Assembly: GCA_010015585.1 (NCBI GenBank)
Contig: ML975166.1
From: Eremomyces bilateralis CBS 781.70
Lineage: Eukaryota
Length of the DNA: 59,090 bases
Strand: one strand, 5' to 3'
Shown: in pieces, positions 1 to 59,090 of the stretch
How the letters are laid out: each line of letters opens with the position of its first letter
How positions within the stretch are numbered: position 1 is the stretch's first letter
Program-made: the position numbers and the translations under genes
Notes under the pieces: generated by a model
What the model was told of the DNA's origin: nothing
Databases searched by the model: none
The model's input: only the letters and a program-made list of their open reading frames with translations

Positions 1-329
1 TTACCATGAGTACCCACGTATGGCTGCAGCTGCCAGAGATTATTTGGCTATACCAGCATCTGGGGTATCAGTCGAAAGACTGTTCAGTGGGGGAAGAGAT
101 CTCTTAGGAGTGCGGAGGAGCTCAATGAGTGCAGAGACTATGAGGCGTCTTATGATGCTGCGAGATACATGGAAATAGCTTCAGAGATTTACGAATAATT
201 ACGAATAATTACGAATAATGCGAATATTATTCGTACGAATATTAGTAAGCGGAAATTCTAAATTTTATTCGTATTCGACTACGAATATTCGTACGAATAT
301 TCGTAATCGAATATTCGTGTCCAGCCCTA
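1..329 (+). mobile_element. 3' end of a hAT DNA transposon with subterminal repeats and TIR
   Basis: After the transposase stop, an array of TACGAATA(A/T)T / CGAATATTCG repeats (~190-317) ends in GTCCAGCCCTA (reverse complement TAGGGCTGGAC, a hAT-like TIR) at 329. Candidate 8-bp TSD AACCAGTC at 330-337. Confidence 0.85.
2..178 (+). CDS. C-terminal end of a hAT-family transposase (dimerisation domain), truncated by the window edge
   Basis: Frame 2 reads YHEYPRMAAAARDYLAIPASGVSVERLFSGGRDLLGVRRSSMSAETMRRLMMLRDTWK*. The YP..A..ARDYLAIPAS.V.VERLFS motif is characteristic of the hAT dimerisation domain. Not in the ORF track because it has no start codon. Confidence 0.9.
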   Translation, partial: YHEYPRMAAAARDYLAIPASGVSVERLFSGGRDLLGVRRSSMSAETMRRLMMLRDTWK

Positions 330-1157
330 AACCAGTCTATAAATAATTAAATCCGACATGCATGATGAATCAGACCTGCTGAATCCACGACATCCATGAT
401 TCTGGAGTGATATTTGACTGGATTGCTGGTGGGATTGCTGCCCCGTTGTCGGGCAAGGATCTGGTGATCACGTGGTTGGTCCTTTGGACCTTAATCAGTC
501 TGTCCTTACCATAGAAGAATCCTAACTTTATCGACTTTCCCTTAGTTACAATACAACAACCTTCCATAGTTTCGTGAATTCTTTGTATCACCATGTCAGG
601 GGATCCAATGTCAGGTGATATATCCGATCCCCACTGTAGCCACATGCAATGCCCACATCTCATGTAAGTAGAGACTTTACCAGTCTGACGCCACACCATA
701 CGCCACATCTCGATGTCTGTGCAGCGCCACGTCCAGTCGGATTCGTGCAGGCGCCACCTTGTGAATTTTGTTCCAGGTCGGCGCCTTCCCGAACATGCAA
801 GTGGCTATCACACTTGACATTTCCAACTTCAAGTGGATTCCAATTTCCATCCTATCACCAACTCCTCGTCTCCCACTCGACCGAACACCTTGAACACTTC
901 ATATCCTCCAACCTTCACTTTCTCAATCCCTCCATCAACCAGCAGCTAGCAGGTGTTGTGGTCATTCTGCTGTTCAGTCGCAACGGAATTACCGCCACTC
1001 GAACCCCATCTTCTCCTCCCGTCGTCTCCAAGATTGCCGGATCCTTCACTCGATTCATACCATATCATCATCGTTCGTTTGCCTCTGAATAGCCTTGGGA
1101 TTGATCCACTGGCTCCGACATTCTCACCGACATCCACATCCGCCTTCGATCACTACT

Positions 1158-2061
1158 ATGACTGAACTTGCCCCAGCCCCGACTCTGGGAGAGCCTCAGT
1201 CTCCCGTTCCTTTGGACACAATCCCGATCTCTCCGGCAGATGGCACTGGCGCATCAGACAAGGAGGAACAGGCATCGTCCGACCAGCCCGTCACCGTGTT
1301 CCATGATCCCAACAACTTCAACGTTAAGCATCCGTTGATGAACACCTGGACTCTATGGTTCACCAAGCCACCGAGCGGAAAGGTATGGCGTTCCGTTCTC
1401 TATTCACGGATTTTAAGGGGGTAAGAACTGACAGCAGCTAGGGCGATAACTGGAACGAGCTTCTCAAAGAGGTCATCACTTTCGGTTCGGTGGAAGAGTT
1501 TTGGGGAATCCACGTATGCGCTTTCCTAGCTTTCCCTTTCCTATCTTCTCGTGCTAATCGAACCGATGGATACAGAACAATATCACCGCGGTCTCCGAGC
1601 TCTCTCTCAAGTCCGATTACCATATGTTCAAAAAGGGCATTCGACCGGAATGGGAGGACCCCCAAAACAGGCATGGCGGCAAATGGGCGTTTCAATTCAA
1701 GGACAAGAAGGCCATCGACATCGACGCGTTGTGGCTGCATATGATGCTTGCTGCCATCGGCGAAACCCTTGAGGATGAAGGTGATAACGAGGTCATGGGC
1801 GTCGTTGTTAATGTCCGCAAAGTTTTCTACCGGATCGGTCTCTGGACTCGCACCGTCGGGAAGGCGACCACTAGCGGGGGAGAGAATGGATCGGGCGGGA
1901 AGACTCGAACCGCCGACCAGGGTAAGGATGTGCTGCTGAAAATCGGGCGACGGTTCAAGGGAGCATTGGACTTGAAGGATACCGACCAGGTCGAGTTCTC
2001 AGGCCACATGGACAGCGCTCATTCTGGCAGCACGCGAGCGAAGGCGAAGTTGGTGGTGTGA
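1158..2061 (+). CDS. TIF45: Translation initiation factor eIF4E (cap-binding); 3 exons, introns 1383-1441 and 1514-1575
   Basis: KHPLMNTWTLWF, DNW..L..V..F.SVEEFW, FKKGIRPEWEDP.N..GGKW and GVVVNVRK..YRIGLW motifs join across canonical introns. Confidence 0.95.
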
Positions 2062-2938
2062 TTGGGTCGCATCCCAGCGCACCATGTACCGAGAACGGCC
2101 TTGATTCTCACTTGTCGGACCGGCTCCTTTCGCATGCAGTTGTTTTGAACCGACATGCATGGTGGGGCGGTCTTTGGGTCGTATGGCCCTAGGGGAAAGG
2201 AAAAAACCTGGAGGTGAAAAAGTGGCCCTCCGAGGTTTTTATTGCAGTCATGAATCGTTCTTTCGCATGACCAAGGAATGGGAAGAGCCCGGCGTCAGGA
2301 CACTATCATTCGACGGACAATGATGATAGAGGGTTGTTTTATCGAACCGATGGACATTGAAGGCAGGGATGGGATATGTGTCCAATATCTTAGCAAGGAG
2401 CATCAACATCATGGATAGATAGGTCTAATCCGGAGATATCTCTACCAGCATGGATTTCCCCTTGATGATTGATCCTGTGATACCCGGCGGCTCGGATCAC
2501 GCGCCACACTTCTCAGTTCTCACATGCACGTTCAACGTAACAAGTAATAAATTAACAAGTAAGTTACGGATACTCCGTAACAAGTAATTACAAGTTGAAT
2601 CAACCCGTGCACGTGCCCTCTCCTGCCAGGTGTGCCGTGTGCGGTGTGGCGTCTTATTACTACCACGACAGCCTAGCGCTTGCAATGCCCTATTTTGAAA
2701 GTTACGTACGCTCATCGGCTCCCGGTCCTGTCAAGTTAAGTTGGCATCTGACGTCCGAACGCGCAGCTCCATCGGGCCTCTCTTAATACTTTACCTCCAT
2801 TTCATGTTTTCATGATATCAATTTTCACCCTGCCAACCCTCCAATATTCCCACACCCTCAATAACCTATCCTGTACGAGAGAGTTTGATCCTCTACCTAC
2901 TCTATCCTACCATATCGCCAGCCATCGATTCCTAGATC

Positions 2939-4704
2939 ATGGTGGTCGATACGGCCTATTATGACGCCTTGGGCGTTTCCCCCACCGCCACCGAGCTGGA
3001 AATCAAGAAAGCGTACCGAAAACGCGCCATACAGCTACATCCAGGTCGGTCAACTATGCACCATGGATTCTCCTCGAAGATTGCTAACATCGCCGCCTGT
3101 TAGACAAGAATCCCGATGACGAAACTGCCCATGAAAAGTTTCAAACTGTAGGCCGAATTCGCCGCCGTGCCTCTCTCCGTGCTTACCATGCATGTTCTAG
3201 ATCGGTGAAGCCTACCAAGTTCTGAGCGACAAGGCTCTGCGAAGTCAATACGACAAGCATGGGAAAGAGGGCGCCATTCCGAGCGCGGGATTCGGTATGC
3301 CACCCAACATCCTAGTGATGGGTTTCAACTAAATATGAGATGCAGAGGATCCGGCCGAGTTCCTTACGATGATTTTTGGAGGCGATGCGTTTATGGATTG
3401 GTAAATGATGCTGGATACTCGTGACGGAAACCGGGCTAACTGGCTAGGATCGGCGAAATCTCCCTCATGAAAGACCTCCTGAAGACGATGGAGATATCTA
3501 CAAAGGAGATGGAGGAAAATGAGGCCCGTGCCGCAGCAGAAGCAGAAGCAGAAGCGGCAGCTAGCGCAGGGAATGGTAAAGAGACGCCCGAGGCATCATC
3601 TTCCGCACCCCCACCGTACGTCGAAGTCGAATCCGCCGGAGATTCATATCCGCCCGAGAAACCGAAACCCGCCATGAAGGAGACAGCCACACCATCCCCA
3701 ACACGCTCTGGCACGAGTACTCCCCGTCCCGCCGGTATACCCACGCGATTAGCCATCATGGGGAAGTCGGAGGAAGATGCCCGGCTGGATGCAGCCGGAG
3801 TCTCTGAAGCCGAGAAGGAGCTCCAGGCGAAAGAGAAGAAGAAGGGCGGATTGACGAGAGAGCAACGAGAGGAGTTGGCTGCATACGAGATGGAACGAAG
3901 AAAGATCCGAGAAGAGCGTGTCGACACTCTGGGAAAGAAGTTAACCGATAAAATCAGCCTGTGGACGGAAACAGATAAAGGGCCGGATGTTACTGCCGCT
4001 TTCAAGGAGAAGATCCACCTGGAGATTGAGAACCTAAAAATGGAGAGTTTCGGTTTGGAAATCTTGCACGCCATCGGCGCGACGTACCTCCAGAAATCAA
4101 CCTCATTCCTAAAGAGTCAAAAGTTCCTGGGCATCTCCGGCTTCTTCTCTAGGCTCAAAGACAAGGGTACTCTAGCCAAAGAGACGTGGACCACCATCTC
4201 CACGGCCATCGATGCGCAGCATACCATGCAGGAAATGGTCCACCTGGAGGAGCGGGGCGGGGAGGACTGGACCGAGGAGAAAAAGGCCGAGTATGAGAGG
4301 AGGGTTACGGGGAAGGTTCTGGCCGCCGCATGGAGAGGAAGCAAATTGGAAGTCCAGAGTGTCTTACGGGAGGTGTGTGACCGAGTCTTGAACGACCCTT
4401 CTGTCCGACTAGAGAAGCGGATAGAAAGGGCGCACGCATTATCCATGGCCGGAGAGATGTTCGCAAAGGTACGTGTTCTTTCCTCTATCATCGATCCTGC
4501 CATCTGTCAACCGAGCCTAGGCTGACCCGAGGTTTTCAGGCTGCCCGAGACCCCGAAGAAGAAGGCGACTTCATGGCGTTCGAAATGCTCATGGCTGAGG
4601 CCGCGGCGAAAAAGGAGAAGACCAAGTCCGACAAGAAAAATAAGAAGAGTAAAAAGGACGAGTCGATGGCATCATCATCCACCCAACCTCCGGACTTTAA
4701 ATAA
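2939..4704 (+). CDS. DJP1: DnaJ co-chaperone with DnaJ-X domain (Djp1/Caj1 family); multi-exon
   Basis: [13 protein letters not shown]...EIKKAYRK.A...HPDKNP J domain split by introns. Downstream [19 protein letters not shown] and [19 protein letters not shown] match the X domain. Confidence 0.9.
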
Positions 4705-5826
4705 AGCTAGCCACGGCAGCTATCATGCCCGAACCCGAAGCCGATGGTGTAATGGGCTTCAACGATCTGATCTTCTCGATCTGGCCTTAGGCGGACTTTT
4801 CACTCCGGCTACGTTGTGTAGCATTAGAATTGAGGAGCCGAGTGCACCTTGGGAGTTATCTACGACTAGATCCACTGACATGCGTTACATAGACACACTG
4901 GAACCACACCTGTTTGAACTCGCATGTTAAACTCATCTGTGATTAGTACTCAAAGTCATCCTGCTTACGGCATGTGCTCTGATCTGGTATGGCAAAGCAA
5001 TTCCACCACTTTGGACAACATGACCAGGAGGAGTCGTCATTGTCGATTCAACGACTGTCTTTAGCTCGGGTCGTGATTAGGAGTGGCCACTATTTTCCCG
5101 TTTCCCAGGCCCATACTCCGGTTTGGATTATATTCAGTGAATATGAATTCAATTTCTAATAATTTCCGGATTTTTGGTTCTCCTCCGCATCTGAGACAAG
5201 CAGATCATGGCTTCCGATCTCACTGGCTGATCCGAAATCGCACAAGTCTTTTAAGGTTTATATTATTCCGGATACCCTCCCGCGACCAGCATGATTTGGA
5301 CGACAGTAACAAGACGACAGAGAAGATGTAACAAAAGTAGGCTTCCTCGCTCTTCTCCGTGCCATGTTTGACTGCTGTTGCTTTCCTCTCAAGTTCGTAC
5401 TAGCAAAATATGCCTTATGGTTGCATGGCATATTTACGGTCGACAGGTTCCGAACGGACGGCACGAAACGATCGGCGAGAAACATCTGACCGGAGCCTTT
5501 GTCGAGTGAGTTCATACATCATGGACGGATTTGAGCCAGCCGAGATTTGCACCTATCCAATTTTTAATGATCTCTTCGTCTACAATATGCCCCCGGACCT
5601 TCCCCGTCCCATCGCTCCCCTCCCTTTGCATAGCGGATGCCCGTGTTTGACCTAAGCAATGGCGGTGTTTGGGGACTTGATATTCAGCACTGATAGCAGA
5701 TATCTTCACTCCATAGCAAGTCGAAATCAACTTCCATGTCACCGAATAACAATAAGATATTGAGTATGAGTCACTGGTGACTTGAAGTATGGTTTGTGAT
5801 GGAAATAACTTTCGAGGCCATGCTAC

Positions 5827-8800
5827 TTAACAAGACTTGACGACGTCCTCACATCGTACACATAGATCTTCCTGGGAATTTGCGACATGTCTCCAGCACC
5901 GCGGGCATTTTGCGCGGGGAGAAGGGTGTACTGAGACACGGCCTTGACAGCCAGCAAATTCGAACTTCTCCTCGAACTCCCAGGCCGTGATATTCTCCAT
6001 TGGACGGTCTCCCTTGATAACTTGTACTTCGGACACTACCAGTACTGCTGCCAATTCGTCGGCAAAGCCATCCCCAAAACGCGTTTCACCACCTCCGGCG
6101 TTCTCAATATCGCTCAGGCTCTGCCAGATATCCGCAGCAGATTCCGAGAGATGGACGACCACACTTGTCTCTAAGCCGGAACCTATCAAGCCCTTCGATC
6201 TTGCCGCTTCTTGCGCAGTTTTTACGGCGGAACTTAGCGTCTTTAGAAGTGCAAACTGTTCGTCCAAGGACTGCGTTGCCACTAGACCCTCAACACTCTC
6301 CTTGCCAAGGCTCAGCATTAAACTGCTCGGTTCCCAAAGCCTTTGAAGTGGATGTTGAAGCTGCGGCTGCAAGTGAACGGGAGCATGCGCATATGTCTCT
6401 TCCACCAACAATGGGGTAATGGGACTGAGAATCTTCAACAACGCCTGGAAGATCTGGAAACACACGAATTGTGCAGCCATTCGGTCTTCCCCCCCTCCGG
6501 TGTAGAGTCTATCTTTTAATGCTTCGAAGTAGAAAGCGGACAGGTCTGTGTTAATGTAGTGGTTGAGTCTTTGTATGCCTCTGTGGAACTCGTACGATCG
6601 ATAGTGAGCAACGATGTCTTGATATGTTCCCTCCAGCTGCACCATTGCCATTTGATCCATCCAGCGGAACTGGGCTACGTCTCGACCCTTCCACTCAGAC
6701 GGTTGGTAATGGTTTAGCACCCCTAAAAGCCATTTCAGAGTGACTCGGGCTTTGTGGAGATTGCCCGACACGAGCTTCAGAAGGGTTTCCCCAAGAACTA
6801 TATCCTTGGTATAATCGCTTCCGGCAACCCAAAGACGAAGAACATCAGGCCCAAGCGCGTCATATACTTGACCTTTTGCCCCATGGCTACCTTTGCCTTT
6901 CTTTTTCAAAGGAGGCAACAAAGAGCCATCCATGATCTGACTCGGAGCGACGACGTTTCCGATTGATTTGCTCATCTTGATGCCATGCTCATCCAAAGTG
7001 AAACCATGCGTGATCAAGGTTTTGAATGGTGCAACCACTGGTGCTGTCTGGGATGGAGATGAACTAGCATCATTCCGTAAAAGCTGCTCGGAAACGAAAG
7101 TGAGGAGGGACGATTGAAACCAGCCCCGATGCTGATCGGACCCTTCAAGGTAGACATCCGCCACTGGTGTGCTTGTGTCCTTCGCAAGTGTCATCCAGCT
7201 AGTACCGCTGTCAAACCACACATCCATCGTGTCCTTTCCTCGCTCGTAGGAACCAGACAAATTCGGAGGAATCCATGCTTGATCATCTTCTGCGTCAGTC
7301 CACCAACAGTCAACGCCACGCTGTCGCATGGTATCCAGGATGTGTTCTATCGTCCCTTCAGTCATTATCGGCTGACGATCCCCCTTATCGGTTCTGTAGA
7401 GGGCGGGAATCGGCACGCCCCATGATCTCTGCCGTGAGATACACCAATGGCTTCGCCCATTGACGAAACTCTCTAGGCGTGCTCTGCTTGACTCTGGTAG
7501 GAACTTTACGTTGGTTAAAGCTTGGATCGCGTGGGGCTTGATTTCCGCAACGTCGGCGAACCATTGCTCGGTGGCACGAATGATGAGCGGCTGCTTGGTT
7601 CGCCAATCGATAGGATACTTGTGAGTAATTTCGTGGGTCGCGAGAACACTGAGACTGCGAGAGGGATCTCCATTCTGTTCGGCTCGGAGGTAATCCAGGA
7701 TCGCCACGGTCCCCTCTGTCTGTACAGGCTTTCCCGCAAGTGTCTCTGGGGAAGCCGGTAATGCCTCGGAAGTGAACCGCGCATAATCATCAACAGGGGC
7801 GAACGGCTCCAATCCCAAGTCGGCACACATGTTGTAGTCGTCCACGCCATGTCCGGGGGCCATATGGACCAGCCCTGACCCCGAGCTGGATGTGACAAAG
7901 TCCGCATGGACCACTTTCTGACGCTGATTTCTTTGCAGTGGATTGAGATATTCCACCTGACCGGCAATCTCCTTTCCAGAAATGGGACCTGCAATAATAG
8001 ATACGCTCTCCGAATTCAGGATCGTCTGTAGGAACTCGACTCGGGTCGTGCACACCAAGTATTGGGGCAGTCCGGAGGATAGTTCAGAGCTTATCCTGGG
8101 CTCAACAACGTAGTAATCCAGAATATTGTTGACCGCAATGGCTTTGTTCGCAGGGAGAGTCCAAGGAGTTGTTGTCCAGACAAGAGCTCTCAATCGCGCT
8201 GGATCGACGCCCGGCATTTGAGATATCGTCGTCGGCAGGGAAACAATAGGATAGCCAATGAACGCCGCAGTGGATTTAAAATTGTCGTCATACTCAAGTT
8301 CTGCTTCAGCTAACGCTGTTCGCGATGATCCGGACCAGTACACTGGTTTCTTCGCCCGATAGATCAGCCTATTTCTGACCATGTTCTTGAATACTTGGAG
8401 CTGATTCAGTTCAAATTCAGCATCCAGAGTCTTGTAGGCATTGCCCCAGTCACCCATTACCGCCCACTCTTTGAACCCTCGCTTCTGCTCCTCGATTGTG
8501 TCCAGTGCAAATCGTCGGGCGGCATTGCGTATTTGGGGGGGATCCAGCCCAGATTTCTGCGCTTGTATAGCTTTGAGCTCAATCGGTAGGCCGTGACAAT
8601 CCCATCCGGGGACATATTGGACTCGCTTGCCTTCACCGACTTGAAACCGACAGATGATATCCTTCAAAATCTTGTTCACGGCATGGCCAGCGTGAAGTCC
8701 ACCGTTCGCATAAGGCGGCCCGTCGTGAAGAGTGAAGGAGGGCCTATCTACCTGAGCACCTTGCCAACTGTAGAACTCATCGGTGCAACGAGCTAGGTAG

Positions 8801-8892
8801 GGCGAAGGTAACGGCGGCCTCGCGGGAAGGGTGGATTTCGGAAGCTTGAGAGTTGCCGTCCATTGTGCTCGAAACGGCGAAGAGATTCTCAT
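5827..8892 (-). CDS. ISM1: Mitochondrial isoleucyl-tRNA synthetase
   Basis: LHDGPPYANG.LHAGH (HIGH-like), PGWDCHGLPIE, WTTTPWTLP, WCISRQR.WGVPIP, EGSDQHRGWFQS, KMSKS and C-terminal CPRCW..C.RC zinc motif (bacterial/mitochondrial type). First ATG at 8892. Confidence 0.95.
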   Translation of the reverse strand: MRISSPFRAQWTATLKLPKSTLPARPPLPSPYLARCTDEFYSWQGAQVDRPSFTLHDGPPYANGGLHAGHAVNKILKDIICRFQVGEGKRVQYVPGWDCHGLPIELKAIQAQKSGLDPPQIRNAARRFALDTIEEQKRGFKEWAVMGDWGNAYKTLDAEFELNQLQVFKNMVRNRLIYRAKKPVYWSGSSRTALAEAELEYDDNFKSTAAFIGYPIVSLPTTISQMPGVDPARLRALVWTTTPWTLPANKAIAVNNILDYYVVEPRISSELSSGLPQYLVCTTRVEFLQTILNSESVSIIAGPISGKEIAGQVEYLNPLQRNQRQKVVHADFVTSSSGSGLVHMAPGHGVDDYNMCADLGLEPFAPVDDYARFTSEALPASPETLAGKPVQTEGTVAILDYLRAEQNGDPSRSLSVLATHEITHKYPIDWRTKQPLIIRATEQWFADVAEIKPHAIQALTNVKFLPESSRARLESFVNGRSHWCISRQRSWGVPIPALYRTDKGDRQPIMTEGTIEHILDTMRQRGVDCWWTDAEDDQAWIPPNLSGSYERGKDTMDVWFDSGTSWMTLAKDTSTPVADVYLEGSDQHRGWFQSSLLTFVSEQLLRNDASSSPSQTAPVVAPFKTLITHGFTLDEHGIKMSKSIGNVVAPSQIMDGSLLPPLKKKGKGSHGAKGQVYDALGPDVLRLWVAGSDYTKDIVLGETLLKLVSGNLHKARVTLKWLLGVLNHYQPSEWKGRDVAQFRWMDQMAMVQLEGTYQDIVAHYRSYEFHRGIQRLNHYINTDLSAFYFEALKDRLYTGGGEDRMAAQFVCFQIFQALLKILSPITPLLVEETYAHAPVHLQPQLQHPLQRLWEPSSLMLSLGKESVEGLVATQSLDEQFALLKTLSSAVKTAQEAARSKGLIGSGLETSVVVHLSESAADIWQSLSDIENAGGGETRFGDGFADELAAVLVVSEVQVIKGDRPMENITAWEFEEKFEFAGCQGRVSVHPSPRAKCPRCWRHVANSQEDLCVRCEDVVKSC

Positions 8893-9243
8893 AATCCCTC
8901 TTGATTCATGACTATAACGAGCGAGCACGACTGTACGCGGACAAAGGCGCGTCAATAATTACGGCTGAGCAATAACGAACGTAAACTTCCTCAGCATAGG
9001 GTTTGGTCTGACGATATTGCTTCGAGATCAGGGCGATGGGAAATTTCAACGCGCTGTCACGTGAGTTGACTTCTCAGACGACGAGACCAGGCAATCTACC
9101 AAAAGGGGTGTCTTCTGCCAGGTTTGCTAAGGTAACTAGTTTGAATATCTCTAACTAATTATTCTGAATGATAGAGCATAAATGTAATTGTATTGTCCTA
9201 CGGCCATTCTCCAAACGCCAGTCTACTAAACCTCAAATTTAGC

Positions 9244-10868
9244 TCAAAATACTGTCAGAGCACTAATAGACCCGTTCTTTAAGACTTCAAAGACCATTCC
9301 TGGAAAGCCAAACAACTCCGTATTCCCAAGACTCTGCTCCCCACGTAAAGCATCTTCCTCGGGTTGTCGCCATCTTGCGGTTGATGTGGAATCGGCACTC
9401 TCCTCCCACCCTCCAAGCAATTCGCAGCTACTACTCGGACTACCACCCCATCCGCGATTGAGGACCATCGGCCTTTGCTGAGAACCTTCCTCATCCGTAT
9501 TGCTGTATGTCTCGTGGAAAACTTCCTTGAGTCGACCCGAAACATCGCCAAAAGGCATTTCGGAATTCAGTGGCTCCTTGTATTGGTTTGAAGGGACATG
9601 CTCCAGGGTCCACCTGCTCCTGCGGTGCCGGTTGAACGAGAAGGAGCCGGGGATGTTGGCATGAAAGATGATTTTTGATACCGTTAAGTGGTTCCCAGAG
9701 AAGGGACCATGACGTGAAATATTGCTAACTTCGTCCCGGGAGGGAGATGTCGGGGAAATCGGTGAGATGAACGTCGGCTTTGTCAGGAACACATCGAAGC
9801 CGTGTTGAAAGTAGTTGTAGAAGCATTCTGCAGATGCAGCCTCGTGGTCAGCGAGGTTCAAGTTACCATCGTCCTCCCTGTCGGAATCGTCGGTCTCGGT
9901 ATGACTTGATGAGTGGTCGGTGTCCACCAGGTCCTCTTGATTCGGAGAGTCAAAGCCCTGAAAGGTGGTGTCCCCATGAGGTACTCCTCGATGAATCGAA
10001 AGACGATGGTCATTCTTGCGATAGATTGCATCCGGCGGGCCAAGCTCGGCTACCAAGTCCTGGGCCGTAGTCTCACTCAGAGTAATCGAAAAGGAGGGGC
10101 TCGACCGGCGCACAAGCTCAATTCGACCCTCCCCATAAATTTTGGCAAGTTCCACCTCGTCTGGAACCCCGTCTTTGGCACGGCTTGAGAGTGCAAGCGA
10201 TCTTGGATTTGGAGGTATTTCGGTGTATAGAGTATCCCGAGCTTTGGGCCAGGATTCGCCATGAAAAATTGCCATCGAAGTTGATGGGGAAGTGGCTGAG
10301 CTGGAGAGAAGTGAAACAAAATCCACGGATGGCGACCACGCGGATGAGAGGAGGGGGAATGTAAAGGATAATCCAGGGTAGGATAGTATATATGTTCCTT
10401 TGTCAACATCGTTTGAGCAAGGATGAAGGTACTCGCCGGGAAAGGTCGGGCCTAGGAGGCGTTGGTAAACGTGTCGAAATGTTGGACCCGTCGCGGTTGA
10501 TGTATAATCCACGTCTCCTGCAGAATCGGCAGGCTTGGTGACGTCGATCGACTTGTATGTAAGCTTAATTCTTGCGAAGTCAAGAACCTCGATCAGTCGA
10601 AGTCTCTGATCTGCCCCATCGAATCTTAGACGTAAACCATTTCGAGGAAGATCGATGACCACTGGAGTCCCCACTGGATCGGAGACAGAGTACGATAGAT
10701 CAATCTTTGGGAATAGTTGTGGTTGTGCCTTGAGACGGGTTAAAATACTATGAAGGGAAACTCCGAGTGCTATGCAATCCAGTCAGTATGTGATGCATCC
10801 ATTTCGGAATAATACGCACTGATAAATCCCAGAGAGCGGCCCGGGTGAACGGCAAAACCGGAGGTCAT
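9244..10868 (-). CDS. UPF0183 / PHAF1 (C16orf70-like) family protein; one 5' intron (~10771-10820)
   Basis: N-terminus MTSGFAVHPGRSLGF..LG.SLH.IL..LK..P..FP.I.L.Y; NGLRLRFDG.DQRLRLIEV; TTAQDLVAELGPP..IY.K.D.RL.IH; FYNYF.HGFD; K.I.H.N.PG...FNR..R.RW. Confidence 0.8.
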
Positions 10869-11647
10869 GTTGAAGAAGGTATCGTTAATCAAGTCGGCGT
10901 GATTGCCGCAGAGGTTTCTTTCGAGGATCCTATTCAACTAGCGAAGAATATAGAGATTGATAATGTGGTCGATAATGTGATGTTCTGGATGCCTTGAGAG
11001 AGACACGCGACGGTTCTAGCACCCTACTGCATGGGCATGCTTTGACTTGCAGCGACACTCTGTTCGGACATAAGAGAGTCGGCAGCGTAGTAGTAGGCTA
11101 ACGGGCTTGGAGTGTTACCTATCCCCAGTGTTTCAGATAGGCAACAGAATGAGCCGAAACAAAAAAATCGCTATTGAAATTCCTCGTTGAGTAATCGGTC
11201 CTGACGCAGAGCATGACCAAGATATCAAAAAGCCGATGAGGATGGCAGATAAAGCATTTGCGACATTTGAGGAGTCACGGTGGTTACATTACACGTGTAC
11301 AAGTAGATTTCTCCATCAACTGTCATGCACACTGCGATGTCTGACTCTTGTTCTGACAATGGGCTTTTGATGGGCCTCGTGATGTGACAGGGCTGGTTGT
11401 GCTCAGTGGGAGTTGAATGTTGATGTCAGTTGATAGCAAGGGGAAGTTCCCTTCTCTGGAGTCTACTCTCCAGGTTGTGACTAATCCCCTCACCCCTCCA
11501 GGCTCCAGCTCTGAAGTCTGAAGTGCTGATTCACGTGAGCAACAGCACCGCCTCAAATGCCGGTTCTGGAGCTCCCAGCCGGCCGGGACACTGTGGCTTG
11601 AAAGACTGTCACGTGTATCCCCCGCCCCACTTCGACCCATCCAATGA

Positions 11648-11653
11648 ACGCGT
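11648..11653. promoter_or_regulatory. MCB element (ACGCGT) upstream of POL32
   Basis: Perfect MluI cell-cycle box ~250 bp upstream of a replication gene; TCGCGT variant at 11711. Confidence 0.55.
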
Positions 11654-11900
11654 GACTAGGACAGGGATTATCGACATGGATTATCGACATGGATGATTGT
11701 CGTGTCGTGGTCGCGTCGAACCTGGAGGCAGAATCTTGATCATTTCGTAATAGAGGGAAGAAAGTTGCTTCTAAGTTCTAGTAATCATCCTTCGTAAATG
11801 AGACGGATTGTTAGCTTTATGCTGCCCGATTGCTGCGGTTATATTTCTCCATCCAGTTCCCCTGAATTCGAAGACATTCCCCGTGCCTGAATCCGAAAAC

Positions 11901-13615
11901 ATGGCCCAGGACTATGTGGACTATCTTGCAGGATCGGTGCTGAATGACCGTCGACCGGTATGAGTCGAAGTTTTCCTGTGTGTGTCAACTGAAAGCTCAT
12001 TGTGTAGGTGACATATCGTTCGCTGAGCCGAGCACTTAAAGTCCATGTCAACATTGCCAAGCAGTATGAGTTCAGTCCTATGTCTAGGAGTTCCTGCTGA
12101 CATGCCGGTGTAGAATGCTATACGAGTTCCACAGAGCTCAGAATGGAAGACAGCCTGGATCGGTCCATGCCACATATCTAATTTCCGGACTGAGACGTAT
12201 CGATGAGCCAGCGAAAACCAATGGCAGCCACCCTGATGGGGATGATGTGAAGATGGCGGACAGCTCCTTTGCGCACTCAGAGATGAGTGAAGGACCTTCT
12301 CAGCAGCCGGAGACGTTGGTAAAGGCTGTCCAGGTTATCCCGGAAGAGAAGCTCGAAGGTAAGCATGCCTCGGCGGGGAGACAATTCAAGGCAGGGGACT
12401 GAGCGAAGCTCTAGAGATTCAGGGGCTCTTCTCAACTATCAAAAGCCTGCATTTATACAGCCTGGAACCTAATCCAGTGAAGGTAAACATGTTATCCGAA
12501 CTTGGTCATAACCGACTCATAAAATTAGGACCTTGATACCCTTTCGGACTGCAACAGGATAGCGAGGCAAAATGGCGAAGCTGAGGATCCTCTGACAAGC
12601 TGGAAGCAGTATGGTGTCATCCAAAACCCTCTGGCAATTGTAAGTCTATACGATTCATCCGAGACTATCGATACTGATAAATGAAGCGTCGAACGCGCCA
12701 GAATGCCCTATCATCGACCCCTTCAGCTGATAATCGGGAGAGACCTTCAGCTACTCCAAGATTGTCACAAGGCTCGGTGAAGGCGGGAGAAGGATCTAAA
12801 CTCTCTTCCAACAGCACCAATTCCACCAGCACACCGAAGCCTCTGGCAACGAAATCCAAGCCAGCTCCGAAGACGGGTTCGTTAGGCTCCCTTGGGCGCG
12901 GAACTTCGAGTCTGTCTAAGGCTTTCGCGAAAGCCAAACCTAAAACTGTACCCGAACCGGTCAAAAAAACAGAAGATGGTACGTTATCAACGTGGTGGTA
13001 TAGAATGAGTGACATTCTAACGGCTGTTTAGAGCCTATGATGGATGCGTCAGAAGAGGAAGACGATGAAGCCGTTCTGTTCGACGACCATGGCAAATCGA
13101 ACGAAGATGCTATGAAAGAGCGAGCTGCACGCCAGGAGGCCCTACTCACGATGATGGAGGATGACGACGGTAAGAGTGGAGTGGCATTGAGCCAAAGTTG
13201 CGCTGATCCCTTCCTAGACAATGTCGAGATGCAGGACGCGAAACCGGAGGTTGACTCGCCTGCATCCGCTGCACCGATTGACTCGGCTGCCGAGTCCCAG
13301 CCAGAACAGCCAAGCACGGAAAGTCCTACGATGGAAGGAGGAAAGAAACGTAGTAGAAGACGGGTGACTAAGAAAGTGACATCCAAGGATGAGGAAGGAT
13401 ATCTTGGTATGTTATTGAACGGTTCAAAACTTTGATGGTGCTGATGGTTCCGGATAGTGACCAAAGAGGAGCAAGTATGGGAATCCTTCTCGGAGGACGA
13501 ACCAGATCCTCCCAAGAAAACCAAGCAAGCGCCCGCTCCACCTTCAGCGAAAACAAAGAAGGGTGGCCCTAAAGCTGGACAGGGGAATATCACGTCATTC
13601 TTCAAGAAACAGTAG
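11901..13615 (+). CDS. POL32: DNA polymerase delta subunit 3 (Pol32/Cdc27); multi-exon
   Basis: VTYRSLSRALKVHVN.AKQMLYEFH...HATYLISG N-terminal domain; RRRV.KKVT.KDEEGYLVTKEE..WESFSE; C-terminal PIP box QGNITSFF. Confidence 0.93.
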
Positions 13616-13849
13616 CTGGAGGCTACTGTGCATGCAATGGCGAACACAATTCAAGGCTTGTGAATGCAGCACCATCAATCTCATAGCGGGCATACGCATA
13701 CGCTATACCTGACGATGGAGAGCTGTAGAAGATAGCCATAATAATGTATACAATCCTCGTACATTTGTCCCTTGAACTTTGAAATTGGATTATTTCATTG
13801 GGCCTTACTACGCAACCCCAATTCCCAAGAACTGACCCGGAACATTGCG

Positions 13850-13889
13850 TCCTGACTGTCCTGACTGTCCTGACTGTTCATACTGTTCA
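13850..13889. repeat. 9-bp tandem repeat (CCTGACTGT) upstream of URA2
   Basis: Three exact copies plus a degenerate one, visible directly. Confidence 0.8.
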
Positions 13890-14452
13890 GGCTTCAGTTC
13901 CGTTGCAGCATTTGGTCTACTATGTACAGATGGGATCAAATCCGACATGGGTCTTCCCTGCACACTTGGATGGGTTTGATTGGTCAACAGACATTGGCTG
14001 ACAACCATTGGTGGATGACCCTTGTAACATTGTCAGATCCAGGCTACAAGGCATCCAGGCACCCCTCACCGATCAACGACACCATCGAATCTTTTTTCTG
14101 ATTTTCGGAGATTTTCTCGTTCCATTCCTCGTTCGCCGCTTGCTTTTCCCAATTGTGTCCTGCTATTCTGCCAAAAATCGTTCTCTCTTCTTTCATCATT
14201 GGCATTGATCTGGACAGAAACAGCACGATTGTGGGATCCATGTTGCTGCTCACGCTGTTTGCTCGCTCCAGATTACCATCACGGTAATTCCTCTCTCTAC
14301 CCCACCGCTTACTTGCTGGAGGCTGCCTACCTACATCTGCACTTCTCCCTTGTCGCAATATCATCGACGCCATCACCGTATCCTCCCCGACTCGACCTAC
14401 GAATCCATCTGGGAATCGAATCCTATTTCCCACTGCGAGCCCCGACCTCATC

Positions 14453-17400
14453 ATGATTTCCGAAATTGGCCCTCCGATGGCGCTCGAGCTGCAGGATGGG
14501 TACATGTGTCAGGGGACCAGCTTCGGCGCTGAGAAGAGCATCGCCGGCGAGCTGGTTTTCCAGACCGGCATGGTCGGCTACCCTGAGGCCTTGACCGACC
14601 CCTCATATCGAGGCCAAATCCTGGTCATTACCTTTCCTCTGGTGGGCAACTACGGAGTGCCATCCCGCGAAGATCAAGACGCCCTCCTCGACTCCATACC
14701 AGCCTATTTCGAATCCTCGGAGATCCATATTGCGGGATTGGTGGTGTCTTCATATGCCGGCGAGCAATTCTCCCATCACCTGGCACACTCGAGCTTGGGA
14801 ACATGGCTCAAAGAGCATGGGGTCCCTGCGGTCACGGGCGTGGATACCCGAGCACTCACGAAACGGATCCGAGAAGAGGGTAGCATGTTGGGAAGATTGC
14901 TGATCGCGAAATCTTCACCCCATGGAGCCGATGCAGAACTGGACGATCATCTCAACAGGGATTCTACACCTCTATCATCGAACGGCGATGAGACGGAGCA
15001 TTGGCGCACGGGGTTCGAGACCCTACCTTGGGATGATCCCAACAAGAGGAACTTGGTTGCTGAAGGTATTTTCCACCTGCTGTATTTTACCCGGACCATT
15101 GGGCTCATTCGTATATATAGTGTCCATAAAGGAACCAAAGTTATTCTCCCCGCCCTCCGATGATGCGTTGAAGCATCAAGGGCGCAATGTTCGTGTGATA
15201 TGCGTCGATGTAGGATTGAAGTACAATCAAATCCGATGCCTGGTGAAGCGCGGCCTCGAGGTCAAAGTTGTCCCATGGGACTATGACTTCTCCTTAGAGC
15301 AGTTCGATGGACTCTTCATTTCGAATGGACCGGGTGACCCTGCCATGATGGAGGGTACCGTCAAGCGTATTGCGCAAGCCATGGAACTGGCCAAAGCGCC
15401 GATTTTTGGCATCTGCTTAGGCCACCAGCTCCTTGCTCGCGCAGCAGGTGCCAAGACTACGAAGATGAAGTTTGGAAACCGTGGTCACAACATTCCATGC
15501 ACCAGCTTGCTCTCCGGAAGGTGTTATATCACCTCGCAAAACCATGGATACGCCGTAGATACCGAGTCCTTGACGGGCGGGTGGGAAGAGCTATTCGTCA
15601 ATGCGAACGACGGTAGCAATGAAGGGATCCGGCATGTCAACCGCCCGTTCTTCTCAGTCCAATTCCACCCGGAACATGCCGCTGGCCCTCAGGATACCGA
15701 GGATCTCTTCGATGTGTTTGTCAACGCCATTACCCAATGTCTCGCCGATAAATCAGCGTTGTCCAAGTCGGTCGAGTTCCCCGGACTCACGCTCCAGGAG
15801 AACGAGAAGCTCCACCCTAGAGTGGAGGTGAAGAAAGTTCTCGTCCTCGGCAGTGGAGGGTTGAGCATTGGACAAGCTGGCGAATTCGATTATTCCGGAA
15901 GCCAGGCGATCAAGGCGCTCAAAGAGGAGGGCATCTACACCATCCTGATCAATCCGAACATTGCCACGATTCAGACCTCCCGAGGCTTGGCAGACAAAGT
16001 CTACTTCCTCCCGGTCAACGCCGATTTTGTTCGCAAAGTAATCAAATACGAGCATCCTGATGCCATCTATGTCACCTTTGGTGGCCAGACAGCGCTGCAA
16101 GTGGGAATCCAATTGAAGGATGAGTTCGAGGAACTTGGAGTCAAAGTTCTCGGCACGACCATCGATACCATCATCACGACCGAGGATCGGGAGTTGTTTG
16201 CTCGAAGTATGGAGTCCATTGGCGAGAAATGCGCGAAGTCGGCATCGGCCAGTAATACCGACGAGGCCTTACTAGCGGTCCAAGACATCGGATATCCGGT
16301 GATCGTCAGAGCTGCCTATGCACTGGGCGGATTAGGAAGCGGCTTTGCCGAGAACAAAGAGCAACTCGTGGACCTGTGCGATCGTGCATTCGCTGCAAGC
16401 CCGCAAGTCCTCATCGAACGCAGCATGAAAGGCTGGAAAGAGATCGAATACGAGGTGGTTCGAGATGCTCGAGACAATTGCATCACAGTGTGCAACATGG
16501 AGAACTTCGATCCCTTGGGAATTCACACGGGCGATTCTATTGTCGTTGCCCCGTCTCAGACCTTGTCAGATGCTGACTACAACATGCTGAGAACGACCGC
16601 TGTCAACGTGATCCGGCATCTTGGTGTGGTTGGAGAATGCAATATCCAGTATGCCCTGAACCCTGATTCGAGGGAGTACTGCATCATTGAAGTCAATGCC
16701 CGGTTGTCCCGTTCATCCGCACTCGCATCGAAAGCCACGGGATATCCTCTTGCATTCATTGCGGCCAAGCTCGGATTGGGCATTCCATTGAACGAAATAT
16801 CCAACTCGGTGACGAAAGTCACATGCGCCTGCTTCGAACCGTCGCTCGATTACGTGGTGGTCAAGATTCCTCGATGGGACTTGAAGAAATTCACTCGGGT
16901 GTCCACTCTCCTTGGATCCTCGATGAAGAGCGTGGGTGAAGTTATGAGCATCGGTCGAACCTTTGAGGAAGCCATCCAGAAGGCGATCCGTGCTATTGAT
17001 GGCCACAATCTAGGATTCAATGAAACCAGCGCCCTGATGAGCATAGACCAAGAGCTCCAGACCCCATCCGATCAACGCCTCTTTGCCATTGCCAACGCGA
17101 TGCATTCTGGCTATTCGGTGGACAAGATCTGGGAGATGACCAAGATTGACAAATGGTTCCTGAGCAAACTGCAGGGTCTCAGCGACTTCGCGAAATTTAT
17201 GTGCAAGTTCAACTCGAAGACGATTTCGCCCAACACTTTCCGCCAGGCCAAAGAGCTCGGATTCTCCGACCGACAACTGGCCAAATTCTGGTCTTCAACT
17301 GAACTTGAAGTCCGACGCGCCCGGCTGGACTATGCAATAACTCCCGTTGTCAAGCAAATCGATACCGTCGCTGCAGAATTCCCGGCCCAAACCAACTATC

Positions 17401-20088
17401 TTTACCTCACGTACAACGGAACGGAGAACGATGTTCAATTCACTGACCGTGGCATCATGGTGCTTGGGTCGGGTGTCTATCGAATTGGATCCTCAGTCGA
17501 ATTCGATTGGTGCTCGGTGAGAGCGATCCGCACGCTTCGTGAACAAGGATTCAAGACGGTCATGGTCAACTACAACCCCGAAACCGTCAGCACCGATTAT
17601 GACGAAGCCGATCGATTGTACTTTGAAAATATTACACTCGAGTCGATCCTGGACATATACGAGCTGGAGAACTCGAGCGGAGTCATCCTTTCCATGGGAG
17701 GCCAAACGCCAAACAACATTGCTCTTCCGCTACATCGCCAGAACTGTCGCATTCTCGGCACGTCCCCGGAGATGATCGATACCGCTGAAAATCGGTACAA
17801 GTTCTCTCGCATGCTTGATCGGATTGATGTCGATCAACCGGCATGGAAGGAACTAACCAGCATTGATGAAGCCAAGGATTTCTGTAACATGGTGTCCTAT
17901 CCTGTGTTGGTCCGACCTTCTTACGTCCTGTCTGGTGCAGCGATGAATACGGTATATTCCGAACACGGCCTCGCGAACTACCTTCAACAAGCCGCCGATG
18001 TATCAAGAGATCATCCGGTTGTGATCACGAAGTACATTGAGAATGCCAAAGAGATCGAGATGGACGCCGTTGCGCGAAATGGAACCATGGTTGGCCATTT
18101 CATCTCCGAGCACGTTGAGAACGCTGGAGTCCACTCCGGAGATGCGACTCTGATTCTTCCACCGCAAGATCTGGACCCAGAAACGGTGAGGCAGATCGAA
18201 GACGCCACGAGGAAGATCGGAAACGCTCTGAATATTACGGGACCTTTCAACATTCAGTTCATCGCGAAGAACAACGAGATCAAAGTCATCGAGTGCAATG
18301 TGCGCGCCTCAAGGTCATTCCCCTTCGTTTCGAAAGTGATGGGGGTCGATCTCATCGAAATGGCTACGAAGGCCATGGCGGGTCTGCCACTGGTTGAGTA
18401 TCCGCCTGTCAACCTTCCGCCGGACTATGTCGGTGTAAAAGTCCCGCAGTTTTCGTTCTCTCGACTGTCAGGTGCCGATCCTGTTCTGGGTGTGGAGATG
18501 GCATCCACAGGTGAAGTTGCGAGCTTTGGTCGAACCAAATACGAAGCGTATCTCAAGGCGCTTATCTCCACAGGATTCAAGCTTCCGGAAAAGAATATTC
18601 TGCTGTCGATCGGATCGTTCAAGGACAAAGTGGAACTGCTACCATCCATTGAGAGTCTGCACAAGATGGGCTACACATTGTTTGCGACGGCCGGAACCGC
18701 CGATTTCATTGCTGAACACGGAATTCCCGTCCGATTCCTCGAAGTCCTTGGAGGACATGATGCGGACCAGAAACCGGAATATTCGCTGATGCAGCATCTT
18801 GCCAATAACCTCGTGGATCTATACATCAACTTGCCTTCCAATAACAAGTTCCGGCGACCGGCAAGTTACATGAGCAGAGGCTATCGAACCCGGCGGATGG
18901 CTGTCGACTACCAGACACCTCTCGTGACCAATGTGAAAAACGCGAAGATTCTGATCGAGGCATTGGCCAGACACTATGATCTGGCGATTAGCAAAGTCGA
19001 CTTCCAGGAATTCAATCCGGCCCCGACAACAGAGACGATCATGACACCACCGCTTCTCACCAAGCAGGTCTCATCTCCGTCCCTCTCACAGCTTCTTGCC
19101 AAGTCGAACTTCCGACAAAAGAATATCATCTCCGTCAACCAGTTCACTCGCGCAGACCTACATCAACTTTTCACAGTTGCTCAAGAGATGCGAATCGGGG
19201 CGTTACGAGACGGTTGCCTCGATGTCCTCAAGGGTCGAGTTCTATGCACCATCTTCTACGAACCCAGCACCCGCACATCCGCGTCATTCGATGCTGCCAT
19301 GAAACGGCTTGGAGGTGAAGTCGTCGTCCTCCACGAGATCGCATCCAGCACCAACAAAGGCGAGAGCATATCCGATACGATTCGCACGTTGGGATGCTAT
19401 GGTGATGCGATTGTTCTGCGACATCCTGACGAGACCAGTGTTCATACCGCCGCCCAATTTTCCACGGTACCCATCATCAATGCCGGCAACGGTAGCAAGG
19501 AGCACCCAACTCAAGCCCTCCTGGACATCTTTACGATCCGTGAGGAGCTTGGAACCGTGAACGGACTCACCATCACCTTTGTTGGCGATCTGAAATATGG
19601 TCGTACGGTGCATTCACTCTGCGAACTCCTGAAGCACTACTCGGTGTCTGTTCAACTTGTCTCACCACCGGAGCTCTCCCTTCCAGCTTCCGTCCGCGAA
19701 AATCTCGTATCTCGTGGACAGCTGGCGGGTGAATACACGGAGCTGAGCCCTTCGGTCATCGCTGAAAGTGATGTGCTGTATTGCACGCGCGTGCAGAAAG
19801 AGCGCTTCGAAGATCCGGAGGTCTACAACAAGGTCAAAGATGCATTGGTTGTGGACAACAGTGTGCTCAAGCACGCAAAACCCAATATGATCGTCATGCA
19901 TCCGTTACCGCGTAATCGGGAGATCGCCGAGGAAGTCGATTTTGATCCGAGGGCAGCATATTTCAGACAGGTGAGTCAGGACTCTACTGCGTGGCAGAAA
20001 TTTGCCGGGGACATTGCTAATGAATGTGCAGATGCGATATGGTCTCTACTGTCGGATGGCATTGTTGGCCTTGATTCTAGTGCCATGA
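14453..20088 (+). CDS. URA2: Multifunctional pyrimidine biosynthesis protein (GATase-CPSase-ATCase), lacking the pseudo-DHOase domain; introns 15066-15120 and 19971-20031; ~1839 aa
   Basis: [26 protein letters not shown] and FHPE (GATase); two ATP-grasp CPS halves ([32 protein letters not shown]); ATCase [17 protein letters not shown]; last exon [12 protein letters not shown]. Confidence 0.97.
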
Positions 20089-20237
20089 AAAGTTACAATG
20101 AAAGGTTTCAGCGCATAATTGTAGAATCGTTAGTGTGGATATACTTAGTCATGGCCCGAGAATGCTTCCCTGAGATAGCATCAGGGAAGTGTAGAGCGTG
20201 GCCACGGATCGCGCCAGAAGGAATATCGATGTTCGCA

Positions 20238-22508
20238 TTATAGAAGATCGTACACTGCGTCTTCCTCATTCCTCTCGACAAGCGCCCCGAAATCAAGCTT
20301 CATCAAGAGCTGATCAACGCCTCCACTCTGATCGGGTTGATAGGGCCTTCTACTTGGGTCATCCACTTCAAATCCATCAGATTCTTCCGTATTTGTTCTC
20401 AGCGTGCTGTGATCCAATTCCCGCAGACGAACCAACAAAGCCTTCATATCCCCGTCCAATCTTTTGCGTGATCGATCTAATTCCAGCTTCACAGTTGTCT
20501 CCTCGTGTTCGTAATCCATGAGAGCGTCAACGACACCCTCATCTGACTCCAGATCCAAAGCGGAGCGAATCAACGCAAGTCGCGTGAATGATCCGGTCAG
20601 TGCTTGGATATTGGCAAGAAACGAGCGCAAGATACCGGTAAAGGCGGGATCGGTGATTAGGAGCGATGTGCAAAGGGAGGATATAAAAGTTCGATGGGCG
20701 GATGCAACAGATTCAGGGTCATGCGAGCGTGACCCAGCATTCCCCGTATCTTGCATCGACGTCTCGTGCTTATCAGACCCTGCGGACACGAGAGAGAGAT
20801 CCCGCATTGCTGACATTGCGTTCTCCCCGTCTGGCTGGCTCCTTTGGATCCAGGACCTGAATTGAAGCCAGCTATTTTGCACCACTTGCCCCTCGAAATA
20901 CTCGCCGAGTTCAGAGAGCAAAAGCACACCCGCAGAGCACGTGGCCCAAACTTTTCGGCATTCAAGTCGTCGTTCTCGTTCTCGTTCTCGTTTTTGTTTC
21001 AGGACTCGCCGACCATAATCGGTATTGCTGCGAGGCGGGCCCGTTGGTGCTGGATGATCTCGACGAAGCAACGTTTGACGCCAGAGCTGGGAAAGGTGCA
21101 TGTGTGCTCGACGGATTGCTAGAAGGTAGGCATGGATTGAAGAATATTTTTCCACATCGGACGAGGTGAGGAAGAGGTCCAGGGGAGAGGGGATAGAGAG
21201 AGTGAGTTGTACGGGGATGGAGAGAAGCATATCGTAAAATGAATGGTGTGTGTTCTTGATTCCATGATGAGACGTCGAAACTTGAGAACGGTTGCTGCTC
21301 ATGTTTAGAGAGAGAAGTTTCCGGCCAAGGTCGAAGATGGGGTCTGAGGCATCCGAGTCATCTGTCATCGAAAGAAGAGTCGACCAGGTGCGAGCAAGAA
21401 CTGAAGATATCTCCCCTTCTGTAACCATCAGACTCTTCAGGCTCGTGTCCTGCGTTGTTGTTGACCGGTTTGACATTTGTCTTCTCTCTTCCATGCACCG
21501 ATCCGCTTCCGATATTAGACAGACGGCGAATTCACCTCTTCCTAACAAGAAAAATGCCGCCATCAAATCGAGCAGTTGTAAGATTCGTGGAAGAGGGAGC
21601 AGGTAACGTAATGTCTTTTGAGAAAATGTCTGCCGTATTCTATGGATCGCGGCAGAAAATTGACTGGATGTCAGTGGGCATTGCAGAGTGGACAAGACCG
21701 ACGCCTGGTTTGGTAGAAGGGAGATATCAGCAACGCTGGAGTTTGCCATGAGTTTTCGTGTTTTGATTAGGTTCAGAGATCTTCCAACGAGGTGTATAGA
21801 CGCAGCAACATCCTCGTCTACGAAATGTGGAAGGTGATCAGTGTGAAGATGGAACTCCGTTTCGCCGTTTTCAGTATTCGCCGTGATGAAGAAGTCATAA
21901 GTAGCACCTTTCGATAGATTGCCATACAACAGCCATGAAGATAACTGTCGAAGCCAGGCTCTTTCGGCAACACCTCGTAGGTCTAAGGCTGCTTGCTCAA
22001 TGTCGAAATACCCGGTACTCGTCTCCCGGCGTAGTCGGTTGATAATGGAGGATGCCGTGCAGCTTTCCTTCGGCTCCTGCTTTGGGGCGAGCATGAATTC
22101 GGCAATCATACAATACCACGACATCAACCCCTGCCATGGATCGAATTCAGCAATAATTCCGGCCAGCGGGACGATATCGTATGCTCCAACTTGCGACGCA
22201 TCCTTCCGTAGGATCTGCTCCTCCACCAAGAGGATTTTCCTTTGGAAACGAGCAAGATGGACGGTGCTGATGCACGTTGCCACAGCACGACAAACAAGCG
22301 AAGGGTGTGTCGAGGATATTTGGTGACAGAATTGTCGTGTTTTGTTGTGCACCTCCGCTAAAGTGCCGACAGACGAGAGAAGGGAGCGCTCCGTTGACGA
22401 GAGTGCAGGGAACGGTGTTTGATGATCAGGCGTTGCCTGTGGATCCTGGTTCTCGTAGAATAGAGGAGATGGATGGCCAGAAAGAGCAAGTAGAATTTCG
22501 TGAAGCAT
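20238..22508 (-). CDS. Gamma-tubulin complex component GCP4 (Gfh1-like)
   Basis: [16 protein letters not shown]-terminus; [28 protein letters not shown]...D...YS.I..YLL.IRR; C-terminal LL.KLDF. Confidence 0.85.
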
Positions 22509-22713
22509 GATTGGAGGTCTGGTTGTGTCCGTACCTACGATATCATTGATGGGACTCCGTATGGTATGGAACGGCTGGTTGCATCACGGACGCAAGCAAC
22601 CTATTTCTCCTAGTCTTGGATGCGATTCCGCGAAACGGAGTCAGGATAATTTTCGAACATTCAGGACTTGAGGTGAGATTTTCAAATCATCTTTTCGAAT
22701 ATGCCAGTTGCGC

Positions 22714-22739
22714 ACGCGTGTCCAGACTCTCAAACGCGT
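22714..22739. promoter_or_regulatory. Two MCB elements (ACGCGT) upstream of GCP4
   Basis: ACGCGT at 22714-22719 and 22734-22739, ~210-230 bp upstream of the ATG at 22508. Confidence 0.55.
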
Positions 22740-22950
22740 GAACCGAACCGCAATTAATCGAGCGAAGACAAGAAAAAGCGTGGTGTTGATGAACAGTCTG
22801 AGTGATAGCTGTCTGGTGAGCCATAACAACCATCCCGCACATGTCCCCCTTCCAGTATTCCACGTCTCTTGTCAGCGTCACTAATAGAGAGAGTCACAGA
22901 CTGAATTGATCGTAGAGAATGTACATCTTGTTGAGTGGACACTTTACAAA

Positions 22951-25900
22951 TCATGGCGCATCCGGCCTATACTCCGGGTCCACTTTACTCTGCTTAAACA
23001 AACTCTTCCCACGAAGCCACTGCCGGTAGGCCTTATATCGTTTTTTCGCTCCGTCATCCCCCCTCACTGTCAGCGGATCATCGGGCAAGACAAGATAATC
23101 ATGGTACTCCTCCAACACCTCCTCATCGGGCTCCCAAGGTCGCTCTTTCTGCCAACGCGCAGCCCCATTGTCCATTTCCTCGTCCGTGATATTTATGCCC
23201 AAGGCATTTCGACCCAGCATCGAGCCTGACGCAAGATCGCGCTTGAGATCTTTTCCGCCCACGTAGACCATAAAGTCTACCAGACTGCTATCTTCGCCGA
23301 ACTCACCGGACTGAATAAGTGCGGCAAGTTCCTCCGAACCGGGCAATTCATTGCCCACAACCAGGGGCAGCTCCAAGGGATGTCGTACATATTGATCGTA
23401 TTCTTCTGCTTCGGCGGCACTGACAGTGGGATTGAGACTGTGATGGTGGAACTGATTCAGGGTCCATAAGTGCTGAAGGGTTTTATCTCCAGGTGGAAAG
23501 GAGCTTGACAAGGAGTTCGATGTACCCGTTGTGATCGAAGAGTAAGGGACAGCATCATGGCTGGAGGCAACCGGAAGAGATCCGATTGAGAATGCCGGGG
23601 CTGGGAGTGGTTGAGCCGATTCATACGGATTTAGTCGCGTGGGTTTGGACTCTCGGATGATTCCTTGGCGAATTGGAGAAATTTCGCGAGGGGCGGATCC
23701 TGGGCGGGTGATGATGGACACGTCATCGCGTAGCGGATCAAAGATGGTGACGCCTTTTCGCGTTTTCTTGTCTGGAGTAGTCGGTCGCTCTGGGTCGGGG
23801 CGCCGTCGAGGCCGAAATGGAGACAGACCTTGGCGAGAATCTTGATGCCCTGTTCCTACCGAGGGGGCCCCAGTGCCAGAAATATATCGAGTGTTTACAA
23901 TCAGTCGATACGAGAAGACCTTCGCAAGTGACGATATTGCCAATGGACGATAAAATTCTAGCCAGTAATCGTCAACCTGCTCCGGCTGTATTTGATTGAC
24001 GTTGGACAGTTGGCGGAAGGGTACGGAGTGTGGTAGAGATCGTCTCTCAAGGAACTTTGGCGTATACCACTGGATATAGTTTCGCCTTTGAGCACGACTA
24101 TCATTCCACGATCGAGGATCTCGGTGATGCAGGTAGTAGTCGGATGCCAGTTCCCAAAGCATGGGCTGGCCTTGCGCGTAAATGTAGTTCCCAAGGAATA
24201 GGTTATATGCCTCCTGACGCTGTGCATCGATGAATGAGTTGTTGTAGTATCGCTTGAATGACTCCACCATATCCCGGGAGGAAGACTGCCATTGATTGAT
24301 TTTCCGATACGTGGACATGGTGTTGACCAAATGGGATCCGCCATATTGAACCGCGATGGTATCCCCGTGCTCGTGAAACATATTCGTGAAGATATCGGCG
24401 GCATCGGTTTCATATTCGACGGTCGGTTCCTCAATAATGCCAAGAGACTGCAGCTGTCTCCCGAACGCTCGTTTGCCAATGACCGACTGCGCAGCATTGG
24501 TCCGGTCCAGGCAGTCGATACAGTTGGTCCTCGCCACTCCGTTTTGGAGGCTCGGGTGGCCAACATTTTCACCACCGTTATGAAAGAATCCAGTTTTCGC
24601 CAAAATCTCCCCCGAAAGAATGTCCAGGGTCCCAATCACATCCTGGCCTCGCGTCTTGACCGCCCTACTCATGTCGAACGCCTTGTATAAGATCCTGTTC
24701 CCTTCCGGCAATGACTGGTTCAGATACCGTAGCGCACTTTCGAATTCATAAAGGAGTTTTGATTCTCGTGGCGTACGCTCTCTCGCCTTGATCAGATTGA
24801 CAGCATAGATTGGAGATCCATATCGTTCGAAAAGATTGTCAAAGTGAAGTGCCGCTGCTTCGTAGAATGGGTCGACGAGATTCAAGTCGATATCTGGTTT
24901 CGGCGTGACCCCGGTATTTTCTTGCGTCCAGTACAACGGAATGCTTCCACGGTGCTGAACGTAGGATGTATACGTGGGATTGGCAAAAAGTCGGGGTCCA
25001 GGGGCGTGGAAACTGGTAGTGATCATTTCGGAAACGATTTGCTCCGTCTCAACGTCGTTCGCCACATATCCAAGATCATTTGAACCGCGTTTGAGAAATC
25101 TTGCTCCAGCAAAGCATCGCGAACGCCTGGCGATGATGGTCAAGTACACCCTGCGACCGAACACGTTCAGGGAAGACTGCGCGATGAATCCATGTATCAC
25201 GGGCAGACACCAATCGAACGTGTTCTGAATGACACCTACTGCAGGATTGAGTAGATGACGATTCCAGACGAACATGTCGTTCCAGTCGTGCGGGTACGGT
25301 GTTTGGCCCTGAGCAAGGGCTTCTCGTTCTCGGATAATATTCTGCTGCAGGCTTCTGGTGATGTTGTAGGAGTAGCTGAAGTAAAAGTTGTTGTTCAAGT
25401 CAAAGTTATTGAGAATGCTCAAGTATCGGGCCTCCTCTGGGTTGCGGTCGCGCTGAAACTTCGAGGTCGAGCCGGTGGTGAGAGGTATCAACTCCGTTCC
25501 ATCCACTTGATAGATATAATGCCCTCCAAGCATGGCCACTTGAGTCCGCTTCGTGATGAGAAGCATGTAGTAAGCTTCAGTAAATCGAATGAAGCCCATC
25601 AGTCCCCAGCTGGAGCATTTCAGCTTCAGTCCACCGCTGGCCTTGTTTCCGTCATCGATGGCATTTAGCAGTTGGTTCATTTCGCGCTTGTCGTAAACTA
25701 TCTCATCCTCGAAAATATTGAGATGACCAGGCGGTGCTGTGCGATCGATTTTCAGGACGCGAAAGTGTCGGTCAAGGACGTCGCCCGCGACGAGATAGAA
25801 GCGCGTTGTCGTCTCGTACAAACTGAAACGGTGCATCTTGTGTCGGGCACTATCGCCAACTCTTTCATAGCCGGCACTTTTATTTCTCTGCATCGTTGTC

Positions 25901-26169
25901 GGGCTGTTACTTCGCTCAAATGATTGAGGGATGAGCGCTTCTTCTTCCTGGGCGCCGTCGAACTGGAGGCTCTCCGTTGCTGGAGACGCATTTTCAATCC
26001 TACTCTTCCGGTCGAGATTGGGAACAGCTTCATACGTGGAATTGGGTCCACCCTCATTCGAGAAGCCATCCTTGCTCTTTAACATATGATCTTCGAGTTG
26101 TTCAGCACCTTCAAGTTGCGGATCATGCCTTTTCGCGGGCGGGTTCCCATGATCTGCAGTATCCGGCAT
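22951..26169 (-). CDS. FIG4: Polyphosphoinositide phosphatase Fig4 (SAC domain)
   Basis: FYFSYSYNITRSLQ; ARRSR.FAGARFLKRG.N..GYVANDVETEQ; QHRGSIPLYW; catalytic RTNCIDCLDRTN; RYY.NSF.D.QRQ.A.NLFLG. First ATG at 26169. Confidence 0.95.
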   Translation of the reverse strand: MPDTADHGNPPAKRHDPQLEGAEQLEDHMLKSKDGFSNEGGPNSTYEAVPNLDRKSRIENASPATESLQFDGAQEEEALIPQSFERSNSPTTMQRNKSAGYERVGDSARHKMHRFSLYETTTRFYLVAGDVLDRHFRVLKIDRTAPPGHLNIFEDEIVYDKREMNQLLNAIDDGNKASGGLKLKCSSWGLMGFIRFTEAYYMLLITKRTQVAMLGGHYIYQVDGTELIPLTTGSTSKFQRDRNPEEARYLSILNNFDLNNNFYFSYSYNITRSLQQNIIREREALAQGQTPYPHDWNDMFVWNRHLLNPAVGVIQNTFDWCLPVIHGFIAQSSLNVFGRRVYLTIIARRSRCFAGARFLKRGSNDLGYVANDVETEQIVSEMITTSFHAPGPRLFANPTYTSYVQHRGSIPLYWTQENTGVTPKPDIDLNLVDPFYEAAALHFDNLFERYGSPIYAVNLIKARERTPRESKLLYEFESALRYLNQSLPEGNRILYKAFDMSRAVKTRGQDVIGTLDILSGEILAKTGFFHNGGENVGHPSLQNGVARTNCIDCLDRTNAAQSVIGKRAFGRQLQSLGIIEEPTVEYETDAADIFTNMFHEHGDTIAVQYGGSHLVNTMSTYRKINQWQSSSRDMVESFKRYYNNSFIDAQRQEAYNLFLGNYIYAQGQPMLWELASDYYLHHRDPRSWNDSRAQRRNYIQWYTPKFLERRSLPHSVPFRQLSNVNQIQPEQVDDYWLEFYRPLAISSLAKVFSYRLIVNTRYISGTGAPSVGTGHQDSRQGLSPFRPRRRPDPERPTTPDKKTRKGVTIFDPLRDDVSIITRPGSAPREISPIRQGIIRESKPTRLNPYESAQPLPAPAFSIGSLPVASSHDAVPYSSITTGTSNSLSSSFPPGDKTLQHLWTLNQFHHHSLNPTVSAAEAEEYDQYVRHPLELPLVVGNELPGSEELAALIQSGEFGEDSSLVDFMVYVGGKDLKRDLASGSMLGRNALGINITDEEMDNGAARWQKERPWEPDEEVLEEYHDYLVLPDDPLTVRGDDGAKKRYKAYRQWLRGKSLFKQSKVDPEYRPDAP

Positions 26170-26866
26170 GTTGAACCGCCTTGGTGGGGATTGATCGGAC
26201 AAGTTGACGAGGCTTAATTTAGCCAGGCTTCATCCTCCCATTCTTGACCCAAGTCAGACGCTTCTGTATATAAGACAAGAATTCAAAGTTCGCTGCGGTC
26301 TCAGTTAGATGCCACCTGTGGTTGCGATCACCAAACGTCATCAGGGCTCGTGTGCAACAACAACAGGTAGGGATGTCAACTTTTGCATCTTAATGATTCG
26401 GAAAGAGGACGGATATTGGTTTCATTAAATCTTCAGGTAGGCGGACGACCAAACGTTTGAAGGCAATGATAAACTGGTGATTGCTTGCAGTATTAATGCT
26501 GTCTATGGGCGAAATGTTGATGAGCGGTGGCAAAATTGGGATATAGAGCATCACGGGACGCTGTTGTTGATGGACTAAGATAAGGCGCTCTACGCTTAAT
26601 TACCTCCGATATCTCTACGGTATGGTCTATTTGGTCTCTACATAATATCCATATACAGATTAGCCATCTTCGTCGCCATTTATATTGATGCCATCTCCTC
26701 CTTGGGGTATCATTAAGTCGACCGATGTCCGGTTCATCCGCATCGTGCCCTGGTGGATACAAGATAGAATATATTGGGTATTGCCTGGAACATGAATTGT
26801 CCAAATGTATGGCAATTTTGCTCACTCCATCTTGATCGAGGTGTGCTGAGCTGACTGATAGCTAGT

Positions 26867-29332
26867 TTATTCGGATTCTTGCATGTCTGACTTTGAAAGC
26901 TCCTGGACCCCAAAGCCGTCCTGGTCAGGTCGCTCCTTTTCGCCCAACGGTTCAAGAGTAGTCCCATCAGCAATGAGCTTCGTTGGACTTGGCGGAACAG
27001 GGCCCATCAAGCTTCTCCGATGTGGTTTCATGTCCAATAGTTCTTCCGTTTCCTCCACATCTTGCTCCTCCTCCCCATTGTCATCCAACGCCGTTGGGCC
27101 TCTATTCTGTGTAATCACTTCTCTCAGTTGGTCAACGAATTCCTTCATATGTGGAAACTCCGAATGCATGCCCGCCACATCGTCCGACCCATATGCCTTC
27201 GTCGCTTGTATGAGAGCGTGGTCTGCTCGTGCATATCGCCCCAACCGTATCCAATGATCCGAAGCCAGCACGTTCCAGAACGCCGCACTCCTCATTCGAG
27301 ACCCGTACCGCAACATTCCAAGGCCTGGTCGCACTGTGTAGCATGCCGCCACGCGTTCCGCTAGTAGCACATGTCCAAGGGGGCCAACAAGGCCTAGTTC
27401 AAGCGCCTTGGATGCCCAAGTGACGGCACTGTCCGCAGCGGCTGTATTGACGGTGACGCGAAGTTTGAGAAGCTCCAGAGCGAGGCAAAGGCATCGTAGA
27501 GCATAATAAGGGGTGGAGCAGCGAGTGATGTAGGAGTATGAGGCGGTATCGAGGAGATTATCGATCGTTTCCAAGCGAAATTTGGAACTGGTGCTCGAGG
27601 TGCTGAGTGAGGACGTTGACGCTGTAGCCACAGGCCCTGAGCTTGGTGTAGATGCGTTAGCGAGCATGAGAGCCGATATCACAGCCATTTCGTTGGCACC
27701 GGCGTGATACTTCCAAGCCTTGTCGTGGGAAAAGTCCTGCCGTAGCAAGTCGTAGACGGAATGTGCAAGCTTGAAGTCACGAAGCATAAAAGCGAAATCG
27801 GCTAGCTTTCGCATGATCGCTTCCGGAGAGTCCGGTCGATAAAAGCCCTGCAAACCATCGTAATTCGAATTCGAATTCGTGCTGCCAAGGGATCCGATGG
27901 GATTGGAGGATGTTCGGGAAGAGCCGAAGGGGGCCCAACGTTTGGAAAGGGACATAAAACGACCGGAAAGACCTCGACGGCGGGAAACGACTTGTTCGTT
28001 CCATAGGGCAGAAAGTCGTTCCATGGAGGGAATAATGGATTGCGTGGCAAGTTCACGAACAAACGTGCGAATGGCGGTCGCGTCCGATTCGAAAATGCAA
28101 GGGGTTGAATCCTCGCCTTCGTATATCGCTTCTAAAGAGGCGGTTAGATTATCCCGGCGCAGGCGGAAGAACGACGTACCTCTTCGCTGGATTTCGGCTA
28201 GTTCTTCACTTGCTGATACCCATTCGCTTGCTGGCAGCCTCAAACTGTCATCATCCGAGGGGACACACTGACTACTCCTCAAGCGAAGGAGGTGGCAATG
28301 TAACCCGAATTTTCGTTTCATTTGCTCGTATAGTGCCATGGACTTCGTGATATCGTCATGATCGTCATCGTGAACCAGGACGTAATATCGAAGATAGTCG
28401 TTATTCACCCACGGCGGCAGTCTCCGCTCCCCCGTATTCGTACTGTCGTATAGTCGACGAAGCTCATCGATCGGGTTCGGGATTCGCGAGCTAATGGCGA
28501 TTACACATGCAACAGGATGTGCAAAGGTTTCATGTGGAGTCATCGGAAATGCGGATAGGAGTCGGCGTAGGTAGAGAGTATAGAAGGGAGAGATGGTGTC
28601 GGAAAATGGAGACTTCGGGTCTGGATAGTCCTCGGGTTGATCGTCCGGTTCCGTTCGCGACTCTGCGAATGCGAGATGTCGGTCGACAAGGTCTTCCACT
28701 TGCGAAATGTCGCCGCCCACCCTTGCGTACGACAGCATTGGTCGAATGGTCTCAGGTGAACCATTGATCGGGTCCATAGTTGCCTCCAGACTTCGTCGTA
28801 TCGGTGGCTTTGGTGCCCCTAGTCCGTCCCTCAGACCAGTAAACCGGAGTCCATATTCTTCCCAACTCCTGCTTGATCCAATACTATCCCGTATCACCAC
28901 TTTCCCCGGGACCTTTTCTCCGAATGGTCGAATGAGTTCGAGGAAGCCTTCTACAAACCCCTTTTCCCGCATCATCTCTTCGGTATCTTCGGATGCAAGT
29001 ACCCCAACGTGCGGTACGAAGGCTCGGAGAATGAGATCTCTTGGCTCGCCTCTCCGTCCCGAAGACGTGGGAGCTGTTTGATCGGAGCCATTGTGACTTC
29101 CCGTAGTCGTTGAGGCGCCAGCGATGACAGAAGGAGTGGGTGTAGCCGAACCCGAGCTGGGATGCGAGGTCGGGAGGGAAGAGGTGGAAGCGAATAGAGA
29201 GGACAGCGACGGATTCGAATGACGGTAGGGAAGAAAGGTGGATGAGGATACCTGTCTAACCCGCGGAAAGACGCTGGAGGATTCTAGGTCTGGGGAAGGT
29301 GATTGCACTGGGCTTTTAACGGGGGAGGACAT
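26867..29332 (-). CDS. TRS85: TRAPP III subunit Trs85 (TRAPPC8); probable in-frame intron 28132-28179
   Basis: HETF.HPVAC.IAISS; YLRYYVLVHD; MKR.FGLHCHLL.L; W.EQV.S.RRG.SGRF; EA.MRKLADFAFML.D.K.A...Y..L..DF..DKAW. Confidence 0.9.
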   Translation of the reverse strand: MSSPVKSPVQSPSPDLESSSVFPRVRQVSSSTFLPYRHSNPSLSSLFASTSSLPTSHPSSGSATPTPSVIAGASTTTGSHNGSDQTAPTSSGRRGEPRDLILRAFVPHVGVLASEDTEEMMREKGFVEGFLELIRPFGEKVPGKVVIRDSIGSSRSWEEYGLRFTGLRDGLGAPKPPIRRSLEATMDPINGSPETIRPMLSYARVGGDISQVEDLVDRHLAFAESRTEPDDQPEDYPDPKSPFSDTISPFYTLYLRRLLSAFPMTPHETFAHPVACVIAISSRIPNPIDELRRLYDSTNTGERRLPPWVNNDYLRYYVLVHDDDHDDITKSMALYEQMKRKFGLHCHLLRLRSSQCVPSDDDSLRLPASEWVSASEELAEIQRRGTSFFRLRRDNLTASLEAIYEGEDSTPCIFESDATAIRTFVRELATQSIIPSMERLSALWNEQVVSRRRGLSGRFMSLSKRWAPFGSSRTSSNPIGSLGSTNSNSNYDGLQGFYRPDSPEAIMRKLADFAFMLRDFKLAHSVYDLLRQDFSHDKAWKYHAGANEMAVISALMLANASTPSSGPVATASTSSLSTSSTSSKFRLETIDNLLDTASYSYITRCSTPYYALRCLCLALELLKLRVTVNTAAADSAVTWASKALELGLVGPLGHVLLAERVAACYTVRPGLGMLRYGSRMRSAAFWNVLASDHWIRLGRYARADHALIQATKAYGSDDVAGMHSEFPHMKEFVDQLREVITQNRGPTALDDNGEEEQDVEETEELLDMKPHRRSLMGPVPPSPTKLIADGTTLEPLGEKERPDQDGFGVQELSKSDMQESE

Positions 29333-29946
29333 GTATGGCGACTTATGGCACCCAACAAAGGGTGATGATTAGGAGGCCGATCCTCGATGATGGATGCGAT
29401 GTTGGAAAATACATGGGTTATGGAGAAGTGATGGATGGGCCAAGCGGAGGTGCGCTGGGGGGAAGAAAGAGGTCAAAGGGCTGCTATCACCCGCAGCACA
29501 TGTCCGATCGATCCCATGCAGAATCTCTCACTATTGAAAGATGATATTCTTACGTTGTTTGCATCTGATGCGCATGGATAGAACATGGTGATCGACTGGA
29601 GGCCGCGAACGCCGGAGAACAGCAAGGGAATATCCCGAAGTTTAGCCGGTGGGAGGTGGCTGATCATCGGGTCGATTGCTGGTTTGCTGTCACGTGAAGC
29701 TGCCGAGAACATATCCCTTAGGTAAGCAGGCGTGGGAGCCTGGTAGGTCTCTCTGCCTGTATGACGCATATCTTCAACAACGGAGTCAACATTCGAGATT
29801 CTGGCACGGAATATTAGTTCAGTACGAGAGCAATCCTATTGAAGCACCTGGACCACGATTCACCAGGACAGCTGAAATGACCAAGTCGACATCTCACATA
29901 CTTAAATGAATCTGCAGTGGAGGTGCTATGAACTGCTGTCCATTTG

Positions 29947-32917
29947 ATGCCACTCCTTGATCGCATCCTTGTCCTTCCACAGAAACGTCGACTTCACCTT
30001 TTCCACTCCTGTAACACTTTTCGGCCCTTTCTAGTACGGTCAACAAGATTTTCGGTTGTATCAATCTGTTTCTCTTCCTCCCGCCTGCCATCAATGACTG
30101 AACATGGCAATGATGATGCGCGTGTAACAAAGAGACAAAAAATCCAGGGCAGCGTGATCGAGAGGACAGCAGACGCAAAGAAACCCTCTGAAATGGCGGC
30201 AATGACGAGTCGAAGAGATTTGGAAATCAAGTTGACAGAAGTCGAGTCGACTTTGGCACGATTCTTCTTGGATGTTGCCCAACACATTGATCAGAATCCT
30301 TCCGGAGAGGTCCCTCATGCGAAAGCAACTGATGATCCCACCATTTTACGCTTCACGGGTGGATGGGTCCGAGATAAGTTGCTGGGGGTTGCTAGCCACG
30401 ATATCGATGTGGCAGTCAACAATATGACTGGCTACCAGTTCGGACTGGTCATGAACCAATATCTGGACATCCCCGGAAAGTCCGAGAAATATGGCCTTCA
30501 AGGTTTGGCTGGGAAGCTCCACAAGATCGCAGCGAACCCCGAGAAATCGAAACATCTGGAAACCACGACGACACGGGTCTTCGGCCTAGACATTGATATT
30601 GTCAATCTACGAAAAGAAACATATGCAGAGGACAGCCGCAACCCACAGATGGAGTTTGGCACCCCTGAAGATGATGCTCTGCGCCGCGATGCGACCGTCA
30701 ATGCCTTATTCTACAATTTGAATACGTCCAAAGTGGAAGATTACACCGGAAGAGGTCTCAATGACATGGAGAAGAAGTTGATCCGTACCCCCTTGGAGCC
30801 TTATCAAACATTCAATGACGATCCCCTGAGAGTCCTTCGACTTATCCGCTTTGCGAGTCGGCTGGACTATGCGATCATACCTGAGGTATTGGAAGCCATG
30901 GCCGATGAATCGATCAAAGCGGCATTACGGCTGAAAATCAGCCGCGAAAGAGTCGGGGTGGAAATTGAGAAAATGCTCAAAGGGCCAAGGCCTTTGATGG
31001 CGCTTAGCTTAATCCATCGACTTGGGCTCTATGGCACGATATTCACCGATCCGACCATTACACCCTCGTGGCGGCCAGATACCCAGAGGTGGGACTCGGT
31101 TTACAACTTTGTGAGCAGCCTTTTGCTGTCGGATGCGGATGAGAAATTGATATCTCTGCGTTCAATCCTAATCCAGAATGAAGAGGATGGGTTCCTTGCG
31201 TGGGTGCTGGCTTGCACCGTTCCGTATCTGGATGCCCCAGAGCCTGCAGCCAACAAAAAGGGCAACAACCCCTCTCACCCTGGAGTATCCGCATTACGTG
31301 AAGGCATCAAGGCTCCAAACAAAGTTTCCGAGGTCACAGCAATTGCATACCAAAACCGCTCGGCTATAAAGGACTATAAGGACGGCCTGTTTATGCAGTT
31401 GAGAAATCCTGCTTCGAGAAAGAGCACGACCGATTTTGCTGCTCGAGATGTTCTTGGTCTGGCAATTCGACGATGGGGCTTTACTTGGAGGAGCCAAGTG
31501 CTTTTTTCCATGCTTGACGAGATCCATTCGGGCACAAGGAGCATCGCCAGTAAGTGCAATTTCCCATCATACTGGACGACAACTGAGGTATAGCGCAGCC
31601 ATTGTTTCCTCCTATGAGGCATTCGTCAAGCACGTAGAATCCTTAGATCTTCTCGACGCATATGCGTTGAAGCCCATCATCAATGGGAAAGCCCTTATGC
31701 AGGCCCTAGGTGGTAAATCAGGACCGTGGCTTCGAGGTGCATTGGACACGGTTATGGCATATCAACTTCGCAATCCCGGGAATGCCGATGCATCCGCGGC
31801 TATCGATGAAATAAAAGCGGCTCGCAGTAGGGACGAACGAGAAACCAGAAACGAGGCGAACAGTGGTGAGCTCACCAGGTCACTTATTCATCATTTTCTG
31901 AGGCTCACAATTCGCTCTTCTTTCGAAAAGCATCTGGCTCCCGAAGTGACCAGTGATGGCCGAAAGAAGCCTTCGAATGCAATCAGATCTTCGAACGACT
32001 ACATCGACGAAGAGAAGGAGAAAAACCTCAAACCCTGGAAGCATGGTGATGGTTTGGCATTGGAGCTGCTGATCTGGTCTGCAAAATCCATCAGAAGCCA
32101 ATGGGTCCAAGATAACTGGGGATTGCTCATACCCCCAATCCTTACCTTGCTCGATGACCATGATACTGGATATAAGATAATTGGATGCGATTGTTTGAGG
32201 CATGTCCTGGAAGTGACCCCGTCGTTACATTTGCAGCAAACAAATTTGGCAAATCTATTCGAAGAGAAGTTGTTGACATGCTTCTATTATCTACCGACCT
32301 CAATTTCGGTCGAAGACAGCTCGAGGACCCTTGCAGCAGCCACGGCAGCGATGGTCCAGCTCATACGATCACGATGGGCAATCGTGGCCAAACCTGATAT
32401 GGACCGACGCGTACAAGCACTAGACAAGCTTCTCCGACAAGGGATCCTCCGGCCATTGGAGCTCGCAGGGGACAATGCAGCGTTTGCCGCCGTATTGTTT
32501 CAAAACATGGCGTCCATTCTTGATGAGATGGAAATCCTGTCTGTCAAGCACATGCAAAACGTGCTTGACCCGATCTGCGGAACTCTTCGCGACCCATTCT
32601 TGCATGCCCACCCCCCTCTCGCGATCGCGACGCTTGAGGCTCTGAGGTCACTCATGAGAAACGCTTGGCCTCGAATTATTCCACACCGACAACAGATTAT
32701 CCGAGGGTTAACGCGTTGCTGGGTCACTTTATGTGAAGACTCGCAGCAACCCTTCAGTAATGAATCGGAACTGAATGCAGCTCGACTGGAATGTAAAGAG
32801 GCCTGGGAGATGTTGTCGGCCATCACGATGCACGGGGGTGTTGATATAGAGGATGAGATCCATGAAATGGTCGAGGCCGACCTAAGGTTGGGCGGTCTTT
32901 TCCAACGCAAGGTGTGA
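29947..32917 (+). CDS. CCA1: CCA tRNA nucleotidyltransferase fused in frame to a C-terminal Tti2-like domain; intron 31550-31598; ~973 aa
   Basis: RFTGGWVRDKLLG..S.DID; EDDALRRD.T.NALFYN; DDPLRVLRLIRF; KISRERVG.E; post-intron tail KP..NGK.L..ALG.K.GPW...ALD....QL..P. The same open frame continues into GRK...KPWK...W.LLIPPILTLLDD...K..GC...YLP, typical of Tti2. Confidence 0.88.
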
Positions 32918-32934
32918 ATCCGAATGAATCTTCC

Positions 32935-34669
32935 TCATTGTGCCTCTGCCAAAGCCGGCAGATCCCTCTCATTCGGATCTAAATGAATATTAGCCATACG
33001 AGCTTGTGCTTCCTCGAGCTCCTTCTCCGAGTTACTCAAGCTTGTAGCCGTTGCTGGACCCGAGGTGTCCGTGATTTTCGTCTGTTCCGCTCCGGACTCT
33101 TTTCCAATCTGGTCCAGGGAGGCCAGGCGTGCTTTCAGCTTCTCTAGCTCCTGGTCGTTTTCTTGGGATTGCTCGACCCCTGCCATCGCTTGGGCCTTCT
33201 CCTCTGCTTTGGTCTTCTCCTCTGCTTTGGCCTTCTCCTCTGCTTTGGCCTTCTCCTCTGCTTTGGCCTTCTCCTCTCCCTCCAGCCGTTCCAACTCATC
33301 CTCTACGTCGCCTTCATCGACGGAGATTTCAGCCTGGCCGGTAATGACGCTCGAAATTTCCCCTGATATGCCCAGTTGTTCCTGAAGGCGGTCCACAACG
33401 TCTTCGACGCCTTCTACCCCACCAACGGCCTTATTGAGACCCTGGAGCGCATTTGTCGAACTCTTCATTGCCCGAACAACTTCCACTTGGGTGGACGCAT
33501 CTTCAATTTGCAAACGAAGGGATTGAAGCTGATGCAGTGTCTCGCGGCGCTTCTCGGCAGAAGATTCGGCTAGTTTTCTTGATCTCAAAGCAGAGAGCGC
33601 CGCGCCTCGGCGTTTGCCTTCAAGCGCCGTGCGCGCAGCCCGTTCATGATGAGAAACCTGGTTCTCAAGCTCGGAAATGGATGGGGAAAGCTTGGAGATA
33701 ATCGTATCAAGCTGCGCCACGGTCACATCAGCCTCATTAATGGGGGGTGGCGGATTGGAGGAGCCTGGCAGGGCAAATTTAACTGTGCTGCTCTCACGCG
33801 AGTAGGTAGCCACCGGAGGATCGGTATCGCGAGACAGATGAAGAATAAGGAGTTCCATGGACAGAGGAGATGGGTGGGGTTTGGAGGAGAGCTTTGATAC
33901 AAGATGAGACAGCGTTGTCGGTGTGAATACGAGCGTTGAATGGTCGTTCCGCAAATGTGCTAGAATTTGTGAAGTCGTGGCCTTCAAAGTCGTCAGCATA
34001 AATCCTGTCTGTAGCCCAAGTCCCAGCCTACCTCGAGGTTTTCTCGAAGGACAAATCTACCCGTTGCGGATGAATGAGTTCCTGACAAATCGGGTACACC
34101 CAATCGTCTCAATCCCCACCGCATCACCTCCCAGGGCGATATACTCCCCAGCCAGCCTGTATTTCGCTTGGAGATATTACTCGTGGCAGAAAGGAACTCC
34201 TCCAAAGGTATAAACACATCGCGTGCGATGGCGTCCGCCTGATATGTCATTAGCAGCCTGTTCCAAGCTAACGACCGTGGAGCTTTATCACGTACAATGA
34301 CATCTCCAAGCCCGGAAGGCCTCCCTAATTCTCTAGTTTCGAGAGCTTTCGCGAGCTTCTCCCCAGACTCCAGTATGTACGTGTCGCTTCCCGTCGCATC
34401 AGTTGTGTTGTTAACCGTCGTTGCCGCTCCAGACTGTCCGGGTAAAGCACCCGCCCGGGCTGCGTGCGCTAACGCGTTTCTCCATGCGTCGAGATTGGCG
34501 GTGTAGCCGTCTGGATTGGCGGTTCGATGGGCGGGAAAATCGGAATATAATGATGCTACTCGTCTCTTGCTTGGAGAATATCAGTACACGCTTTGTAGGG
34601 ATAGAATATGGGGACAAACCTCTGAAACGCCTCCTCATGGGTAAACAGGAAATGGAGTAAATCGGACAT
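32935..34669 (-). CDS. CHM7: CHMP7/Cmp7 ESCRT-II/III hybrid (Snf7 family); multi-exon
   Basis: Exon 1 MSDLLHFLFTHEEAF, then SLYSDF...NPDGY.AN..AW..AL (CHMP7 N-terminus). C-terminal Snf7 helices: AL.ALRSRKLAE...L.QL..L..QIE.A..QVEVV.AM..ST.AL..LN..VGGVE.VE.V.D.L. Confidence 0.85.
33194..33277 (-). repeat. 18-bp coding tandem repeat (~4.7 copies) encoding EEKAKA in CHMP7
   Basis: GCCTTCTCCTCTGCTTTG repeated near-perfectly on the + strand. Confidence 0.92.
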
Positions 34670-35164
34670 GTTGTTTTATTCGCGGAACCATAATAAAGGA
34701 GCGCGCTCGGCCTCGACACGTCTACATATGTCGTAGTATGAAGAGCATGCTCAAGTCCATGAATAGTAGATAGTTGAACTTGGGCGAGCCGAACATGAAG
34801 TTTCGAGGTTGTCATGGTGATTGGATGAGCCGTTGAAGATAAATCAGGTCAACCCCCCAACCCACTTCGATTCCATATCATTCGTAGCGTACCGCTTTAA
34901 GCACCTTTATAGCAAAATCAAGCATTTAATTGTCAATCATTGTGCTGTATTGGACTGTCTACGCCCATATCATGCCAAATCAGGCAATACGGTAATGTAT
35001 TCTATGCTGTTATCTATGGTGTTGACTACAGGCTGTACACTGGCTTTCCGCGCTGCCCCCAAACGGTGTATACCGGGATTACAACAAAGGTTGTAGAAAG
35101 TGAGCCGGCCATAGAAAGGCAATGTTCTAGCAAACATACCCTCTCGATGCGCCACAACCGACCC

Positions 35165-36592
35165 TTAGATCGATGTTTCCGTTTGCTCAACATCAGCCAC
35201 TGGTTCATGCGGCAAATCGAGCAGGGGCGGCTTCTTTATGCTATCGCCCTCTGCCTGACTTGTCTCTTCCATCAGCGAAAGATGGTTTTGCTCTAACCCC
35301 GAAGTCTCGGCGCTATGCGCGTTTAGATTGCGGTTTTCAGGGTACGAGGGAGACCTTTGAGCATCCGTGTCTTCCATCTCTTCAGGGCTCTGAGAATCTG
35401 CAATCACGGCCCTTGAATCCAGAGCATCATGCCCATCCTTCTCTTTATCAAGGGCCTCCCTAGATGTTTTTGCTTTCATGGCTCGCTCTCGTGCGTCGGC
35501 AACCAAAGATTCAAACTGGCTTTTGTTCTTGTCCCTCCAAACATCTTTGTCGAAATCTTTTTTCGAAACATCCGAATTTGATCCAGCCGTTCCCCTTAGC
35601 GATTGTCCGCCTTGAGTTCGCTCCCATACATCGAGCTCTCGCAGTAAATCCTTTTTCAATCTTGGTCTTGAACTGTCACAGTTGGCATTGTAGATGTTGA
35701 CCCATTCGGTGTGCCGCCGAATCAATAACTGCCGGGGACCCCAGTTCGGAATACCTAGTTCGGAGAGTTTGGTTCGAAAAGCGCTGTCTTTGAGAAGACT
35801 GTAGTTCAACTGAGCGATTGGTTGTAGAGCGAGGTCTCTCGGTGAATTCAGCGTTCTCGCGACGGTATTTGCAGGCTGATTCTTCGTGGGCCTGCTCATG
35901 CTAGCAGTGTTAGTCGTCAGTGCCCCGTGTGTATCTGTAGGCGCAGTGCAGTTGTCGAGATGGGAGAAGACATATTCCTCCTTCATCCGCTTTCCGCAGA
36001 TCGGACAGGGCACCAGCATGTCTGGGGTATTCGTAGACTCGCTGGAACGAGGCATTGCTGGTTCGGGGGTATAATCTGAGTCTTCGGAGTCGGGTATCGT
36101 AATTGGTTCGCCAGATCCGATAGGTATTGATGTGTGTTGTGGATTTCGTCGACTTTGGCTGCGCGTTTGTCTTCTGTCTGCACCCTCGTCATCCCTTGAC
36201 ATTCCTATGTCACGTTTTCGTTTGATCCCTCTCCTGCCTTGTATTTCATCCTCGGCGGGACAATTCAGAGTGTCCTGGGTAGACTGCCGCCGGGCCATGT
36301 TCATCATCGTCTTTCGAGAAGCGGTGAATGCGTCAACAGCTTCTTGGACTGCCCAGTTCTGCCTCAGCTTGCTTGCTTGATCTCCAGATCGGCAAGCGGG
36401 GCATTTTCCATCACTGGAAAGGCATTTTCGGATACATAATGAGCAGAAGGTATGTGAACAACTGGTCATCATTGGGGTGTCGAAGAAATCTTTGCAGACC
36501 TGACAGCGTAGTGAGGACTCGAGAGGAGCAATTTCGGGTAGCGCTGTCGACAACCAGTCGGACGGATCTGGTATTTCAAAAGTGGTGTCCAT
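35165..36592 (-). CDS. RAD18: E3 ubiquitin ligase Rad18 (RING, UBZ, SAP)
   Basis: D.SDWL.T; RING LRCQVCKDFF..PM.TSCSHTFCSLCIR.CL....CPAC; UBZ CPIC......F.HLDNC; SAP Y..LK...R.KL..LGIP..G.RQ.L..RH.EW...NAN.D. Confidence 0.95.
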   Translation of the reverse strand: MDTTFEIPDPSDWLSTALPEIAPLESSLRCQVCKDFFDTPMMTSCSHTFCSLCIRKCLSSDGKCPACRSGDQASKLRQNWAVQEAVDAFTASRKTMMNMARRQSTQDTLNCPAEDEIQGRRGIKRKRDIGMSRDDEGADRRQTRSQSRRNPQHTSIPIGSGEPITIPDSEDSDYTPEPAMPRSSESTNTPDMLVPCPICGKRMKEEYVFSHLDNCTAPTDTHGALTTNTASMSRPTKNQPANTVARTLNSPRDLALQPIAQLNYSLLKDSAFRTKLSELGIPNWGPRQLLIRRHTEWVNIYNANCDSSRPRLKKDLLRELDVWERTQGGQSLRGTAGSNSDVSKKDFDKDVWRDKNKSQFESLVADARERAMKAKTSREALDKEKDGHDALDSRAVIADSQSPEEMEDTDAQRSPSYPENRNLNAHSAETSGLEQNHLSLMEETSQAEGDSIKKPPLLDLPHEPVADVEQTETSI

Positions 36593-36644
36593 ATTGACAG
36601 TTCTGCGGATGATCTTGGGAGGAAGCTGTGGAAAACTGTGGGAG

Positions 36645-36650
36645 ACGCGT
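36645..36650. promoter_or_regulatory. MCB element upstream of RAD18
   Basis: ACGCGT ~55 bp upstream of the ATG, with a TCGCGT variant at ~36673. Confidence 0.5.
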
Positions 36651-36757
36651 TTCCTATCACCATGACGTGTTGTCGCGTTTATGGATGTTGGCTAAGTGTC
36701 TGGTGTGGCTGTGTGGATGGAATAGTGGCGCCTCACGCAGCAATCACTGCCTGGATT

Positions 36758-36950
36758 CAGTGGAGTAAAACCCCCGATAGTTATCAGGTATTTTCAAAAT
36801 ATCGTTTATAGTAAATATTTACGCCTGGGAAAAATCCCTGATTTCGGGTATTTAGTTAACAGTTTTCAAATATTGCCTTTAAGTAATTAAGCAATGGTTT
36901 ACGACCAGGGAAAAATACCCGATATCGGGCATTTTTATTCATGTTTGCTG
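36758..36950. mobile_element. Degenerate AT-rich MITE-like element
   Basis: Imperfect terminal inverted repeats (CAGTGGAGTAAAACCCCCGATA... versus ...TATCGGGCATTTTTATTCATGTTTGCTG) and an internal ~36-bp direct repeat at ~36818 and ~36898; much more AT-rich than the flanks. Confidence 0.5.
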
Positions 36951-37000
36951 CCTGTGTGGTATTGATGAAGTATGGAGTAGGGGGATGTTATAAGTTAGTC

Positions 37001-38211
37001 CTATAGCTTTTCTAATCCTCTCTTTAGCGGCCCTGGTGCACCCGTCTCATCAGTGATTTCTCCACGGTGGACAATATCACTCTCCCTTAAGGCGATGGCT
37101 GGAACCACCCATGAACCACATGAACAATGTCCTCCATGCCATGAATACGACCCCAAGGAAATCTTACATCCAGGGCAATATATCGTCCCTTTGGTCCATT
37201 CCTTCGAGAACTCCGCCCTCATCCAGGAGAGGGGCTTCAGCATGATCTGATCACACTTTGCATCTCCTGGATACGATGGCGGCCTGTATGGAGGCTCAGG
37301 AGGAAGATGAGGATGAACATAGCCCTCAGCCGCAAGGGCAAACCTTTGGGCCTTATTTAGTCGGCGACAACCAGCTGAAGGAATTCACTTACTTGCAGTG
37401 CCTGCACCGAATGGCATGTGAAAGTTCGGTTTCCACCTCCTGCTCAACCCCAGCTTGTGCTCGCATGTACTCATCTTCATACAATAGCCTCTCCGCTCCT
37501 GGAGCTTTACCCCTGAACCTAGCAAATTCGACTGAGAGAAGTCAGCGCAAATCCCAAAAACTTCTGTTGCGTATGAACGAACCTTCTTTCTTATGTTGCC
37601 ATCGACGATACAATTCCTGACCTTCAATCACATCTGGAGTGCCCATCTCATGGTATAGTTGAAGTTGCTCATAGAATCCAACGTTTGGTTCAACTACAGG
37701 GCGCCCTTCTCTTGCAAAGGCCAGGGCTTTGGCAGGGTCAAGGTCTCGGAACCTCCATAACAGATATGCAAGCGTAAACGTTGCAGAGCGGGATTTTCCC
37801 ATCGCACTTGAGGCTTGGTTAGCATTCAATTCCTCGGGGAAGATAAACACGACCAGACATACCAGTGCACCAAGACTCCTCCCCCACCTCTCAAGGCGTC
37901 ATCAATAAATTTATTGGTCTTAGGGAAGAATTGGATAATATCTTCATCTTCATCATCCTCAAGCTTGATTTGAAAATGCTCATAACCGTCGATCATCGCG
38001 GGTTCCATGTGGTAATTGATGGCAGAAAGGACATGTGTGACTCCAGCTTTGACCAAAGTCTGTTTTCCATGCAATGCCATCAACCTACAACGGTCAGTTG
38101 GTATCCGATCAGAGCCAGGAGTTGTACGACCTACCCTCCAATGAAAAGCTTCAGCTCCCCCGGGACTTTATCAAAGAAGTTCATCCTTGGTCTTCCATTA
38201 ATCCAATCCAT
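37001..38211 (-). CDS. YVH1: Dual-specificity phosphatase Yvh1; multi-exon
   Basis: Catalytic VLVHCAMGKSRS rebuilt across an intron; PN.GF.EQL.LY; C-terminal zinc domain RC..C ... PLSWMR ... CP.C..LG.YSW.G..CSCG.WVVPA. Start codon uncertain. Confidence 0.9.
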
Positions 38212-41200
38212 GCGTCATGAAAGGACACGCCGATATTGGCGTTTACAGCAAGAACATGTCGGTCCATAAGGACGTTGAATCTGGACGTCTTCAGGGTCGG
38301 ATCGGACCGCAGACCGAGGTTAGCGTTCATATCGTTCGGGATGCCGACAACAGGAGGTGGGTCTCATTTGCAAGTCGCGGGGTTTTAGCGGGGTTGTTAT
38401 TGTTCACAGTTGAAATATCTTCCCACCAGTATTGTTATTACTTCGCCAACAACTGTCGGTCATTACGGAATACTTCAAACCAGTATCAATGAGTTGACTT
38501 GGTGTCTTGGTCAGGTGACGTCGACTCTATCTGATTGCAGCCCTCTTCAACCTCACCTTGCACTCCATCACCGGACTTCCTCACTCTTCTACTGGGAGCT
38601 TCGCGTCTGCCACTATGCCTGCCTCTTGAACCGTTGCCAAGTTCGCTCAATGCTGAACAACGACCGTTCTGGTGCTGTCATTGAACAAAGATATCGTGCC
38701 AGGACAATGAGACTCTCGATTAGACACTACGGTAGCTCGCGTTCTCGGCGCACTACAGTTGGTACCCTAGGATCGGACTCCGCGATAGGTTAATGAGCGG
38801 GTCGCGGAAGAGATATCAGACATGCTGGAGTGTCACAGCGAAGCGGGCCCGCGATCTACCCGCCTAGTTGTACTATACAGCATGATGGGCGAGTATGTTA
38901 ACGAACCTAGTGCTGAGGAATCATCATTTGTCAACTACACCCATCATGGGCATACCTGGGATTTGCCGCGAGTGTCGCCAGGGCTGCAGTGCCGGAACTT
39001 TCAACTACACCAGCCATTAAGAATCTATCTCTCCGCCTCACCGCGACCTCGTTCAGGGCGTATGACGATGTCTCACAGAATCGAAGTTGTGGAGCACTAC
39101 CCTGTATTCTTATCCCTTTCTATATCGAGTAGGGTGTTGCGTGGTGACGCGATCGATTGCGCTGCTGGTTTGATGCCGGTCATTGAACGAGACGGGCGTT
39201 CTGGGCCTGGGGATAGTGCTGCTGTGATATCGGATTCTGAAACTGCGTCGGCGGCTGGATAGTTTTCGACACCCCTCTATATCCACGTCACTGAACGGGA
39301 GCGATTCCTAAGTCGCCAATACTCTCTAGGCCCCCTCAAAAACCTAACGCATGTTTCATTTTTCGTGATGCCAGGGTCGGACTATTTCGAGGCTAGCTGA
39401 CCTCGATTACTCTCAACTACTTCCTCTATAGTCCTCTGTTTTTTGTATTGGCGACGACAGTCAAAGATTGCCAATTCTGTGAGTGCATCTCCTGATTCGC
39501 GGGGCCAGCTGTGGGTAAGGTTCCTGACCTCCAGTTGCCTGCGATTCAGCATGGGTAGCTGTACAGTTTGTTTCTCGCACCCCTTTGATCCTCCATCGAC
39601 ATCGTCGGACTGACAACTATAGATCAAGATACCATAGCAGAACTATGTGTGCTTAATGTCCCAGCGGCCTGTTTCATCCCGCTGCTCGACCCACACCCCG
39701 ACGAGCTGAAGCGATGGCCACGGGAGGACACCCGTACACACCATTGGCAATGGCATGCGGTTGGCTTCGTCTTTCTAGGCGGAGCGAATGGGGTCGGAGC
39801 TCAATATCTCCATGTCTTTGGATAAAACTGCTCCGTGAGGGAAAGAGTGAATCGGAGATCCGCTCGTGAGAATTGAAGAGCTGCGTAAAGTAGAGCCTGG
39901 TACCAATGGAGGCATGAGACGAGACATCGCTGTCGTTTAGGGATATGCCAACGACGCCATCGGCTGCTATCGAGCGTGCCGTCTCGCATTCGCGATTCAA
40001 GTGCTTGTTAATCAGACCCGTTGCTTCTACCTCGAGTTTTTAGAAACGTTCCCAACACCGGCCTTTCTTGATTCCATCAATTTCCAGAAGGATTTCCCAA
40101 GCTTGAGCAGATAGTCTCGTCTGATACCCAAACCTTCCCTTATCGAAGCTGCTGCTCCTCTCTCCATTCCCCGCAACATGCCGCGACGAAGCCAAACAAG
40201 TACGCTACGACTTCAACTTGCCGAATGTCGGGAACCGGACCCAAGCACAGGTCCTTGCTGCAGGTGTGATTAAGCCCTTTGCAGAGTGGCTTTTGGCCCC
40301 CAGCACATTCGGTCTCCTGGATTCCAGCAACCCGTTCTTCGACCGACTGGTTGCGATATTCAAGCAACCAGGACTCGTGGCGGAGGAAATCGTGTGCGAA
40401 CTCCTCATCTCCGTATCGATAAATCGACGTTGCTCGAGGGATGGCGGATTCGGGACCCCGCTACAGTTCGGCCAGGTCGCCTATCATAAAGCAACTGGAT
40501 GCAACGGCGTGTCGCCATAGAGAGGTGGCTTGCGCGCGCCGTATGTAATGAGAATTCTGTCATGGATCAGCGATCAAACCGCAAATCAAGCCACATCTTT
40601 TCTCACTGTCCTTGGAACCTGTTCCCGAAAGCCGGGCTTCCAACGTCCGGCCTTTTTTTCTGCGTTCCAGACATTCGCGACAAAGATGAGCCGCACGTCA
40701 AGAGTGAAGCCGAAATCTTCCATCCGCCACCCGTGCTGCCCTTGTTTGGACCCAACCCCGAGAGCGATGAGGAGTGAGTTCCGACACGCTGTGACTTCTA
40801 AGATCAACCCACCTATGATCCTCGCTTCCGTGTGATCTCTGCTCGACCAACGCGGGTAGAGAAATGACACACTCCCGGTATGTGGAGATTTCCGAACTCA
40901 TGGACGGGGTGCTAGACGAGCTATATTCGGTCCCTAAACCCGCGTTTCTATCGCTCCGCTGCTGTGATGCGCCACGACCCGCCATCTCCGTCTCTCTTGT
41001 TGCTGGAAGATGGTTCTCTCCATCAATGTATATGGAAGCCTCATTCCGTCTTGCTCAACGGCTTGGCCTCTTGTATATTCTCATATATGTAACTTTATCA
41101 GCCGCCCATGCTTTGGGTCCCCTTGGGTTAGTTCAACCAATTTCAGAATAACACCTAGGTTCCGGTTGCCACTGTTCGAGGAACGGGCCAGACGATCTAT

Positions 41201-41715
41201 TGGTCGATGTTTATTCCCTCTTCCCGCCAGAAATCCAATCCTTTTATAATCCTTCACCGTAGCCTCCCACAGTGCCAAGTTTACAAGACTCATCGCCGCC
41301 CGAGTTCCATTCTTGGAGTTGGTGCTCCATAAGAACAGCACCTGAGGACAAATCATATGGTGAGAAATGATAATGCCCCTCTTGAAGACGAGAGAACGAA
41401 GCGACGTCGTCAATAATATGGGTACCTGAGGAGTTCCGTAGACTTGACGCCACTCCTAGTGCCTGTAGCTATCCTCCGGCCGGCCTTGCCGACTGTCGTG
41501 CCATCAGTGGCGGGGTTGTTCGAGCTCCCACGCACTATCTCCAGTGTCCACATCACGTTCATCGTTACTCATCATGCACGATCTTTGAGTCGCAAACATT
41601 AGATATAATAGCCTCCAGTCTACCCTTGTCTTTCTGTTTGGACTCAAAATCTTGATTCTGCAGATCTGCTATCCCGTTCAGCTTCCAGAAGCGGTCACAA
41701 GCTATCGACGTTAAG

Positions 41716-42527
41716 ATGCAACCACCAATCCGGATTGCCATTCTCGAATGTGACACACCTCTGGAAAAGACAAAAGCAAAGTACGGTGGATATGGAGGAG
41801 TGTTTAAAACCCTTATGGTCGGTGGTGCCAAATTGCGAGGACTTGATCCCGAAAGAGACTTGGAGATGACATCTTGGCCTGTCGAGAAAGAGCTGCAGTA
41901 TCCCGAACTGGAAGACATTGATGCGATCATGCTAACTGGATCCCGTAAGCTCCATTGGCCCCGAAAGGATGTCATACAGAAGCTGTGGAGGGCTGATGGT
42001 TATTTGCAGGATACAATGCTTTCGACAACACTCCATGGATAACTTCGATAGTCTCATATCTTCGTCGAGTCCTCGAACAAGACAGAGTCCGTATAATCGG
42101 AGTATGTTTCGGGCATCAATTGGTTGCCCGAGCACTTGGGACTCCGATTGGCAGAAGTGACATTGGATGGGAGGTCTCCGTGTGTCCAGTCGAACTCTCG
42201 CCCGAAGGACAGCGTATTTTTGGCTTGTCAAACCTAAAAATCTTCCAGATGCATCGAGACGTGGTCCAAGAGGTTCCCAAAGGGATGACTTTGTTGGGTA
42301 GCAGCGCCAGGTGCGATGTTCAAGGATTTTATCAAAAGAACCGAGTGATTACGGTGCAGGGGCATCCGGAATTCAGCAAAGAGATTGTATCAGAGCTTCT
42401 GTACGCGAGGCATGAATCCGGGATCTTTGACGACGACGAATATCAAGACGCAATGCAAAGAGTCGGAGATCAGCATGATGGAGTCAAGATAGCTGCTGCA
42501 TTTGTTTCATTCCTGCTCGAGGAATAG
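41716..42527 (+). CDS. Class I glutamine amidotransferase-like protein (YLR126C-like); one intron (~41945-42009)
   Basis: RIAILECDTP..YGGYG.VF; TGS; nucleophile elbow GVCFGHQ; GWE; H.D.V; QGHPEF. Confidence 0.88.
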
Positions 42528-43085
42528 AGCTTTCAGTGGATAGAACCAATTCTTATTTCTCAGTAGTAGAGTCTAGTGCAGCTAAGTACCGTACATTATA
42601 TTCAGGCAACTGACAGGCATTTTACAGACAGTTGATATTGCGGGGCCTGACATATCCTGCTTACCCGATGATAGAAGGGAACATATTTTGTCGCATATTC
42701 CTGTTATATGATGATGACCTTTGTCCCTCTTCCGCTAGACTCTGGGTTTAGCACCTCTTCATACCAATTGTGCCACAATGATTGAGCTGACATTGTTCAG
42801 CAATACGTTCATAGATAGCGTTCGGAGGACTGGAGCCATCGACAGTTTAACGCTGCTATAGTACAGTTTCTCGCATGCAAAATGTCAGACCCTGGGAGTT
42901 TCCAGTCTCGACACCGACAAGATTCTGCCTGACCCAAATTTACACCAAATTAACCCTTCCCATTGTTGAGAGACGCTCACTGTCGTATATAGTTTGACCT
43001 TTCACATTGTCTCCCTCGCGTTCTATAGGGCCCTATTTGGAGGACTCACAGTACACTGATGGTCGAAGAATGGCAGTGGCGAACT

Positions 43086-45359
43086 TCATGGGTTGGAGGT
43101 GTTCAATATCCTCCCAAGAAGCAATGCCTCAACATTGTCGCCTTTCTTTAACACCCCACTCCCAGCTGGCAAGCAAAGAAACGCGTTGGCACCTTTGAAA
43201 CTCCCGATCTTGGAACTTCTCTGACCGCCGGTACTCACAGCGCGAAGAAGGCCATCACTTTCAGCAAAGACGATGCCACGACAGTACTCCGGCCTGGTGG
43301 GGTCCATCTTAACTTCTTCATCCAGCCGGACATTGACTCTTGGAAGACCAAGAGGATGGATGCCACTTGCGTGATGTAGAGAGGGTAGAACAAAGAGGTT
43401 AAATGCGACCACCGCACTAGCAGGGTTACCAGGGAGTGAGAATATGACTTTTCTGACTCGTTCCCCGTCGTCCCCCTTGACCGTGACGGTCGCAAAAGTC
43501 GTTGGTTTGCCAGGTTTCATGTTCACGCGACCAAAATGAATGGTTCCGCCCAAGGAGCGTTCAATGGTAGGTTTTAGAAGATCGAGTTCGCCCATGGACA
43601 CTCCCCCAGTTGTGATCAAGACATCACATTGGCGAAGAGCCAGCCGTAGATTTTCTTCTAGGGCATGGATCCTGGATATTGAGTTAGTTGAGGCTTAAAC
43701 ATGAATGAATAGGAGGCGTACTTGTCGGACACAATGCCCAAGTCCACCGCCTCGAATCCGTTGGCCTTGACAGATGTTAGAAGTATCGGGCGATTCGTAT
43801 CTCGAACCTCGCCTAGCTCCAGCTGTCTCGCTTCGTCAAAGTCAATGATTTCGTCTCCTGTGCTCATCACACCAACGATGGGCTTTCTGTAAACCTCGAC
43901 CTCCTTCGCTCCAACCGAAACAAGTAGTCCAAACTCCCCACCGACCATACTGATTTGTTCTCCAGATTTCAGGATAGTAGATCCCTGGCTCACGTCGCTA
44001 CCAACTTCTCGAACATTCTCTCCTTTCTTGATTTCATCTGTCAATATTTCCACGTCTTTCTCTTCTTTGCCATCGTCTGTAACAGCGGCTACGGCCGTGT
44101 CTTCTACCATCACGACTGCGTCTGCACCGGATGGAAGAGGGGCCCCTGTCGTGATCCTTGCTATTTCACCTTCGTTCAGGACCCGACCCTGCCCCTTTGC
44201 AGCATGAGAGACGAGCGCAACCGGGTACGTTCCTGTGGAGAACTTGGGTTGACCTTTGGGAAAACGCACGGCATAGCCGTCAACAATACTTGCTCGAAAT
44301 GCAGGAACGGGCTCATTCGATTGAATGTCTGATGCAAGGACGTGACCGAGGATTGATGGGTCGACTGCGCGTATTGTCTTCACTGGAGGCGGAGTGTGTT
44401 CCGCTACTAAGGCGAGGGCATCTGGAACTGATAGCATCGGGTATGGCGATGATCGAGCTCGCCTTGTCGGACCTGCTGAAGGGTCATTTGACGTAGGTCG
44501 ATCTTTTGGGTTTGTATGTGCTCTGGGGCCATGGTGGCCATGATGGTGGTGACCATGATGATGGCAGTGAGATGGTTCTAGCAAATATAAGTGGTCATGA
44601 CTGGCGTGACGGAATTGAAATGGTATACGTTCGGATGAGCCCTTGGTCTCGGGCAACCTGACGCCTGCATCTTTCTCTAATTTCTCAATTCCTCCCGCAT
44701 GAAGCGATCTTGAATCTTCCCCTTGTGCCTGGATGCACGCATGAGGCAGGAGTTTGAGGACCGCTTCGAGGTTTTCTTTGGCCCCTTTTGGCGATCCTGG
44801 AACAGACAGGATGATGGTTTTGTTTCGGACTCCTGCCACGGGCCTTGACATCATTGCAACTTTCATCTGTTAGTGACCTGATTTCTCTAGGGTATGACCT
44901 GATCTTACACGGCGTAATAGCTAAGGAGGACGATAGCATTCCATGGCTGAAGAAACGAGTCATTATCTGTGGTCCAAACCAGGACTCCTATCCAAACTCA
45001 CACTAATCCTGGAGCATGCTTATGAATAAGAAAGCTCAACGCCTGCGGTATGTCAATTATCATGCAATTCGAGGTCTAGTAACACGAACCTCAGGAGTTT
45101 GATCTTTCAAAGCAAATCCAGTCCCGCCGCTTGTCACCACCAAATTCATTACAACTTCTCCATCGGTCCAAAGCCTTACGGCTCGTTGTATCTCAAGGAC
45201 ATTGTCCGGTACGATCAAAGTTTCGGCAATATCCCATTGTGATGAAACACTACGGAAGAGCTCCTTCAAAAGTGGAATAGTTCGGTCGGTTGATGGGTCC
45301 TTCGTAGCTGTGTCGGACACGATTAATATCCCCGCTCGCAATTTATTGCGGTCAGCCAT
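43086..45359 (-). CDS. cnxE: Gephyrin/CnxE molybdenum-cofactor biosynthesis protein (G + E domains); multi-exon
   Basis: G domain GILIVSD...TSGGTGF...D.TPE and PGSPKGA.EN; His-rich linker; E domain [63 protein letters not shown]. Confidence 0.93.
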
Positions 45360-45845
45360 TTCCTCCGTAGAAAATGATCAATAGTGGCAATTGTAGAATT
45401 GTGAAGCTTGATGTTTCTTTCGTTCTGGGAATAACTAGAGGAGTGCGGTACCATATGGAAGTAGAGTTATGGCCCGGAAGCTCTGGCCATCGTGCTTAAA
45501 GCTTCAAGCTTACGACACGACGCCACGAGCCCACGAAGATGCAAGTCCGTAACACACAACAATACTGGAGAAATGAATATAAAGTTTACATTAAGTGTAC
45601 ATGCCATATCCGCTACCGCTTTCATGTCCAGATCCACCGTGACTGCTAAGTCCGAAGAACGCCGTGCAAGCACAATGCCTCAATGTCATCCCTAAACGCA
45701 ATCTACATGATCCGAGGATGTCTGTCACGACCATGAGTCTCGATATTCGAGTATTCCCTGGCGTCCTAAGCTTCATAACATCCGCTTGAATATTCTTGAG
45801 CTCTCTGGCCAATGTAACCGATGATATGCCCACAGTTGGCATACT

Positions 45846-46642
45846 TCATTTGAAGTCAGCAGCCTTTCCTGACACCAGCAGCCCAATGATCAACCCGAAG
45901 AGTCCGAGGACCGAGCTGAAGATTTCGATGACGAGGATTTTGACAAAACTGCAGTACCATTAGCATATATCTTGCCATATTTCAAGTGGTACTAACAGTG
46001 TTGGATCCGCAGCATCTGCAAGAGCCGCACTACTTCCGTTGATGCCGACAGACACGCCGCAAACGAGATTACAGGCTCCAACTGTTATGCCACTCCAGAA
46101 TAGAGCGTATCCCGTATAGTAGTTCGATGCTGAATAGAGAGCATCGCCGGAGACAGGTGTGAGTTTCGCTGAGAAGACGATTGACATGATGACGCCGTAG
46201 ATGGCCACGACTTCACAAAAGATGATGGATATCAGATTCTTTGTTCGTATTCGAGGTGCCTTGACACCGCCGCCGAGGATAGATGAGCCGGTAATGAAGA
46301 TTCCCCTAAGGACAAGTTTTAGTTGGAGTTCATCAAAGGGTTGGACAATGTTCGTACCATGCGGCACCAACAACTGACAGGCCAATACAAAGCCCTATGC
46401 CCATATCCGCCCATGCATAAGGAGATACGCTCTCGAGAAATCGTCCGACCTAGATTCGTTATGAGGAAAGGCCTGCTAGTATCGAGGTGATCGTCTTACA
46501 TTGAAATGCTCTCCCTCACCCTGGAATAGCATGTCTGAATGGGATGTTAGGCAACATTGAATCGGGATGGGGATGATCACTTACACAGGCCAATCACACC
46601 AAGTGTAACGCCGACACCACCGACACCCCATTTGAGTGACAT
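45846..46642 (-). CDS. VMA16: V-ATPase proteolipid subunit c''; multi-exon
   Basis: [70 protein letters not shown]...[21 protein letters not shown]. Confidence 0.95.
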
Positions 46643-47057
46643 TGTAAGGACGATGAATATCGATCCTTTACGAGGGAATTGCGAGCTTGGAGAAGCATAA
46701 ACCGTGCTGTTGTCCGGATTGATCTTGGAGTCCGGCGGAGTTGGTGATGGCCATGGTGGAAGCTCATTCACGATCAACAGGGATGGGAGCTGGCACGTGA
46801 TATTGTGATCAGACACATCGAGCACAGCCACAGAGACTTCCGCGCCACACATCCCACCTGACGCCACACCTGTCCCGACCGCCGACTTCACTTCAACTAG
46901 AGGAGGTGAGGAGTTAACCACCTTTCATCTAACACTCACTTCCACAACAAGTGCATCCCCTCGCGCTCGAAGCAGGATATCGTTGATATCACCTCCATCA
47001 TTTGACCCTGCGGGTCCGCTTACTCGCCCGTGTTATCCCTCAGTACCCTCGTCCAAG

Positions 47058-47503
47058 ATGGCGGCTCAACCAAAGAATGAGAACTTCTATGAGCTATATC
47101 GTGTTTCGAGGTTTGTAATCAACTATCACCAAATGAAACACCCTCTTACAGGATATCTGGTAGCATCGGCACGACCCTCGCAGATACCATTGACGACATG
47201 ATCACTCTGAACAAGCTCGAACCTCAGATTGCCATGCGACTTCTTGCGACTTTTGATCGAGTCATCGCCGACGTGCTGTCCTCCCAGGTCAAGTCGCGAA
47301 TGAGTTTCAAGGTGTGTACCATACTCAATGCCACCTGGAATCGATTCTGACCCGTATAGGGCAATCTCGACACCTACCGATTCTGCGACGAAGTCTGGAC
47401 CTTCGTTCTCAAAGATGTCAAGTTCAAGATGGACAATCAATCCCCGCTTGAGGCTAGCCGGATCAAGATTGTTTCCATGAACAGTAAGCCTGGTGGAACA
47501 TGA
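47058..47503 (+). CDS. TOA2: Transcription factor IIA gamma (small) subunit; 3 exons
   Basis: YELYR.SSIG.TL.D..D..I...LEPQ.AM.L..FD....L...[20 protein letters not shown]...IKIVS.NSK. Confidence 0.95.
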
Positions 47504-48399
47504 TATGGAATCTTGTGCCATCTAGTACGATGCCTGGAGCATTGGACAACCCATCACTTGTCACGGCCCTGTTATCTTATTAAACCCGGTGCCATCCTTC
47601 CCTTCTCACCTTGATCGATATGGATCATTGCCCGACCGATTTATGACCATCACTGGAGTTGCATGATGTGGAGTTAGGATGATATCTTTCTCACAGCACT
47701 TATGTGTATAGGCAAGCTACACAGGGATCGATATGGCGAGGACGATCAGGGCATCCAAGAGGTTGTTGCTGAAGCCGAAAGCCAACGAAGGCGGAAAAAG
47801 CGGAAAACAAATCATCACCTGAGCAATGGGATTTCTGCATCTACATCTACACGTACACCCGCGATGATCGATACACATGCTGCCAACAATATCCCGGTCA
47901 AGCCTGACCTCACATCCCCTTCCAATCAACAATCCTGGCATTCTCCATGGGCAGCATGGGCGCAGCGGCTGTAAAGGAGTTTGAATTATACACCGTCGAT
48001 GTGGGTGGCGGCTTCGATTTCAGCAGTCTGACCATACCCACCTAGTCTGCTTGAGACTTTCAGAGACGGCAGATATGTCATGAATGTGGATTCTCGGGAC
48101 ACAGGCCGAAGGGAAAGGGCATATGGATGGAGCAATCAAACAGAATACGTCATCAAATTGAATCCAATCATTCCGTTCAATCAAATAGTCTGACCAAGTT
48201 CATCTTTCTCATTATTGACATCGCTTGGCTGCTCTGCTCGCCATGGCCAGTAAACAATCCGAATCTAAAACAAATCCATTGGGGTATCATTTTTGCTGTC
48301 TATTCAACAACGTTTCCCCCATGCCAAATTGGTGACGCCACGCTTCCAAAGCACAATGCAGATATTTCAGTCCGAGGTTAACAATGCTTGGTGCTACCG

Positions 48400-49373
48400 C
48401 TATACCTTGCTCATGCTGATAGCCTCCAGGTATTGCTCTCGAGTCATGGAAGCATGGAGTGCTTCGCTTTTGCTTGAAGATTCGATGACTGTGGATTCCT
48501 GATACGCATTCGCAGTCTCCTCGCTCTCCTCATCATGGAGGATGAGATCTTGCCAATCTTCCTCTTGTGCACGCTGGAGAAGCGCCTTGGAATTGGCGGA
48601 GTTGAACGGGTCATTATCCTCGTCGGTAGATTTCATAACTTGTTGCACGGCACGCGGTTGCTGTTGCTGACGAGGCTCATCGGCTTCGCGTTCTCGGCGA
48701 CGATGGAGGTTTTCCATTCTTTGCTTTGCGTCAAGGTGGTGGAATTGTGGTCTCATCTGGATGATGCCGGACACGGGCGTAAGATGCAGTTCCCCTGTAA
48801 GAATTAGCCCGAGATCGACCGTGGGAAACATCGGGGTTTCTTACGTCCTTGAACATTCCCAAGCATGTAGTGAGGCATTCCTAGATCCTGCTTCAAGATC
48901 TGACCCCCAACCACCATCTTGTTCATCACCTCACCACGGGCCTCCGATGTAGCAAAACGCTCCAACCGGTCCATGATCAATGTTTCACGGTCTTCACCAT
49001 CGGCTTCTTTGTGGACCACGGCCCCTGTGCCTTTACTTCCGAGGCCGGAGGATGGTCCGAATGATGCGAAACCCTCCTCTTTCGACTCGTGAACTGCATG
49101 ACCCCATCTCACACCTTTCTCGCGATCGAAGTTGGAGTGGGTACCCACGGAGAGGTCAATTTCTATGAATCCAGACTTCGGCTTGACTCTTATGGCTAGA
49201 GGTTGCTGGTTCGTGACATCGTAAGGTTTTTCTTTGGGTCGATTCGGATATTGTAGCATGTAGATGTTACTCGATGTCGAGACGGTTGGTTTGATGAAGA
49301 TGTCATATTCTGCAACGACTGGATCCTCATCTTCGATATTCGACCCCTCGATTGGGTCCTCTGGTACTGCCAT
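48400..49373 (-). CDS. RPC37: RNA polymerase III subunit Rpc37/RPC5; one intron
   Basis: EDPVVAEYDIF; Y.LQYP.R; R.KP.SG.IE.D; YMLG....ELHLTPV..I.QMRPQFHHLDA. Confidence 0.85.
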
Positions 49374-49728
49374 TGCTGTTATCGAAACAATCCAAAGATG
49401 CAAATATATTGGTGTTGTGTAAGTGTGGTGAAGGTCAATGTAAAATGGAAATTCTTCGAGCCCCGCTGAAAGATCCATGCCCTCCTCCATGTTTGATAAT
49501 ATCGCGAGGGTCCAGAGCTACGACTAACTTCATTCGCCTGCGTCATCCAAAAGCTGCGACTAATTCCCATCGCACGAACCTATTGCATATCTCCCTTCAG
49601 ACTCTTCGACGGAAATTTGATTTGAGGCAACCCCATCGTCAAATTGGACAGCTGGTCGCTCATGGAATAGGGCCGCAGCCTGACTTCCGACCGCTCCGGA
49701 CCTCTCCCCACAAGGGATCTTCCTCACC

Positions 49729-52700
49729 ATGGCATATATTGCTCCAATACACAGGCCGAGCAGCGTGAGACATGCTCTGAAGTTGAACTTTATTGATCCA
49801 GAAGAGGAAGTTCTGGTTGTCGCGTATGGAGCCTATGTCCGCATGCTTATAATAGTTCCTGACGGGAGGTAGCAAGTCGAACCGACTCGAGTTTCATTCC
49901 ATCTCCGAAGATGGCCTCTCCCTACGGCATTCGAGTTCTCTATACGGCCGTGTACGAATGCTACAGAAGATTCGACCGCCGACATCCACCACCGATCACC
50001 TTTTCGTAGGCACCGATAGGTACATGTACTTTGTGCTGTCATGGAATGCAGAGACACAGCAGCTTCAAACCGAAAAGAGCTTTGAGGATCTAGCAGAGAA
50101 GGGAGCTCGTGATAGTCAGTTTGGCGATCGATGTCATATCAACCCGAGCGGAGAATTTATGACATTGGAGCTGTACGAAGGCATGATCACCGTCTTGCCC
50201 ATCGTACCACCGAAGAAGGGCATTGCCGAATCCGAAATCGGGACGCTCGGTGAAGCAATACAATGCAGAATACCGGAAATGAGCGTTTGTTCGTCAACAT
50301 TTCTATATACTGCACGACAGGGTCCGAAAAATCCACCGAAACTCGCCATGCTCTACGAAGACCTGCAAGAGGACCGTAAGGTCGTGGTCAAGAACCTATG
50401 GTATACACCCGCCTTGGGTAGAGACGACGTGGGGTCGGTCGAATGCAACTTTGGAGATAATGAGGCGCAACCGGCTCATTATTACGATCGAGTGGAGAGT
50501 AGACCCCGGGTGGAACCACAATCCAGTCACCTTCTACCGGTTTCCCTTCCCCCCTATGGGATGCTGGTGCTCGGGCAGGCTTCCATCACCTGGATCAACG
50601 ATACGAACATGCACTCCGAAACCGAACCTTTAGTGGAACCGACCATATGGCTCAGCTGGGAGCAAATCGATTCACAACGCTATATTTTGGCAGACGAGTA
50701 TGGGCGAATGTACATGCTCATGCTCCTGGTACAATCCGACTCGATTTCCTGGAAGTTGGAGAAGATTGGTCAAACCAGCCGAGCATCCACTTTGGTGTAT
50801 CTCGACTCTGGTTTATTGTTCATCGGATCGCACGAAGGCGACTCTCAAGTGATCCAGATTCTAGAAGGATCCATCCAGGTGGTCCAAACCTTTGCCAATA
50901 TCGCCCCGGTTCTCGATTTCCAGATTATGGATCTAGGGAACCGTGCCGAAGGTCAGATGAACGAATTCTCCTCTGGTCAAGCACGTCTTGTGGCTGGAAG
51001 TGGTGCATGGAATGGTGGGAAGCTCTGCAGTGTTCGAAGTGGAGTCGGGATGGAAGATCTTGCCGTCCTCCCGGATGTTGATCAGCCCACCGCCGTCTTT
51101 GCACTCAAATCTAAGCTTGGAGAGTATGTGGATACCCTCCTAATCACTTACTTGACGGAGAGCCGCGTGTTCTTTTTCGAGGATGATGGGGAAGTCAGTG
51201 AAGGAGACGATTTCAAGGGCCTTGAGCTTTCTACCGCCACCCTCCTTGCTCGAAATGTCGGTGACCGGATTATACAAGTCACGAACGACTCCATCCGGAT
51301 CAACGATATTGATAGTGGTATGGTCACCTCGACATGGGCTCCTCCGGAGAATAAAAAGATCATTGCTACCTCGGCCAACGATACTCACATTGCCGTCTCG
51401 GTATCGGGAACCACTCTCTATATTTTTTCCATCGACACGCTCTCCATCCAGAGTCAGAAAGAATTCCCTCCCGAGTCACAGATTGCGTGCCTATCTCTCT
51501 CTCCTCTCCTTCCTGACATTATTTGTCTTGGGTTCTGGGGAACTGGGTGCCTATCAATCCTTCGGACGAGAGATCTATCCCCTGTGAAAGTCATCCCTCT
51601 AGAAGATCGAGTCGTGGATACTTCTCCGATTCCACGATCCGTGCTCATTGCGAAACTTGGACCGTCTCATGACCCGACGCTCTTTGTGTCCTTGAGCTCC
51701 GGTTTGGTCATTTCGTATTCCATTTCCATCGTATGCGATTTCACAAATCGAAAGTCCGTCATACTCGGTACTCAAGCAGCGTCTTTTACTTCAATCCAAA
51801 GACGATTACGAGGGGAGTCGTCAGTTGAAAGCGTGTTCGCATTGGCAGATCAGCCTTCCCTTATCTATGCAGAGTTGGATGAAAGTTCGAGGCAGTCCGA
51901 ACCCCGACTTATATTCAGTGCAGTCACAGCATCCACTGCGAGCGCGATCACTCCGTTTAATTGCGCGGCATATCCTTCCGCTGTTGCCATCGCGACCGAT
52001 GGAGAAGTTCGGATTTCTCTTGTTGAATCATCACGATCAACCCATGTGCAATCACTTCGAATTTCCGAAACCGTTCGTCGGGTCGGTTATTGTTCGGATC
52101 GAAGGCTATTCGCCATTGGCATCATTGGTCGACAGATCGTGGAGAATGTCGAAGAGATGAGCAGTCGAATCGCTCTTGTCGATGATTCCCTATTCAATGA
52201 GCTCGACTCGTTCAAACTTAAGGGCGAGGAACTGGTCGAATCCGTGACATGGGCGACCCTTCCGGACGGAGGATCTGGAGAACAAGAGTTCTGCTTCGTC
52301 GGGACTAGCTTCCTTGAGAATGATCCCAACAATGAAGATTCTCGTGGAAGAATCATTGTCTTGGAATGTACACAGGATCGAGTCTTCAAAAAGGTCGCCG
52401 AAGTAGCACTGCGAGCACCATGCCGATGTCTAGTCGCCTGGCATAACGGGGTAGCAGCTGGTCTACTCAAGGCGGTGACTCTCTTCAATCTTCAATATAG
52501 CAGCGAAGGTCGACCGAAGCTTGTGAAACAGGCAAGTTACCGTACTGCAACTGCTCCTATAGATATGGCCGTCCATAATCGATCCGGAAAATTGGTTGTT
52601 GCCGATTTGATGAAATCCATTGCTGTCCTCCAGTTCATTCCAGGAAGGGTTGGCATGCCGGATCGACTCGAAGAAATCGCGAGACATGATCAGACTTTGT

Positions 52701-53270
52701 GGAGTACTGCCGTTGCTGCTGTGGGAGAGAATCATTGGCTAGAGGCTGATGCAGAAGGAAATCTGTTCCTCTTGGAACGGGATCCAGCCACTGAATTGGA
52801 GCTGGAGATGAAGAAGATCCGTATCAGCGCAGAGATTCGACTGGGTGAGATGGTGAATAAGATCCGATCGATTGATATTGGTGAAAGGGGGGGCGTGGTG
52901 GTGCCAAAAGCTTTTGCAGCGACGGTAAGTTTATTGGAGATGTAGAAATGATGGCACTAATCCTTGACAGGCGGACGGTTCCATCTACCTCCTCGCCCTG
53001 ATTCAGCCCAGTATGCAAAACCTTTTGATGCAGCTTCAGGACAATCTTGCAGAGCTGGTGAAGAGTCCAGGATATGTTCCTTTCATGCGATATCGAGCAG
53101 TGAAGACTCAAGTGAGAGAGGAGGAGAGGCCCATGAGGTTTGTTGATGGCGATATGATTGAGCGGTTCATGGATTGCTCTAAAGAGATCCAACAGAAGGC
53201 AATTCAAGGCCTTTCTGTTGATGTCGAGACAGTGCAGGCCATTATAGAGACATTGAGGAGGCTGCACTAG
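49729..53270 (+). CDS. DDB1: DNA damage-binding protein 1 (CRL4 adaptor); introns at ~49824-49872 and 52925-52970
   Basis: MAYIAPIH.PS.V; L.D..G.L..L.L; YLD.G..FIGS..GDSQ; N.AP..DF; GQA..V..SG....G.L..VRSGVG; DLMKS; FVDGD.IE.F; terminal L.RLH*. Confidence 0.92.
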
Positions 53271-53945
53271 TCGGTCGACTTGTCAGTCTTCATCTAGACC
53301 TACACGATAAGAAGAATATTTTCCAGATCAGATGTCTGTTTTCATGATCCCTTCATACGTGAATGGCTCTTCTCATCTTCTGAGTCTTAATCCATTTGGC
53401 ATTCTTTTCTTGACACCCTATGACCCGGAAGTCCTCCGACATGCTCTACCTTTACCATTGGACTCTGGCCGTTGGGATCTGGCCAAGATTTGAAGTTTGG
53501 TTATCGCATCATGTTACAGGATGAATCAAAAGTCTCGACCCAAGTATACATCTTGTGGCGAGCCCCAGCATTCGTTTGCAGGAAATGAGTAACTGACCAC
53601 CTCACTGAACACATGGTCCGTCCTGATGATACCGGAGTAGTACGTAGTCGACTTAGTGAATTGCGTTCTCTGTATATGAACGATACCACTGGAGGTTTAA
53701 ATATTTAAGAACCATAAATACCGTTGACGAAAACTAGAAAACCCTGAGTTCGTGAATTATTCTTGATCCAATATGGTACTTTGTTGTTCGGGTAACATAG
53801 AAATTTGAATCCCTGTGAACTCACGATCATTGACCAAGCACATCCCAGTTCCTTGCTCGCTTGGTCATAATGACTCGCATTGATTTCCCAACCTCTATCA
53901 GGTGATAACTTTTTTAAACTCGCTTCCTTTGCACAGAAATCGTTG

Positions 53946-55024
53946 ATGAGTCTGCCGAAATATACGACCAATTTCCCAAGAGCGCTGTGCTTTAATAAAC
54001 CACTTCTAAGGCGTCCCTATCTCGTTCTCAGAGCCCCGCCATTCCGTTCGACACGCCGCATCTCAACTTCGAAACCTCCGATGGCGGCTGCAGCTGTTTC
54101 TGCTGTTGAGCAGGCGAAGCGGTTGGCTGCCGTTCAAGCCGTTTCTGAACACTTCTCTACCAATTTCAAATATGTTGGAATAGGCTCCGGAAGTACGGTC
54201 AAATACGTCGTCGAAGCAATCGCTGCATCACTTGCTAAAGCCTTCCCGGCCGCGTCGACACGGCCTTCCGATACACGGAGCACAAGCGCTACGAGCGCAT
54301 ACGATATTCAATTCGTTCCCACTGGATATCAGAGCAGACAAAGCATCCTCGATTGCGGATTGACCCCTCTCCTCTTCGATCATCTACCGAACGACGTCAT
54401 CCTAGACGTTGCCTTTGACGGTGCTGATGAGGTGGATGATGACTTGAATTGCATAAAGGGTGGAGGGGCATGCTTGTTTCAGGAGAAGTTGGTGATAGAG
54501 AAAGCAAAGAAGTTCGTCTGTGTCGCAGGTATGAACCCATGGTGGAATTTCCGCCAATTGCTAATTGTGGTCTAGATTATCGCAAGGCTCAGAGCAGGCT
54601 CTTGACCGTCTGGCCTTCAATCCCAATCGAGGTCGCTCCAATTGCTTCCCACATTGTCTTGATGGCGTTGGAAAACCTGGGTTCAGTAAAGCCTGCTGTT
54701 CGAGCCGGAGTCCCGGCGAAGTCAGGACCACTCAGGACCGATCAGGCTTTCTATATCATCGACGCTCCTTTCCCCACCCTGCTACTTCGGTCCGATATCC
54801 AGGGACCAGATGATGGGAATGGGAAGAATGGACGATGGGAGGTTTCAAGATTGTCAGAAGCGATCAAGAACATCACGGGTGTCCTAGAGGTCGGCATTTT
54901 CAGCGGATATGACGGTTACGAGACGGAGAAACTTGGCCTAGGGAAAGGCGGTCAGAAACCTGTTGCGGTATATTTTGGCATGCAAGATGGGACCGTCACC
55001 ATCCGAATGTCAAAGAACAGGTAG
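53946..55024 (+). CDS. RKI1: Ribose-5-phosphate isomerase A; intron 54529-54575; alternative starts at 53946 and 54081
   Basis: [72 protein letters not shown]. Confidence 0.95.
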
Positions 55025-56455
55025 GCATCACCATGATTAATGAAACTATGAATAGACGTTAGCGGGAATTGGACCTTAATTCGCATAGTCCTCAATAGAC
55101 AAGAATTGTTCATCATCATCCAGTGTCAACTCCAAAGCCACGGACTCCCTCTTCCTTGAAAGAAGTGGCAGGTTCCCAGAAACACAAATTCCCAATAGAC
55201 CCATGCTCGACAGAGTTCACCTATTTGTAACGAATCTTCTGGTGATGATTCTCCATTATACACAGCTTAGTCCCCCCGACACCCGATCCAGACCTTCGTT
55301 CGTACTGATATTTCCCTTTCGCAGTGTCTGGATCATTTCATTCTTTAGCGTAAATGTTTGCTGTCCGAGGCAATCCATCTCCACTTCCAAAACGATGCTC
55401 TTCAGTGCCTCACGTCTATCGGGAAGTTTCAAAGCAACTTGGGGTTTTCTGGCAAAATTCTTTGGGTTAGTTCGTGTAGCCTAGACCTCTGGTAGTTATC
55501 CGTCCACAATAGAATTGATCTTGATGATACAACCAACTCATCGCATTGATACAATAGTCGAAAAATCAACAGTCCAGTCATATTGTCCAATTACCCCAGC
55601 AATCGGATCAAGAGTGCATGAGTACGGACGGAAGCGAAGGCAAGGACTGGAATGAAGCAGAGAGAGACGAGTATCCCGCGTATTATCAGTGTCAAAGGAC
55701 TCCATGTTCAACTTCTGTCTAAATGCCTTCCTGACTTCTTGCCTCTTTGATGCGGAGCAAGTCGGATATTACGAACTGCTGCCATTGTCGCTACATGGGC
55801 CTCCGGTGCGGCTCCAAATGTCCACCAGCCAATGCCTTCAGTCATAATGCCAATGGAGTCTCCTATAGAGAACAATATGCTATTAACTATCAAGCACTGT
55901 TTCGACGTACTCTTCTAAGGGCCATCGAAATGAGCTTCTATCTCATTCTTCCTAAACCGGAGACACATAATAGACCCGTACTTCCATCCTAATATCTCAA
56001 ATTTTTTGGCATCCATAGGAATAACTAACTCACAATCGCAATTGAAGAGTACAAAACTTGAAGAAAGAGTTCGCGGGTTGAGAATGAAGCAAACAAATAG
56101 ATTCGTATGCGGTCGTATGTCAATGCTCTGATTCGATTGTGACGTCACTGAATAGAAAAACGTGCGGAAGACGGATTCGATATAGTAATGAACTGAATAA
56201 TATAACTATCGAACAAGGACACTAGTCATTTGAGACCAATAGGTTCATAGAGTCACAACAATCGTCCACTTCCATCCGACGGGGACACTACCCTGCCGCC
56301 TGAGTAGTCCTGGAAACCGGGTGTTAGGGCTGAATATCAAATTGCCACAAAGGTGTGGGCCATCATCAAGAAAACCTCAGCCCCAGAATCCTATCCTGAT
56401 TGCCCTGGGCCTCCAAATTTATCCAAGGTGTCACGCCCAGGTCCGCCATGGTCTA

Positions 56456-57531
56456 TCATGCCCACTTCCCAAGTAAGCTCATGATTCCCATACCAAACAC
56501 TAGCGCAAGCAATGCCGCCAGTGTCGTCGGCAGACCAGCCCGCTCTAGCCGCCCGCCATGTATCCAGCCCCTAGCCCACATCTCCACGAAGGCTACCCAA
56601 GCTAAAATTCCTGCGGATAATACGTCTAAAGTACCGATGGCTATGACAGCGGATTTGTCATTACCATTGAAGAGACTTAGGACGCCAATGCCAATGCCCT
56701 GATGAACAGTCAAATCAGTCAAATCAGTCAACCCAGGAATTAAGACTTGGCTAGGTGAGGGGTAAACCGGGATGGGGATGGATACCATGCCAATTGGAGT
56801 GATGACAGCAAATATTCCAGCTAAGATTAACTTCTTCATAAAAGATAATTTAGTGTTTGGGATACCAGAGAAGACTGTGCCGAGAGCCACCCCTTCAAAC
56901 ATTTGATGGAAGGCGATTACGGCAAACAAGGTACGAAAGAATGAATCATCGGCCACGACACACGTAAGTCCAATGACTATGCTACTTAGCTCCACTTCTC
57001 ACAATCTCTAGATATGGGTAGAACGTACGCAAAGAATGGAATACGATTCCTGCCTCTAGGACTCCAGCGCTGACAGCGTCTGAAGGTGGCTGATGAACTC
57101 AAATTTGAGGTACCATTCGCGGAATCGCCATCGCTTCCTTGATGTGGACTCGAATTTGAGCTGCCATGTGCGGAGTCACCATCGTTTCCTTATTCTGCGA
57201 TGCTGACTTCGCCACCGAAGGGGTCGAGGCAATATGTATCTGCGCCGTGTGCATGACATCCGGTGTATGACGCTGGAAGGGCTGAGTGCCAGTCGCGGTT
57301 ACCTAGACCTGGAACTCTGTGATACCAGCCATACAAAATCTACGAGTCAATTAGTAGTTTGTATCCTGTCACTGGAAATGATACCACGAACTGTGTAGCA
57401 CCATGCATATGGCATTCTGAAATTGCAGTAACGACCTGTGCCGAAGATGTAGCCTCTGTTGCTGTGGTCAAGGTCTGCCCGAAAGCAGTCCCAACTAGGA
57501 ACAGCCCAGGAGCACTTCTTCCAAGTAACAT
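56456..57531 (-). pseudogene. zrfC: Disrupted ZIP zinc transporter of the ZrfC/Zrt1 type
   Basis: Signal-peptide-like start, CHMHG and CHAHG motifs; TM4-8 intact (LEAGIVFHS..IGLT, FHQMFEG.ALG, TPIGM.IGIG, SAGIL, MSLLGKWA). In-frame stops at 57303-57305 and 57190-57192, frame changes, and no room for TM1-3. Confidence 0.8.
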
Positions 57532-57834
57532 TGCAACTATTAAACAAGCGACTAGCAGTCGTAGGCGAACAATTTGTGAGAGAACAATAATTTCTTAGTG
57601 GGGAGCACTAGAAGAAAGACGTGGACACTGAATGATAGAAACTTAAAGGAAAGTATTCAACAGTTGAACTCTTAAAGCAGTAAAATTCCACGGCAGCAAC
57701 GGTTCCGTAAACTCTTCCAGTTCTTATATAGCGAAAAGATTAGGATAGCGTTGTCACGGAATCATGACCCTGTCCTACTGGTGAATATTCTCCTCTACTG
57801 GAGCAGCTGTTATCAAGCTGATTCGTATTTCTAG

Positions 57835-58453
57835 CGGACGTATTGCTCGGCTCCCGGGCCGGCCATTGGCGTGGAGCCAACGCAACCCAAGAATCTGTCA
57901 TCTGCCCTCTCTCCTGCCTCAATAGACTCCCTCTCGAAACAGTGTGCGGGAGAGGCTATACCGTAGCTGCATCTCCACTAAATACTTACTTTGCTGTCGA
58001 CCTTCTACACCGGCTCTTCCACGCCCCCCAGATCAACGAGGATACCATCAGTCGTTACTCGGAAAACTATACTGATGCACGGGTTCTAGCTCGAAGTGGC
58101 CCTACCAAGTCAGCGAGGGACAGCGAGGCCTTACAGCTGTTTGCCATTGACATTTATGCGTATGATGTTGCGGTACCGGGCGCCGGGTGTTCTGGGGATA
58201 ATGTTGCAAAGCGTATTGCCAGCTCTATGTTAGAAGCTCTCAGTAGTACCGCTCCATCCACAGCCGTTGGCAATATACCAGTGGAATCAGTGCCTCTGGG
58301 GACGAACCGTCCGCCAGGGTCGCAACATGAAGGGACGCCTACCAATGCTGCGGTAAGATATGCCCTCTGAATTGCACCAGGACTATGGCTAAATAATGTT
58401 AGGCGGCCTGTCACACCCATGCTGACGGAGTTGTTCATTGCGGATCCGATTGA
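57835..58453 (+). pseudogene. aspf2: 5'-truncated Aspf2/Pra1 zincophore gene; intron 58353-58402
   Basis: AGHWRG.NAT.E.VIC.LS; DLLHRLFH (HRxxH); RDSEALQ.FA.D.YAYD.AVPG.GC.G; spliced terminal CHTHADGVVHC. No ATG, signal peptide or N-terminal third found upstream. Confidence 0.82.
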
Positions 58454-58495
58454 TGACAATTCGCCAGAGGCGAGAGCTGCAGTTGTAGTCATAGA

Positions 58496-58640
58496 TAGAG
58501 CTCCGAAATGAATAAATGAATACGAATATGGCCCTTATTCATATTCGCTCTTCACGAATATGAATAATATGAATATTATTCATATGAATATGCCCAATAT
58601 TCATATTCATATTCGTATTCATATTTATTCATATATCTCT
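58496..58640. mobile_element. hAT-like terminus or MITE with GAATA(T) subterminal repeats
   Basis: Begins TAGAGCTCCG; dense GAATAT/ATATTC repeats arranged as an imperfect inverted repeat (GAATAAATGAATACGAATATG ... CATATTCGTATTCATATTTATTC), similar in design to the hAT end at 180-329. Confidence 0.65.
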
Positions 58641-59090
58641 CCGGGAATTTGTTGTTCCGGGCCGACCCGTTTCCTCTTCCTATAGTTATATGCTATCGTC
58701 TTGCTTGTCAATAGACAGATTTCAGTCCAGTTCCTATGCCAGAGCATAGGCAGGTGTTTTTTGCGCTGCTTTGAGCCGTGCTGCGAATAGCCATGACTTT
58801 GGATCCCATATATCCCGTATGTCTAGGTACGGGGCCCTATTCAATTGCAGGTAGAGAGCGATTGAAAGATTGCCTCTCATTCCCAATATCATTTTTATTC
58901 AAATTTCTGCGCAAACAACCTCTCAAACGTCAACGCTGTCTAAATCCTCCAAAACCTATTGAATAACTATCAAATTTGCACTGGGAATAAGTTACATGAG
59001 TTGACACGTTAATGACGCGTCAAATCATGTACTCGACTATTGGTGATAGAGAATGGCGGTTTGTTTACTTGAAGCCGCGAATCCTGGATT

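Follow-up and report, generated by a model that had tools for sequence, protein, structure and literature searches.

A frame-shifting exitron as the probable explanation for the joined CCA1 and Tti2 reading frames of Eremomyces bilateralis and related fungi

How does a tRNA-maturation enzyme come to share one reading frame with a co-chaperone subunit, and which proteins does such a frame supply? Tti2 is a subunit of the Tel2-Tti1-Tti2 (TTT) co-chaperone, which acts in PIKK maturation, and in Eremomyces bilateralis CBS 781.70 its sequence follows that of a CCA-adding enzyme (CCA1) in the same genomic frame. The window analysed here is a 59,090-nt stretch of contig ML975166.1 (assembly GCA_010015585.1), and the features of the locus are collected in Table 1. 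Removal of intron 1 joins 29947-31549 to 31599 onward in frame, and with this intron alone removed the genome holds a 973-aa ORF that ends at TGA 32915-32917. The deposited E. bilateralis model (P0001, 888 aa, 100% identical) is the same fused reading, begun at the later ATG 30202.

Table 1. Features of the CCA1/Tti2 locus, in window coordinates.
Feature	Position	Strand	Description
Transcript-derived contig span	29804..33243	+	one 3332-nt contig, run X1, Eremomyces bilateralis
CCA1 coding exon 1	29947..31549	+	holds head and RNA-binding domains; in-frame ATGs 29947, 30094, 30193, 30202
Intron 1	31550..31598	+	49 nt; GTAAGT at 31550, CAG at 31596-31598; constitutive; skipped by X1 contig
Exon 2	31599..31865	+	conserved CCA1 C-terminal tail, then variable linker; last base is the first of the Gly codon carrying the 5′ splice site
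N-terminally truncated Tti2 domain	31865..32917	+	350 aa and TGA 32915-32917; readable solely if the exitron is retained
Exitron	31866..31930	+	65-nt GTGAGC..AAG intron within coding sequence; X1 contig removes 65 nt, GT..AG (cut +1)
Candidate branch site	31904..31908	+	CTCAC; 23 nt before the 3′ site; homologous to near-invariant GCTTACC (Leu-Thr codons) of relatives
CCA1 end in spliced mRNA	31931..31956	+	eight shifted-frame codons and TGA 31954-31956

By its domains and motifs, the N-terminal part is a predicted class II tRNA nucleotidyltransferase (CCA-adding enzyme, Cca1). It carries the PolyA_pol head domain (PF01743; E 2.5e-26, 92.9 bits against a cut-off of 23, full profile 1-126) and the RNA-binding neck (PolyA_pol_RNAbd, PF12627; E 2.6e-5, 24.3 bits against a cut-off of 22), and the P0001 translation shows GGWVRD and then DID, plus an RRD motif, in line with GGxVRD...DxD and RRD, the catalytic motifs of this class. 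The tail that follows matches solved tRNA nucleotidyltransferase cca2/cca1 chains near their C-termini (9ns4_A, E 1.6e-11; 9ns2_A, E 4.1e-9), and the head, neck and tail domains of eukaryotic CCA-adding enzymes (yeast Cca1; S. pombe cca1/cca2, 9ns2, 9ns4) are therefore all found here. The leader from ATG 29947 is basic and resembles a mitochondrial presequence; yeast CCA1 likewise has more than one in-frame start, and a presequence-like leader follows the first of them. Behind the tail lies a poorly conserved linker, whose length in relatives ranges from about 0 to 60 residues, and here the confidence of the structure model is lower (pLDDT 65-77).

The C-terminal part is a Tti2 homologue. PF10521 matches it with E 1.6e-55 to 4.3e-55 and 189.1 bits against a cut-off of 25.2, from profile position 33-39 to 278 of 279, and a profile of 32 sequences matches human TTI2 chains (9wjy_B, 5e-11; 7f4u_C, 6e-11; 7ole_J, 2.5e-10) over chain residues of about 197-444. 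Foldseek of the model against the PDB retrieves generic importin and ARM/HEAT repeats alone (best E 3.1e-3) and is uninformative on Tti2. The part shares with stand-alone Tti2 (PF10521; 7f4u_C, 7ole_J, 9wjy_B) a homologous helical-repeat domain and the motifs named in the original prediction, GRK, KPWK and YLP among them, and it differs from stand-alone Tti2 in having no N-terminal region, no start codon and no promoter of its own. Profile positions 1-32 are absent, as is everything ahead of them, whereas in the stand-alone fungal proteins P0043, P0048 and P0071 the PF10521 match runs from position 1-2, after 56-175 further residues. From the CCA1 tail to the Tti2 part the window shows neither a stop nor an in-frame ATG, and past the joint the first ATG in frame is at 32351.

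The original prediction, made from the letters of the window, had described this locus as a CCA-adding enzyme fused to a Tti2-like domain, and much of that description is borne out. The X1 contig skips exactly the bases of the canonical, frame-keeping 49-nt intron that it had placed from 31550 to 31598; the CCA1 tail does read without a stop through the linker into a Tti2 part that has neither an ATG nor intergenic space of its own; and the PolyA_pol and Tti2 domains that it expected from a Pfam search of the spliced product were both found. A second, 65-nt intron in the linker had been overlooked.

We take the X1 contig to be transcript-derived because two GT..AG introns are absent from it with 0 mismatches, the RNA label of run X1 being itself a guess. 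It skips exactly 31550-31598 and 31866-31930, and the pieces as aligned are 29804-31549, 31599-31864 and 31930-33243, with 0 other letters. Removal of the second intron shifts the frame, and CCA1 then stops at TGA 31954-31956, so that the ORF from ATG 29947 comes to 631 aa and the Tti2 region, roughly 1 kb, becomes an untranslated tail. Unlike in other eukaryotic CCA-adding enzymes, the CCA1 stop codon is here absent from the genome and created only by splicing. The spliced form alone is seen in RNA, and no X1 contig covers 31866-31930; as run X1 consists of assembled contigs, from which rare variants are dropped and which give no isoform ratios, starts or ends, this is no evidence against a retained form. 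The 3′ part of the contig probably overlaps the transcript of a convergent Snf7-family gene, and one contig spanning two genes is not proof of a single transcript.

If every transcript encoded CCA1-Tti2, as the 888-aa model and the 973-aa product would have it, the open genomic frame and the 26/26 named Dothideomycetes models annotated in this way would be accounted for. Such a constitutive fusion is nonetheless very improbable, given that the X1 contig removes the exitron and stops CCA1 short of Tti2, that the same splice is found in locus L080 and in the Logan ORF P0175, and that synonymous sites within the splice signals show next to no variation. The 973-aa polypeptide of the original prediction is thus not what the transcript form seen encodes. 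The frameshift near 31830-31870 that the prediction had named as speaking against a fusion does occur close by in RNA, in the form of the 65-nt splice, while the genomic frame is open. The data agree best with its other option, in which alternative processing of a transcript supplies two essential proteins, and the functional link between tRNA maturation and PIKK/TOR biogenesis that it entertained is unsupported here.

In position and coding content the second intron matches an exitron. It is a canonical intron within a coding exon that is absent from RNA (X1 contig; L080 vs L010), and the sequence, when retained, is coding: it has no stop, lies within the Tti2 profile match, and keeps its amino acids while synonymous sites vary. 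It encodes 22 residues, which hold the first conserved Tti2 helix. Counted along the exon-2 translation, the Tti2 profile match begins at residue 87 and hence covers the exitron stretch, and the structure model places the exitron-encoded helix at residues 90-108 with a pLDDT of about 89-96. Among relatives, the Tti2 ORF including the exitron stretch has a median dN/dS of 0.167 (range 0.086-0.331, 56 pairs). Because dN/dS is low and the exitron stretch falls within both the Pfam match and a confident model helix, we infer that Tti2 is translated. Reinitiation or frameshifting on the spliced mRNA is rejected as a source of Tti2, since the first conserved helix would be missing and the next in-frame ATG is the one at 32351.

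Related metagenome loci allow the joint to be compared, with the proviso that many are close relatives and not independent (64 distinct of 80; 31 representatives less than 85% identical). The tail and Tti2 lie in one frame in 79/79 metagenome loci carrying the junction helix, with no stop for at least 78 codons upstream of the junction, and in L003, L006, L011, L022 and L068 a single ORF of about 990-1015 codons spans both CCA1 and Tti2. The 5′ site is GTGAGC in all distinct junctions (64/64), the 3′ AG stands at nt 64-65 in 61/64, in the remaining three it is displaced by 3 nt upstream or 6 nt downstream, and the exitron length is always 2 mod 3. After splicing, the stop follows at a median of 4 codons, at 1 codon in 20/64 and within 14 codons or fewer in 54/64. 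Among the 31 representatives, the codons of the 5′ and 3′ signals are close to fixed, with Gly as GGT in 22/22 (background 19%), Ser as AGT in 9/9 (15%), Glu as GAG in 31/31 (56%), Lys as AAG in 19/20 (59%) and Gln as CAG in 10/10 (51%); those of the branch region are Leu CTT in 27/30 (background 15%) and Thr ACC in 23/30 (27.5%), and the His, Phe, Pro and Arg codons of the same stretch show free synonymous variation. By this comparison of sequences, conservation across Dothideomycetes extends to the fused frame, to the splice signals and to the protein sequence of Tti2, the 22 exitron residues included. By the consensus for branch sites, the CTCAC of the window at 31904..31908, like the GCTTACC of its relatives, may act as the branch site. 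Conserved RNA structure around the exitron was not found, as RNAalifold returned no pairs over 31 sequences, and single-sequence folding z-scores have a median of +0.25 (against mononucleotide shuffles, a rough control).

The splice itself recurs outside E. bilateralis. Locus L080 lacks exactly the 65 nt present in its relative L010 (1111-1175); its CCA1 frame ends as predicted and the Tti2 region goes on in another frame. Logan ORF P0175 (577 aa, CCA1 only) agrees with the predicted spliced product of L018 at 70/77 residues along the whole length compared, shifted tail and stop included, and P0172 ends three residues past the joint. A reverse-transcription artefact posing as an exitron, as treated in a published account (PMC8240250), is ruled out by the canonical GT..AG, the synonymous-site conservation and the occurrence of the splice in three organisms. 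Two further CCA1-only Logan ORFs, P0184 and P0186, are compatible with a spliced product, neither having a close locus for comparison.

Fused models are found across Dothideomycetes and in two Arthoniomycetes, and this fused frame in the latter suggests that the joint architecture is older than the split between the two classes. All 26 named models assigned to Dothideomycetes are annotated as the fusion, and 0/26 show a spliced CCA1-only isoform. Since all Dothideomycete models examined are fusions only, the main CCA1 isoform would be mis-annotated class-wide, and a Tti2 gene seems absent; in E. bilateralis, protein searches of limited sensitivity found no separate TTI2. In other classes the CCA1 and Tti2 genes are adjacent and separate, and the Tti2 N-terminus is longer. 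Fused models from Sordariomycetes, Lecanoromycetes and Eurotiomycetes have the look of two neighbours merged: in Teloschistes, CCA1 (P0216) and Tti2 (P0043) bear consecutive locus tags and a merged model of 1070 aa (P0215) is present as well, and the fused models of Helicocarpus and Fusarium hold the full Tti2 N-terminus. This merged look would suit an annotation artefact in Dothideomycetes as well, with two neighbouring genes and a chance open frame between them. However, the frame is open in 79/79 loci of the window's clade, there is no Tti2 start codon, and Tti2 is without its N-terminal region and profile positions 1-32, which leaves an artefact with hardly any probability.

In the best explanation, CCA1 and Tti2 belong to a single gene whose joint carries a conserved, frame-shifting exitron. 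Judged from the sequences compared, it is fairly likely that spliced mRNA gives CCA1 alone and unspliced mRNA the CCA1-Tti2 fusion, which would be the likely only source of Tti2. Here, a minority of transcripts would keep the exitron, and their translation, beginning at the CCA1 start, would yield a fusion of CCA1, linker and Tti2 of about 890-970 aa, the sole Tti2 source in these fungi, where Tti2 would have lost its own promoter, its start codon and at least its first 55-175 residues. The splice signals are weak but conserved, the 3′ site being AAG in most lineages and the branch site of the CTTAC type; they may keep splicing incomplete, and we propose that incomplete exitron splicing would thereby set the ratio of CCA1 to Tti2. 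Against this explanation, a spliced main isoform with a 1-kb 3′ untranslated region is unusual, and a shorter transcript could yield a separate Tti2 that starts at an in-frame Met of the CCA1 tail exon, of which the window has two.

The latter possibility would make the locus a pair of overlapping genes, in which a transcript from within 3′ CCA1 is translated from an AUG in the tail exon into a Tti2 of ~45 kDa with a short CCA1-derived leader, and the exitron serves only to end CCA1. In-frame Met codons are present in the tail exon of most relatives too, metagenome ORF calls yield such proteins (P0011-P0018), though mechanically only, and an open linker would be needed here also, so open-frame counts do not discriminate. 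No single Met is conserved, however, with the two commonest positions each missing in several relatives and one missing in the window, and a Met within 12 residues before the junction helix is absent in most relatives. There is little room for a promoter, intron 1 being only 49 nt and the upstream sequence being conserved coding DNA; the leader would presumably be a fragment of the CCA1 tail domain out of its fold; and full-length transcripts that escape exitron splicing would still give the fusion. We consider overlapping genes unlikely. The fusion from exitron-retaining mRNA might also be a polyprotein, cut in the linker into CCA1 and a free truncated Tti2, for which the variable length, poor conservation and lower model confidence of the linker would be suitable, as would the basic residues that often stand just ahead of the junction helix in relatives. 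The linkers compared hold no conserved cleavage motif, and cleavage strikes us as a distinctly unlikely route.

How does a frame-shifting exitron at this joint relate to known systems? The exitrons of Marquez et al. (2015, Genome Res, PMC4484396) come from plants and humans. The present intron is like them in having canonical sites within a coding exon, no stop and coding flanks, and in that splicing or retention alters the protein; it is unlike them in that its length is not a multiple of three, that splicing terminates one protein and thereby severs it from a whole downstream domain with another origin, that its conservation spans at least a fungal class, and that the spliced form is the main one in the data seen. 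SKI7/HBS1 in fungi, in turn, is one gene that gives two proteins through conserved alternative splicing (Marshall et al., 2013, PLoS Genet, PMC3597508). Both cases present an ancient, conserved fungal splicing choice by which one gene yields two distinct proteins. In contrast to SKI7/HBS1, where paralogous functions stem from one ancestral protein, two unrelated essential genes have here been joined secondarily, and the choice is between the enzyme alone and the enzyme with a chaperone subunit.

If the exitron reading is true, two essential housekeeping functions share one promoter and start codon and are apportioned by a weak intron, in a very large class that includes many crop pathogens and extremophiles, and the locus would offer a clean natural fungal exitron in which splicing creates a stop codon missing from the genome. 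If the fusion is functional, Tti2 would work with its N-terminal third lost and a 60-kDa enzyme joined to it, which bears on TTT complex assembly. More speculatively, Tti2 might be geneless across Dothideomycetes and Arthoniomycetes, existing only as a C-terminal extension of a CCA-adding enzyme, with the escape rate of the 65-nt exitron setting the supply of Tel2-Tti1-Tti2 and hence of TOR and the other PIKKs. In that case growth signalling would have a control point in a splicing decision on a tRNA-maturation gene.

Literature searches found nothing joining Tti2 with tRNA nucleotidyltransferase, CCA1, Dothideomycetes or fungal alternative splicing, nor "TELO2-interacting protein 2" with CCA-adding; in the accessible portions of the sources that mention Tti2 together with "intron retention", human cells are concerned. 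The expectation that the fusion is lineage-wide and uncharacterised agrees with this and with the fused frame in the relatives surveyed. The deposited fused models have the same open frame with the splice switch unannotated, and among them P152DRAFT_467879 (E. bilateralis) and DOTSEDRAFT_46837 are examples of "hypothetical proteins" that carry PF01743 and PF10521.

Removal of intron 1 joins two long frames into one ORF of 973 aa, running from ATG 29947 to TGA 32915-32917, and the original prediction was right about the intron, the joined frame and the length of this ORF. In a Pfam search, the first exon matches PolyA_pol (E 2.5e-26) and PolyA_pol_RNAbd, while Tti2 (PF10521) follows after a linker (E 1.6e-55; 189 bits, where the cut-off is 25.2; positions 33-278 of the 279 in the profile); PolyA_pol and Tti2 were the domains that had been expected. 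A profile built from 32 relatives and searched against solved structures matches the C-terminal tails of the tRNA nucleotidyltransferases cca2 and cca1 (9ns4_A, 9ns2_A) and also human TELO2-interacting protein 2 in complexes 9wjy_B, 7f4u_C and 7ole_J (E 5e-11 to 2.5e-10). The deposited P0001 ('hypothetical protein P152DRAFT_467879', 888 aa) of Eremomyces bilateralis CBS 781.70 (order Eremomycetales, class Dothideomycetes) shows 100% identity to the translated region. The frame is open from 29932 and holds in-frame ATGs at 29947, 30094, 30193 and 30202, where the leader from ATG 29947 is basic and resembles a mitochondrial presequence. The isoforms of yeast CCA1 are chosen by start site, and by analogy these ATGs may allow the same choice here. 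Three short upstream ORFs (ATGs 29877, 29906 and 29928; 10, 13 and 10 codons) precede ATG 29947 inside the RNA contig.

Features of the CCA1-Tti2 locus and its neighbors
Feature	Position	Length	Strand	Remarks
Intron 1	31550-31598	49 nt	+	GTAAGT at 31550, CAG at 31596-31598; omitted by X1 contig
Exitron	31866-31930	65 nt	+	GTGAGC...AAAAG; omitted by X1 contig
Snf7-family gene	32935-34056		-	PF03357, E 2.7e-22; convergent, stop 17 nt from Tti2 stop
TRAPP Trs85 subunit gene	26867-29368		-	PF12739, E 7.9e-148; divergent, upstream of CCA1

The linker described in the original prediction contains a second intron. A contig of 3332 nt from X1, the only public run found to cover the stretch, available as contigs and with an RNA label that is a guess, spans 29804-33243 with 0 mismatches and omits two segments, both GT..AG (see table). 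These two exact canonical deletions are the contig's sole differences from the genomic sequence, and its source must therefore be spliced RNA. The second segment is thus spliced, its length is not divisible by three, and the doubly spliced mRNA terminates CCA1: the frame takes eight shifted codons and then meets TGA 31954-31956, giving a product of 631 aa from ATG 29947 or, by codon count, 582 aa from ATG 30094. The Tti2 frame is severed from any start, with its next in-frame ATG at 32351, and the transcript form seen therefore does not encode the fusion. Of the earlier interpretation, a Tti2 homologue in the fused frame stands, but the transcript seen encodes CCA1 without Tti2; a constitutive fusion is contradicted and highly improbable. 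Left in the mRNA, the element codes for 22 residues inside the Pfam Tti2 match. In an AlphaFold model of the tail plus Tti2 (mean pLDDT 88.8), this part is a helix modelled with confidence (residues 90-108, pLDDT about 89-96), hereafter the junction helix. Because it is coding and part of a Tti2 helix when retained, it is an exitron in the sense of PMC4484396, namely an intron inside coding sequence. A fold search with the modelled tail plus Tti2 gave no informative match, and no conserved RNA structure was found around the exitron.

Relatives retain both the open frame and the splice signals. Scanning metagenome contigs with a tail-plus-Tti2 protein alignment gave 141 pattern matches, 104 of them confirmed, and the best 80 of these 104 loci, which are phylogenetically related to one another, were analysed. 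The junction helix is present and in the frame of the CCA1 tail in 79/80, all 79 of which have at least 78 stop-free codons upstream, and five loci (L003, L006, L011, L022 and L068) carry a single CCA1 and Tti2 ORF of about 990-1015 codons. These 79 loci and the window provide 64 distinct junctions. The 5′ site is GTGAGC in 64/64, while the 65-nt element ends in AAG (42), CAG (19), TCC (2) or AAA (1). In the three junctions without AG at this position, CAG is displaced, by 6 nt downstream in L024 and L041 and by 3 nt upstream in L005, so that the exitron length is 2 mod 3 throughout. After the predicted splice, a stop follows at a median of 4 codons, after 1 codon in 20/64 and within 14 codons in 54/64.

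Codon choice was examined in 31 representatives that share less than 85% identity over 78 nt, against the codon usage of the Tti2 ORFs that follow in these sequences as background. The first codon is GGT in 22/22 cases of Gly (background 19%) and AGT in 9/9 cases of Ser (15%), the latter form being that of Pleosporales genera, and is accompanied by GAG for Glu in 31/31 (56%). Codons 13 and 14 are CTT for Leu in 27/30 (15%) and ACC for Thr in 23/30 (27.5%), and the last codon is AAG in 19/20 cases of Lys (59%) or CAG in 10/10 cases of Gln (51%). Synonymous sites of this stretch are frozen at the splice signals only, and the Leu-Thr codons spell GCTTACC, a likely branch site 23-24 nt ahead of the 3′ site. 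Exchanges of Gly for Ser and of Lys for Gln alter the residue yet preserve GT and AG, which argues for constraint at the nucleotide level, while the His, Phe, Pro, Arg and other Leu codons vary synonymously, which argues for constraint on the protein. From junction to stop, the Tti2 ORF has a median dN/dS of 0.167 (range 0.086-0.331 in 56 non-independent pairs), indicative of purifying selection. Selection acts on the fused frame and on the Tti2 protein alike; a chance merger of two genes is contradicted and has very little probability.

The spliced form recurs in other organisms. L080 (1197 nt), the one locus of 80 without the junction helix, aligns with its relative L010 (75-85% identical) such that 1-166 matches 945-1110 and 166-1113 matches 1175-2138. 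On this alignment it lacks exactly the 65-nt element and reads as the spliced form itself. In L080 the CCA1 frame stops behind a shifted tail that closely resembles the L010 prediction, and the Tti2 region then lies in another frame. One nt present in L010 is missing from a T-run of L080 at about 895-905, and the Tti2 frame shifts there, close to the conserved NAWPR motif; an error of assembly or sequencing is the probable cause. P0175, a Logan-derived ORF of 577 aa whose only domains are those of CCA1, agrees end to end with the spliced product predicted for locus L018 at 70/77 residues, shifted tail and stop included, and the protein P0172 has its C-terminus three residues past the joint. 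Judged from these sequences, the exitron splice is in use in at least three lineages.

How Tti2 is then made is best explained, on balance, by transcripts that would retain the exitron and encode a CCA1-linker-Tti2 fusion. Tti2 is without its own start codon, the linker is open in every case, and any full-length transcript escaping splicing must yield the fusion. Set against splice-signal consensus sequences, the signals are conserved yet suboptimal: most non-Pleosporales lineages have AAG at the 3′ site, and the branch site is of the CTTAC type, a combination that would fit incomplete splicing. The main rival, translation of Tti2 from an internal AUG within the CCA1 tail exon of a shorter transcript, is unlikely but deserves consideration, and a variant in which the fusion is made and then cleaved is less probable still. 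Retention of the exitron remains the preferred reading. Full-text searches found no paper on a CCA1-Tti2 fused architecture, and among the matches listed for exitrons in fungi none was a fungal case by title; the two closest known concepts are exitrons (PMC4484396) and, in fungi, the choice of splice forms conserved at SKI7/HBS1 (PMC3597508).

Databases already list proteins of the fused architecture, annotated as hypothetical, and PF10521 is present in 33/52 proteins found with the tail region. In line with the earlier suggestion of a lineage-wide fusion, fused models occur across Dothideomycetes, in 26 named rows without any CCA1-only model among them; we take their genera to be Dothideomycetes (Eremomyces and Bogoriella were checked separately). 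The G/S-E-L helix directly follows a short linker in 33/37 fused or long proteins checked, the four others being from Fusarium (two), Colletotrichum and Neonectria. The fused junction also occurs in Coniocarpon cinnabarinum and Chrysothrix sp., both Arthoniomycetes, and the fusion is therefore older than the split between these classes. Outside them, CCA1 and Tti2 are adjoining but separate genes, as in Teloschistes, where CCA1 (P0216) is followed by Tti2 (P0043) under the adjacent locus tag and a rival annotation merges both (P0215, 1070 aa). In such fungi, ordinary CCA1 proteins extend 10-15 residues beyond the conserved AIEEV motif, and stand-alone Tti2 proteins of Lecanoromycetes, Sordariomycetes and Geoglossomycetes carry 56-175 further residues ahead of a Pfam match that begins at position 1-2. 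Models from Helicocarpus (Eurotiomycetes) and Fusarium have a complete Tti2 N-terminus between the CCA1 and Tti2 parts. The likely history is that a tandem CCA1-TTI2 pair would have lost its intergenic region and the Tti2 N-terminus, and the old Tti2 helix would now also serve as an intron. Stand-alone Tti2 proteins (P0119 of Helicocarpus, P0043, P0071) share a conserved DPW(T/N) motif about 40-50 residues N-terminal to the junction helix, in a part that the fused form has lost. In the Eurotiomycete protein among them the helix already opens with Gly-Glu-Leu, so the residues in which the 5′ splice site now lies may be an ancestral feature.

Deposited fused models from Trichodelitschia (P0069) and Oleoguttula (P0042) have the helix missing or shortened, and gene predictors may handle the exitron inconsistently there. 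P0005, a 955-aa fusion filed in nr as Quercus suber, has a junction of Dothideomycete type and probably stems from a fungal contaminant in the oak assembly. Next to CCA1, no RNA contig covers the bin 29541-29681, and the one for CCA1 starts at 29804; the stretch between the Trs85 and CCA1 genes looks like a shared promoter region. In the Snf7-family gene, five copies of an 18-nt tandem repeat (33188-33277) encode a Lys/Glu/Ala-rich hexapeptide repeat, within which the RNA contigs break.
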